Source: the human T2T-CHM13v2.0 reference genome, Homo sapiens. From it: a DNA stretch of 64,000 nucleotides. Of the stretch, positions 1 through 64,000 are shown piece by piece. A program made the translations under genes and the position numbers. A model generated the notes under the pieces. The model did no database searches. It was not told the origin of the DNA and saw nothing but the letters and a program-made list of their open reading frames with translations. The stretch lies in NCBI RefSeq assembly GCF_009914755.1, contig NC_060935.1; one strand, written 5' to 3'. How positions within the stretch are numbered: position 1 is the first letter of the stretch; each line of letters opens with the position of its first letter.

Positions 1-819
1 GGAATTTTGGGGTCACTAGGCAGTAGGGGAAGTGACCTTTGTAAATTAGGACACAGCTGAGGGCCAAGGTTGGATGCTATTTCTGTAGTTTTCCTGAATT
101 TGGAAAATTGATTTCTTTGCCAGTGTGATGATGCCTTGGGCATCTCTGATTAATTAAACCCCTCTAGGCCACTATTGTGACTCATCTTGTGGACTTCTGT
201 GTAACATACCATTGAATAAACTAGAGGATCTTGAAAAAAGTTTGTGATGGTCCTTATTATGTATAGCTTATTTGGGCCACAAATGTTGGAAAAGAGCTTC
301 CATTTAAGATGGATGCTGGCTACCAATGGTGTGGGGTTGGGAGATGTGATTGGAGAAGGGTGGATAAGGTTGTAGGATGAATTCAAGGCATCCAGCAACT
401 GCTTTCAAAACACTGTTGTCTGTAGTGATAGAAATGTTAGTCTGTGTTGCTTAGAAGGGCAGCCTATCTTAGAGAAGCTTTTATTCTTCAAATGCTAATT
501 TAAGCACAGCGTGGTTTCCCAAGTATAAATACAGATTTAGTGTGTACTCTACCCTACTCAATATACGATCGTGTATCTGCAAAAGCCACCTTGTTCTCAG
601 TCTCACATTGCTGGGTGCAGACAAGAACCGTCAGCCTTACAGTTCCGATTTTTCTTGGGATAAAGATTGTTTTCTAGGGACCAAAGGGACCATTACAGCT
701 TTTGTGATCATAAGTAAAAATTTTTTACATTTCTTTTAATGTACAAAGCCCCTTCGATCCACGGTTTCATATGCTCCTCTCTAGAAATCCTGGAAGGTAG
801 GCATGGGTTATTTTTTTTT

Positions 820-1105
820 TTCAGATGGGGAAGATGAGCTCAGAAATAGCAAGTGGGAGCCAGGTGCCATGGTGATTAGTAACATAGTCTCCAGGGTCTG
901 GCAGAACTGGGTTCAAATGGGAGCTTTACCCTTTATTGCCGATGTGACCTTCTGCAAGTTAACAGATTCCTCTGCTCTTCAGTTCCATTTTCTGTATAGT
1001 GAGGATAGTAATTTCTAGTCTATATGGATCACTGCAAGATTAAATAAAATAAGCCATGTTAAGCATTCAGTACAGTGTTGGCACATAGAAAGTCCTCAGC
1101 AAATG
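820..1105. mobile_element. MIR SINE remnants
   Basis: 'cagatggggaagatgagctcaga' and 'ctctgctcttcagttccattttctgtatagtgaggatagtaat...agcattcagtacagtgttggcacatag' resemble MIR core and 3' segments; boundaries approximate. Confidence 0.6.
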
Positions 1106-2249
1106 CAGAAACTGAATAATATGTTCAAGGACAAAACTATGGTAAGTTACAAAAGAGGACTAGAGTTAGAGTCTGACTCGGAGCCAAGTGTGTTTTTTAC
1201 TCCATCATACAGCCTATCTCAAGACTCTCTGTGGGGAGTGAATTCGTTCCTGTTGGAACAATCTAGAATCTCTCCTTTGTGGTAGCTGTACATTTGAAAT
1301 GTACTGATTCTGCCACCTTGGGGCATCTTTAGGACAGAAAGAATGCAAAAGGGGAGAACACATTCTGAGTGTCAGGTACTACTGTGTGTCAGGTAGCCTT
1401 ACAATATTGTCTCATTTTATCATGACACTCTCACTCATCATAAAGATAAGGAACAGGAAGCTCAAGTAGATAGTTTTCCCCAGGTCAGGCAGAGCTGCCC
1501 GATACCAAAGACATCTTTCTGCTGCTCCAGCTAAGGGCTACAAAAAAGGCCCAAGAGACAAGTTTGGGCCGAGAAGGTGTGGGCTGTATTTGGTTTGCCT
1601 GCCTGTTCAAGACTCCTTCCTCAGTCTGACTCCCTGGACTATTTCGAGGCTGCCATGTCATTTCAGTCCCCCTCAAAGAGCCCTGAAGAATGTGCAGAGG
1701 AAAAAAGAAACCCAAAGAAATCTATTATTGGCACTCGCCCTTGATTTGTTATTATGACGTCCATCCTGCAAAGAAGTGTTTATACCCTTATAAGGTTCCT
1801 AGCATCAATTTAACTGTGTTATCTCCCAGTAGATGGTACAAAATGCAATCTCAGTAGCATACGGCAGAGAGAGGTGGGAGAGTTTCTTGGCTGAGGAATG
1901 AGAGAGAAATTAAAAAGGGCCTACTATGCTGAGTCACTAAGGCAAAGCAGCTTACTATGGACCACATTCAGGCCTGAGCCAAGACACAGCAGCGAGTCAG
2001 TTACTGGTTAGGGCCGCTGAGATGGTTCTTCATTGGGAACGCATCTTCTGAGAAGCTGCAGCCAAAAAAAGGGGGAAAAACGCCAACATCCTGAACATTT
2101 TAAGTTCATCGGTTATATTTTTATACAGTTAAATCAAGTACAAAAACAGAAAAAAAAGAAAGTCATGTTTCCACCAGCTTTCCTTGAGCCTCCCCCAACA
2201 CACGCTCACCAGCCGGATGAGTTAGTTCTCCTCCCTTTGTCCTCATAAT

Positions 2250-2500
2250 AATCCATTTAGAATTACTGGGAGTTGTTCACAGGCCAGACACTGAGCCCAG
2301 AGCATCCAGTGCTTTATCTCATTTAATTATTGCAAATATCTCATGTGGGTAGGTGCATTCCCATTTTTGAAATGAGGAAACTAATGCTTAGAGATGGTGT
2401 GTAGTTTCAGAGCCAGAGAGTTACACAGCCAGAATCAGAATCAGATGCTTTCTAACCCCAGAGATGGAATTCTTAACAGCTGGTCACTACTATTTCACCA
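2250..2500 (-). mobile_element. MIR SINE
   Basis: 'atctcatttaat...cccatttttgaaatgaggaaactaatgcttagagatggt' is the reverse MIR core. Confidence 0.65.
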
Positions 2501-2539
2501 ATACCAAAAGCTAAGAGGGACAAGAAATCTTTCAGTTCA

Positions 2540-2715
2540 GGAGTCCCAAACCTGGCTTATTATCAGAATAACTTGGTGAGCTTAAAGCAAAACTAAAAAA
2601 TGAAACAAAGCAAAAAAGATGCTTGTTTAGAAGGTTTATGTTGGACCCTGGAAATTTAAATTTATTGAATCCCCCGCCCTCAGGTGATTCTAATCAAACC
2701 TAAGTTGGAAAACTT
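2540..2715. mobile_element. MER5A-like hAT-Charlie MITE
   Basis: 'tcccaaacctggc...atcagaataacttggtgagctt...caggtgattctaat...aagttggaaaact' follows the MER5 pattern. Confidence 0.55.
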
Positions 2716-4879
2716 TGGTCTCATCTATCCTGTTTCTTAAAAAGCAGCAGCTTAAAATAATAGCACTTTGCCTACAGAAGTACATCAATTTGATGGTAAA
2801 CCAGAACTTGATCCTTGGTCATCTTCTCGTATTACCATGTCCATCAATCGATTAATGAACCAGCAAGATAGGTGGCCAAGTCATTAATTCTGTGAACTAG
2901 AGGATGTGCCTTGCCTTATTTTCAGGGAGAGGGTACTGGGATATTAGTGAGGACTAGATTCATTAGGGAAGGTTCTTGGATGGGATAGACCTACATTCAC
3001 CAATGTTAAATTAACATTCCAGGATCTTCATTCTCAATAAGTAAGATTTGGAGAGTTGCAGAATTGTGAATAAAATACGGGGTATTTTCAGAAAGAGAGA
3101 GAAGAATTGCCGTGAGGACTTACCATTTTGTTTACTGCCCAGAATCTGAAGTGCCTTTCCATATTTGGTGATTTTGCTCTGTGTTAATCTATGGAAGTGG
3201 AAGAGGCTTTATAGATACTTTCACTCTTTGCGTTTGGAAGCTGGTATATAGACATGGTGGACAATTAGATACTCCCAACCAGATTGTACATCTAATCAAC
3301 TGATATTTGGAATTCAATTGGGTGACTGAAGTCAGGCATCCAAGGTCCAGCAGTGGGCAGAGGTTGTGTCCAGTGTCTAAGCAGGCTATTTCTGTGATGC
3401 ACCCTCGGCTGTGGACATGGCCACTTAGTTTCCCTCAGCTCCTGCCCCTTGCTCAAACCAGGCTCTCCAGCCTCCTCACTAAGTCTGGGAGCCACTCAAT
3501 GGCCGGCCAAAAATTTTCTTCACTGCTTCACTTAGCCAGAATCAGTTTATATCCTTTGCAACAAAGAATCTTGGCCCATGTGCCTTTCCACACATGGCTC
3601 CCTACTGGCTCCCTGCTAGAATTTCTCAACAATTTTCTGTTTAACTTATTCCGACATTTTCCCTAACAACAATGCACTGAAGAGGTCATTTTAAAGTGCT
3701 TCATTATAGTATGTCTTTATTTGTGAGGCATCTATCACCATAACTTCAGTTTTCAAAGATGAGGAAACTGGAGCTATTAGAAATAAGTAAGAACACCTGT
3801 GTTCAGATCCTTATTGTGATACTTCTCTCTGGGATTTTAGGAGAATCTTATTACCTCTCTCAGTCTTCATTTGCTTGTCTTTGAAAGGAAGACAGTGATC
3901 ACTTATTTCCCAGGGTTGCTGGGAGGATGAAATGTATGGCAAAAATAATCTAAATGTTATAAAACATATCTTAAATAAAAGTTATTATTATCACTGTGAC
4001 TTTATCCCCCAGATAACCCTGTGCATTTTAATTCACTTTAAATTCACTGTATTTCAAAGGGATGAAAATTACAGCCTGAAAACCCTCCCATCCTAGAGGA
4101 CATTCAAGCCAACATGTAAAAATTGATTTTCAACAAAATTGGTTTTCAACTGCATTTTGATTCCAGTTCTGTTGATGGTTCATTTTGGGGGTCCCTGATA
4201 GAGTATTTTATCTGAGTTATGGCTATTTTACAGGAACACTGGGCTGAAGGCATCTCTTCTGAGAAAGATGAGCCAGTACTGACTCCAGTGGTTTGGGCAT
4301 TTTCCCTAAAACATGTTGGGAGTGGGAAGAAAAATGATCTCTTTTAATTGGAAGGCTCATGAGGCCTGACCTACCAGAAACAATGAAGCTATCACTTAGA
4401 ATACTTGTCAATGGTGAGGGCTCCAGAAGCTCCCCCTAGATGAAATGCCAAGGGCTTAATGGGCAGCAGAGGAGTGTTGGGCTCTTCCCTTGATACTGAA
4501 GGGAGGAAATGCCTTTCTGGGCAAAGAGGCCTTTTCTGGAGAAACAATCCTGCTGTATGCCTGGCTGGTGCTATGATGGCCATTTTTCATTTAGAATCTA
4601 AGGGACTGATATTAAGCTCTCCCAAGAAAGATAGGGAAGTTTGGCCTTTTCCTTATTCCCTCCATGTCCAGAGCAGGGAATAACTGGATTTTCTGTTTAT
4701 GGAAAGCTCTTTTGAGCTATGCACTTTCCCCATGCCTTTCGGGCTGCAGATCCTTCTGAGTACCTTCCAGAAACTAAAATACAATATGTATCTGTTTCCA
4801 TACCTGTCCTTTCTTCCTTCTCCTAATTCTATGACACCTTCTCACTGTGACATCTCAGAGGTAAAGATGTTATTCTTCT

Positions 4880-5440
4880 TATCAAGGGCTGACCATTGCC
4901 CTTGGTCTTGACTCTATCATTTCCTACGTGTCCTATCTTCATCTCCTTTCTTCCCTGCTTTTCTAACTCTTTAATATCTTCCTTTATTTTGCCTCTATCT
5001 CCACAAACTATAAATTCACTGCAAGGTTCTTTTGTCTTAAAAATCACCTTTCTCTTGACCCTGTGTTCCCTTCTAGCTCCCATCACTTTAGCTTTCCTTT
5101 ACAGTCAAGCAACTGAGAGTTACCTCCACTCCCTGTCATACTCCCTCACTTCATTCAGCTTTTTATGACTGTTCTCTCTGGCTCCCACTTTTCTACCACC
5201 TCATTGAAACTACACTTCCTCAGTTTATCAATCACCAGTTCAGTTGATCCTTTCAGTTCCAATCCTAGTGAAGACTGAAGCATTTGAGTGTGGTGACCTT
5301 TCTCTCCTCCTTAAAACTTTCTTCTTTTTATCATTTCCTTGACACTTCCTCCTTCTTTTCCTCCAACTTCCACGATATGCTTTCTCATTATCTTGCACTG
5401 TCTGTCTATTTTCCTTTTCCTAGCCCCCTTAAATATGTTG
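4880..5440 (+). mobile_element. L2 LINE fragment
   Basis: Pyrimidine-rich, L2 ORF2-like: 'cattgaaactac...atcaatcacc...gcatttgagtgtggtgacctttctctcctccttaaaact'. Confidence 0.6.
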
Positions 5441-5444
5441 CCCA

Positions 5445-5935
5445 AATGTGACAAGTGACAGCTAAATTTTGTTCAGCTCTTAGGAATAGAGATCTATTGA
5501 TTTTAGAGAAGGCAGGTTCCTACCTCAGATCTGAGGTAACATCATGATAGGTCTAAGAAGGAATATTAATCCCAGTTTCCTTCACTAGTGAATTATTTTT
5601 TCATATGATCAGACAGAATCTCACAAAGTAAAAATTTTTTCTGTGCTTAATATTCTTTCCTTGAACCTGGCTGGGTGAGGGCATGGAGTTCAGGCTATGG
5701 CAGCCATCTTGAGACCATGAAGCAACAAGCCTGGGGGCAAAAAGTCAACACGCAGAAAATGGCAGAATAAAAAATAGAAGGAGGCTGAGTCCTTGATGAC
5801 ATCATTGAACTCTGGACTAACCTCAGAACCAACTAACTCCATGATTCCAACTATGCAAGATCATTACAGGGCTTTATTAATACATTAAGCTATTGGATTT
5901 TTGGCTACTTGCAGCTGAATGCATCCTAACATCCC
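5445..5935 (+). mobile_element. Old MaLR LTR (MLT1H-N type)
   Basis: 'catgataggtctaag', 'ggcagccatcttgagaccatga' and terminal 'tacttgcagctgaatgcatcctaac' are typical of old MLT1 LTRs. Confidence 0.6.
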
Positions 5936-6399
5936 TGGCTTAAATTATCCCCTGTACCCTGATGACTTCCAAATGTGTAACTCCAGCCAATTTCTGCATG
6001 AAGTAAGGTATTAAGTAATTACTATGTATCAGGCGCTATTCTCGACACATTACATGTTTTAATTCATCTTTGCCACAATCCTAAAATGAATGTCTTATTA
6101 TTATCATTATTTTACAGGTGGGGAAACTGAGCCAAAGAGACTTAACTTGCCTGAAATCATAGAGCTATTACAGGTCAAAGCCACAATTTGAACCCAGTGG
6201 TCTGACTCCGGAGCCTGAGTTCTTGAGCATTATAATCTGCTTCCCACTGCCAGAGTTCAAATGTTAAAAAGTGCTTCTTTTTACAGATGCTTAATCTTCC
6301 CCCTTATTTTTTTCACCTTGGTTGGTGGTCTGCTTATTCAGAATGTTTCTTCTGTCTTCCTCCTGTTAGCTCTTCAAATATTGGAAGAATCTCTCTTGT

Positions 6400-6700
6400 T
6401 TTTCTTCTCTTCTCCAGGCTAAAGGACACCTCAGAAACAATTACTAGAATCGTTCCTCAGATATTGGGGTTTTCAGACCACTTACCATTACCCTTTAGTC
6501 TAGACACACTCTAGTTTATTTCTGTCTCTTTTTAAAAAGGGATGCTTCTCACTGGACATAACACTAAATACACATGTGGTCTGATCAGTGAAGAGCCAGT
6601 GGGATAATCACATCTCACAAATTCCAAATAGAGACATTTACTAATTAATGACCACTTACTTGTGCTAAACCCCACGAGAGGTGTTGTATGCACACCAAAG
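6400..6700 (-). mobile_element. L3/CR1 LINE fragment
   Basis: 'ctagacacactctagtttatttctgtctctttttaaaa...acactaaatacacatgtggtctgatcagtg' resembles reverse CR1 3' ORF2. Confidence 0.5.
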
Positions 6701-8143
6701 CTTCTCAAATTTTCTACTGACATGCCCTGAAGACAGAAAAAGTGAATGTGTATTCCTAAGAAACAAAGGGCATAGACCATGCAGAAGTTGTTTGCTGTCT
6801 TGAAAGTTCTATACCATTTTGAGCTTTAAAAATGGCATCGGATTTTTCTTTCTACTCAGTAATAGCTCCCTGTTTGGCTTAATGTAAAAATAGGTTGTAA
6901 ATGATTTGCCATTGAGTAAAATAGAAACACTGGGAACATGCCTTGTGTTTATGCCATGGCCTCCCATACTCCCAATCATACTGCCAAATACTCCTAGGAA
7001 TTTGCCAACCTAATCTGAGAAGTGTGGCCATACATTATCTTTATTACTTACAACAACCAGGCAAGAGAAGCCTATTTGGGGACAGCTCAAGAACACAGGC
7101 TCAGAAGTAGTTTGCCCGAGTTCTCCAAGGTAGTAAGTTGGACTTGGCTTTGAATCTAGATCTGTCCAGCTCCTTTCCACTACACTCTGGGCTGCCTTTG
7201 TAGATAATATGTATGAGTATATATCTGAGAATCTAACTTTAGTCTTCTGTAAAGCAGAGAATTCCACTCTTGAACACTTTTGTGCCAGCCTGATTCACAA
7301 ACACAAACATTCTTCCATTAGCTCAGCCCAAGCTGGTGTGTGGAACTGCTGGCTGTTGTCCACCTTGGAGCCTGTTTCCTAGGATCTGCTGCAAGGATTC
7401 TGTATGGTGAGAAATTTAATTTTTGGATCCAAATGCTGGACTTGATGTTTATCTCTGCTACCTTTCCTTCATGCCATCTGTTTGAGCTTGTCTAGGTAGT
7501 TTTGAATCCTAATTTGGTGAATAAACCTGCTTCCTTAACCTCATGATAGGAATTGCATCTCCATTGCTCCAGGAAGTTTTCTAGAGGCCATCTTAGACTA
7601 CAGAACTATTAGGTAAATTTCCTACTGAAGCACCATTAAAGACAAGTGTGTATGTGTCTGTGTGGTTTTCAGAATTGAAAACTACCTGTCTCTAGCAAAG
7701 CAGGATTTGACATTCCCTCCTCATTCTTCTCAATGCTGACAATGAAGAAGCGTTCCTGGTGATTCTGAGAATATAAGATGTCAGGGAATGGGTGGGGCTA
7801 AAAATCTAAGCACCCAAGCCCTGTTTGCACCTTCCCTGAAATTTAGCAAAGAGAACTTTTTATGACAAAATCTGCCCTTCTGTGTTCTCCATGGTCCTCT
7901 GCGACCCCTCTCCTCTTTGGCATCTTTCCGGAGGGCTGCTCCCTAACTGCTTCACCCTTCTCCACTAGTCCTTTCCTTGCCACCAGCACAGTGTCTGGGT
8001 CACTGCCTCCATGACAGCTCCTACACTACCATCAAAACCAAGAGCTTGAGGAAGGTAGAACAGGACAGCCAGACATGTCTACAGTAAATGCAGCTTCATT
8101 AGAGCCCACACTTACCTTTTAACAAATGGGAAAGGTGAGGGCC

Positions 8144-8883
<740 letters not shown>

Positions 8884-9672
8884 AGTCTACCCCTTATCAA
8901 CTTGAACCCATACACATCTCCTGAGATCATACATAATATTCAAATAAAGATAATCATAGGTCATAATTATGCCTAACATAATACAACTATCCTTTGCACA
9001 ATTGGAAATGCATCTATCCCCAATCCAAATGCTATCACATAAAGTTAACAACACTTAAATGCTGATATGAAGTCAATAAATCTTATGCCACATGATAATG
9101 GAAAAAGGAAATAAAATGAAGATTTTTTCTTAATACAACTGTATACATGCACAAACATCTTTTTAACAAAAGAAGGAGTAAAGACTCATGATAATTACAG
9201 TCCTCATTTCTGCAGCTGGTCACGTGGTCTTAGCTGGTATTGATGACTACCTTCTTCTACTACCTATTCTGTATTACCTTTGCCTTCAGTAAGCACCTCA
9301 GTACGTCATGGATTTTTCCTGGTAGAGTGACCCAAACTTTCATTCCTGAAGGGTCTGGGTCATTTGTAGTTCTGCCTGGATTGAGCCGTTGTAATTTCCC
9401 ATTGACCTTAATCAACAGGGCATGGTAATATTAAGAGACGCCTCAAGGGATCTCCTGTATTCCATGCATACTCTTCCTTACCTCAACTGTGGAGTATTAG
9501 ACTGATTTCATCTTAATAGTCTGGGTCAGTCACTCCAGCCAACACTGTAACTCCCTTCTTAGCCTGCTGACTTAAAGGTAGGAGGAGTCCAAAGTGTCCA
9601 GGTGGCAATCTTAGGACTGATAGGCCATTCTACTGTTCTATCAATCCAGCTGCTTCAGGATGATGGGGAACA
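8884..9672 (-). mobile_element. HERV-L internal remnant (PPT, degenerate dUTPase, short integrase piece)
   Basis: Minus-strand translation gives RLPPGHFGLLLPLSQQAKKGVTVLAGVTDPDY*DEI (ERV-L dUTPase) and VPHHPEAAGLIEQ*NG (integrase core); purine tract 'ttgataaggggtagact' abuts the LTR. Confidence 0.88.
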
Positions 9673-11995
9673 GGGCCAGAGAGAAGTAGTAGAATGGAGA
9701 GAGAAATAAATGACAGAATGAAATTAAATTGCAGGCTCCCTGATCAGTGGTTAAATCAGCTAACCCAGCAAAACTGGTCTGCACTGTCAAGGGCAAAACA
9801 GGACTCTGTTTCCTTATATTTATCCAGAAGAACTTCTTTCTTTTCTAATGAAAGCAGGGGAAATAGTTAGAAGCAACGATGAGGTCCAATGGCAGGGTGC
9901 AGAAAGGGTGGGAGGGATAAAATGTTTCTTTCCTTAGAGAGAATACCCAGATCAAAGAAAACAGTTGCCTCAGCATCTTGGGTAAGGACGTTTTCATAGC
10001 CCTGGGCATAACCATAGCAGCTATCCTTGATGACCAAGGAAACCCTGTAACTGATTGAGCCCTGCTCTGTTAGTCAGCTGTCTGTTCTTGTAGATCAGAC
10101 AATGGAACAGATGAAGGGCAATGGTATAGGCTTGTGCTTCCCACTGTTTCCAATGCTAGCAGTACTGAGCCTAGGTGAGCCTCTCACCTCCCCACATCCC
10201 TTGGCAATGCACCAGTTGCATTGACCTAGCTTGTTCACTGGCCTTGACCTCCAGCACTGTGCATTTTCCATTGTACCAATCTGGTTTCTACTAGATGTCT
10301 GAAGATCCTGAAGGTTAAGCCATTAGAAAAGGTCTTTTAGTAAGGAAGCAGGATTAGGTAGTACTGCTTTAAACTACTTGGTTAAACTTTTTGGTTTTAA
10401 ATCCCACTTTATCCTTATAGCTACAGAACCCTTGGCAAGTTATCTACCCTTTTTAATCTTCCACTCTCTCAGCTATAAAATAGGGATAATAACTAAGACA
10501 CCTGGGGTTCTGGAGATGACCAAATAAAATAACACACATAAAGCAATTGGTGCTATAGCAAGTGCTCAGTAAATGTTAGCCATTGGTAACATGCAATTAA
10601 CAACTCATTTTCCTTTCCCAAGTAGTGTGAGATGAAAATGGGAAATATATTGAAGCCTATGTGATTTTGCATATGGGATAATAAAAAAGCACTGGACTAG
10701 AAATCTACTCTGTTGTTGCCTTTCTGTCTCACCTGGGGAAAATCTCTTTTATTTCAGGCCTTAGTATTCCCATCTGTAAAATGAAGGCTCCCTGAGGTCC
10801 TTCTGTAACTTACATTTTATGCCCCAGTTTTTAGCGATGCAGCAAGCCATTGGGAATAGTATTCGAAGATTTAGAGTTAGTTATACATGCTGATCAGCAC
10901 TAAAAGCTGCCTATTTTCTTAGCCTCTCCCTTGAGCAAATGCATGAGTGGTGGGGGCAAGGGAGGGCCTGTGTTTGAAGCATGGGAGACATAAGAACATC
11001 TGATTCAAGAGTAGACTTTTTTTGTGTGGGGGGATGTGTGTGCATGTATTTTAAATTAGAAGTCCAACAGAGAGATGGGAAATGGAAATGGCTTTATTCT
11101 TATGATCAGAAAGTTAAGTGTGACAGAGTTATGACTAATTCACAGGTAACGCAAGCTCCAGAGGAGAGCACTCAGGAAATAGATTGGCATGTGTGCTATT
11201 TTTACTGCCTCCCTTCCTCCCTGGCTGTCCAGAGCCTCAAGTGAGCCTTACTCATGGGCAGGTGGGGAATTTCCTTGAGGTATCGAATGTGCTGATGTCG
11301 CTTTGTAGCCTAGTTATGTCATGAAAAGAGAGGTGGAGGAGCCAAGCAAAGGGTGCCTGGTAGGATGGAAGCAGAACTCAGAAAAACGTAATCCTTCATT
11401 GCCAAATTCTGTCTCTGAAGGTCTAAGCTCTGGAACATTATCTGGGTCTGTGCTGGGCATCTTTTGTGTCTGGGGATCTGGCCAGCATGCTTTCTTTCTG
11501 TCTCATTTGAGGTACTGCAGGCTTCTACACATTAGGTCAGAGAGCCATCAAACACTAGTGTGACCAGTGAGAAAAGAAGGGATCTAAGACCTATTAAGAG
11601 CCAGTGAGGCACCACACACTAGGCTTGTTGATTTACACACTTTCTCTCCTTAATCTTCACAATATCCTATGGGATGGGTGCGGTAGTTCCCATTTCAGTT
11701 GAGGAAACTAAGGTTCAGGGAGATTAAGGAGTTTGCCAAAGTTCAGGCAGCTAAGAGGTGGCAAACCTGGTATTTGAACCAAGATACATCTGATTTCAAA
11801 GTTTTTTTTTTTTGAGAAAACCACACTTTCATGTCAGCATCATATGTTCAGCCAAGAGTCAGGGGATAGACTTACCTTTCAGCCAATTCCTTACAACACT
11901 ACCCGTTTTACCTATTTTCCAGCTCCATTGCCTCCCTTGGTCCATACTGGAAGATCATTATGGAAAAGACCAAATCCAATAAGAATATATTCAAT

Positions 11996-12068
11996 CTGTA
12001 TCATGCAGACTAAACTTAAGTTTCTGACAATCCTGTGTCATGCAGACTAAACTTAAGTTTCTGACAAT
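11996..12068. repeat. Tandem duplication, 2 x 37 bp
   Basis: ctgt(a/g)tcatgcagactaaacttaagtttctgacaat occurs twice head-to-tail. Confidence 0.92.
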
Positions 12069-12329
12069 GCAAAGGCAAAGGAAGAATGTGAATCAATAAA
12101 TATTATATAAAGCATGAAAGAAACATGCCCAAGGGGAAGTATTATATTTTACAATGCAAATTCTTTGAGCAAGAATAGTAAATAGTGTATACCACAACTC
12201 CTACTCCTAAGCTCAAAACAGACATGATTAATTGATCACAGAACTCCTTCTCCCATAACCTGAGTGCAGCCTCAGAATTCTCAAATCCTCCTCAGGAAGC
12301 AGGCACCAATTAATTTGGAATCTCTTTAT

Positions 12330-12397
12330 CATTCTGTCTGACAGAGAAGCTATTCATTTCTTCACCATTCCTGTCTTACAGAGAAGCTATTCATTTC
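12330..12397. repeat. Imperfect tandem duplication, about 36-37 bp period
   Basis: cattctgtctgacagagaagctattcatttc versus cattcctgtcttacagagaagctattcatttc. Confidence 0.88.
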
Positions 12398-12899
12398 ACC
12401 TCAAAGAAGTAACACAATTTTCTTGGAAGAGGGTGTATTTGAGAAAGATCTTGAGAAATGAGCAGTATGGTAGTGGGTAGGGAATGGTCATCCTAAGGGG
12501 ACAGCATAAGCAAAGTTAGGGAGGCCAGGAGGGAGAAGAACTTAGGAATGACGAGTAATCTGGTATGAGTGTTTGTGTGTTAGGATAGGGGATGGGAATT
12601 GTAGTCCTTAGGAAAAAAAGAGAAGTTAAGTTGGATTAAAGTACAGAGGGCCTTGAAAATCATGTTAAGATAGCTATTCTTTCTTTCATAAGTTATAAAG
12701 CATCATGTTGAGATGTGTTCTAGAATAGCACTTCTGGCAGTACAGTGCAGAAAAGGTGAGAGAGGGTTCCACGAGGTGTAAGTATTTCAAAAATTCTAGA
12801 TAACAGAAAATAAAGGTCTGAATCAAAACAGTGGCAGTTGGGAAAAAAGGAAGGAAAGAGGGAAGGAAGGAAGGAAACAAGGAAGGGATGGAGGAAGCC

Positions 12900-13635
12900 A
12901 AGTATTTAACATGTATCTATCATGTGCCTGGCATTATTCAAGATTCTGGGATATAGTGGTGAACCTGACAGATAAAAATCCCTGGCCCTCATGTAGTTTC
13001 CATGGATGATACAAGTAATAAATAGTAAACAACAACTGAAAGATTAGGATTAATTAAGACAGAGATAAGTGTAATGAAGAAAATAAAACAGGGTGAAGTG
13101 CTAAGGAAGTGCCTGGAGGAGACAAGACAAGATTGGAAAACCAGAGAAGACTGACTGTGGAGGGGATATTTGGGCTGAGATCTGAATCGTATGAAGAAAC
13201 TAGCCATGCAAAAATCTAGGGAGTCAAAGGCCTTAAGGTGGAAGACACTTAAAGAGCTTTCAGAGCAGAAAAGATCCAGAGTGGCTGAAGCCTGGGGAGT
13301 AAAAGGAAGGTGATATGGGTGAGGCTGGAGATAACAGGGTTCCAGTTATTCTGAACTATCCAAGACTGTTCAGCAGCAGGATGCCTTCATTGCTTTATGT
13401 TTTGAAAAGAATAGACTAGAAATCAGTTAGGAGGCTATCTTAATAGTCTAGTCTAGAGCTGATGGTGGCTTGACCTAACATGGTAACCAAGGAGATGAAG
13501 AGAAGCATGCAAATTCAGGATATATGCTGGAAGTAGAAGTGATTGGAGTAGATTCAAAATTAAACATGGGAGTGGCAAGGAAAAAGAGGAATCAAGATTA
13601 ATTTGTAAGTATGGATTGAGAAACTAGGTGGATGA
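12900..13635 (-). mobile_element. L2 LINE 3' fragment
   Basis: 'agtatttaacatgtatctatcatgtgcctggcattattcaagattctgggatatagtggtgaac...' continuing through typical reverse L2 sequence. Confidence 0.75.
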
Positions 13636-14729
13636 AAAGAAAAAAAGGCAAAGAAGAGCATAATTACTACCTCTATACTATGTATACTATGTTTTACCCT
13701 GGATGGGTTTAACATTTAATACAGTGCGAGAAGTGCCATGTCACCGTTCTTGTTTTACAAGGAATCTTTATGGTTTTTTCAGAGCCCAGGAGGTATTGCA
13801 TGAAAGAGCACAGAAGGAAATGCTAGAAATAAGAATGACCTTATTCCATTCTCATACACTGCTAAGGTAAAGTACATGGTTATAGTATTTCTGAAGAGCT
13901 ATTTGGCAAACGATATCAAAAGCTATAAAAGTGTTTACATCTCATTGGCTAAGAAATTCAATTCATGGAATAGATCCTAAGACAACACTTAGAGAAAAGC
14001 ATAACTATTAAGAACATATGTTAATGTCAACATTACTTATGAGAACAAATGGAAACATCCTAAATGCCCAACAATAGATGATTGCCTGAAAAATTGTCAT
14101 ATATTCATGTTATATTAGATAACTGTTACAAAAATGAAATTTTAGTGGAATAATTAATGATGAGAAATGCAAAAGCAGAGTACAGAACTATAAAATGATC
14201 TCTATTCTGTAAATAAGCATATAGGTGAGAATAGGGAAAAAAAACCTATCATCTTACCAGCTGGTATTACTATTTCTCTGGGTTAAAGTACTGCAGACAT
14301 TTAGAAGCTGTGCTTTGATAAGTTGCTTGGATGGGTGTAAGACCCCCAAGGTTATACTCAAGTAATAAACCATAATCCCTAAACTCTTCTGCTTTCTAAA
14401 GAGGTGCATTCTATTGATTGTAGGATTTGCTGAGCAGAAGATAGAGAAAATATGCACATCTGCCGGTAGCACAGCATTGTTTTGCATAAGTGAGAGAGGG
14501 CAGTTAGGAAATCTACCATGTCACATAGGAGAGAGGAAGGAGAGAGAGAAAGGACATCTGGAAGGTGGTGGTTGGGTGAGGGATCACAGTGAGAAGGGAA
14601 CTTTGGCAAAATGTTTAAGTGGTGTTGTCAGGTTGTTTGCTGTAAGCTTTTTGTTGTACATCCTCTCTTCCATGTCCCTTAAGGTATCTTCAGTAAATTA
14701 TCTGTTTTTCACTAATTAGATTGGACATC

Positions 14730-15235
14730 TGTTGTTTATGCCCATCCACAATGTATTTCATCTTCTGCTAACAACGCCTTGGTTTTCTTCTGGGCAACCT
14801 CCCATCCTTCCCTCCCAGTCCACATGGTTTTGGTGTTACTGACCCACCCCCTCACCCCCAAATCCAGGGATGGGTACAATGACACAGACCAGGCTAATGA
14901 GAACATCACATGTCTCTCCCTTAAGGTGATCAATTCAAGGATGGGCATGGGATCCCACGAAATGGAACCATGCCATTCTCTTCGAGACTGTTGAAAGAGT
15001 GGTATGCTCTCTCTCTCGCTCTCTCCCTGGATTTTTGAGGGGAAAGTATGAGTTTATCAGCCAGAATTGTGAGAATATCAACCTAAAGCTTTTTGTTACC
15101 CCTCTCACCACCACAAGAGGAGAGCTTGCCTATAAATGAAGTTAACCTGGAGGAAGATGGAGCTGAGAGATAAACTGAGACAGGGATAGAGCCATGCCAT
15201 ATGCTGGCATTATCACTGGACCTTTTTTGGAATGT
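14730..15235 (+). mobile_element. Old MLT1-type LTR, 5' part (3' end appears to resume at about 16960-17045)
   Basis: 'cttctgctaacaacgcc...tcaaggatgggcatggga'; terminal-like 'ttttctgttacttagaagagttctgacaaacaca' reappears after the L1 insertions. Confidence 0.55.
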
Positions 15236-15287
15236 GATGTGTGTGTGCAGGAGAGGGCAATGGTTTTTAAAAATATACTATGAAATA

Positions 15288-16515
<1,228 letters not shown>

Positions 16516-16639
16516 TCAGATTTTTAAAAATGCATAGAATGAGTATAACAAAGCCTAGATGTGCCTCACCACCCAACTAGGATATAAAATATCACCAACA
16601 TGGTTAAAGCATTCTTTTCACTTCTTACTAGTCACAATC

Positions 16640-16955
16640 ATGTCCCTGCCTTTTCAAATTGAGTTTTATTTCTTCCAATCTCCCTTTTTCCTTTTTTTTT
16701 TTTTTCCAGATATATATGTATTCGGGAGCTACATTTGTATATATCCTTAAACAATTATATGTACAATGATGTTAGAGTATATGCATTATTTTGCAATTTG
16801 CTTTATTTCATTCAATGTTATATTTGTATAATTGTTTATATTCCAATGTATAATTTTAATTCACTCATTTTCTCTGCTTTATAGTATTTCTTTGTATGCA
16901 TATACTATAGTGTATTTATTCCTTCTCCTGTGGATGGATATTTAGGTTATTACAC
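16640..16955 (-). mobile_element. Old L1M 3' UTR fragment
   Basis: 'atgcattattttgcaatttgctttatttcattcaatg...gtgtatttattccttctcctgtggatggatatttaggtt' is typical antisense L1M. Confidence 0.6.
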
Positions 16956-19184
16956 TGAAATTTTCTATGATCCAATAAATTTCATTTTCTGCTACACCAG
17001 TTTGAGGTGAGTTTTCTGTTACTTAGAAGAGTTCTGACAAACACAGAAAGCTTTTGTGTGGCCTATTTCAGGCTCAAAAAGAGTAAGAAGAAACAGCCAA
17101 TGCCTGGGTTACAATTATGCATATGAAAAAAAAAACTGTAATAAAATACACCAAAATGCTTGCTGGTGACATTGTGGATAATTTTTTAAAATTTGTTTTA
17201 AACCTTTCTTGTTTTTCCACATTAAATATGTACTATTATTATAATCAGAAAAACTATTATAAGTAAACATTAGGAGACGGTCATTGCAAAGTGACTCCTG
17301 CAGGGTAAATATGGCACAAATTCATTAGTAGAGTGCAAGTAAAAGAGGATTTGTAATATGTACCCAATAGCAAACAACAAGACAAATACCACTTAAATAT
17401 TTCTCCAAAGAACGCTTTTTTACTGTGCCACTTTACTCCCTGGGGGTAAAGGTCCTTATTTCTCAGGAAGGTCTGGAACCTTGGAGATGGGGGTCTTTTT
17501 GCTCAGAGGGTCTTATTTTTGCCTGTTGTGCGTTTCATGGGAATCAGGAGAGGAGGCAAACAGATGGGAGTGGCAAACTAATGCTCCTTGTTTTTCTTCC
17601 TCCCTCACAGTCTCAGAGCTCCCCCACTTAGAAATGAATAACTTTTGAACCCCTAGCTGGAAGTCACCCCACTTAATAGCTCTAAAGCGTGGAAAAAATA
17701 ACAACAACAAAATACTATCAGTCTTTATATAGGGTGCCTTAGACGATGGTGCTGAAATGAAAGAGGCAATGAGAAATTGTTCCCCAAATTAGGGATAAGG
17801 CAGTTCAGATTTAGAATCTGCCAACAAGTAAAGGCCTTAAAAGTGATCTAATCCAACCCCCTTATTTTATAGACATGAGAAGTGACTCAAAGAGAATCAA
17901 GGTGATTGGCCCAAGGTCACACACCTAGTTCATGGTAGGGCTTAGATTTGACAATAGATGTCTAGATTCTTCTGCTCCATTATCTTAGCTGAAGAACAGT
18001 GGCGAAACTATTGCTTTTGCTACCAGCTATGCTGACATTGCCAGAATTCACATTAAATGCTTCCAAGTTGCCTTTTTGTTGCAAGACAATCTTGTAGGCA
18101 GTATACATACATGAATGTCTATATTTGTAACAAGAACAACAGATGCCAATTTGGACTGGCACCATCTTTAGATTGGGAAGAAGGTAGATGTTAAGAATAT
18201 CCACTATGGTATTTAGGATAAGAGTGACAGAGTTCATGGACTGATATTTAGTAACTTCAATATTAACTCCTTAAAACAGGAATGCAATTATGAATATGAA
18301 AATTAAAAAGCAGACTATAGAAATTTCAAGTTGTGGGAAGATTTTTCTCTCATAGGTGGCAAAAAATTAGGCAGACATTGGGGATTTCGTGAGAAATATT
18401 GCTAACTGATGATGGAAGATATCTCCAAGCTAAGTCCTAGGGCAAATACTTACTTAGGTCATCTCCTTGGGCAAGGTGCATTGACATTCAAAAGGATAAC
18501 TTGGGTTCCTGGGAACTGCTCAATCATCTGAGTTTCTAAGACTCAATTAGGATAACTGTATGCTATTGTTAAAGTAGAAAGCAAGACTCAAGATTTTATT
18601 TTTAAAAAGTTTAAACATTTTTTAGAAAACAAAAGTGTATTTGGAATTTATCCTAAGATAACTAGGATATCAAATTAACTAGACACCCCATTCCTTTTTC
18701 TGATCCTTTTAGGTAATTTGTGTCCTCCAATGCACAAAACGGTAGCGGTCAAAATTGTACAACAAGCTGCAAAAAGGGGCAGCTTCAGATGTTATTGCCA
18801 CTAGATTTAGAAAAATGGATCTGTATAGATCAAAATTCTCTAGTGAGCAAATGCACTCACCATCCTACACCATTTTCTCAGAAGCATAAATGTTCATTTA
18901 TCCAATTAGGCAAAATTTTAAACGAGTCACTGAACGTAAACTAGAGGGAAAGAACGGCTAGGATTGTAAAGCAGATCCAAGAACAAATATTTAAACTATA
19001 AAATAGAGCTGGGTTACTTCAGAAGTGCATTCAAAAGGAAGAGGAAGACAATCCAACAGGGAGCAGGTGGCTGGAACATCAATGGGTTCAGGGAGTGGAC
19101 AGGTCAGTAGTGATGCTTTGATAAAGAACAAAGAATCTGAAAAAAACAATGGGTGAGTTAGGGAATATTTGTGGGTTTTTTCCT

Positions 19185-19348
<164 letters not shown>

Positions 19349-19411
19349 TGAAAGCATTTTTGTTGAAGTCATTTCAAGAGGCTAATCTATATACTTTTTT
19401 AAAAGATGTTT

Positions 19412-19870
19412 TCTGATAGTTGTACATAGTTCTGAACTCAGTATCTGTTCAACAAACACTTACTGAGCACCAACCAAGTTCTAGGGAATCAAAGATAGCA
19501 AATAGTTTTCATCTATACTTGAAGCCATTGCTTCCCACTGGTGTCCTCTTTTCCACATGAGACCACCGGCTATGTAGATTGCCTTATCACTTATTAAAAT
19601 TTTGCCCATCCTTCATCACACATCTCCTGAGCCTGCTTCTTGGTGAAGCCCTCCCTGATCATTCTAGCCAGCTGTGTTCCCTTGCCTTGTGAGGTCTCAT
19701 GGTATTGAGTGATGGCATCTCACAAACTTGTTATCTGAGGTCTAGCTTGTTGGCTATTTGTAGACATGTCTTTGGTACCTCTGTCCCAAAATCATTAGTG
19801 ATTATAACTTCCTGGAAGACAGGAAACATATTGCAACAAATTTGGTATAGAAAAAGAACTTGGAACTTTG
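19412..19870 (+). repeat. Inverted repeat, left arm (459 bp)
   Basis: Reverse complement of 20828-21282; I count about 8 substitutions and one 4-bp indel; ORFs 19699+ and 20799- give near-identical peptides. Confidence 0.97.
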
Positions 19871-20715
19871 GAGTCCCAGTGTTGGAGATACAAGGATGAA
19901 CAACACAAAGGTCGGTCTTCATTGTGTTTACAGTCTAGTGGTGAGGATAGTAGGCTACAATTGCTCTAGTGAAGATCACTTGATTCCATATGTGGTGTCA
20001 GGAAGGAAGATGCAGGTGCAATGGGAACAGATTATAGAGGAGCCTAATTTGGCTCGTAAAGTCGGTGGTTTCTTTAAGGAAATGGTGGTTTCAGCTGAGT
20101 CTTAAAAGATACAAGCTATCTGGAAGAATTCAGGTGGGATAGAGCTTTCCAGGCTGATAGGACATCATGTGTGAAGGCCCTGAGGTATTCAAGAAGCAGA
20201 CAGAAAGCTGGTGTGACTCAAACCTAAAGAGTTAGTGAGGGAAAGTGTGATGTGAGATGAAAGAGCACATGTGTTACGTTAACCAGAGGCCTTGAAGTTG
20301 TTTTAAAGACTGGAACAACTGGAAACCTCTGGAAGATTTGGAAGATAGCGACCTGTTCAGCTTTGTGTTTTAGAACAGTCACTCTGAATATAGAGTGGAG
20401 AATCGATCAGAGGTAGGCAAGAGTGGATGACCAGTTAATAGACTCAGAATATTCCACATGAGAGATAGCAGGGTCTTGAAAATGGTAATTTAGCATGGTG
20501 GAAAGAAATAGTTGGCTTTGAAACCCATTTGGGAGACAAAATCAATGGAACTTTGTGACTGATTAGATATGAAAGCAAGGAGAGGTAGTTGTCAAAAATG
20601 TTTCCTGGATTTTGTCGTGAGCCACTGAATAGGGTGCTGATCAATGAAATGGCAAACACACCGGGTGAGCCAGTTTGGCAGAGCTAGTGAGTTACATGGT
20701 GGCCACATTTAACTT
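19871..20715 (-). mobile_element. L2 LINE fragment forming most of the inverted-repeat spacer
   Basis: 'gtgttggagatacaaggatgaacaa...tttacagtctagtggtgag', 'catgtgtgaaggccctgagg', 'tttagaacagtcactctg' are reverse L2 motifs. Confidence 0.72.
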
Positions 20716-20827
20716 CACAGCAGCACTTCAGATGAGAAAAAAATGAGATTCAGATAAATTAAATGACTCCTTATTTTCACCATTAAGGATAATACTGATC
20801 AGGTGGGAAGTTCAGACTTCCTGATTA

Positions 20828-21282
20828 CAAAGTCCCAAGTTCTTTTTCTATACCAAATTTGTTGCAATATGTTTCCTGTCTTCCAGGAAGTTATAATCAC
20901 TAATGATTTCGGGACAGAGGTACCAAAGACTTGTCTACAAATGGCCAACAAGCTAGACCTCAGATAACAAGTTTGTGAGATGCCATCACTCAATACCATG
21001 AGACCTCACAAGGCAAGGGAACACAGCTGGCTAGAATGATCAGGGAGGGCTTCACCAAGAAGCAGGCTCAGGAGATGTGTGATGAAGGATGGGCAAAATT
21101 TTAATAAGTGATAAGGCAATCTACATAGCCGGTGGTCTCATGTGGAAAAAAGGACACCAGTGGGAAGCAATGGCTTCAAGTATAGATGAAAACTATTTGC
21201 TATCTTTGAGTCCCTAGAACTTGGTTGGTGCTCAGTAAGTGTTGAACAGATACTGAGTTCAGAGCTATTTACAACTATCAGA
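20828..21282 (-). repeat. Inverted repeat, right arm (455 bp)
   Basis: Runs from 'caaagtcccaagttctttttcta' to 'acaactatcaga', the reverse complement of the left arm. Confidence 0.97.
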
Positions 21283-21364
21283 TCTTATATATCCCAGATC
21301 CTCCCAGTAGAGGATCTGGGATATATAAGATCTGATAGTTGTAAATAGCTCTGAACTCAGTATC
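21249..21364. repeat. Perfect hairpin: 55-bp stem, 6-nt loop (ccagta)
   Basis: 21249-21303 is the exact reverse complement of 21310-21364. Confidence 0.97.
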
Positions 21365-21412
21365 CTCCCAGTAGAGGATCTGGGATGTATAAGAAGTTTC
21401 TGTAAGGTTTTT

Positions 21413-22168
21413 AGTCTCAACCAATAACACTCAACATGCCCTTCTTATAACAAGTATTTTGTAGTACAAACTTTCCTATCCTGAAATGAAAATCATGGAT
21501 AAAATAATCTGCCTATACTCACAGTTTCAAAAAAAATCAATTGTGATGTTTTAAGTGTGAGGAAAAGACTAATTAAAAGAAAAGTAAATGATAACATGGT
21601 ACATATTTTAGTATGAGATTGCTAGTAGGTAAGCACCCTAGAAGACATTATGAAGGAGTCAGATACTTGCAATGACACAAAGAATATCCAGGAATGTAAC
21701 ACATGCAGACTGACACAGGTGCCATTCTTAAATTCCACGAGTTATGTCACCTTCCATCACGTAATTTTTTTTAAATGGTAAACAACTTTTAGTAGAGTTA
21801 TTCTTTTAAATTACAAACAACTTTTGATTTACATGGAAATTGTGTTCCTGGAACATTTAGTGTATATTAAAACCTTGAAAATAAATGAATTTTTATATAT
21901 GCAAAATGGAATTTGATGTTAGACTCAGATAAATATAGCTATGTTTCTTTCTCACGTATATGAATAATGAGTGGAACATTAGAAAATTATGTGGAACACT
22001 AACAGTTTTTTACTTGGCAAGATTATATTATACTTTTCAAAGTACCTGGCATCCCTGACCCTTGTCTAATAAATGTTGATATTGCTCTCTCAAATCAATA
22101 AAAAATGTCCCCACAATTTTCCAAAACATTACCCCAGGGGTGGGACTGCTTCTATTGAAAACTATTGA
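21413..22168. mobile_element. hAT-Charlie DNA transposon remnant (MER20B-like)
   Basis: End 'ccccaggggtgggactgcttctattgaaaactattg' and internal 'cctggcatccctgaccc...aaatgtccccaca' resemble the MER20 family. Confidence 0.5.
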
Positions 22169-24415
22169 CATAAAGCATGATTTCATATCACTGAAAGGTT
22201 TAAATTTTTACTTTGCATATAGTAGCAAGGTTTAAAAAATCTCGTGAATGAATGGGATACAAAAAGTAAATTTTCATAAAACAGTAATTTCCATGATGCT
22301 AGTACAATGAATAGATTTCTTTGCTAAGTCCAAGTTGAAGAGATCAGGCTAGGACAGCAAATATGGGCAGCTGCCATCTTTTACCAGGTGTAAATAGGGA
22401 GACATGTTTATTTTCTCTTGTTCTGCCAACATGAATTAAGCATCTCCTAGCCATGAGGTCTATGCTGAGGCTGCGGGATCCACAGTGACATACAACAGGC
22501 TTCCCACACGGCAGTTACACCAGGAAGGGACAAAGTATTGAAAAAGAAATGGAATGTATTCAGCAGTTTGGCAGTTAACAGAGCTCATAAAAAATGACTT
22601 TCCCTTAAGACAGTTTTTACTGGGTTGTGTTTTTATTGAAAATCCTAGTTTTTCTCCTGAGAGAATCATTCTGCTGGAGCAACAAGCAGAAACAAAGCAG
22701 AGTGGGTGACATCCAAGAAATGACTTTGGAGCCATAATGTACCTATCCTACACAATAAACACCGTCACTTCATGTAAACTGGCAAGAGTGGGGTAAGAAA
22801 CTGGCTAATATGGAAATCACTCTAACACTTCTCAGTTCTACAGATGTAGTCTTAAACAGACAAACAAACAAAACTCTACAACCATAGTGACATGGAAACA
22901 GGTTGCTGGATTCAGCAGGAAGGTTGACAGGCAGTGAACATTTATGTTAAGAATATTCCCAGCAAACTCTTTCCACCTCTGGGTTTGACACTGGCTCTCA
23001 ACTAGGGAATGCTGCTAAGGGATAGAGTGCTGGGTAACAGGGTGGCCCTGTCACAGCAGCCAGCATAAACCCAATGGCTGAAATAAAAAACCATGATTTA
23101 CTCACTTACCCTGTACATATTTACAGAACACCCACTATGAGCCAGGCACTGTTTAGCTGCTAAGTTATAATATTAAATAAGGTACATAGAGTTCTGCTTA
23201 TAGGCATTTCCATAACACAAAATAAGTATATAAATAGGTCAACATATATGTCAATATCTATAGTGAAAAGTATTAAGAAAAGAATAAAGCAGTGTAATGT
23301 GCTGATGGGTGACTGGAAGCGCAGATAGGAAGCTATCTGTCTGGGGTGATCAGTGAGGATGTCTACTGCATTGTCAGGGATCATTTGTGTCTGAGATGGT
23401 GACCTAGGAGCTGAGATTTGAATGGCAACAATATTCACTTAACCAGAGTCCTCATCGCAAAATGTTTGGGCCCAGTGAAGTGGGTCTCATAATGCTGGGT
23501 CCCTTAATTCCTAATAGAATTGGGAAGTAGGTAGGAGATGCCTGTGTTTCTTCTTTAACTCAATAAGTACATCCTAGACTCCTAGGAGACAACATAGTAT
23601 ACTGCAAAAATCTCGGGACTGGACATTTGGAAACCTGGATGCTAGTTCTGATGTCCCTTGATAATAGGCTGAGTGACCTCAGGCAAATCATCCATCAGGC
23701 TGGGTGTGTTTCCATAATATGAAAACAGACTGTACACTCCATAAGAGAAGACATTGTGTCTGAATTGTTACCTGCTGTCTCTCCAGCACCCAGCACACAG
23801 TATCTGGCAATGGTGAGTGCCCAATGGAAGCTATTATTGTTGCTTTCATTATTAGCTGATAGGTATGATTCCTTCCCATCCCAAAACTCTAGTACTTTGG
23901 CTCAATCTCCTTGTGATAACAACACCCCCCACCACCAAAAAGAGAAATAACAAGAAATTTATTTCTGAGTTTGCCACATCTGGCTACATTACACAGGGGC
24001 TAGTCCCTTCTTTCTGGGACTCATTTCCCCTCATCCATAAAGTGAAGAAGTTTATCTCAGCAATTCATCCTGGCTCTAGAATTACAGATTTTTAATTAAA
24101 TTCTGCAAATAAAATTGTATTTCAAATACACTAGGGGGACCCCGTGGTGAATTTTAAAATAAACATGTAGTGGAATTATTTCCCAAAGCAAAATGTATCA
24201 TTTTCGATACTATTATTTTAATCTGGGTCTTATTGCATAAGAATGAGCTTTCTTAGAGGAAGGCATCACTATTGCTTGCTTCTATTAAGCTCTCAGGGTC
24301 ATTTCTGGCTCTTGCATAACACCCTAGGCTGTTAAGGAGAGAGATGCGAGCACAAGAATTTGGCACTCTCCTGAAAGCTACGTTCTGTTTTGGAAATGGA
24401 CATTTACTTTCTTAT

Positions 24416-24550
24416 TCCCTCCCTCCCTCCCTCCCTCCCTCCCTCCCTCCCTCCCTTCCTTCCTTCCTTCCTTCCTTCCTTCCTTCCTTCTTTCCTTCCT
24501 TCCTTCCTTCCTTCCTCCCTCCCTCCCTCCGTCCCTCTTTCCCTCCCTTC
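24416..24550. repeat. (CCCT)n/(CCTT)n polypyrimidine microsatellite
   Basis: About 135 nt of almost only C/T in tetramer units. Confidence 0.95.
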
Positions 24551-25260
24551 TTTTTTTCTATTGGGAATCTTGACAACATTACCAATAAATCATTTCTAAA
24601 TGAGGAAGACCCAGAAAGTATACTCTTTACCAGGAATAATAGCAGCAGAGAAGAATAATTTTTCTAAAAAAATCTTTCTTTGAAAAAATGGAAAAGTAAA
24701 GGAAATAATAAAAATAATAAAGAAGGAAGCTAATATTTATTAAGTGCATAGTATGTCCAGGCACAACAACCCTATGCCCATTTCATGGATGAGAAAACTG
24801 CTATCTCAAGTTAAACCTCATGGAGATGAACCACCTTACACAGGCTTAGAGAAGAGTAAATGAGAACAAAAGAAGGGATGGAGGAAAGAATGGGAGATGT
24901 TAATCGCGAGGTCAATGGTATCAATTGGAAAGAGCCTGAACTGAAAGTCAGGAGACTTGAGTTGCAGTCCTAGCTTCTCTACTCATACATCTGTCCAATG
25001 GAGAGATTACATTTACTTTGAGGGTGATGTGAAAATTAAAGCAAGATTATTTATAGGAGAGAGCAGCTCAATATCCAGTGTTCAGCAGGAGCTAGTTGTT
25101 TTCACAAGCCACCATTGTCTTCTTGCCTGACCTCAAGCAAACCTTTGTTTGTTTTTTGTCCTTCTCTGCCATACCACTGTTTGTACTCACGCCCTATCCC
25201 AGATCTTTTCCAGTCAGAACCATAGGGTCATGAGGAAGGCCTCCATTCATCCTTTTAAGT

Positions 25261-25573
25261 CAGAGATCCCCAAATGGTGGCCCACAGAGCAGGTCTGGAC
25301 TATGACTATTTGTCTGGCTAATGAGGTATCTATTTAAAAGTTTGAATTAGTTACCAGCACCTAACATTGAGGAGTTTCACAAAAAATACAGTTTTGACTT
25401 GTCTTGAAATATGAGAAAATTTGGCTACATGGGGTCTTCTCCTATCCATCAATTGTTGGCTGAATCTGATTGGGGATGGGAGATCTCCAATCACCCAATT
25501 TCCGTCACTACCTATTGCATTATGCTTATTTGCATTTGTGGTCTCTGCAGGCATTTGAACTTGTGACTCTCTG
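25261..25573 (-). mobile_element. MER102-like hAT-Charlie element
   Basis: Termini 'cagagatccccaaatggtggccc' and 'caggcatttgaacttgtgactctctg'. Confidence 0.65.
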
Positions 25574-26457
25574 CATTGGGCTTCTTTCTCTTGGGCTTCT
25601 TTGAAAAATGCAAATACTTCAAGGAGAGGAATCAAATAAATAAGTTTAGAAGATGGATTCTCTATTAAATGCCCAAGATAAGTCAAAGATAGCATTTCTT
25701 CTACAGGGGTAGGGTGGGGAGGTCTAAAATTGGATGGATTGAGGATGGAAAGCACACACTTGGCATGTAGGCACTCAAAACATTTTTAGTGAATAAATGA
25801 AAGAAGAGTAGTACGTTATGATGGGGACTGAAGTCAAGCTTTTGCTACTGAGTTGCACATGCTCCTGCCACACCAAGATGTACTCTGTGTAACAGGAGAC
25901 TCACTTGAACAGGCTCTGCATGACCCGTTCCTGGGCCCTTATCTTCATATTACCTAAACTAAATATGGGACCAAATTTCCTAAGCTAAAAATAAGAACAA
26001 AGTCCAACCAACCAAAAATTAATTTGTCACCTGAATTCAAGTTAGTCTAAAAATATTATTAGCTATTCCATGTGAGGTGCTTTGCTAAGCTTTGAGGGTG
26101 TAGGATGAATAAGAGATGTTTCTTGTCTTTGTGAAACTCATTCTTGTCAGGAATTCAGAAAATAAGTCAGCAATAATAGTGTGAGATAGGGGCTATGATG
26201 AGAAATACAGGGTAGGGTTATAGGAACACCTGAGGACAGGGTGTACTATGTCTCCATTAGCCTATATGGTGCTTTTACAAGAATTGGAAAGGGTGTCTTT
26301 TCTAATTCTAAATCTTATTCTAATCGGGGGGGGGGGTGGGTGGATAATACAGCCCAATTCAGGGCACAAAGCTTGTTAAATACAGCTTGACCTGGAAATT
26401 AAAAGTCTTGATCCCGTGCCTTTGGCCACAGATGAAGCGACACTACTAGGTAGGTGG

Positions 26458-26973
26458 CTAAGTCAATTAAGATATGTTCTGCTACAAGTAATAGAAAAAT
26501 CAATTAGCTGTGGCTTAAACCATAAGACATTTACCATTTACTTAACAAAAGTTCTGAAGATACTCACAGGTAGATCCAGGGTTGATACCGTAGTTCCATG
26601 GTCTATGGGTCCATGGATCTATGTCTTGGCTGTTCTGCAGGTTTTCTTCTCATGGTCACAAGTTAATTGTTGCAGTTCTGAGTATCCTCACATGATCACT
26701 TTCAATGGCAGAACATGGGGCAGAATGAAAAAATATACTTCTCCTTGCATGTTCTCTGCTTTGGTCAGGAAGGAAAATCTTGCCATAAAGTACTCTGAGG
26801 AGATTTCCCTGTGAATTTCCTATATCAAAGTTAGGTCATATGATTACTCCAGTTGAAAGACAGGCCAGGAAAGCAAGTATCTGGCTTTTTCATTCTTTTG
26901 AGTGAGAGGTTCTCTGGCAAGAAGAGAGGTTTGGAAATGTTTGTTGGGTTGGCAACTTAGAGTGTCAGCCACA
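26458..26973 (-). mobile_element. Old MLT1-type LTR
   Basis: 'ctacaagtaatagaaaaatcaattagctgtggcttaaac' to 'gtgtcagccaca' matches reverse MLT1 termini. Confidence 0.65.
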
Positions 26974-27460
26974 CTGACTCAGATTTAGAGGGTAAGAAAA
27001 GCTTTCTTAGAAGAAGCGCTTTTTGAGCTGAGTCCTTAAAAATGAGTTAACCTCAAGGAAGTGGTGAGGGAGAAGCCAGAAGATTCAGACTTTAAGAGTA
27101 GATGGAAGAACAGTATGAGAGAATATGGTGGTAAATTCCACAGGGAACGGTAAGATTTTGAGAAACAGAAAAAGTATGATGAAAAAAGGGGCAGAAGTAA
27201 GGATTAGCTTAATGATGAAGAGCAGTGTAAGCTGGATGAAGAGACAAATTGTAAATTGCAAAATGAAATAAAAAGAATATCTGACATGTTGGTAAGGCAT
27301 GTGAAATTTTTAAATGGGTATAATCTTGGATCACTTCAGGTGTCTGGACGTTCATGGTGTCTCAATTGTGAGCTCATAGGTAATGGAGAATGAGAACCCA
27401 CAGGGAAAGACTCTGAAATTGATTTGTCCTTCCTTGAACAATAAAATTCAACAGACTTTG

Positions 27461-27512
27461 TGATGATGATGATGATGATGATGATGATAATGATGACAAT
27501 GATATGATGATG
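27461..27512. repeat. (GAT)n microsatellite at a MIR tail
   Basis: tgatgatgat... followed by MIR (about 27520-27710, 'cccattctgcagatgaagcaaactgagc'). Confidence 0.9.
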
Positions 27513-28744
27513 ACAATGGTGGCTAATACTCATTGAGTACTTATTATAGAGCAGACACTGTACCAAGTGGTTTACATATATTAAGTCATTAAATCTTTTC
27601 AACAACGCTATGAAGCAAGTGCTATTTAGTGTCCCATTCTGCAGATGAAGCAAACTGAGCTGCAGATGGGTTAAGCACCCTCACCAAGATCAATGCAGAG
27701 TGGCTCAGCCAGGAGACAGGAAAGTAAGTTGGTATTTAATTGCTTTGTTGTCCCTCTGTCAGTGGGCCATGCTCAGCATATACTGTGTTTGACCCAGTAG
27801 ACATTAACCCTAACTGTCCTGGGCTCTATGGCTAACACGTCAAGTAGTCAGCAAGAGACACAAGTGAGAGCTGGATGGTACTCTCTCAGGATTGCTTTGC
27901 CTAGAACAGCCTGAAAGCAAGGAGCCTAAGAAAGAGAAATCAATATGTCAATTTAGATGTTTTATTAAATCCCTAGTCTTGGTTTCTGGCCCAAAAAAGT
28001 GTACTGCTTAGAGCCTAATCAGAGCTATTGTTGTTGCCACCCAGATGCTGTAGCAAACAATAGACTCAAGTAAGTTTGGGTAATTAATTTGAGATTTTTA
28101 ATCCACCTCCCCTTTTCTCCTCCCCCAAATCTTATATTAAATACTAGGTGTATGCTGTGTCCTGCATGAGGCCTTGAGGATGACTAAATAAATAAAATGC
28201 AATCCTTGCCTTTGAGGAATCAGATAGTGATATTTGCCTTCTAACTTTCTCTCTAGTCTGTTCATGATCTCTTTGTGTTTTCCTTGGAGATGATAGAAGA
28301 TAATATATTCTCAGATTTGGCCCAGACACCACCAAAGCAACTTTGTGTGGTGGAAAGAATGTGAGACTGAAATTCAGGAAACTAAGCCTCTGATTTGATT
28401 TCTGCCACTTACTCGCAAGTCCTTTGGACTGATGACTTAATGGTTGGCAATTTGGGAAGAGCACTAGATTTGGAAATGTGGATTCTGTTACATTACTGAT
28501 TGGTTGGTTGTTTGCCTCTCCCTCTAATCAGCATGAGAAAAAGCCAAGCAATGGCTTAGTCTCAAGGAGAAGCTATGTTCCCAGTGCCCACCCAGCCATA
28601 TTTCTCACTATTACTATCAGGCACTCAGAGTTCCAGGAAGTAGCAGAATAGACTGGAGAAATCAGAAGGTCTGGTATCACACATGGGTTGAGATGCATGT
28701 TCTGCCTCTTCCTAGCTATGGGATCTTGGGTCTGTGATTTAGGA

Positions 28745-29212
28745 AAATGCCCAAATAACCACTGCTTAAACAAAATAAAAATGTATTTCTCTCTCATGTA
28801 AGGGCATGCCACCTAGGACTAGTATATTAGCTATACTCATCAGGAACACCAATCCCATCTATCTTGTTGCTGTTCTACCATTCTCACATGTGACTTCCAT
28901 TTCAAAGTGCAGATTAATTGCTCTAGTTACAGTCATCACAACTAACATCCCAATCAGCAGTAAGGCAGGACAAGAAGGAGAAGAAATTGCTTTCCTCCAT
29001 ATAAGAACATTATCCGGAAGTAGAAACATACTTATTTTGTTTCTATCTCATTGGTCAGAACTTGGTCACGTGCATACACATACCTACAAGGGAAGCTGAG
29101 AAATGTAGTCATTATTCTGGCTAGTCATTTTTCTAGTTAAGAAGTGGGTGTTCTATTACTGGGAAGGAAGAGGAGGGCAGACATTGGGCCACAATTAACC
29201 ATCATAGCCACA
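28745..29212 (-). mobile_element. Old MLT1-type LTR
   Basis: 'actgcttaaacaaaataaaaatgtatttctctctcatgta', 'tctcattggtcagaacttggtcacgtg', end 'atagccaca'. Confidence 0.65.
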
Positions 29213-31002
29213 ATAAGTGGCTCTTTGGCCCTTCATGTCTTAATTAATAAATGGGGCTAATATTATCTGCTTCATTAGGATTTAAGAGGATTAAAGAATA
29301 TATGTATGTCCAAGTACCTAGCATATAGTAGGTGCCCAATTGATGGAAATAAGTATAATTATGCATGTAAAATACCTTGTGCATGGTGGGTGCCAGTTCT
29401 CCCTCTTGCTCCATTCCCCCTGATTTCATAGATGTTGGATGATATGTATGAAAGCTAAAAGGAGTCAGGGCTTAGACCAGCGACAGACTAATGCATGTAA
29501 TTCTTACTGCTTCTATCCATTTTCTCTCACCTATTCCATCTGAAATAGGTTAGATGCTAAACAGTTAGGACATGAAGACAGAAAAGTGACCCCTTGGCCA
29601 ATTGCCTCTCAATTAAATCCATCTTGTAGCAATTTTTGGAGTAATCATTATCAGGGATCTGTATTAGGAGGAAGCAAAGGTCATACGGGCTTCTTTAATG
29701 ATTAGAAACTCTTCATTCTAGGGATGAGGTTAGATAAATTAAACTAAGCTCTTAAAACAATCAGGCTGACCTCATCATCTCAGAGATCCAGAGCCAGGAG
29801 CCAAGCTCATGCTGGGTCTCCCTCTATGGGCCCCCAGAGTATGGCTGTCATTGATGACATCTAGACCAGGCTCTCCTGAGTTTCTCAGGGCAGAGAAGAG
29901 AGCTGATGGGGAAGGGTTCATCCAATATCTCCAATATTACCAATATCTCTTCCACAGAGATTGGATGGAAAGACTCCAGTCAACAACCAGATAGAGGCCA
30001 CTTGAGTGAAACAACATTTAGGACTCTGGAAAGCCAGATTTTCTCCCAAAATTCTTTCCCTAAGCTACTGTGAATAGAGTCAGCTATGAGATAGTATAGG
30101 GTATGGGGCACCAGGGTCAAGGTTGAGCCCATTTGAAGTAGGGACATTCTCAGTCATGCACTTTGCATCTGGTTTGAAATCCATATCATTGATCAACTAA
30201 CACATTCATTCATTCTTTCAACAGTGATAATTAAATACCTACTATGTGTTAGATCCTGGAAATGTTAAAGCCAGCCATAAAGGAAAAAACTTGACGGCAA
30301 CTACAAAAAGCAATAGGCATTATGAGGGAAGTCAAGATTGAAGATGTGTGGGGTAAAATAGGAGAAAGAAATACAGTTCCACTCTTTGTGCTATTTGTTA
30401 TTTATATGGCAACCATTTTCTCCTTCTCCTCAAATAATATCTTTTCTTTTCTATTTCAAATCTAATACATATTCATCACAGAAACCTTGGATACAGAAAA
30501 GCAGAGGGGAGGAAATACGAATACTATATAACCTCACAGGAGTGATAAGCACTGCCAGGTTTTTAGTTTATGGCCATCTTCCTACCACCCTCAGTTCCCT
30601 CCTTCCCAGAGTCCCTTGCAGCAATATGGGGAGCCCCTCCCCACTCATTTCCAGTAAAGTGAAGAAAGCTGGGACATTCCTTTAGGGAATGGCTGTGCTC
30701 TGGATTCCGCAACAGTAGATACAGTCACCCCATCCACCCCCATTTAAAAGGTTTTAAAAGCTAAATAGGGCCCTAATTAAAGAACATGAACTTGGAATCA
30801 GAGAAGGCAGAAGGCCATTACAAAGACTTTGGATTTTAGCTCGAGTGAGATAGGAAACTGTTGTAGGGTTTTTACCAGAGGAGTGACACACTCTGGCTTA
30901 TGATTTAAAAGAATTATTGTAGCTGATGTGTGATGACAAGTTAGGAGGCAACTGTAAAAATCCAGGCAAAATCTAAGACTAGTTATTTGACCTCTCTGAG
31001 GG

Positions 31003-32400
31003 TACTAGCCTGAATAAAAACTCTCTGAAGATATCAGGTCCTAAACAGATGTTCTGGAACCTGTAAATGTTATCTTAAGAGGAAAAATAGTTTTCGAAGA
31101 TGTAGTTAAATTACAAATCTTGAGATAGGAAGATTATTCTGCATCACCCAGGTGGGCCCTAAATGCAATCACAGCTGTCCTTATAGGAGACAACCAGAGG
31201 AAGAGAAGCCGTGCATAGCAAAGAGAAGGTGATGTGAAGGTTGAGGCAAAGATTAGAACGATGAGGCCTCAAGTCAAAAAATGCTGGCAGCCACTAGAAA
31301 CTGGAAGAGGCGAAGAACAGAGTCTTCCGTAGAGCCACCAGAGTGAGAGTGTGGCCCTGTAGATATTTTTATTTTGTTCCAGTGGTACTGAGTTTTGACT
31401 TTTGGCTTCCAGAAATATTATGGAATAAATTTCTGTTGTTTGAAGCCATCCAGTATGTGGTATTGTGTTACAGCAGACTAGGAAACTAATACAGATTACG
31501 GCACTGGGAAGGAGGAGCTGCCTTAACAAATACCTAAACATATGGAAGTGACTTTGGAGTTGAATAATAAATTTTAAGGTACATGCTGGAAAAAGCCTAT
31601 ATTTCCTTAAACAGAGTATAAATGTGGATATTAACAGCATTTCTGGTGAGAATTGAGAAGGAAGTGAGGTGCATGGTAGAGAAAGCCCATATCATCTTAG
31701 AGGATAAATGTATTATCATTTAAAAAAAATTTATAGAATATGAACATTAAAGGTGCTTCTGGTGTGAACTGAGAAGAAAAAGAGGAACAAGTATTGGAAG
31801 CTGGAAAAAAGGTGATTCTTGTACAGTGGTAGAAAATTCACTAAATTGTGTGCTACTGTTGTGTGAAAAGAATTTGTAAGCAATAAACTTGGATATTTAC
31901 CTGAGGGGATTTCCAAGCAAAGTGTTTAACGTGTGGCCTGATTTCGTCTTGGTGCTTATAGCATAATATGAGAAGAAAGAGATACTTGATAAAGAATTGT
32001 TAGGCAAAAATGAACCAGGATTTGTTGCTTTTAAAAATTCTCAGTCTATTCAGATTACAAAAGATGCTAAAATTAGGAGATTTACTGTTAGGAAAGAGCA
32101 CTCTGGAGAGAAGGCCAAGGGTGTAACAGGACAATTTTTTGTAAAGGCTAAAGAGACTGAAAATGTGATTATTCAGGGAATATCTGTTGAGGGCCCTCTG
32201 GCCTAATAGCATAAATCCCTGTGGGATAGAAGGGAGATACACAAGATTTTTGAGAATGTTATAGCAGCAGTAATACTTCCAGTTTGGACTGAAAGGGGCA
32301 GAAGGAAGATAAAATAAACAAAGGCTATTGGACTTCCAAAAGGTCTACACGCAAGACACAAGACTGATAAAATGACTCAGCTGAAAACATGTGCTACACT
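31003..32400 (+). mobile_element. MLT1D-like LTR (to 31492) plus contiguous MLT internal sequence
   Basis: 'ggtgggccctaaatgcaatcaca', end 'ggaaactaataca', then MaLR-int start 'gattacggcactgggaag...aacaaatacctaaacatatggaagtgactttgga'. Confidence 0.8.
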
Positions 32401-32537
32401 TAGTGGACTCCAACAGCCACCTCTCATGAAAAAAAATCACGCTGAGAAACGCAATGCTTTTTGAATAGCAAGATGGGCTTGCCAATTCTTATATCACATT
32501 CATTCACAAATAGAGATGCCTGTGCACAACTATCACA

Positions 32538-32879
32538 CAGTTGTCCTTTGGTGTCCATCGGGGATTGATTCCGGGACTCTCCAAGGATACCAAAGTCCAT
32601 GGATGCTCAAGTTCTTTTATAAAATGATGCATACAACCTATGCACGTAACCTATGCACATCCTTCCATATAATTTAAATAGTCTCCAGATTATTTATAGC
32701 ACATGAAACAATGTAAATGCTGTCTACTATTGTTATACTGTATTGTTTAGGAAGTAGTGACAAGGAAAAAAGTCTATACATGTTTAGTACAGACACAACC
32801 ATCCATTTAAAAAAAAAATTTCAATCTGTAGTTGTTTGAATACATGGGTGTAGAATCCTTGCATAAGAAGGGCTGACTG
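32538..32879 (+). mobile_element. MER2 (TcMar-Tigger MITE)
   Basis: TIR-like 'cagttgtcctttggtgtcc' and 'gaagggctgactg' followed by TA; internal 'ggataccaaagtccatggatgctcaagt'. Confidence 0.85.
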
Positions 32880-34146
32880 TATTAGCTAAATATAAATTTT
32901 AAACAACACTCATTTCACCGGTGACAAATTATTTCTAACACTTCTCATGCTAATTAACAAATCCTCTACAGTTACCTTTCTAGTACTATTGATTTGCTTC
33001 CTTCAAATGCAAACTAACCAATTCTAGACTATGAATTCTCTTTAGGGCACTTCATTTGTTTAATTGACCACTCCTAGTTGGCTAATTACCTACATACTTG
33101 TCACCATGTTTATGCTGATGCGTTTTAAAGTAGACTATACATAATATGACAAATTTGAAATGTTTTCCACACTGGTACTTTAGTTACACCATCTATAAAT
33201 GGTCAATGAGAGACTTGTCTCATTATAATCATTGTGTAATAGTACAATGCCTGTCATAGGTCTGCTAGACCCTGAGATGAGAATTTGTGTGCAAGTGATT
33301 TATTAACAAAGTATTCCCAGAAGAAACAATAAAGGAAGGAGAGAAGCTGAACAGGGAAGGAGAAGTAGCCTAGCAAGATTATAACTTCAGGCACAGTTTC
33401 AGAACATGTAGCTTCAGTCTGATCTCATAGGAGATTTCTGGATTTTGCCTCATCCCAGTCTGCTGCAGAGGAACTGGGTTCCAATAGTCTCAGAAGAGTC
33501 ATGGGTACAGGCTCTTGGAGAAAGAGCACACCCAAGTTAAGAGAAAGAACACACAAAAATGGCAAAAACAATCTGAGAAGACTTGGTCAAAGCATTGGCT
33601 ATTTGCTCAGTAGTGACAAAGTATTTTCCCTGGACCAGTGCCTGTCCAAGGATTGTTACAGATCTGCAATGAGATAAATACAGAAATTGATAGTAAGCAT
33701 TTAGAAATTTGTACAGCAATTTGACAGTAATTTTATGTCCATTGAATCTAATAATTTTAAAATTGGCTTCATTTTATTTCATTTTTGTAGTAATTTGTTT
33801 TAACTGCACTTTACAAAAGAATTGCTCTATGAGGTATTAGGAAAAAAGCTTGGGTCATTTACCACAGAAGCACTGAGCTATGGTACACATAAAACTGTAA
33901 CTATTATTAAAATGGAAAACCATTCATTGTTCACACACTCATTTAAAAATGCTTATTGAATTTCTGTTATAAATCAGGCATCAAGTTTGGAGATTCAGTT
34001 ATGAATCCTTTTGGATTTTAGTGGAGGGGAAAGATGATAAGCCAATATTCAAATAAAAAAAATTTTCAGTATCAGATGGAGGTAAATATAGAGAAAAATA
34101 AGGGAAGAGAAAAGAGATGATGGAGAAGGAGGTTTCATAGGATGGT

Positions 34147-34710
34147 TGTATTTGTTGTCTGTTGCTGCACAACAAATTAGCAACAAGTTGATTGCTTAAA
34201 AAATACACACTTATTATCTTATGGATTCTATGTGTAAAGATCCACACATGACTTAGATGAGTCCATTACTTAGAGCCTTGTAATGTTGCAATCAAGGTAC
34301 CAGCCAAGTTGTGTTCTCATCTGGAGGCCCAACTGAGGAATAATTTATTTCTAAAGTCATTCAGATTTTTGGTAAAATTTATTTACTTATTGCTCCAGAG
34401 CTGAGACTTCTGTTTTCTTGTTGATCTGGTCAGAGGTCTCCTTCAAATTCCTAGAAGCTGCCCTTAGCTGTTTGCCACTGGACTTTCTAACACAGATGCT
34501 TATTTCTTCAAAGCCAGCAAAGGAACTAGTCTCTGAAGTGAGTCTGATAGCAAGATGGGGTCTTATTTAATGCAACATAATCACAGGAGTGCCATATTCC
34601 ATTTTCTATAGGCATGTCACAGGTCCCACCCACACTCTACAGGAAGGATTAGACAAAGGCATGGACACTAGAAAGTGGGCATCATGAGGGCCCACCTCAT
34701 GTCTGTCACA
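34147..34710 (-). mobile_element. MLT1 (D/E-like) solo LTR
   Basis: 'tgtatttgttgtctgttgctgcacaacaaattagcaacaa' to 'tgtctgtcaca'. Confidence 0.75.
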
Positions 34711-35214
34711 GTGGCCAAAGAAGGCCAGAATAAGGGAATATTAAAGCCATGACCTAAATGAAGCAAGAGAGAAAACCATATAGATACCTGGTGAAAGATA
34801 CATGCAAGCAGAGAGAATGGTAAATTTAAAGACCCTGAGACCAAACTTGCTTGGTAAGTCAAGGAAAAAAAATTGGCTGGAGCAGATTGAGCAGAGGAGA
34901 GAGTAATACGAGGTGAGCTCAGAGGGATACTGCAGAGCCAGGTCATACAGGGCTGTGTAGGACTTGATAAGAACTTTGGAATTTGAGTGAGATGGGATGA
35001 TTAAAGTGTTTAAAGCAGACGGCTGTCATGATTTGGCTGTCCTGTGGTGTATAAACTATGTGAAGAGGTGGCAAAGAAAAGGAGAGAGAGCAGTTAGGAT
35101 TCTATTTAATGATAGAGGCAACAGTGGTGGCTTTTTAGACCAGGATAGTAAAAGTATCAGTCAGCCTGAAAAATAATCAGATCACAGATATACTTATAAA
35201 GGAATGTCCACCAG

Positions 35215-35400
35215 TGTGTTAGGCTGTTCTTGCATTGCTATAAAGAAATACCTGAGACTGGATAATTTATAAGGAAAAGAAGTTTAATTGGCTCACAGTT
35301 CTGCAGGCTATACAAGGATGGCACCAGCATCTGCTAGGCTTCTGGGGAGGTCTCAGGTAGCTTTACTCATGGTGAAAGTTGAAGTGGAAGGGGGCACGTT
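35215..35400 (-). mobile_element. MSTB-like LTR fragment
   Basis: 'tgtgttaggctgttcttgcattgctataaagaaatacctgagactgg...ggctcacagttctgcaggct'. Confidence 0.85.
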
Positions 35401-35585
35401 GTAGAAGTTCATAGGTAAGGTCAATGCTGGAAACGAAAATTTGGTAATTATCAGCATGTGGATGGTATATAAAACCACGAGACTTGGAGTGACTTGGGGA
35501 GTCAGCATTGATAGAAAGGGAAAAACTGATATCTAAATCTTGAGCTAGGGAGATGAGGAGGATTCAGCACAGGATGTTAAAAACG

Positions 35586-35779
35586 AAAAAAAAAAAAATT
35601 AACTTTTTTTCAATAATGTGTTGCAGCTTTTTGTACATATGGGATATTTTTTCTTACATTTATTTTTTGTTTTTAGATGATTGTTGTAAGTGGCATTGTG
35701 TCTCAAATTTCACTTTCTAATTATATTTAGTATATAGAATTAAAACTGATTTTTGTCTAAAAAAAAAAAAAAAAAAAAA
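35586..35779 (+). mobile_element. Short retrotransposed insertion (candidate orphan 3' transduction)
   Basis: TSD aaaaacg (35579-35585, 35780-35786) at TT/AAAA; A13 + 160 bp + ATTAAA (35739-35744) + A26 run. Confidence 0.75.
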
Positions 35780-37877
35780 AAAAACGGAATGACCACAGAG
35801 GTAGGAGAAGCAAGAGAGTGATGTCTTGAAAGCCTGGAAGTCTGGGAGTGTGTCAAAAAGGAGAGAGAGATCAACTGTGTCCAATTATGCTAATAAGTAA
35901 GAGGAAGAGTGAGAATTGACCATTGGCTTTAGCCACATGGGAGCCATTGGTGACCTTGACAAAAGGGTGGTAGGCAGAAAAGACGAATTGGAATGGCTTC
36001 AGTGGAAAATGGAGGGAAGAAATTGGCATACAAAATACAGACGACTTTTTCTGAGAAATTGCCCTGTAAGTGGAGAGAATAATAGGTCATCACTGGAGGG
36101 ATGTATGTCAAAAGGTCACTTTTTGAAGATGGGAGATAGTCACATTTGCGTGCTGATGGGCATGACCCATTAGAGTGAGAAAAGTTGAAAATGCAGAGAT
36201 GGAGAAGCAATAGCAATAGCTGGAGTAAAGACTCTGAGTATGAAGAGGGGATGGAAATAGTAATGCTTCATAGAGTTGAGGGGAGGCTATAATGAAATGC
36301 TCTGTGTAAGACCTCAGAATGATACCTGATGCATGACAGTTGGTCAGAAAATGATACCTTTTACTATTATTATATAGTAACTTGGGGCAGGTGAGAGGGT
36401 AAAAGGACTCCTCAAATTCAGAAAACTCAAAGTTGAGATTAGAAACAAGTGTAAGTGGCATGACTGGTGATAAGAAAGCACAAGTCAGAAACTAGGATCA
36501 TTGAGGCAGTTCAATTTCTCCAACTGGGAGAAGCAGGGAAGCAACAGGCTACAGTGTCAAGTGCAAATAGCTTTTGCCTCGTAATATGGTCTCTCTCCGT
36601 CAGTAACTAGCTGCACAATAATAAGCAAGTCCCTGAGTCACTTTATGCCTCCATTTTCTCTCCTATAAAAGGAGTCTGGTAATACTCATTCTCTTGGTTT
36701 GAAACATGATTTCTAAGAAGCCGGCAAGGCTAAGCAGGAGAAAGTAGTTTAAAGTAGTGTTCTGCAAATGAGAGTTGTTTTCAGGAAGAGGTGTTTCAAA
36801 TAGCAGAGAAGTGGGGATTCCAAAGACTCCCTAGGGTGAGGAAAAACAAATACTGTACTGTATACAATAGGTCCTTGAGTCAGAAGGGAGGGGAGGGCGA
36901 GAAGGCAGAGTGGTATTCAGGGATCAGGAGTCAAACAGCAATTAAGGGAACAAAGGTCAGCTGGATGATAATTACAGGCAGTTAGGGAGGGAATTAGAGC
37001 TAGAGAGGTACTAATTACATGGGCCATTTAGACAAGGGTGGGGCTTCGCCTAAAGGAACAAAATGAGGGCTGATTACCTGCTAAAAATAAAGGCTGCCCC
37101 TCGGAGCCAGGGCTCACACATCTGGCATAGTCCCAGGCAGCACGAGGCTGTGTTCTCTGCTTTGCAGTGCCTACTCTGCTTCTAGTGTGGGCAGAACGTG
37201 CCTCCACCCTTCCCCAAGTACTGACATAAGGTCTGGGAGCTGTCTGTGGATCACTCCCTAGCTCTGTAGGAGATGGTGGCGTAGGGGAGAAGGGCTTGGA
37301 GATAAAGCATCAAAATTGGGTACACCAGTCAATCAATATAATCAGTCTAGGGGCTGGCTGTGCCCTGCAGAAGGATGCCAACCAGGAGGGCCACAGGGAG
37401 TGAAACCCAGGCCATATTTTGTTCTTTGTGCCAGTGCCCTGAAGTGGGGCTGTACCTGCTGGAAGGAAGGGGTACCTTTCCTTTATTTTCATTAAGTTGC
37501 TATATGGACTATCTCAGTCCTGTGGCCAATGCAAGAAATTTGGCTCAGCTTTCTGAGGGGCTGGTACTGTATCCTCTATTTCTTCAGATCACTTTGTGAG
37601 GTCATTATTCTCCAGTGGGGGCTTGTGGGAGAGGCAGTGGAGGCAGAAAGCGCATGCCCAGACCATATTCTCCCAGCTCAGTCAGGCTTCTCTACCTCTG
37701 ATTGAACCTGTACTCACTGTGAAGCTTCCTGGGCCACCTGTATCCAGCAGCTGACATGGATGATTTCTCTCATACTTGTGAAGATTCTCTGATGGTAAAA
37801 TAGACTACCATATATTAAGACCTCTGTGTGCTTCATTTCATATTCTTACCATTTTGGGGGTGGTTGTGTTTTTTCTT

Positions 37878-38715
<838 letters not shown>

Positions 38716-39031
38716 TAGCCATTCTGTTAGGCATCTTAGTCATGCCTACTACACTCTGAAATTAAAAAATATTTGATATTTACTGCATAGTTATTAGTTC
38801 TCCAGCAGGCTTTTGATCACAGTAGCCTAATCTTCAATTTGTAAGCAGGTAGATATAGATATGTATTTATAGTCACTCATTTATTCATTCATTTATATAT
38901 CCAAAAGTATTTGTTGGGTACCTATTATATGCTAGACACTGTTTCTAGTCACCTGACAGATGGAGAAACTGAGGCATGGAAGTCCAGTGACTTGCCTAAG
39001 GTTTAGTGGCAGAAGATGATGAGAACTCAGG

Positions 39032-40517
<1,486 letters not shown>

Positions 40518-41110
40518 CCAGGTGTCCAACCACTGTCATTGAGCATTTGAGCAGCAGTTGAGTGCCAGGCTTTGGGGGCACAGATGTGAATGGTATTACT
40601 GCCCTGAAATAATTTATGGTCCAGTGGGGGACTTTTACTGGTAAGACACATATACACAGAGCTGGTAATTGTGATAAGTACCACAATACTATACAAAATA
40701 GCCATGGAAGCTCCAAACATAGTCACTCCCAGCTGGGATGGTCAAGGATAGAGGCCTGGGCTAAAAGACAAGTTAAGGAAAGGACTGAGAATTGACTTGA
40801 CAGCATGAAAGTCTTTGCTGAGTTTGACAAGAGTAGGTCAACTAAAACTGGGGCCTCTCTGGTTCAAGTCAGATTGGGATGTGACTGGGTTCTGCTAGTG
40901 GTGGTGGGAGCAGGTTGCTGGAGCCAACTGAGTACTATCTGCTCTACACACACAGACACACACACACACCTACCTCTTAACTCAGAAGTGGCCCTCAAGG
41001 CCCCTTTCTAGTAATGTGACCAGTCCATGAATGGAGTCCTCCATAGGGCCTCTCTTGTCTCAATCACACTAGAGTTATACTGTAATATGGAAGGTGCTTC
41101 CTGAGCCCCG

Positions 41111-41368
<258 letters not shown>

Positions 41369-41411
41369 TGATGACATGCCACCCCCTTGTTCTCAGTGCA
41401 CTCAATGGACT

Positions 41412-42027
41412 TGTTGATGAAAACAGTTAAACTCTGTAAAATATTTGAAGAGATTTATTCTGAGCCAAATATGAGTGACCAATGGCCCAAGACATAGCCC
41501 TCGAGATATCCTAAGAACATGTGTCCAAGGTGTTGAGTCACAGCCTAGTTTTATACATTTTATGGAGACAGAAGACATCAATCAAATACATGTAAGATTT
41601 ACATTGATTTAATCTGGAAGGGCGAGACAAAGTGTGAGGGGACTTTCAGGTCATAGGTAGACTTAAAATTTTTCTGATTGGCAATTGGTTGAAAGTGTTA
41701 TTTTCAATAAAAAGGAATGTCGGGGTTAAGATAAGGGGTTGTGAAGACCAAGGTTTTATCATGCAGATAAAGCCTCCACGTAGCAGGCTTCAGAGAGAAT
41801 AGATTCTAAATGTTTCTTATCAGATTTAAGGTCTGTGTTGATGTTAATGCTGGTTGGCTTTTCCTAAATTCCAAAAGGGAGGAGGGTATAATGAGGCATG
41901 TTTGACTCCCCCTTTCCCATCATGGCCTGAACAAGTTTTGCAGGTTAACTTTGGAATGCCCTTGGCTGAGAGGAGGGGTCCATTCAGATGGTTGGGGGGT
42001 CTTAGAATTCAGAATTTTTGGTTTACA
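41412..42027 (-). mobile_element. MER4-family (ERV1) solo LTR
   Basis: 'ctctgtaaaatatttgaagagatttattctgagccaaatatgagtgacc' to 'atttttggtttaca'; TG...CA ends; 4-bp TSD gact/ggct. Confidence 0.82.
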
Positions 42028-42164
42028 GGCTTTGATAAATGCACTTAAATTTTCCTATTATTGATATTATCTCATGTAGAGAGGCAGTGAGATGTAGTGG
42101 TAAAAGGCATAGCCTCTGGAGCCAGATTGCCTGAATTCAAATCCCAGCTCTCCCATTTACACAC

Positions 42165-42414
42165 TTTGGTTTTTAGTTAGTTTGTTTTTGTTTTCATTTT
42201 GTTTTATTTTGTTTGAGATTCTGTCCTCCAGGCTGGAGGGCAGTGGCATGATCTTGGCTCACTGTAGCCTTGCTTCCCAAGCTCAAGTGATTCTCTTGCC
42301 TCAGCCTCCTGAGTAGCTGGTACTACAGGCATGTACCACCATGCCTGGCTAATTTTTGTTTGTTTGTTTTGTATTGTTTTTGTAGCGACAGGGTTTCACC
42401 ATGTTGCGAGGGCT
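42165..42414 (-). mobile_element. AluJ, 5'-truncated, inside a MIR (about 42080-42605)
   Basis: J-type 'ctcactgtagccttgcttcccaagctcaagtgat'; degenerate T-rich tail. Confidence 0.82.
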
Positions 42415-43303
42415 CTACTAACACATTTTGAATTTATGGAAGCTCCTTAATTTCTCTGAGTCTCACTTTCCTCATCCATAATATGGGGTTAATGATCTTA
42501 CCGTTACAATAGGTTTTGTCTTGAGCCTTAAGTGAATTCATATGCATAACACCTTAGAACAGTTCCTGGAAGCTAGAAAACGCTCAAAATGTATTCATTA
42601 TTATTTATACTTAGATTATCTACATTCAGGTAGCAGATAACTATCTCACTGGCTCCTTGAGGGCAAATGCAACTTGTTTCCAAGATGTTTTACAAATTCC
42701 AGAGATACACTGTTAATTTAAGAGTAACTTTCCAGAGAATAGAGGGGTGAGTGGCTCGAGGCTGCAGTGGAGAAAAGAAACACTGTATCAAATGTACATT
42801 GAATATAAGTTGCTTCTCCGGAAATACTAAAATGAGAAAATGTGGGTTTATAATTGAGGAAATGCAGTACATAAACATTTAAGCACCTTGTCTTCACCTT
42901 TCCCAGCTGGGGCATATCTGCAGCTGGAGGCTCGGATAGGATGTCAGAGGGCCTTCCAGAGAATAGAAACATGATCCCACTATTTGGGGAGGTGAGAGAG
43001 TAGAAAAAAATTTTTTAGACATAATTTACATACAGTCAAATGCCCAAGTCTTATGTGTACAGCGTAAGCCCATATTGAAAATCATATATGCTTCTTTTAC
43101 GATATTTTAAACAAGTCTGGGTCTGAATACAGCTGTATTGAAATTTGGAGTAAATGTGTCTAGATATAACATTTATTATGGGGGAAAAAACACCTCTTAC
43201 TCAATATCAAAACAGTTTTAGGGCTTAGGAGGAAAGATAGCTTATATTTAATGAACAGCTTTTATGTGCCAGGCATTTAAAAAATATATATATATATATG
43301 TGT

Positions 43304-43584
43304 ATTTTTTGAGATGAAGTCTCACTCTGCCACCCAGGCTGGAGTGCAGTGGCATGATTTTGGTTCACTGCAACCTCTGCCTCCCAGGTTCAAGTGATTC
43401 CCTTGCCTCAACCTCCTGAGTAGCTGGGACTATAGGCGTGTGCCACCACTCCCAGCTAATTTTTGTATTTTTAGTAGAGATGAGTTTCACCATGTTGGCT
43501 AGGCTGGACTCAAACTCCTGACCTCGTGATCTGCCCGCCTCGGCCTCCCAAAGTGCTGGGATTACAGGCCACTGCACCCAGACC
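43304..43584 (-). mobile_element. AluS (Sg-like)
   Basis: 'catgttggctaggctggactcaaactcctgacctcgtgatc'. Confidence 0.88.
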
Positions 43585-44131
43585 CATATTTTTTTTTCTT
43601 TCAAGACCTGCCACAACCCTGTGAGTTACTTATTAACACCCCCATTTTGCAGATGAGAAAATCAATTTATATAATTTGCCCCAAAATGACAGATTATTTT
43701 GTGGTTCCAAATTGAACCTACAATCATCCTTCTTCAACTAATATGTTCTTTTTCTGTACTTTAATTACAATTTACTTAAATTAAACTCATTCCTTATCCT
43801 AGAGACAGTTAATCTAATTTCTTACAATATATTAAGAATAAATTGAGAATCTCCTTTCTGCCCAGAACTATACTAGGTTATAGGGAAGAAGACAACTGAG
43901 ATAAAATTTGGGTGCCATTTTTTAATTGCTCAATTTGGAATGAGTTCTAATGAGATTAGCCAGAAAGGTAAGTCATGTTTGATTTGTCTAATCATTTTTG
44001 GACTAAGCAGGAAGTATTTATAGAATAAAATGTCATTAAGAAGCATAGTAGAAACTAGCGACTGTTGATTTAGATATAGAAGGAAGGAGATAGAAAAAAG
44101 AAGAGAGAGAATATTGTTTCCCAACGCTGGC

Positions 44132-44199
44132 CCTACAAATTGGCAGAATCCATATCTGCCCAGATCCTACAAATTGGCAGAGTCTATGTCTGCCCAGAT
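44132..44199. repeat. Tandem duplication, 2 x 34 bp (31/34 identical)
   Basis: cctacaaattggcaga(a/g)tc(c/t)at(a/g)tctgcccagat occurs twice. Confidence 0.9.
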
Positions 44200-44690
44200 G
44201 GTGTGGAAAATATATTTCTCACCCCCACTTCCACTGCTACTCAGAGGAATGACAAGGAGTGATTCCTTTGCAGCTGGAAGGCTATGGGGCCTTCATTGAT
44301 CTATCCTATCAAATTTTGAATACTTCCAGGAGGGATGGATAGTTTACCTATCTTATCCAATAACTGCTCGGGTATTAATTATTACATTAATTAATAGCAA
44401 AGGCATGTCAAGGCCATGGAGGAATGGGTCACAGAAGAGGGAGGGAGGCCAGTGATATTGAAGAGTGAAATATTCATAGTAGGGTCAGGAAGGAAGATGG
44501 GAATGGGGGATTTACTTAACTGTACCTTTTCAGAGCCTATGCTATAATCCCATGGGAGTCCAGGTTATCCAGCATTAGAACTTTGATCTTATCTTCTGGG
44601 AGCTGAACTTCTAGTTTGATTTTCTAGAAAACACATCTCTCCTATGGCCTCTCAGTTTTGATATTTGGGAATACACCCCTCACTCCGCAT

Positions 44691-44738
44691 ACACACACAC
44701 ACACGCGCACACACACACACACACACATCCACACACAC
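44691..44738. repeat. (CA)n microsatellite with a CGCG interruption
   Basis: Direct reading of the sequence. Confidence 0.95.
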
Positions 44739-45559
44739 TCCCCAGGTCAGCTTCCTTAATAAAATTGTTTATTTCTGTTAGATGTTTTACAGAGGCGCTT
44801 TATGTTTGACTCTTCTTTGTATCTGTATCTGGGAATCTAGGACTTCATTAATGAGGAGACTTCTTGACTTAGCCCCATTTTAATTCTTGTTTTATGGAAA
44901 GCATATTTAAAAAAAAAAAAACAGTAGAAAAATGGAGAGTTGGGTGCCTCAGTCTTATAGACAGCCAATCTCTTGGGGAGTGTTTAAAACTTGAGTATCT
45001 AGAACTTCAAGTGAGAGGAAGTGTGGACTGGGCAGACAGGACCCCATGTGAAAGCGAAGTCTCAGATACATGGCTCAATGTGCTAAAGAAGTTTCCCTTC
45101 TTTCATTCATTGGTTTTTCCATTTAACAAATATTTGTGGAGTGCCTACTTTATATCAGACCTGTGTTAGGGATACAATGGTGAACAAGACAGCCTCTGCC
45201 CCCTCAGACCTCAGTCTTGTGAAGAATACAAGTAAATTATAGGAAAAGTACAGGGAAGGGGCATCCAATCCAGGCCTGTGGTTTATTTTTAAGTTAAATT
45301 CACTTTTTCAGCTGCTCATTTCCATGATCCCCATCTAACCCCAGTGCAGACTAGGAATAATGTTAAAAAATCTGGATAAAATTCCATACCGGTCCTTTTC
45401 TCTATCTATCTTGTCCAGGAACTACTCGGACTTCCATAATGAATCAAAAAGGTGCCTGCCCCAACAGTCAAGTGCTGTAGAAATGCAGCTTTCTGAGTGT
45501 TGTTTTCAAAACTATCATTACCAAAGAATAGTTGATTACTGTCTAGGAAATAAGGGAGG

Positions 45560-46023
45560 TAGAGTGGGTTGGATGGTGGTCCTCAAAATATGTCCAAGTG
45601 CTAACACCTAGAACTTGTGAAGATTATCTTAGTCAGAAAAAGAATCTCGTAGATTCTTAATTTAGGGCAATTAAATTAAGAATGATCATGAGATCATCCT
45701 GGATTTAGGGTGGGCCCTAAATCCAATGACTGGTGTTCTTATACGAGAAAGGAAAGGGGCACTTGAAATGTAGTTACACAAGGGAGAAGGCCATGTGAAG
45801 ACAAAGGCAAAAAGTGGAGCCATGTGCCTACAGGCCAAGAAATGCCAAGGATTGCCTGCAGTTGCCATAAGTTAGGAGAGGCATGGAATGGATTTTCCCC
45901 CAAAGCTTTCAGAAGGAAGTAACCCTGCCGACACCTTGATTTCAGACTTCTGGATTCCAGAACTAACAGAAAAGAAATTCCTGTTGTTTTAAGCCATCAA
46001 GTGTTTGTACTAGAACACTAATT
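45560..46023 (+). mobile_element. MLT1B/C solo LTR
   Basis: 'gagatcatcctggatttagggtgggccctaaatccaatgactggtgttcttata...ccctgccgacaccttgatttcagacttctgg'. Confidence 0.85.
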
Positions 46024-46690
46024 AGAGGGGTTAATGAGATTTTGCTATTATTGCACTCCCTAAGTAGACAGGAGGCCAAAAACCGGGATAAAGGGATTCT
46101 AATCCCTACAGAGAGAGATAGAGGGAATTAGGATCTGTCCCAGACCCTGAAAGGGAAGTCTATGTGGCTGCTTTTGTACCACATGATCCTATCCCTCCTA
46201 GATTTCAGCTACTGGATAATATTTGGACAACAGACCCAAGGAGACCACGATGAGCTAACGAGTAGGTCAAGCATACACATAGTGCACTAGCAGAATCAAA
46301 GACAAACATACTCCCAAAAGCTTTTTGAAATATTTTGATATTTGATATTTCAAAAAAATTAAAATAGTAATCATGACAAAAATCAGAAGTTTTCTTGAAT
46401 TCTTTATATTTGTCATATATGCATGAATATGAGTACCCTAATATGAAGTCATTCCCTGCTCTCCCATTGAGAAAGTCAAGAAGAAAGTTTTGTTTGCCAA
46501 TGTGAGTGATAAACTTTTAGGTATGTAGATGAAATAATTAAAAGCATGCATATTGTATCTAATTCATTAAGTAGTTATATTTACATACTATAAATTATAT
46601 ACAAAATATATCAATTTAGAAGTATGTTCCTCTTTCTCATAGATCACATAACACTCTTGTTCAAACTCTTCAAAAGTATTTTTAACATCA

Positions 46691-48942
<2,252 letters not shown>

Positions 48943-49524
48943 AAAAGTATCTTTGACATCAATACTTTTGTTTTCACTAGAACTACTTTTTGAATCTCCT
49001 TTGCATTTAACTCAAAAAGTTCATTTTTAGAGAACATCATTTACATTTCTGCATGTTTTGTTAGTGATAGAGCATTTACTGAATCCTCATATAACGGGTC
49101 ACTGGATATTTGATCTTAAGCATACAAGGACCTATTTTCATAATATCAAGATCTTTGAGGTTTTCATATGTGTATATTTACAATTTCTACAATGTTAGCA
49201 CTTACTCTGTTGCACATTAAAATGACTTTTAAGAAGCTTGTTTACAACAATATTCAACATTTACAATTATGGACTCATATTCATAATAATTATCGGTTCA
49301 TAATCATAATGAGTAGTAAACCTGTGTTGAATTTGTCTCCTTTTTTATCAATTCTGCCAGGAACCTCTGAGTTATCCCATACCAGCATTAAACTTAGGCA
49401 GTTATAGGCTAACATACCTTCCCTAAACAGTCCTCTTTTGTTCAAAATGAAATTGAGAGGCTGTTCCATAATATGAGGCATTTTGAAAGACCTTGAATAT
49501 ATAAAAACTCCCTCTGTCCTAAAG

Positions 49525-50420
<896 letters not shown>

Positions 50421-52097
50421 CAAAATGTTGCCACATGTAATAGTATACAAAATAGTATTTTATGAAATAGTCTTGTCTTTATTTTCAATTATTCATGGAG
50501 GCGGGCAGTATGATCTTTTCAGTATTTTGGGCCTCAGAATATCTTACTTTAATCTTGGTCCTATTCAAAGGCTGTATTGAGCCAGCAAGGTTCTCGCCCT
50601 TGAGAGTTTGGACTAAGATGCACAGAGGTTGGTTTGTGGTGGCCCCTGGATTTGTAAGGCCATCAAGTTTTTAGGGCAGGTGGACCACGCTGGGCCATGT
50701 GCAAGATGATGAAGTAGAGGAAGATCTGAAGAAGAATGAGACCCACTGGCAGAGAGGAGCAGAGAGGAGAAAGCGTATAATGTTGCTCCCGAGAAGAGCT
50801 TGAGTACCTGATCCTTTATTTTGTAGGCTCCATGAGGCATGGCTATACTTCAGCTCCTAACCTTGTGGGGTCCACAGAATTGTCTGCTCTCTTCTCACAA
50901 CATACCCCCAAATCAGTTGAATGCAAATCCAACACCTTTTATTAAAATTCTCTCCAACTAAACTTTCTTCTCTTCCTAAGCCTTGCCTTCCTTATCTGAT
51001 AAATGGGAACATCGGTACTTCCTAGGTCACAGAGATTTTAAAGATCAGAAGAGGTAGGATACTTTTGAAAAGTATAGAATGCCTTATAACACATGCATAA
51101 GGCATTTAATTATTGTGGTTTCTGTAATTGTTCAAGCTGTTCCTCAAAGTAATGGCAGGTTTGGGGAAAGTTGTGAGAAGTCTCTCCCATGCCCAAAGCT
51201 CATGGGACAATACTACTGTCCTCACATGCCTTGAATTACAGGACTTATTAGTCTCAGTCATGCTTTACATATCACTTTTTCTAATGAGCTAAGGATGATT
51301 GCACCTCTGTAGAAGCCTCTGTTTGAAGTGAAATAATTTTGGCAAAGATAATACGGGCCCACCCAGAACTAATTTGAGCCCACCTAGCATAAAGCTATTC
51401 CTTTTTGCAGTGCTTCTTGGTTCCTGCTTCAGGTTTTTGGTTCTTCTTTCTTTTAGTTGGCTCACAGAATATTTTTCTGTAGATTCTTTCAGGGAAGACC
51501 TCCATATAGCAAATCTTCCCTGAAATGTTCTCTTCATCAAAATTTATCTGACCTCAAAACCGTGCTTGGTGTTGGTAATCTGAGCAATGTGACTGTACAA
51601 CCACAGGTAACATGGTTGCTTTACCTTAAAAATGAACTAACTTATTTTTTCTGATTGTAAAAGAAATTAAGAAAATATAAAGAAAAAACCCCCTAAAAAC
51701 ATAGATAACCATTGCTAACATTTTGCTCTTAACGTCTATATTTTTATGAATAAGTATTTAAAAACATAATTTACACATACTATGTATATTCATTTAATTT
51801 ATCTCTTTTTATATTATGATCACTTTTTTATGCCATGAAATGTTCTTAAGAAATACCATTTTAGCAATTCATTATTTGACTTTCTCATAATATAGGTAGC
51901 CAACTCCCTCTTGTTTAGATAATAATGCAATGATCATCTCTGTGTCTTTGAGCATAAATGTTTGTATATCTGACATTGACATATGTGTGTATGTATATGT
52001 ATACATTCATACACATATAATATTATCTATGAGAGAGAATGTGAAGTTGGGAGAGAGAATAAACATTTTTGAGGTTTCTGATGCATGAGTTCATTTA

Positions 52098-52667
52098 GTG
52101 GTAGAATTTTGCCATTTTTTGCTGCACAGTATCTATTTTATTTTGCTTTATTTCTAGAAGTAGCATTCTGAATTTCCTCTGAGGAACAATTAGTGCCACA
52201 CTCCCACTCCATGCACATTTGTGGTACTAACTCTGCCCTTTGGTATATGACCTCAGGCCTAGCCCAGTAGGGCATCTTATTTCCCCAATCACAGTGATTC
52301 ATTTAGCGATGGGCGTATGACCCAAGATGAGATATTTACCTCCAATCAAGGCCAATTATGCCACTTTTGCTTGAGCACAGGGGCACAAGAGCTACACGTG
52401 GAACTGGGAGAAACAGAAAGTTGCTGCTAGAGTCCCCCAAGGAGGCTGGGTGAGAAGAAGTTAATACAGAGCAGCTAAAGGAAGAGATGTAGAAAGAAAT
52501 CTGGTTCCTGAAAACATTGTTAGATCCCTTAAATCAAGCTCTGTCTGAAGCCAGCACTACCCCCAGTCTTTTCAGTGATATGAACCAATGTATTTCCATT
52601 TTGTCTCAGGGCAGTTTGATTTAGGTTTTCAATCACTTGAAAGTAAAAGAGTGCTATTTGATGAACA
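52098..52667 (+). mobile_element. Old MLT1-type LTR
   Basis: 'cacagtgattcatttagcgatgggcgtatgacccaa', 'ttttcagtgatatgaaccaatg', end 'cacttgaaagtaaaagagtgct'. Confidence 0.6.
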
Positions 52668-55600
52668 CATTTTCAGGGATCTTTGGGTAGAATACTACTA
52701 TAACCCAAGGGAATGATTTCGAAAGTGTAAATCTTTGAATCCCTGGAAAAGGGGATAGATTGGGAAGTACCCTTAAATCAGTGAGACACATTGTTGCTTT
52801 TTGATTCATTTGAAGGTCAAGACCTGGACCTAGTGAGAAACATGGGGCCCTCTCCTTGCTCTAAGAAAGGCCCCTAATAGGAAGTTGGCAACTCTCCCAG
52901 ACTGAGCAGATAAAGAAGGGGCTAGTGCAGCCATGCGGAGGTGGATGGACAGATGGCATGTACTTATACTTATTAAGGTTACGACTCATGGTTAGAGAGC
53001 TCCAGCTAGCTTAGGGATGATTAGAATTCTCCTGGTGAGTTTGTATTTGTCAGCATCCCTGAAAAAGTCATGGCCCTGATTATAGAGAACATGAGCTCTC
53101 AAGAATGTGGCCAAAGTAGTATAGAAAAGGCCACATGTATCTTAGTTCCTAGGAAAGGATGCTCTGGGTCCATTGCTAGCTCCTATCAGTTGGTTGGCCC
53201 ACATCTACTCTGTATATTGATCAAAGGCTTGACATGCTATGGGGACTGCAATATGATACAAATCCATCCAAATAATCACCAAGATCTCTAAATCCATTCC
53301 AAATGTCACAAGCCACTGTTCAAATTCCATGTGTGTGGGTGGAAAATGATGACTCTTAAATGACCTTATTGAAAAGACCCAGATTGATAGAGGGACAGAC
53401 AATGGGTTATGCTTCATATTTTATTTCTGAGTAGAAGATGTATCTTCTTGTTATCTGGAGTTGGGAGCTCACTTATTGGAAAAACAATACCTGAGTAACT
53501 ACTATGTGCCATACACTTTTTGTATTGAAAATGGAGCAATGAAAAATATAGACAGATAAGAGTCCTGCCCTCATTGACAAGATGGTAAGTACAGGCAGCA
53601 CATGGGAGGCCACATAACCTATCCTTTGTGGTGATGACCAAGGAAGACTTCCCGGAAGAAATGAGCTACAGAAAAAAGAAGAGATAGTGAGGAAAAAGGC
53701 ACAGCAGAGGGAACATTAAAACCCAGAAAGAACAGAGATATAGAAGATAAGTTTGAGGAACTGCAAGTATTTCACCAAGGCTAGACCAGAACCTTCAAGA
53801 GAGTGATAAAAGATGTTTGAATCAAGTTAGGAAAGCTTTTGTAAAGTGTTTACAGACTTGAACATATTTAATCAACATGTTTACATCAGAAGGCGAACCT
53901 CTCTTGCATTAGGGTTTTTATTTTCATACCAAGAAAAAAACCAGATGTCTTAAGATTTGCAGGCTTTTTTTTCTTTCATTACATGGATTAGACATCATTT
54001 ATAACAGAGAGAAGGCTAAAGCAAAGAACTAGACTATGAAGCAGTAGATGTGCAGTGGTATCCCTGCCAATCTGTGTCATGGGCTTCCCATTCTTTCCAT
54101 GGTGCTGCATGTTGCAGAAGTGAGCATGGTCCTTTCTTTCAGATCTCTGGGTCAGAGCTGGGAATCTGCAGTAGGCAGTGGGATCTTGAAAAATACAATG
54201 CCAACACTAGAAAAGAGTTTGGAAAGCTTTCCAGAGGTACTAAATTTGAGCTCAGCGTAAAGAATCTTCAACCTCTGATTTTCATGCATTCTTTGGAAGA
54301 CCAAATCTGAAAGCACCTCTTGGGAGAGCCCATTAGCAGGTCGTACTACTTTTACCTTAATTCTCACATGGAGGAATCTACAAAGCACTTTTATTATCTC
54401 ATTGAATCTTCTCCAAAGCTTATGTCGAGATCATTTTTCCCACTTGACAGATAAGGAATCTCTGGCTCCGAGTTGTTTTCCCAAAGTCCAAGACCTCATT
54501 CATGGTATCAGTTGATCCAGAATTTGATAGTAATTTCAGGCAATGATGAAAACCAGGTGATCTGAAGGAAGGTTTCAAGAACAGAGTGGGAGTGGGCTTT
54601 AGTCTAAAGAAGAGAAGTCACATTTCAAATATTAATTCACTCAATAAATTGAGTGTCCACTATGTGCTAGGTTCTCTGGCTAATGAAAGAAAACAGAAAT
54701 GGCTCCTGCTAATATAGCATGTGTTAGTTGAGGGGAAGTGGGTATTTAACAAGAACAACAACAAAAGGGGGTTATTATAAAAACCCCATATTTTGTGCTT
54801 GCCCAGGATCTCTTCCTTTGAGAAATGGTCCATTACTTTTCATAAAGGAGCACATGGTTTCCTAAAGTCCTGGTCTCACAAATTTCCCTACACATCCACT
54901 GAGCCCAAAATGGCCAGGTGGTCCAGACCTGGTCCATCCGTGACCTCTGCTTTCAGTGATTGGTTTAACCACGGCCATGTGATCTAAGATATGCCATTTA
55001 GTTCATGCCCAGAAGTTCTGCATAAGTCACTGGGCAGACAATTGCACTCTTTTCTTAGGAATCATGGTCTATAAAGAGGTATAACACTGGAAGAGACAAT
55101 GATCATTTTTGCCATCTCATAGGAAAAAAAGCTGCTTAAAAATAAATGATGGTAACATAGAATAAGGCAGAATTTAGGAGATGAAAAGAGAAAGAGTCCT
55201 GGTTTTGCAAGCTAACTTCTGGATCTAGAGAGGGCTTTCAGGTTAGATAGGGCAGCAGATTTCTTTCTATGGATTAAGTTAATTTGTATTGGATTTCTGT
55301 CCTGATTGACACATAAATAATTATAAATAGTGAAAAGTACAGAGAGGGAAATGAACAAAAGACTATGAAAGAGAATAACAGTGAGAACATGGCTCATATA
55401 AGGTTGTTAGAAAAGTGACATTAAAGTTAGAACATAAAAGTGGAATAGACTTTTGTGAAGCCAAAAGTGGTGACAAAGTCTCCTTGATAGAAAGAGAAAC
55501 ATGTGGGAAGACCCAGAGGAGGAAAGGAGCTGTTGCAAGTATTTGAGGAGCTGTTAATAGAATGGAATGCAACTTATTCGGCTCCCATCAGACTATGGGT

Positions 55601-57689
55601 GCCAATGGATAGAAGTTGTAGTAGGTTTGGTATTGATTAAACAAAAAGAACTTTCTAGCAGCAAGAAAACTATGATTTCCCTGTTTCTGGAGGATTCCAG
55701 AAATAGCTGCATAGTTACAAATTAAGGATGTTTTATGGAGAAATTTAGTTTCTAGATAAGTGGTGGCTGGTATTCACATATTTATTTACTCAGTCAATAC
55801 TTTTTGAGCTCCTGAAATGGGCCAGGTATAATACCTGTGCATATTGGTAAACAATATGCAGTCCCAGGTCTCAAAGAACTGACAGTCTAGTGGGGATACT
55901 GCTAACTAACATGTTAATTCTATCCCAGTAATGTGAGCGGCAAAGCAGGTCTAAGTACAAGGTAAGCATATCAGAGGCCACCTAACTTAGACAGAAATGA
56001 CTTCTAACATCTGCTGCAATCTTGTAAAATTATGATTCTAAACATGAAGTAAGAAAACATTTCTTGTGAAGCCTGTAACTGGGATCCAAGAGCAAGCCAC
56101 TATCATGGATGGCAGAATCAGTTCCCAGGATAATGGGCTTTCCACAGGAACTAGGGTCAAACCCTGCTTTGAGGCAGAGTTTTATCTATCACAGATGGTG
56201 CACACTTATGCTTAAAAATGTAATATATCATTTTAACATGATATTCTAACAAATATTAACAATAACAATAATTGCTAACATTTATCTAGCATTTATTATG
56301 TGTCAGGCAACATGCTTAATGTGTCCCATGCTTTAGTCATTAATACTCACTACCCTGCAACTAGTTCCAGTCCTTTGCTATGTCCTTGAAGAAGAAAGAC
56401 ATTTTTTAACACAACCCTCTTTGCTCATGAAACAGATAAAAAGCAAACAGGGATTGGTGACATCTGGAACTGAGAGAGAGGGACCAGTGTTTCCCTCAGC
56501 ATCCCTGAAGGCCCAGCTTCCGTTTCTTTCTCCCTACATCTTTCATCAATATCTCCCCAGTCATGGGTTGCTATTGCCCCTCTGAGCACTTGTGACCTGG
56601 GCTAGTTGTTCTGATGTGGTTCCAGAGCAAAACCCCACAGAGCTGGAGCCCAAGAGGATGTTTGAGAATGATGCATAGGAAATCTCCAGCAAGCCTTTTT
56701 TCTGCACATTCGGGAGATTTTCCTCAAGCTCAACCTCAATCTGGAAGTTTTGAGTCCTGTCAAGACTTAGAGATGGATAAAATCTCCATCCCACTAGAGC
56801 AGAACAGAAAAGGCTAATAGGGAGCTGACACAGCAATAATTCATTCAAAAAAACCCCAACAGTGACAGAACCAGAGGAAAGTGAGCCTCATTAACAATCA
56901 ATACCCATACTTCACAGAGCTTAGACTTTTAACTGTGGCACCCAAGAAACTAAGAATGCCCTGTAATTTGTATTAAAAGCATTGAGGAAGAAAGGGAATG
57001 TCTAGTGTAGTAAATGCAAGCCAAAGAGGATCTAGAATAAAATCCCATCTCTACCACTTTCTAGCAGAACAATCTTGGGCAAGTTATTTAATTGTTTTGT
57101 GCCTCAGTTTCTTCATATTTAAAATCAAGAAAATAGCACTTATTTCACAAGGTTTAATAAATGCAAAGGGCTAAAAACAATGCTTGGTATGTAGTAAGCA
57201 CTCAGCAAATATTCTTATTATTACTAGTAGTAATCTTAGTGTCATGCTGATTGGTCTGTTACAAGGAGAATACAGTATGGTACTGAGTAAAAAAGGCAAT
57301 CAAGAAATAGTTATTGAACACCTTCTTGTGCTAGGCAGCCTATACTAGATGCTGGACATACATTACTGACTAGAACATAGAAGTCCTGGCCCTCAAGGAG
57401 CTTACATTTTAGTAGAAACCAGAAAAAACAAACAAAAGAAAAAACTCACATAATATCTTTAACCGATTCCTAGGAAGGAGCTATTAGAAGCTAATTCCAG
57501 AGCCCTACTGTAGTGCTTTTAGTTTTCTCTGCGTAATGTTATGCTTGTTTAGCTACTCAGCAAATCACATTTACATCTCCTTCAATAAATGTATAACATC
57601 ACTTCAAGATGTTGAAATAAAAATGTTCGTGGATTGGGTAGATCTAGCTGACCACCCCCCAACAACCCAATAATAGCAAAAACTCAGTT

Positions 57690-58745
<1,056 letters not shown>

Positions 58746-59106
58746 CTAGGGCTTAGTAGGAGAATTAGCAAGCAACCTTCCTTGTAGAAGGGCACCTTAA
58801 CAAATGTAATAAAATGAAAATATTATTACCTGAATAGTAAGCACAGAATTCATCTTAGGGAGGGAACTGTCTCTGAGAAAATATCTCAAAAACTTCAAGA
58901 AAGACTGTTAGGTACTGAGACCATAGGAGGGAACAGGAGGCTTTGTGATAAAATGACACAGTTAAGCTTTATTTTCAAGATTCAATAAGATAAATTATGT
59001 TTTATTTTGGGTCTGTTTCTCAAAAGTTGAGAGACAGCAGGGAGATGAGAGCCTCAGATAGAAGAGAGGAGTCAGAGAAGTGGATTGTGGAGACATCTCT
59101 CGAATT

Positions 59107-60938
59107 AAACAATTAGCCAAGTTGTGAATGCAAAGAAAAAGTCCTTGAAGTTAATTAAAAGTGCTACTCCAGTGAATACATGAATCATAGGAAAGTAAAA
59201 CAGCCTTAATGCTGACATGGAGAAAGCTTTAGCAGTCTGGATAGAAAAACATTCTCTTAAGCCAAAGCCTAATTCAGCACAAGGCCCTAACTCTCTTCCT
59301 GTCTATGAATGGTATAAATAGTAAGAGGACAGAATGAGAAAAAGGTGAGGAAGCTGTAGAAGAAAAGTTTGAGGTTAGCAGAGCTTGGTTCATGAGGTTT
59401 AAGGAAAGAAGCTATCTTCATAACATAAAAGTGCAAAGTGAAGCAGCAAGTGCTGATGGAGAAGCTGTAGAAAGTTATCCAGAAGATCTACCTAAGACCA
59501 TTGGTGAAAGTGGCTACATTAAACAACAGATTTTCAATGTTGACAAAATTGCCTTTTATTGGAGAAAGATGCCATCTGGTATTTTCATAGTTAGAGAGGA
59601 GAAGTCAATGCTTGGTTTCAAAGCTTCAAGGGATGGGCTGATTCTCTTGTTAGGGGTTAATAAAGCTGGTGAAGCCAATGCTCATTTACCATCTTAAAAT
59701 CCTAGGGCCCTTAAGAATTATGCTAAATCTACTCTGTCTGTGCTCTAATAATAGAATAACAAAGCCTAAATTCCAGCATGGTTTACTAAATATTTTAAAC
59801 TATTAAGAGCCACTGCTTGGGAAAAAAGATTCATTTCAAAAAATTACTGCTCATTGACAATGCGCTGGTCACCCAAGTGCTCTGACAGAGATGTACAGTT
59901 AGATGAATCTGGTTTTCATGCCTGATAACACAACATCCCTTTTGCATTCTGGATCAAGGAGCAATTTGCAGTTTCGAGTCTTATTATTTAAGAAATACAT
60001 TTTGTAAGGTTATCGCTGCCATACATAGTGATTCCTCTGATGGATTTAGGCAAAGTAAACTGAAAATTTTCTGAAAAGGATTCACCATCCTAGATGATAT
60101 TATGAACATTTGTGATTTGTGGGAGGAGGTTAAAGTATCAACATTAACAGGAGTTTGGAAAAAGTTGAATTCAACCCTCATGGGTGACTTTGAGGGATTC
60201 AAGACTTTAGTGGAGGAAGTAAATGCAGAGGTGGTATAAATAGTAAGAGGACAGAATGAGAAGTGGAGCCTGAAAATGCCACTGAATTGCTGCAATCTCA
60301 TGATCAAACTTGAACAAATGAGGAGTTGCTTCTTATGGATGAGCAAAGAAAGTGGTTTCTTCAGATAGAATCTACTCCCGGTGAAGATGCTATTAAAATT
60401 ATTGAAATTACAGCAAACAATCTAGAATATTATATAAATATAATTGATAAACCAATGGCAGGTGTTGAGAGGATTTCCTCCCATTTTGAAAGAAATTCTA
60501 CTGTGAGTAAAATGCTATCAAACAGTGTGGCATTCTACAGAGAAATATTTCATTAAAGAAAAACTCAATTCGTGTGGCAAATGTCATTGTTGTCTCATTT
60601 TAAGACATTTCCACAGCCACCCCAACATTCAGCAACCATCACCCTGATTGGTCAGCAGCCATCAACACTGAGGCAAGTGCCTCCACCAGCAAAAAGATTA
60701 CAATTTGCTGAAGGCTCAGATAATAGCTTTTTTTTCAATAAAGTATGTTTAAATTAAGGTATGTACATTGTCTTCTTAGACATGATGCTATTACAGACTT
60801 GATGGACTATGGTGTAGTATAAACATAACTTTTATATGCACTGGGAAGCCAACACATTCATGTGACTCACATTATTGCAATATTTGCTTTATTTCAGTGG
60901 GTTGGAACTAGACCCAGAATATTTCTGAGGTATGCCTG
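59107..60938 (+). mobile_element. Tigger1 DNA transposon, 5'-truncated, transposase disrupted
   Basis: Peptide [33 protein letters not shown]...[18 protein letters not shown] (pogo/Tigger1 transposase); 3' TIR 'atttctgaggtatgcctg'. Confidence 0.93.
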
Positions 60939-61499
60939 TGTGTTTGTTTCAGTGTAAAATTCTAGGAAGATATCTGAATTTGTCCCTGGGTCCATGTTGT
61001 AAGATACAGGCACCCTGCATGGATATAGGAGCCCAGAGGTGACAGTCATAATGTAAGCCCTCCATGTATCTGCAGAAATCTAGGGCAGGTCTTGGAATTC
61101 TATGGGGCCACGGAATGGGGAGTTTCGGACCAATATTATCTGTATCTCAAGGAACAAGAAGAATCCCCCAACTATGACCTCTGGGTTATACTTGTCTTAT
61201 TCTAGACTGGGTGTGCTACATGCTTGACAGTGTGAATTATGTTGGATCATAACTGTGGGTATCCATACAGTCTTCCTCTCAGCTACCCCTACCCCAAGTG
61301 TGAGATCTTTGAAAACAAGGTCTCAGCTTCTCCAGTGCCTAGTACCTGACATATATGGAGCCAGATAAATGCTTATCTGGGGCCTGTGCCATTCCCATCT
61401 AGGCAGGAAAGATATGAATCAACCTTAAGCCACTAACACATTATAAGCTCCTAGACAAAGGGCTGCATGGGTTCTGGGAATTGTGATAATGAGGCTGCT

Positions 61500-61760
61500 G
61501 AGGGCCTCTGGGCTGAGCCAGCTGCTACGGACACAGGCCCTGCCTAGCGCCTACCTTGCGTGGGCTCTGACTGGAAACAGGGACGTATACGCTCATTAGG
61601 GAGGAATGGTTGTTAAAAATAGCATCATCATCTCCAATCAGGCAGTGGGCTACGGTTCAGACCCCTCTTAACAGGAATGTGGGCTGGGAGGGCAGGGCTG
61701 GGAACGCTGTGGTGGGGCTCCCGGGGGCAGCTGCAGCCAGCTGCCTTGAGCAGTTCTGGA
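61500..61760. promoter_or_regulatory. Candidate muscle-type enhancer (MEF2 + 2 MCAT/TEAD + 3 CAGCTG E-boxes)
   Basis: TTAAAAATAG 61613-61622; AGGAATG 61602 and 61673; CAGCTG 61519, 61728, 61738; GC-elevated, apparently repeat-free context. Motif evidence only. Confidence 0.45.
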
Positions 61761-62857
61761 CATCCTCAGCCACCTCCATGGCCACTGTGCTTGAAGGCCT
61801 TAATTAGGCCCCCAACAGTGCCATGGGTTCCTTAGGAAACACTGCCAACCAGAATGCCACCAGCTTTACAGGAAAGAGGAGACGTGCTGAGGCCTGGGCT
61901 TTGGTAGGGAAAGACAAGACTGGCAGGGAGTAAGTAGCAGAGAACACCATCTACCCACACAAGCCTGGCCCTGCCAACAGCTCTGGGCTTGTGCTTCCGG
62001 GACTTCTGATGGGAATGCTGAGAATGGATGAGGGGAAGGCCCAGACTTCCTCCCCACACAGACACTGCTTATTGGAAGGATGCTGGCGCAAACCACACTG
62101 CTGGCTGTCCCACGCTTCCCCTCAGCTCAATTAAGGCAGTAATCGGTATTTCTTAATTGCTGCTCCTGCTCTGTCTCCTGCCCCTCCTCCTGACTTTGTC
62201 CACTGCAGTGTAGTACCAGTAGTACCGGGAGACCAGTCTGTCCTTTGGGGCTGGCCAGGGAAGAAAAGAGAATTGTCTTGAGGAGGCTTAAAGGCCTCAA
62301 TGCCTGATAAAGAAAAGGCTTGCAGAAATAGTTCTGTAGCCAGAACACTACCTGACTGAGCTCAGACCCAAATTTAAGGCTCCCCTCTAGCCCCCAGGTG
62401 ACACACGGTCTAGCTCGCACGTTGATCGCTACCTGGCATACCTTTTCTGTTTCTAGTTTCCCAAAGTCTGATTCTCATTTGATAGGTATATTATTTCATT
62501 ATAGGTGTCACTGTCTGTGGTAAATCTTCTCAGGTCTTTGTGGAATGAGATTAGGTACAAATATGAAAAACAAAATTGCAATTCTTTGAGTTGAAATAAA
62601 AACCAAAGCTTAATGATATGATGGTGAGAAACTGGTGTGAGTGTGTGTGTGTAGCACAATTTAAAAGGGGATTTATTTGATGTTTACAGATCCCACATGG
62701 ATGACCTCCTTTGAGGAAATACTAAGACTGCTTGCTGTAAGAGCAACTCCGGAAGTTTAATGGTTAATTTTAGTTGAGAAGCTCAGGGAGCCTGAAGTAG
62801 CCTGGGGGACTATCTGGAGCTCTCAGACTAATATTTTCTAACATAATGTGTTTCTTG

Positions 62858-62955
62858 GTTCTTCCTTCCTTCCTCTTTTTATTCCCTTTCTCCTTCCCTC
62901 TCTCCTTTCCTTTCTTTCTTCTTTCCTTCCATTCATCCCTTCCTCTTTTTCTCAC
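62858..62955. repeat. CT-rich low-complexity tract
   Basis: Degenerate (CCTT)n. Confidence 0.85.
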
Positions 62956-63801
62956 TTACTTCCTTATACATTTATAGAGAATTCAAGTTTAAGGTTCTGT
63001 ATTATAGATGATAACACAAAGATGAATCAGATACGAGTATGAGTCTTCACTGGAAACTTTCTCAGTGCTATGTTCTAGAGATCAGATATATTCACACATA
63101 CAAATACAGAGGGCAGAGAGTGGTATGTGTCTTTAAACAGACACAGTCAAAGCCCTAGGGCAATTTTTTATTCCTTTCTCTGCCCTCATCTTGGCTATTC
63201 CCACATCTCCCACTCTGTCCAATGACCTGGCCTATATTCAGGTACTTAATACAACTTGAAGCCTGATCCTCTTGGATGGGTTGACATTAGTGGACCCAGA
63301 AACTCTTTGTCTTAAAGCAAATACCTATTTGAAGTCCCTGAGGCCAATGATCTGCTTAACTCACCTCTGTAACAGCCCTTAGAAAAGATCCAGTTGACAC
63401 AGATACTCTTAATTGGTGATTAAATTGGCTGTGCTGGCCTGTCTGTGAGGTGCCGATAAAGCGTAGAGCTGTATAATATCAAGTCCAGACCAAAACAGTG
63501 GACTCTAGACCAAATCATGCTGTCTCCCAACTTGACTTTAAAATCTATCTCTATCATTAACAGCTTGTTCATTTTCTTGGGCAAATTCATTAACTCTTTC
63601 TAAACCCAGCTGAGCATTTAAGTGGCAGGAAACATGCTGGCCACATCCTGGAAATTCAGTCAGGCCACTTGCCCCTCAAAGGACCACCTGGGCAGCGTAG
63701 AAAGCACTCAGTGGCTCTATGCAGCTTCTGGATAATGAGTTAAGAGGTGGTAACAACGCTAGAAAGTGGAACAATTCTAAGCCCCATTCAACCATTTGGA
63801 C

Positions 63802-64000
63802 CATGCTCTCCAATATAAAAATTTAATGTGACCCACAAATGCAAGCCACTATATGAGTTAAAATTATTTAGAAATGTACTTATTTTTAAAAGCAAACAGG
63901 AACAGTTTATCAAAACTAATTAGTTTGATAATTAGTATTATGAAAACTAATTTTGATAGTATATTTTATTTAATTTACTGTAACCAAATATTATCATTTG
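63802..64000. mobile_element. MER33/MER3-like hAT-Charlie element running off the window end
   Basis: 'catgctctccaatataaaaatttaatgtgacccaca...atattttatttaat...ccaaatattatcattt'. Confidence 0.6.

What the first reader, a model, noticed from the sequence alone, without database searches (positions are those of the whole stretch)
19412..21282. Young ~455-bp inverted repeat whose arms appear to be reciprocal chimeras (serial template switching; candidate invertible 957-bp segment)
Seen: arms 19412-19870 and 20828-21282 are reverse complements (about 8 substitutions and one 4-bp indel) around a 957-bp spacer, in a neighbourhood of heavily decayed L2/MIR, so this is a recent local event and not a TE family. 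Old repeats reveal which copy is native. The outer part of the LEFT arm (a, to about 19489, 'ttcaacaaacacttactgagcacc...ctaggga') is an L2 3' end that continues in the spacer start ('...gtgttggagatacaaggatgaacaa'). The inner part of the RIGHT arm (b, from 20828) continues a MIR that begins in the spacer (about 20729-20855). Inference: ancestral L-a-S-b-R became L-a-rc(b)-S-b-rc(a)-R, so each arm is part native and part copy. A single duplication or a staggered-break inversion would not give this order. Several polymerase switches including a fold-back on the nascent strand (FoSTeS/MMBIR-like) would. Such arms are known substrates for NAHR inversion and gene conversion, and would form ~450 bp of dsRNA if transcribed.
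Basis: partly seen in the sequence, partly recalled or inferred. Interest (0 to 1): 0.8.

Follow-up and report, generated by a model that had tools for sequence, protein, structure and literature searches.

The report
Two-part inverted duplication splitting an L2
A real, one-off pair of 455-base inverted copies about 57 kb from BDNF, most likely left by a DNA copying machine that jumped between strands several times; it is a tidy example of a known kind of mutation, with no sign of function.

Summary
Arms 19412-19870 and 20828-21282 are reverse complements with 8 substitutions and one 4-bp indel, around a 957-bp spacer. The whole T2T genome holds only these two copies.

A home-made L2 profile, trained without this region, aligns as one hit (E 4.5e-30). 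L2 runs 19448-19489, is interrupted by 383 nt, and resumes at 19873. The interruption is the inner part of the left arm to within 0-2 nt. So the insertion and the inverted repeat were made together, and each arm is part native, part copy.

Only a weak MIR core lies wholly in the spacer.

These fit serial template switching.

Arm divergence gives about 9-18 million years. Inversion of the spacer, dsRNA and editing are untested. Three inversion catalogues I could search list nothing here. This is a new member of a known kind, of modest interest.

The parts
19412..19489 (+). Outer part of the left arm (A = X + a). About 20 nt of non-L2 flank plus the terminal L2 3' end (a, 19448-19489). Read as native here.
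   Evidence: L2m profile positions 140-181 align to 19448-19489 within the single E 4.5e-30 hit. An earlier profile gives E 2.4e-4 for this piece alone. L2 copies mostly start at profile positions 105-126, so the L2 end lies near 19430.
19490..19870 (+). Inner part of the left arm, rc(b). A 381-nt inverted copy of 20828-21208 inserted into the L2 3' end. No target-site duplication. Its termini are CAAAG and CTTTG.
   Evidence: It falls in the insert state of the L2 alignment (19490-19872). Arm alignment. Junction strings.
19871..20708 (+). Spacer start: the L2 body resumes (profile 182-1011 from 19873). Positions 19871-19872 (GA) are ambiguous. With the end of a they form a quasi-palindrome: a end CTAGGGACT (right-arm copy), S start GAGTCCCAG.
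20729..20768 (+). Weak MIR-core-like stretch, wholly inside the spacer.
   Evidence: MIRm profile positions 108-145, E 0.14. Smith-Waterman z 4.3-4.6, 0 of 200 shuffles.
20828..21208 (+). Inner part of the right arm (b). Inferred native source of the left-arm insert. Repeat family unresolved (L2-like at best).
   Evidence: Arm alignment. Against the L2 profile there is only a 47-nt hit, E 0.053. Glocal z 2.1-2.7, with the reversed-sequence control nearly as good. No relatives in about 350 kb of sampled DNA.
21209..21282 (-). Outer part of the right arm, rc(a) + rc(X). Inverted copy of 19412-19489. Carries the 4-bp deletion relative to the left arm and to the L2 profile.
   Evidence: A local L2 alignment of this copy ends at profile position 181, exactly at 21209..
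21249..21364 (.). Nested perfect palindrome: arms 21249-21303 and 21310-21364 (55 nt, 100%), loop CCAGTA. Its right arm holds a third copy of X (21331-21364). That copy is identical to the right-arm X and differs from the left-arm X at 2 of 34 sites.
   Evidence: DNA fold -66.8 kcal/mol, z -19.9, 0 of 200 shuffles as stable.
21298..21394 (+). 33-nt direct repeat U1 (21298-21330) and U2 (21362-21394), 32 of 33 identical, flanking the third X. The two copies here are the only ones in the genome.
   Evidence: Genome pattern search with up to 3 mismatches of 28 finds 2 matches, both here.

Best explanation
This is a fixed-looking, locus-specific complex rearrangement, not a mobile element and not a gene.

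Inferred ancestral order: flank-X-a-S-b-R. Here X-a-S is one antisense L2 3' region with about 20 nt of flank, and b lies about 1 kb downstream.

Two mirror-image inverted templated insertions share the same pair of switch points:
1. An inverted copy of b (381 nt) was written into the L2 exactly between a and S, at the centre of a short quasi-palindrome. Synthesis then resumed at the departure point with no loss of L2 bases.
2. An inverted copy of X-a (74-78 nt) was written after the end of b.

The simplest path is replication-based template switching (FoSTeS/MMBIR type). The first insertion creates a 381-bp inverted repeat. The nascent strand copying one arm can then pair with the other arm and copy across the first junction into X-a. 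This extends the palindrome outward and explains why the second junction is the reverse complement of the first. The return to the right flank stuttered, leaving a fold-back palindrome (55-nt arms), a third X and a duplicated 33-mer.

Shown: the anatomy, the uniqueness in the genome, the split L2, and the coincidence of boundaries.
Inferred: that b is native on the right, the order of steps, and the use of replication rather than break repair.

No function is indicated. The present-day consequences (hairpin or cruciform potential, a possible NAHR flip of the 957-bp spacer) are possibilities only.
For: - Arms are 455-459 nt with 8 substitutions and one indel. There are only 2 copies in 3.1 Gb, and the spacer is unique.
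- An independent L2 profile (83 sequences, target region blanked) aligns in one hit, E 4.5e-30: 140-181 = 19448-19489, a 383-nt insert, then 182-1011 = 19873-20708, with no deletion states at the break.
- The insert equals the inner arm segment 19490-19870 within 0-2 nt.
- The right-arm copy of a, in a different context, ends its local alignment at profile position 181, at 21209, which is the b|rc(a) junction.
- There is no direct repeat at the insert flanks. Instead the flanks are mutually reverse-complementary (CTAGGGACT / GAGTCCCAG), and b has the inverted termini CAAAG...CTTTG.
- The right edge holds a perfect 55-nt-arm palindrome, a third X, and a 33-nt duplication joined through shared ATCCTC and ATC. 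The 28-mer of that duplication occurs nowhere else in the genome.
- In the four-point notation of Walker et al. 2021 (PMC7954356, passages read), the two parts are a 1-4-3-2 and a 3-2-1-4 event. The paper names these as the patterns that make single inverted repeats.
Against: - No outgroup or second haplotype could be examined, so the ancestral single-copy state is inferred, not seen.
No other repeat could be shown to cross that point: b is not convincingly L2, and a deeper L2 profile finds nothing in 20400-21400 at E up to 100. So there is no direct evidence that b is native on the right.
- Abutting profile positions on either side of an HMM insert state are partly by construction. The independent support is the absence of deletion states, the matching lengths, and the separate local alignments.
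- The L2 consensus has an internal direct repeat near the break, so the exact break could shift by a few bases.
- No clear microhomology is seen exactly at the rc(b)|S junction.
- The structure is symmetric under a flip of the spacer, so several histories give the same end state.
Confidence: 0.62

Rival explanations
1. Simple inverted duplication. The left arm (X-a plus a 381-nt older insertion of unknown origin in the L2) existed long before. One event then copied 19412-19870 in inverted orientation to a site 957 bp downstream. The whole right arm is copy and the whole left arm is native.
For: It needs only two switches. No repeat could be shown to cross 20828, so the native status of b on the right is unproven. 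A 7-pair mini-hairpin sits exactly at 19861-19878 and could have been a stall site that set the copy boundary.
Against: The copy boundary (19870) would have to coincide within 0-2 nt with the edge of an unrelated older insertion (19872/19873). My estimate of that chance is roughly 1%. The insert has no target-site duplication, no A-tail and no recognisable repeat family. No third copy of b exists as a source.
Confidence: 0.13
2. Multi-step break-and-join history. The segment S-b was inverted between the a|S and b|R breakpoints. The breakpoint-spanning 459 bp was then duplicated in inverted orientation at the other breakpoint. Later the spacer was flipped back by NAHR between the arms. The end state is identical to the one observed.
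For: The structure arm-spacer-rc(arm) is symmetric under spacer inversion. A 455-bp repeat at 98% identity exceeds the 50-250 bp minimal homology quoted in PMC8755829 (passage read). Both breakpoints lie at short palindromic sequences.
Against: It needs three independent events at the same two points. The classical staggered-break product has the order a-rc(b)-rc(S)-rc(a)-b, which is not seen, and a single NAHR does not convert it to the observed order (worked out by hand). The clean re-entry into the L2 with no lost bases and the stuttering right edge fit copying better than end joining.
Confidence: 0.13
3. Assembly or sequencing artefact (a chimeric fold-back read incorporated into the assembly).
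For: The perfect small palindrome at 21249-21364 resembles fold-back artefacts.
Against: The large arms differ at 8 sites plus an indel and are separated by 957 bp of unique L2 sequence. An artefact would give identical arms. I could not inspect reads.
Confidence: 0.03
4. A DNA transposon or other mobile element with long terminal inverted repeats.
For: Terminal inverted repeats around an internal segment.
Against: There is a single locus in 3.1 Gb. The interior is an ordinary decayed L2 that continues into one 'terminal repeat'. There is no target-site duplication at 19411/19412 versus 21282/21283, and no ORF of 85 aa or more (7 stop-to-stop frames of 60-84 aa).
Confidence: 0.01

Closest known systems
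Template-switch mutations under the four-point model (Loytynoja and Goldman 2017, recalled; Walker et al. 2021, PMC7954356, passages read)
   Same: A stretch of the descendant is the reverse complement of nearby sequence and is written in at a departure point, with return to the original template. This creates an inverted repeat. The two parts here have the 1-4-3-2 and 3-2-1-4 point orders. A pre-existing quasi-palindrome lies at the switch point.
   Different: The scale differs: 381 and 74-78 nt were copied from 1.3-1.8 kb away, against tens to hundreds of nucleotides in that work. Two mirror events share their switch points, plus a nested fold-back at the edge. No ancestral sequence was available here.
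Inverted-repeat-mediated template switching in DUP-TRP/INV-DUP rearrangements (Carvalho et al. 2011, recalled; Grochowski et al. 2024, PMC11293582, search listing and abstract only)
   Same: One junction is guided by homology between inverted repeats. The other junction is made without long homology. Template switches are iterative.
   Different: Those are kilobase-to-megabase pathogenic copy-number gains with a triplicated segment. Here the repeat itself is being built, the size is sub-kilobase, the copy number is two, and the structure is old and apparently neutral.
Inversions with inverted duplications at both breakpoints (staggered-break model of Ranz et al. 2007; dupINVdup of Brand et al. 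2015; both recalled)
   Same: Two segments at two breakpoints are each duplicated in inverted orientation.
   Different: The expected order is a-rc(b)-rc(S)-rc(a)-b. The observed order is a-rc(b)-S-b-rc(a). The arms here are full reverse complements of each other.
Fold-back inverted duplications and short templated inverted insertions at breaks (PMC3907307, PMC10622511, PMC11724301; search listing and abstracts only)
   Same: The 55-nt-arm perfect palindrome with a 6-nt loop at 21249-21364 looks like fold-back priming at a short native hairpin (ATCCTC / GAGGAT).
   Different: The large arms are separated by 957 bp and are not a fold-back at a break end. There is no terminal deletion or dicentric history.
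IR-mediated polymorphic inversions in humans (Aguado et al. 2014, PMC3961182; Giner-Delgado et al. 2019, PMC6748972)
   Same: A unique segment lies between inverted repeats of high identity.
   Different: The repeats listed in the passages I saw are 2.7 kb and larger, against 0.46 kb here. This locus is not among the chr11 entries of those papers, nor in the T2T inversion tables of PMC10150506. Both orientations have not been observed.

Membership tests
LINE L2 3' region (for a + spacer) | Significant collinear match to a profile of independent L2 copies | tested here: met
   The L2m profile (83 sequences, built from genomic loci found by three motif searches, with the target region blanked) gives E 4.5e-30 over 19448-20708. 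The name 'L2' for this family is my recall. The tools carry no repeat names.
   There is only a core match at 20729-20768 (E 0.14). Adding the arm does not raise the score (49.5 in both cases). An anchored tail alignment is no better than random sequence. The test has low power for a decayed tail of about 20 nt.
Four-point template-switch event | The descendant segment is the reverse complement of nearby sequence, inserted with return to the departure point | tested here: met
   rc(b) fills the L2 gap and L2 resumes without deletion states. rc(X-a) follows b.
Four-point template-switch event | The pre-event ancestral sequence is seen in a related genome | not testable with these tools
   No primate genomes are held. 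The L2 profile serves as a proxy for the left insertion only.
Four-point template-switch event | Short range (template within tens to hundreds of nucleotides) | tested here: not met
   The template lies 1.3-1.8 kb from the insertion points (coordinates). The range definition comes from PMC7954356.
Staggered-break inversion / dupINVdup | Order a-rc(b)-rc(S)-rc(a)-b, with the spacer inverted relative to both native flanks | tested here: not met
   The observed order is a-rc(b)-S-b-rc(a). The L2 orientation of a and S is the same.
DNA transposon with terminal inverted repeats | Multiple copies and a target-site duplication | tested here: not met
   2 of 2 genome matches are the two arms themselves. 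The spacer is unique. The outer flanks differ.
NAHR-invertible segment (polymorphic inversion) | Inverted repeats of high identity longer than the minimal homology | tested here: met
   455 bp at 98.2% identity.
NAHR-invertible segment (polymorphic inversion) | Both orientations seen among haplotypes | not testable with these tools
   Only one haplotype is held. There is no entry at this place in the sources searched. In one search, 12 of 14 supplementary files were searched.
microRNA precursor (small palindrome) | Rfam match at or above the gathering score | tested here: not met
   mir-2329 scores 47.2 against 90, mir-458 36.5 against 59, and mir-3167 32.3 against 86. This is generic hairpin resemblance.

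The most novel reading that the evidence does not exclude
The locus records the birth and stepwise outward growth of a palindrome. A first inverted templated insertion at a quasi-palindrome created a 381-bp inverted repeat. That repeat then templated its own extension across the first junction, and a further fold-back is visible at the edge. If ape genomes hold the intermediate (rc(b) inserted but no rc(X-a), or the reverse), it would be a dated, base-resolved series showing that inverted repeats grow by self-primed template switching. If human haplotypes carry both spacer orientations, it would also be one of the smallest NAHR-flippable cassettes, upstream of BDNF.
Probability: 0.2. Interest if true: 0.55.

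Novelty: new member of a known kind. Interest (0 to 1): 0.33.

Why it matters
Most template-switch rearrangements are known either as tiny mutation clusters or as large pathogenic copy-number changes. This one is intermediate in size, old enough to be shared among apes, and unusually legible. A decayed L2 acts as a built-in ruler that shows which bases are native and which were written in. It therefore offers a clean case for testing how inverted repeats arise and grow. If the spacer flips in the population, it would also test how short an inverted repeat can be and still drive inversion. There is no evidence that it affects BDNF or any gene.

Tried and rejected
- Single-sequence nhmmer of the spacer and the arm against the window found nothing but self. 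Pairwise comparison is too weak for decayed repeats.
- Two first L2 alignments made with MAFFT were contaminated by Alu or were too loose and were replaced by iterative nhmmer profiles. The profile had the window's own spacer in its training set. I use it only for the piece a, which was not in it.
- The first MIR profile drifted to Alu and was rebuilt after masking young repeats.
- An overlap alignment of b to the L2 consensus degenerated to end overlaps and was redone.
- Extending the L2 profile from one long copy failed because there were too few long copies. A deeper profile from 12 extra loci carries an Alu in its last third. It found no L2 in 20400-21400, so it could not test continuity across 20828.
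- The left flank 19330-19411 has no significant similarity to the right-edge sequences (score 15 against a shuffle mean of 15.2). The idea that the 33-mer is a copy of the left flank was dropped.
- The difference-free 207-bp stretch in the arms is not significant evidence for gene conversion (P 0.07).
- The bacterial promoter/terminator scan is irrelevant to a human locus, except that it flagged the mini-hairpin at the junction.

Full report
**Observation.**
- The repeat finder reports two inverted pairs that are one arm pair split by an indel.
- A global alignment gives arms 19412-19870 and 20828-21282 with 8 substitutions, one 4-bp indel (19451-19454, left arm only) and a 957-bp spacer.
- A DNA search of the whole 3.1-Gb assembly finds the arm twice, both times here (E 7.9e-241 and 1.5e-221), and the spacer once.
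- It is therefore a local duplication and not a repeat family.
- Arm divergence is K = 0.0178. That gives 8.9-17.8 million years for rates of 1.0e-9 to 0.5e-9 per site per year (95% range from the count, 3.8-34.6 My), if no gene conversion occurred. The rates are my recalled values.

**Is the left arm part native?** No repeat library is on hand, so I built one.
- A 14-mer from the spacer occurs 215 times in the genome against 14 for the reversed control.
- A recalled 17-mer occurs 980 times against 0.
- I took the 60 loci cut around the first matches, masked young repeats, and blanked window 19300-21500. I then iterated nhmmer from the best seed to an 83-sequence, 1051-position profile. I call this family L2 from memory.
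- Scanning 18500-22500, the profile gives one alignment, E 4.5e-30. Positions 140-181 match 19448-19489. A 383-nt insert state follows (19490-19872). Positions 182-1011 then match 19873-20708.
- So one L2 3' region runs from the outer left arm into the spacer, and it is interrupted by the inner part of the arm.
- Abutting model positions around an insert state are partly by construction. The independent points are three. There are no deletion states at the break. The inferred insert length (383) matches the arm segment (381). The right-arm copy of a, which sits next to b and not next to S, ends its own local alignment at profile position 181 exactly at 21209.
- L2 copies mostly begin at profile positions 105-126. 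So the first 20 nt or so of the arm (19412 to about 19433) are non-L2 flank, and the arm tip is not simply the L2 end.

That leg of the argument fails for lack of signal.
- A MIR profile (96 sequences) finds only the core at 20729-20768 (E 0.14).
- Smith-Waterman against its consensus gives z 4.3-4.6 (0 of 200 shuffles). The score is the same with or without the arm (49.5), and the arm start alone scores at chance.
- An alignment of 20769-20860 anchored to the MIR tail is matched or beaten by 24-62% of 1000 random genomic segments.
- I also asked whether b is L2 and whether the first L2 runs on into b. The profile gives only a 47-nt hit, E 0.053. Glocal alignment gives z 2.1-2.7, with the reversed sequence scoring almost as well. 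b has no relatives in about 350 kb of sampled DNA. A deeper L2 profile finds nothing in 20400-21400.

**The boundary coincidence settles it well enough.**
- If the left arm had been an older composite that was simply copied, the copy could have ended anywhere. In fact it ends at 19870, 0-2 nt from where the L2 resumes. I put that coincidence at about 1%.
- If the right arm were wholly native, the a carried into the left arm would have to end at the very L2 coordinate where S begins. That is also a coincidence.
- Only the reading in which rc(b) was written into the L2 as part of making the repeat needs no coincidence.
- No third copy of b exists as a source.

**Junction anatomy.**
- The insert has no target-site duplication.
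- Its two L2 flanks are reverse complements of each other: a end CTAGGGACT in the better-preserved copy, S start GAGTCCCAG. The switch therefore happened at the centre of a short quasi-palindrome.
- b begins CAAAG and ends CTTTG.
- The end of rc(b) reads GGGACTTTG in the right-arm version, which resembles the departure site GGGACTG. That may explain why copying stopped there (inference).
- Relative to the L2 profile, the 4-bp indel is a deletion in the right arm. At 19488 the right arm keeps the profile base. So both arms have changed since the event.

After rc(X) comes, in order:
- a 21-mer Y;
- the loop CCAGTA;
- rc(Y);
- a third X (21331-21364);
- a second copy of a 33-mer (U1 21298-21330, U2 21362-21394; 32 of 33 identical).

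The stretch 21249-21364 is a perfect palindrome with 55-nt arms. As single-stranded DNA it folds at -66.8 kcal/mol, z -19.9. The pieces overlap by ATCCTC (Y with U1) and ATC (X with U2). The native 33-mer itself contains a 6-bp hairpin, ATCCTC/GAGGAT, around the same loop. The 28-mer core of U occurs only at these two places in the genome. The third X equals the right-arm X and differs from the left-arm X at 2 of 34 sites. Zero differences in 55 nt is not significantly younger than the large arms. This stuttering edge is what repeated dissociation and re-priming would leave.

**Mechanism.**
- In the four-point notation of Walker et al. (PMC7954356, passages read), the left insertion is a 1-4-3-2 event: leave at 19489, copy 21208 back to 20828, return at 19871.
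- The right addition is a 3-2-1-4 event: leave at 21208, copy 19489 back to 19412, return to the right flank.
- The two events share their switch points.
- The economical account is that the first event made an inverted repeat, and the repeat then guided the second. A nascent strand copying one arm pairs with the other arm and copies across the first junction. Both could belong to one replication episode.
- Because arm-spacer-rc(arm) is symmetric under a flip of the spacer, an inversion-plus-duplication-plus-flip history gives the same end state. It cannot be excluded from one haplotype.
- The classical staggered-break order, a-rc(b)-rc(S)-rc(a)-b, is not what is seen.

**Function and polymorphism.**
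- Nothing is annotated here. Rfam gives only sub-threshold hairpin look-alikes for the small palindrome, plus the Alu/SRP match at 19215-19331.
- The longest stop-to-stop frame is 84 aa.
- I found no inversion at this place in three sources. These are the main text of Aguado et al. 2014, whose chr11 entries lie at 0.30, 70.9 and 116.5 Mb; 12 of the 14 supplementary files of Giner-Delgado et al. 2019; and the two held supplementary files of the T2T inversion study PMC10150506.
- Those methods would mostly miss a 1-kb flip, and supplements I could not see may list it. My GRCh38 and hg19 coordinates were estimated from the BDNF offset and were not lifted over.
- Invertibility, gene conversion (longest clean stretch 207 bp, P 0.07), dsRNA and editing remain untested.

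**Verdict.** It is a well-preserved, mid-sized example of a known mutational process, with no evidence of function.

Noticed in passing
window 21249-21394: A perfect palindrome (55-nt arms, 6-nt loop CCAGTA) lies next to a 33-nt direct repeat and a third copy of the arm tip. It folds at -66.8 kcal/mol as DNA. It resembles miRNA hairpin models only below their thresholds. The 28-mer core of the direct repeat is unique to this locus in the genome.
   Followed up: yes
window 19481-19489 with 19871-19879, and 20828-20832 with 21204-21208: The L2 was broken at the centre of a short quasi-palindrome (CTAGGGACT / GAGTCCCAG). The inserted segment has 5-nt inverted termini (CAAAG...CTTTG). A 7-pair mini-hairpin spans the junction at 19861-19878.
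   Followed up: partly
window 19190-19340: An Alu fragment lies immediately left of the structure (Rfam SRP match at 19215-19331, 57.3 bits, below gathering). It twice contaminated my home-made repeat profiles.
   Followed up: partly
window 12899-13542, 22902-23424, 34685-35134, 35388-35958, 58220-58780 and others: Many further decayed copies of the same L2 3' region lie in the window (profile E 1e-74 to 1e-10). The pair 34685-35134 and 35388-35958 may be one long L2 near the annotated enhancer at 36456-37322.
   Followed up: no
window 22421-22487: A weak L2 3'-end-like match in the same orientation, about 1.1 kb right of the structure (E 0.096). It may be chance.
   Followed up: no
loci L026-L028 (chromosome 1, 120-146 Mb): Three of the 30 L2 anchor loci are near-identical to one another over 2 kb or more, so they lie in a pericentromeric segmental duplication. 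Two were dropped from training.
   Followed up: no

What the first reader, a model, noticed from the sequence alone, without database searches (positions are those of the whole stretch)
21249..21394. Perfect 55-bp-stem hairpin plus overlapping 33-bp direct repeat at the outer junction of the inverted repeat
Seen: 21249-21303 pairs perfectly with 21310-21364 (loop ccagta), and atcctcccagtagaggatctgggat(a/g)tataaga occurs at both 21298-21330 and 21362-21394. The third copy of the arm end (21331-21364) carries the right-arm alleles (gtaaatagctct), not the left-arm alleles (gtacatagttct). Inference: it was copied from, or homogenised with, the right arm by fold-back synthesis, then rejoined the template through 'atc' microhomology. 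Zero stem mismatches against ~2% divergence between the long arms suggests a later event or ongoing hairpin correction. Near-perfect palindromes of this length can extrude cruciforms and could be Drosha/Dicer substrates if transcribed.
Basis: partly seen in the sequence, partly recalled or inferred. Interest (0 to 1): 0.7.

Follow-up and report, generated by a model that had tools for sequence, protein, structure and literature searches.

The report
Template-switch scar hairpin upstream of BDNF
A perfect 55-base-pair DNA hairpin about 59 kb upstream of the human BDNF gene is real, and is likely the ordinary, non-functional scar of one old replication accident in which nearby DNA was copied backwards several times.

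Summary
The genome search matched only this locus. The main inference fails. At the long arms' divergence (8 substitutions and one indel in 455 bp), a mismatch-free 55-bp stem has P = 0.33-0.48. A weaker post hoc signal remains: 3 of 3 differences fall in the non-stem copy (p = 0.037). New here: the 460-bp inverted repeat is a reciprocal chimaera. The left arm is 78 bp of original sequence plus a 381-bp inverted copy inserted into an old repeat (paralogues read across the gap, z = 9.1). The right arm is original sequence plus an inverted copy. Two junctions each occur twice, inverted, and a 6-bp mini-stem primes the hairpin. Best reading: one serial template-switch (MMBIR-like) event, roughly 4-35 Myr old and neutral. 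It does not fit pre-miRNA geometry, reaches no Rfam threshold and has no annotated host transcript. No orthologues, reads or RNA data were available.

The parts
19412..19489 (+). Segment B: outer part of the left long arm, in its original position. It ends with the start of an old interspersed repeat (name L2 recalled).
   Evidence: A 22-nt motif at 19450-19471 has 50 genomic matches at <=1 mismatch, itself included, against 0 for the control. Ungapped paralogue columns agree to about 19489.
19490..19870 (-). Inverted copy of segment D (381 bp), inserted inside the old repeat
   Evidence: 40 paralogues starting with the B motif continue into 19871 onward (z = 9.1; 7 of 40 score >=16 against 0.19 expected), not into this stretch (z = 0.7). 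In 4 of the 8 best alignments the offsets place the resumption 15-17 nt after the motif.
19871..20827 (+). Segment C: 957-bp spacer, collinear with B on its left and D on its right
   Evidence: single copy in the genome search
20728..20843 (+). Old SINE-type repeat (name MIR recalled) that crosses the inner edge of the right arm
   Evidence: A de novo profile (96 hits in 261 kb, locus excluded from the library) matches at E = 2e-4. 1 of 300 shuffled-tail controls reaches the real score.
20828..21209 (+). Segment D: inner part of the right long arm, in its original position
21210..21282 (-). Inverted copy of segment B (outer part of the right arm), with a derived 4-bp deletion
   Evidence: The right-arm form of the motif matches only itself in the genome (1 match), against 50 for the left-arm form
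21249..21303 (+). Left stem of the perfect 55-bp hairpin: 34 bp of inverted B plus 21 bp of inverted flank E
21304..21309 (+). 6-nt loop, same orientation as in the flank copy at 21368-21373
21310..21364 (+). Right stem of the hairpin; 21331-21364 is the third copy of the arm end
21298..21330 (+). Direct-repeat copy of the flank (33 bp, one difference)
21362..21394 (+). Flank E: the likely source of the 33-bp repeat and the resumption point
21362..21379 (.). 6-bp mini-stem with 6-nt loop, the likely primer of the strand reversal. Its outer edge is the left edge of both direct-repeat copies.
   Evidence: Folds at -3.2 (top) and -4.0 (bottom) kcal/mol. 196 of 64,000 window positions begin such a stem.

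Best explanation
The hairpin, the 33-bp direct repeat and the 460-bp inverted repeat are likely one scar, probably made in a single germline episode of serial template switching (MMBIR-like) at a broken or stalled fork, and are likely neutral. SHOWN: the region reads A-B-inv(D)-C-D-inv(B)-inv(E')-loop-E'-B'-E. B-C and C-D are continuous old repeats, so inv(D) and inv(B) are the copies. The B/D junction and the B/E' junction each occur twice in inverted orientation, and the left edge of E is used twice. INFERRED: the ancestor was A-B-C-D-E. A displaced nascent strand jumped between B and E about 1.4 kb apart, reversed at the 6-bp mini-stem and copied 49 nt of itself. It later reversed again to copy D and B from its own strand, adding about 530 bp in all. 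The stem is perfect because one arm was templated from the other, with any synthesis error copied into both, and too little time has passed for a mismatch to be certain. Which strand was nascent is undetermined.
For: Repeat continuity fixes original and copy in both arms. Each piece of 21249-21394 is explained by local templates, with 3 mismatches in all and 0 in the self-copied 49 nt. Primer overlaps are 6 nt at the hairpin centre and 3 nt at the return, with a 7-nt identity between 21208-21214 and 19871-19877. P(0 mismatches) = 0.33-0.48 without correction. Both arms carry private derived alleles (left 19488: A in 1 of 40 paralogues, C in 18 of 40; right 4-bp deletion). [quoted passage not shown]
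Against: All 3 differences among three-copy segments lie in the non-stem (source) copy; P = 1/27 = 0.037 under independent mutation after a single error-free origin (post hoc). B shows more differences than D (4 of 78 against 5 of 381, Fisher p = 0.049), which a single age without errors or conversion does not predict. Two junctions show no measurable overlap (21282|21283 on either side; 19870|19871 on the one side that can be measured). Loytynoja and Goldman argue that short human switches are inter-strand, not fold-back. No orthologue was seen, so the ancestor and the single-event claim are inferred.
Confidence: 0.62

Rival explanations
1. Two steps: the long inverted repeat formed first and diverged, and a later fold-back copied the right-arm end to make the hairpin and the 33-bp repeat.
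For: Both B differences are shared by the right arm and the third copy. The odd-one-out test gives p = 0.037. The top-strand path reproduces the sequence.
Against: Zero mismatches is not significant. The path needs a prior inverted copy of E' and a return 18-33 nt behind already copied sequence, a type not seen among single human-chimp events. A later event does not explain the E' difference, which needs its own mutation.
Confidence: 0.2
2. Ongoing correction: the stem forms a hairpin or cruciform in the germline and is repeatedly re-homogenised by strand switching or mismatch repair. The long arms may also convert each other and flip the 957-bp spacer.
For: p = 0.037 for differences avoiding the stem, and lower divergence in D than in B (p = 0.049). 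Long arms with a short spacer favour secondary structure (PMC7999016, passages).
Against: No excess of perfection over expectation. The centre is GC-rich (53%). The loop has the same orientation as its source. The locus did not appear in the inversion or template-switch tables searched.
Confidence: 0.12
3. A functional small-RNA precursor (de novo miRNA or endo-siRNA hairpin) born by template switching.
For: Template switching has created human miRNA stems (PMC10710096). The RNA fold is very stable.
Against: Stem and loop geometry are off the Drosha preference. No UGU/GUG in the loop region on either strand. Best Rfam score is 47.2 bits against a gathering score of 90. The supplied annotation has no transcript here.
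Confidence: 0.03
4. Assembly or sequencing artefact: a fold-back read or a cell-line-specific rearrangement.
For: Palindromes trouble sequencing (PMC4057610, search listing). Raw reads were not available.
Against: The copies differ from their sources by specific substitutions and an indel, the junctions are multi-template, and unique sequence resumes after 21394. A fold-back read artefact would copy exactly.
Confidence: 0.03

Closest known systems
MMBIR-type templated insertions (MMB-TI), complex class (PMC8421209; passages read)
   Same: Inverted copies of nearby templates, several templates in one event, short microhomologies, germline origin, no gross rearrangement.
   Different: Templates lie about 1.4 kb apart rather than within 100 bp. 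Copied tracts reach 381 bp. Two junctions are duplicated in inverted form, which implies copying of newly made DNA.
Short-range template-switch mutations, four-point model (PMC5453318 passages; PMC7954356 abstract, first part of Introduction and supplement search)
   Same: One-step creation of a perfect inverted repeat, primed at a short pre-existing inverted repeat.
   Different: This locus needs several switches, not two, and includes a re-copied 33-bp tract outside the event types those papers observed. It was not found in the S15/S16 tables at the estimated GRCh38 position.
Fold-back inverted duplications at double-strand breaks in yeast (PMC11724301; abstract, sections 15 and 19)
   Same: Snap-back priming at a short inverted microhomology; one junction with longer overlap and the other with little or none.
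   Different: Those are somatic yeast assay products, mostly 5-34 bp. Here the product is fixed in a genome and nested in a larger inverted duplication.
De novo miRNA hairpins made by template switching (PMC10710096; parts 1-2 of 6 read)
   Same: A perfect stem from one mutation.
   Different: Longer stem, shorter loop, intergenic with no annotated host transcript, no known miRNA family.
Inversions mediated by inverted repeats (InvFEST type; PMC3961182 search listing only)
   Same: A spacer flanked by 98%-identical inverted arms.
   Different: The arms are only ~460 bp. No second orientation was found in the tables searched.

Membership tests
Template-switch / MMBIR templated insertion | Inserted DNA is a copy, partly inverted, of nearby templates | tested here: met
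   Every piece maps to B, D or E within 2 kb; the genome search found no other source
Template-switch / MMBIR templated insertion | Microhomology at junctions | tested here: inconclusive
   6 nt and 3 nt at two junctions, and a 7-nt identity at a third. None at 21282|21283, and none on the measurable side of 19870|19871.
Template-switch / MMBIR templated insertion | An ancestral allele without the insertion | not testable with these tools
   No primate genomes are held. Indirect support comes from repeat paralogues.
Recurrently corrected quasi-palindrome | Stem more perfect than neutral divergence predicts | tested here: inconclusive
   P(0 of 55) = 0.33-0.48; odd-one-out p = 0.037, post hoc
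Recurrently corrected quasi-palindrome | Concerted changes in both arms across lineages | not testable with these tools
   No orthologues or pangenome alleles
Canonical pre-miRNA | About 35-bp stem with a loop of 10 nt or more | tested here: not met
   55 bp and 6 nt against the preference stated in PMC10710096
Canonical pre-miRNA | Match to a curated family | tested here: not met
   All 5 miRNA-model hits lie below gathering scores, best 47.2 of 90
Canonical pre-miRNA | Transcription and precise ~22-nt products | not testable with these tools
   No RNA data; no transcript in the supplied annotation
Palindromic non-autonomous DNA transposon (MITE) | Many dispersed copies with terminal inverted repeats | tested here: not met
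   Matches only within this locus; the stem is built from local B and E sequence
Palindromic AT-rich repeat (PATRR) | AT-rich centre and arms of hundreds of bp (feature partly recalled) | tested here: not met
   Centre 53% GC, whole hairpin 37% GC, arms 55 bp
Polymorphic inversion between inverted repeats | Highly similar inverted arms flanking a spacer | tested here: met
   459/455-bp arms at 98%, spacer 957 bp
Polymorphic inversion between inverted repeats | Both orientations present in populations or apes | not testable with these tools
   No entry found in the tables searched; no haplotypes available

The most novel reading that the evidence does not exclude
A self-correcting palindrome nested in a reciprocal-chimaera inverted repeat. 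The 55-bp stem has been kept perfect for millions of years by recurrent germline strand-switch correction, and the 957-bp spacer flips between the 460-bp arms as an uncatalogued micro-inversion 57-59 kb upstream of BDNF. With three copies of two segments, the locus would be a built-in clock for measuring hairpin correction against neutral mutation across apes and the human pangenome.
Probability: 0.12. Interest if true: 0.55.

Novelty: new member of a known kind. Interest (0 to 1): 0.27.

Why it matters
As it stands this is a well-preserved example of a known mutational process. Its value is as a natural test case. Junctions duplicated in inverted form point to copying of newly made DNA, which the short-range human literature considers rare. 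The three-copy segments allow single origin, later origin and ongoing correction to be told apart with a handful of primate alignments. It also shows that arms of a long inverted repeat can each be part original and part copy. Nothing found here links it to BDNF regulation or to small-RNA function.

Tried and rejected
Single-sequence nhmmer searches of each segment against 261 kb of flank were too weak to place repeats (best E 0.001-7). A profile from 20 paralogues found B in both arms but not the continuation at 19871; the pairwise test on 40 paralogues did. A whole-genome DNA search with 19871-20700 returned only itself. Segment D found no local paralogue, so the ancestral D/E junction is untested. 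Tandem Repeats Finder found nothing at the hairpin. The bacterial promoter/terminator scan was empty and is not relevant to a human locus. Rejected: MITE/transposon origin, PATRR, Rfam miRNA membership, and 'perfect stem implies recent or corrected'. Literature look-ups for the locus were negative. Term searches: one search gave 0 papers; none of the 15 listed papers held 'upstream of BDNF'. Supplement searches: PMC7954356 (0 hits for prefix 27780; 2 of 4 places of 27781 per file not displayed; file S14 too large to read), PMC10710096, PMC13629690, PMC10150506, PMC1270012 and PMC13155455 (only a 4.6-kb file was held, so its Table S4 of long human repeats was not seen). GRCh38/hg19/hg17 positions were estimated from recalled BDNF coordinates, so those negatives are conditional; T2T positions were exact. 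The journal version of the 729-inversion catalogue was not held under the id tried and its preprint supplements are closed.

Full report
1. Observation. The finding is exact. 21249-21303 and 21310-21364 form a perfect 55-bp stem around a 6-nt loop, and 21298-21330 matches 21362-21394 at 32 of 33 positions. The next-longest perfect stem in the window is 12 bp. In 200 kb of flank the longest are 19-21 bp. None of 200 shuffles folds as well (z = -16.1 DNA, -17.8 RNA). A search of the whole T2T genome with 21230-21420 returned 4 matches, all in this locus. The long inverted repeat is 19412-19870 / 20828-21282 with a 957-bp spacer, 8 substitutions and one 4-bp indel. The third copy carries the right-arm alleles.

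2. Anatomy of the long repeat. A 22-nt motif in the left arm (19450-19471) has 50 genomic matches at <=1 mismatch, against 0 for the reversed control. I fetched 40 of the 49 other matches. Their downstream sequence resembles the start of the spacer (19871 onward; z = 9.1; 7 of 40 score >=16 against 0.19 expected). It does not resemble what follows the motif in the left arm (z = 0.7) or three other candidate stretches (z = -0.5 to 0.9). In 4 of the 8 best alignments the offsets put the resumption 15-17 nt after the motif; two others show shorter offsets, one a longer one, and one is in another register. So 19490-19870 is an insertion into an old repeat, with little loss. A de novo profile seeded with spacer sequence and iterated on 261 kb that excludes this locus matches 20728-20843 (E = 2e-4), crossing the inner edge of the right arm. 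Only 1 of 300 shuffled-tail controls reaches the real score. So the inner right arm (D) is original. The right-arm form of the B motif, 4 bp shorter, matches only itself, so inv(B) is a derived copy. The names L2 and MIR for these repeats are recalled, not from a library. Each long arm is therefore part original, part copy: A-B-inv(D)-C-D-inv(B).

3. Anatomy of the hairpin. The left stem is 34 bp of inv(B) plus 21 bp of inverted flank E. The right stem is the same two pieces forward. The flank begins with a 6-bp stem and 6-nt loop (21362-21379; -3.2/-4.0 kcal/mol). Its outer edge is the left edge of both direct-repeat copies; 196 of 64,000 window positions begin such a stem. Overlaps are 6 nt at the hairpin centre and 3 nt at the return, none at 21282|21283, and 21208-21214 is identical to 19871-19877. 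Two junctions (B/D and B/E') each occur twice in inverted orientation, so each was made once and then copied. Two paths reproduce the block with the same 3 source-versus-copy mismatches and 0 in the self-copied 49 nt. Sequence alone does not choose between them.

4. Is the stem too perfect? No. At 8-9 events per 455 bp about one mismatch is expected in 55 bp: P(0) = 0.38 or 0.33, 0.38 with rate uncertainty, and 0.48 using D alone; Fisher p = 0.6-1.0. The fairer test is that 3 of 3 differences among three-copy segments fall in the non-stem copy, p = 0.037, chosen after seeing the data. B differs more than D (4 of 78 against 5 of 381, p = 0.049), and stem-copy versus source is 3 of 64 against 5 of 381 (p = 0.09). 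These results run against a single error-free origin. They are also what error-prone synthesis followed by self-copying would give, and variant density is about doubled around germline SV breakpoints (PMC4937565, abstract). A later event or correction stays possible. With recalled rates of 0.5-1.0e-9 per site per year and no conversion, 8 substitutions give 9-18 Myr (95% range 4-35), so the structure is probably shared with other apes (inference).

5. Mechanism. Most likely (0.62) this is one germline episode of serial template switching at a broken or stalled fork, adding about 530 bp (381 + 152), and neutral since. Shown: the segment order, which copies are original, the duplicated junctions and the primer overlaps. 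Inferred: the ancestor, the single event, intra-strand copying, the age and neutrality. Loytynoja and Goldman report that short human switches look inter-strand and that returns behind the start point were not observed (PMC5453318, passages). This counts against a simple later two-switch event, and also means that fold-back here would be atypical. Complex germline templated insertions from up to five templates are described (PMC8421209, passages), as is microhomology fold-back at breaks in yeast (PMC11724301, abstract and two sections).

6. Function. The supplied annotation shows no transcript over the site. BDNF's 5' end is about 59 kb away and the nearest listed enhancer 15 kb away. Rfam gave 5 miRNA-model hits, all below gathering scores (best 47.2 of 90), plus an SRP-like hit on an Alu-type fragment. 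The geometry differs from the ~35-bp stem and >=10-nt loop preferred in pri-miRNAs (PMC10710096), and the loop region has no UGU/GUG. Hairpin or cruciform formation is plausible for long arms with a short spacer (PMC7999016, passages), but the centre is 53% GC and nothing was measured. The longest perfect human repeat with a spacer up to 8 bp has 140-bp arms (PMC13155455, passage), so 55 bp is unusual but not extreme; I could not obtain a genome-wide count.

7. Novelty. I found no description of this locus in two term searches or six supplement searches. The limits are listed under Tried and rejected: recalled coordinate conversion, unread or closed files, and most subscription papers not held. 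The process is known, so this is a new member of a known kind. Interest 0.27. The self-correction and spacer-flip reading has probability 0.12 and would merit 0.55.

Noticed in passing
window 21208-21214 and 19871-19877: The same 7-mer sits at the D/inv(B) junction and at the start of the spacer, and six of its bases are complementary to the end of B (right-arm allele). This suggests a short palindrome at the ancestral B/C site that seeded the B-to-inv(D) switch.
   Followed up: partly
window 19392-19420 and 21385-21412: The flank outside the left arm and the flank beyond the direct repeat share an imperfect direct similarity of about 20 nt next to the blunt junction 21282|21283; 4 nt of it are absent at the junction itself. 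Possible microhomeology; not tested statistically.
   Followed up: partly
window 19871-20827: The 957-bp spacer between 98%-identical 460-bp arms could invert by recombination; no entry found in the inversion tables searched.
   Followed up: partly
window about 21446-22164: An interspersed repeat just downstream of the hairpin, with a copy at L017:4921-5646 (E = 7e-32); it resembles a hAT-Charlie DNA transposon (name recalled).
   Followed up: no
window 19215-19331: Alu-monomer-type fragment (Rfam SRP hit, 57 bits, below the gathering score of 70).
   Followed up: no
L025:5357-5400 and L007:7491-7534: Perfect stems of 19 bp (6-nt loop; resembles a mariner-derived MADE1 end, name recalled) and 20 bp (4-nt loop, AT-rich) in the downstream flank.
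   Followed up: no

What the first reader, a model, noticed from the sequence alone, without database searches (positions are those of the whole stretch)
35579..35786. Candidate orphan 3' transduction: TSD-A13-160 bp-ATTAAA-poly(A)-TSD with no retrotransposon body
Seen: an L2 reading 'gcacaggatgttaaaaacg|gaatgaccacagaggtaggag' is split at a canonical L1 endonuclease site (TT/AAAA) with aaaaacg duplicated. The insert is A13, then 160 bp (35599-35758) resembling a decayed ANTISENSE L1M fragment, a variant poly(A) signal ATTAAA 14 nt before an uninterrupted A26 run. An ancient antisense L1 piece would not be expected to carry its own clean sense poly(A) tail. Established: L1 and SVA read-through mobilises 3' flanks, and 5' truncation can remove the element itself. 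Inference: A13 is the remnant of the source element's tail, and the 160 bp is a barcode pointing to the source locus. The pure tail and intact CpG in the TSD suggest a young insertion. Automated annotation would probably hide it as old L1M.
Basis: partly seen in the sequence, partly recalled or inferred. Interest (0 to 1): 0.75.

Follow-up and report, generated by a model that had tools for sequence, protein, structure and literature searches.

The report
Truncated retrocopy of DNAJC1 intron RNA
A 200-base piece of an intron of the chromosome 10 gene DNAJC1 has been copied into chromosome 11 upstream of BDNF with the marks of LINE-1 copying, most likely from a DNAJC1 transcript that ended early inside that intron; this is a real but known kind of event.

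Summary
The anatomy is as described: a 7-bp duplication at a TT/AAAA site, A13, 160 bp, ATTAAA and an A26 run. The 160 bp has one near-identical copy in the genome (158 of 160 bases), on chr10, sense to DNAJC1 and 6.2 kb into a 76-kb intron. There it has no poly(A), so chr10 is the donor. The A13 matches the A15 tail of an old Alu directly upstream. No young L1 or SVA was found in 160 kb around the donor, and T-runs rule against Alu (Pol III) read-through. DNAJC1 has published intronic poly(A) sites, and a second DNAJC1 retrocopy on chr12 ends at one of them. Best reading (0.68): a 5'-truncated L1-made retrocopy of an intron-polyadenylated DNAJC1 RNA. Main rival (0.22): a true orphan transduction from an L1/SVA missing from this genome. 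Use of this exact poly(A) site, the age, and polymorphism could not be tested. It fits the published class 1 templated sequence insertions: a new member of a known kind.

The parts
35577..35582 (+). TT/AAAA site, the L1 endonuclease consensus
   Evidence: sequence; consensus as in PMC5110952
35579..35585 (+). left copy of 7-bp target-site duplication
35586..35598 (+). A13; 5' truncation point, matching the A15 tail of an old Alu at the chr10 donor
35599..35758 (+). 160-bp copy of G000:C10:21895147-21894988 (minus strand, DNAJC1 intron, sense to the gene; antisense relic of old L1 ORF2); differences at 35604 and 35683
35632..35688 (+). two TGTA motifs (35632, 35685), candidate upstream poly(A) elements
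   Evidence: role inferred
35739..35744 (+). ATTAAA poly(A) signal, 14-16 nt before the tail
35759..35779 (+). poly(A) tail absent from the donor (the first two A's may be templated)
35780..35786 (+). right copy of the target-site duplication
35787..36050 (.). old dispersed repeat that received the insertion (L2 by recall); continues on the left of 35579

Best explanation
[quoted passage not shown] Shown: donor, direction of copying, sense orientation to DNAJC1, a tail that is not in the donor, the duplication at TT/AAAA, and no young L1/SVA at the donor in this assembly. Inferred: (1) Pol II transcription from DNAJC1 runs into the 76-kb intron and is cleaved 14-16 nt after an ATTAAA supplied by an antisense L1 relic; (2) L1 ORF2p captures this RNA in the germ line, nicks chr11 and primes on the tail; (3) synthesis stops after about 175 nt in the Alu A-tail, possibly at the base of a predicted inverted-Alu duplex; (4) a second nick 7 nt away gives the duplication. 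The insert is likely inert.
For: One near-identical copy among 5 matches; 158 of 160 bases identical, and the donor continues without poly(A). The donor lies between a 158-nt exon and a 120-nt exon identical to PDB 2cqq, DNAJC1, with the DnaJ exon 53 kb upstream on the same strand. In 16 stretches covering C10:21875001-22035000 there is no open frame of 250 aa or more and no SVA-type hexamer repeat; all L1 matches of 100 nt or more are 65-79% identical to a young L1, and the nearest large one is antisense to DNAJC1. The 2.6-kb repeat between exon and donor holds a DDE_1 transposase relic. Singh 2018 lists three DNAJC1 intronic poly(A) sites, one in this same intron. A second DNAJC1 retrocopy on C12 joins these two exons to a cryptic intronic exon and ends at one of those published sites. 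The donor site has ATTAAA, two upstream TGTA motifs and a 71% T stretch downstream; 0 of 37 other scored hexamers in the adjacent part of the intron met both criteria, though the thresholds were set after seeing this site. The L1 source table of Nam 2023 has 10p12 entries only near 19.07 and 19.38 Mb.
Against: No exon junction survives in the insert, so the promoter is not recorded. This exact poly(A) site was not found in any table I could search: the Singh site in this intron maps about 10.6 kb downstream, and IPAFinder supplements had no DNAJC1 row in 3 files searched, 1 not searchable. Truncation inside a 15-nt A-run is what a source element inserted in that tail would also leave. The C12 retrocopy ends in only A8 where the donor has a genomic A7, so it may have been primed internally. 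The duplex idea is weak: 9 of 27 sense Alus in the region have an antisense Alu within 1 kb upstream, and the pair is only 70% identical.
Confidence: 0.68

Rival explanations
1. True orphan 3' transduction: a full-length L1 or SVA, polymorphic or since lost, sat in or near the Alu tail at the donor, read through to the ATTAAA, and the copy was truncated in the A-run.
For: The insert begins exactly in an A-run. An Alu tail offers an endonuclease-type site (sequence). Precedent: a 212-nt orphan transduction in DMD from a non-reference L1 (table row and reference title in PMC4859970). Schloissnig 2025 counts 48 germline orphan transductions.
Against: No such element in this assembly. None at this place in the Nam 2023 source table or by term search in the PCAWG supplements. 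No sibling copies of the body or of three neighbouring donor stretches. It needs an extra, sense-oriented intronic element, while the host gene already supplies the transcript.
Confidence: 0.22
2. Another Pol II promoter inside DNAJC1 (an unannotated intronic RNA, or the antisense promoter of the old L1 at about C10:21.904 Mb) made the RNA, and L1 copied it in trans.
For: An old L1 on the + strand lies about 9 kb upstream in the direction of transcription; the insert does not record a 5' end.
Against: The match to a young L1 starts only at ORF2, so no promoter-bearing 5' end was seen.
Confidence: 0.05
3. Alu-driven 3' transduction by Pol III read-through from the donor Alu.
For: The 5' end of the insert is the Alu's own tail.
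Against: Six runs of four or more T in the 160 bp, the first 6 nt after the tail; the Alu is old; the 3' end follows a Pol II signal. Halabian 2024 confirmed no Alu transduction among 118,489 AluY (abstract).
Confidence: 0.03
4. DNA-level duplication or break-repair patch, not retroposition.
For: The duplication is short (7 bp) and A-rich.
Against: A tail absent from the donor, placed 14-16 nt after ATTAAA, plus a duplication at TT/AAAA; class 2 patches lack these marks.
Confidence: 0.02

Closest known systems
Class 1 templated sequence insertions (TSIPs; Onozawa and Aplan 2016, PMC5110952)
   Same: Non-L1 intronic template, duplication of 5 bp or more, TTTT/A site, 10-40 added A's, cryptic poly(A) signal 10-20 nt upstream.
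   Different: The signal is ATTAAA, not AATAAA; polymorphism is not shown here; the insert is in the reference assembly. The 2015 list of 171 events could not be read.
TMF1 retrocopy in CYBB (de Boer 2014, as described in PMC4859970 and PMC5199112)
   Same: L1 retroposition of a non-annotated, prematurely polyadenylated host transcript whose new 3' end holds an Alu.
   Different: That copy is 5.7 kb with exons and is pathogenic; this one is cut back to 173 nt of intron and cannot name its own promoter.
Orphan 3' transduction (DMD, Awano 2010 / Solyom 2012; SVAN class in Schloissnig 2025)
   Same: Short unique segment, poly(A), duplication, no element body. SVAN labels as orphan any such insert that aligns outside annotated exons, so a pipeline would file this one there.
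   Different: No full-length L1/SVA source was found at the donor.
Intronic polyadenylation isoforms of DNAJC1 (Singh 2018, PMC5928244)
   Same: Same gene, same strand, one listed site in the same intron.
   Different: The listed site is about 10.6 kb further downstream; this site is not in that table of differential sites.

Membership tests
L1-mediated (TPRT) insertion / class 1 TSI | target-site duplication of 5 bp or more | tested here: met
   7 bp
L1-mediated (TPRT) insertion / class 1 TSI | insertion at TTTT/A-type site | tested here: met
   TT/AAAA at 35577-35582
L1-mediated (TPRT) insertion / class 1 TSI | non-templated poly(A) 10-30 nt after a poly(A) signal | tested here: met
   donor lacks the tail; ATTAAA 14-16 nt upstream
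L1-mediated (TPRT) insertion / class 1 TSI | template from a distant, intact locus | tested here: met
   C10:21895147-21894988, 158 of 160
TSIP (polymorphic) | presence/absence variation among humans | not testable with these tools
   no other human or ape genome held; supplement searches blank but incomplete
Orphan 3' transduction (L1/SVA) | no retroelement body in the insert | tested here: met
Orphan 3' transduction (L1/SVA) | full-length young L1/SVA upstream of the donor on the same strand | tested here: not met
   this assembly only
Orphan 3' transduction (L1/SVA) | non-reference source allele at the donor | tested here: inconclusive
   absent from the Nam 2023 table; Schloissnig Tables 19-20 not held
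Retrocopy of an intron-polyadenylated host transcript | donor sense to, and inside, a Pol II gene | tested here: met
Retrocopy of an intron-polyadenylated host transcript | the site is used in host-gene RNA | tested here: inconclusive
   other DNAJC1 intronic sites are published, this one not found
Processed pseudogene (strict) | annotated exon sequence or a splice junction in the insert | tested here: not met
   the insert is colinear intron sequence
Alu 3' transduction | no Pol III terminator (four or more T) between Alu and transduced end | tested here: not met
   six such runs; criterion

The most novel reading that the evidence does not exclude
An Alu in the last exon of an intron-terminated DNAJC1 RNA helped it reach L1 proteins, and an inverted-Alu duplex then stopped reverse transcription at the Alu tail, so a host-gene retrocopy mimics an orphan transduction. 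With the chr12 copy, DNAJC1 has twice donated intron-ending retrocopies. Many germline 'orphan transductions' without a source element would then be fossils of germline intronic poly(A) sites, with 5' ends clustered at Alu tails.
Probability: 0.2. Interest if true: 0.55.

Novelty: new member of a known kind. Interest (0 to 1): 0.3.

Why it matters
Modestly. It is a traced example of L1 copying an unannotated intronic RNA end, which repeat annotation would read as old L1 and transduction pipelines would label orphan. It gives genomic evidence for a poly(A) site in a DNAJC1 intron that was likely used in the germ line, and shows that DNAJC1 has donated such a copy before. It lies about 73 kb upstream of BDNF and about 670 bp from a RefSeq enhancer (hub annotation), so it would be a candidate marker if polymorphic or human-specific. 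Nothing here shows an effect.

Tried and rejected
Direct alignment of the body to a young L1: not above shuffles. Structured RNA: no Rfam match, folding z = 0.31. Sibling copies of the donor flanks: none near-identical among the scored candidates, which are lower bounds. Empty-site test with paralogues is only suggestive: the left flank beat the best of 100 shuffles in 4 of 8 paralogues, mostly by little; 6 of those 8 were aligned (L029 and L033 dropped for no left-flank signal) and all 6 opened a gap over the insert, but their slices were cut short, which favours a gap. Identity of the Singh 2018 site in this intron with the donor site: rejected, about 10.6 kb apart. A-to-I editing as the cause of the A-to-G difference at 35683: compatible, but one transition is no evidence. 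Catalogue look-ups were blank: Schloissnig 2025 table file, cut inside Table 18; Logsdon 2025 table file, possibly cut too; PCAWG; IPAFinder. Paper searches for DNAJC1 with 'intronic polyadenylation' or 'retrotransposition', and for 'retrocopies' with 'intronic polyadenylation', returned 0. Four papers sought by id were not held.

Full report
Observation. The window holds, as described, AAAAACG (35579-35585), A13, a 160-bp T-rich body (35599-35758), ATTAAA (35739-35744), A26 (35759-35784) and a second AAAAACG (35780-35786), with TT before the first copy. The 7-mer occurs 4 times in 64 kb on this strand and never on the other. The flanks belong to an old dispersed repeat with many 69-91% partial paralogues; the name L2 is recalled. 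Paralogue evidence for a contiguous empty site is only suggestive.

Donor. A search of the whole genome gave 5 matches: the window itself, one 99% copy at C10:21894986-21895149 on the minus strand, and three partial 75-85% matches. The copy differs at 2 of 160 bases and continues into ordinary genomic sequence where chr11 has its tail, so copying went from chr10 to chr11 through a polyadenylated RNA. Directly upstream at the donor is an A15 run, the tail of an Alu that is 77% identical to an AluY of this window and has 4 CpG against 22. The body is an antisense relic of old L1 ORF2, shown through its three paralogues and its collinear neighbours, not by direct alignment.

Host gene. A DnaJ-domain exon lies 53 kb upstream on the same strand. 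The donor is 6.2 kb downstream of a 158-nt exon, and the next exon, 76 kb on, is identical over 40 residues to PDB 2cqq, DNAJC1. The copied RNA strand is therefore the DNAJC1 sense strand. Exon numbers (8 and 9) are recalled.

Search for a driver element. In 16 stretches covering C10:21875001-22035000 there is no open frame of 250 aa or more and no doubled CCCTCT hexamer. Against a young L1 taken from this genome, matches of 100 nt or more are 65-79% identical; the large one at 21.904-21.908 Mb is antisense to DNAJC1, and the only two on the gene's strand are 66-70% fragments 110 kb away. The 2.6-kb repeat between exon and donor carries a DDE_1 transposase relic. The Alu cannot easily be the driver: six T-runs of four or more lie in the body, the first 6 nt after its tail, and Halabian 2024 (abstract, introduction and part of the methods read) confirmed no Alu transduction. 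The L1 source table of Nam 2023 has 10p12 entries only near 19.07 and 19.38 Mb (supplement search). No near-identical siblings of the donor flanks were found.

Intronic polyadenylation. The donor has ATTAAA, two upstream TGTA motifs and a 71% T stretch downstream, the last supplied by a neighbouring antisense Alu tail; 0 of 37 other scored hexamers nearby met both criteria, with thresholds chosen after the fact. Singh 2018 (passages and supplementary file 4) lists three DNAJC1 intronic sites. One is in this intron (27% usage in blood T cells) but maps about 10.6 kb downstream of ours. A second DNAJC1 retrocopy at C12:74.249 Mb consists of the 158-nt exon (94%), the 120-nt exon (98%) and a spliced cryptic exon from the next intron (94%), and ends where another Singh site maps. 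An intron-ending DNAJC1 isoform has thus been retroposed before. Caveat: its tail is A8 over a genomic A7, so internal priming is possible.

Mechanism. Shown: donor, direction, orientation, added tail, duplication, endonuclease-type site. Inferred: Pol II cleavage at this site in germline DNAJC1 RNA, capture by L1 ORF2p in trans, and truncation after about 175 nt. Folding of the 1368 nt upstream of the cut predicts a duplex between the donor Alu and an antisense Alu about 590 nt upstream, ending at the Alu tail. This matches the truncation point, but 9 of 27 sense Alus in the region have such a partner, so it stays a hypothesis. PMC5199112 (passages) reports that genes with Alus in the 3'UTR are over-represented among pseudogene parents (24.5% against 19.5%), least so for sense-only Alus. 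The rival, a source L1/SVA in the Alu tail that this assembly lacks, would leave the same chr11 sequence. My odds of 0.68 against 0.22 are a judgement, not a computed figure.

Age. 2 of 160 is 1.25% (Poisson 95% range 0.15-4.5%), similar to human-chimpanzee divergence (recalled, about 1.2%). Both differences look derived on chr11: the donor base at the first is shared by both copies of the Alu's own target duplication, and at the second by 2 of 3 paralogues. The pure tail suggests the young end of the range. No other human or ape genome is held. The Schloissnig 2025 table file was cut before its source tables and the Logsdon 2025 file gave no hit, so polymorphism is open; unseen supplements may list the event.

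Comparison. The event meets the sequence criteria of class 1 templated sequence insertions (PMC5110952, parts 1-2 of 4 read) except that the signal is ATTAAA and polymorphism is unknown. It resembles the TMF1 insertion in CYBB (described in PMC4859970 and PMC5199112, passages). It works like an orphan transduction in outcome and would be labelled one by SVAN (PMC12350158, passages), but fails the source-element test in this assembly. Other papers touched: PMC12016303 and PMC4862182 (passages); PMC8559711, PMC7058536, PMC10191854 and PMC12350169 (supplement searches only). I found no description of this insertion in searches, which cover only the open library; the 2015 list of 171 such insertions was not available.

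Verdict. Real, well traced, of a known kind. Interest 0.3.

Noticed in passing
G000:C12:74248799-74249282 (L040 2799-3285): 5'-truncated DNAJC1 retrocopy made of two spliced exons plus a cryptic terminal exon from C10:21823047-21822840; it ends where a published DNAJC1 intronic poly(A) site maps.
   Followed up: partly
window 16079-16390: CpG-rich AluY-type element with an uninterrupted A31 tail and a target duplication of about 12 bp, inside an older L1; looks young and may be polymorphic.
   Followed up: no
G000:C10:21895069 (window 35677-35678): The 160-bp body holds a strong-looking splice acceptor; the copied RNA had not used it, since sequence upstream of it is included. Another candidate acceptor at C10:21896424 would give a 1.4-kb terminal exon holding both Alus of the inverted pair.
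   Followed up: no
G000:C10:21898250-21900890 (L008): DNA-transposon relic with a DDE_1 frame between the DNAJC1 exon and the donor.
   Followed up: partly
window 36456-37322: RefSeq enhancer (hub annotation) begins about 670 bp right of the insertion; the BDNF 5' end is about 73 kb to the left.
   Followed up: no
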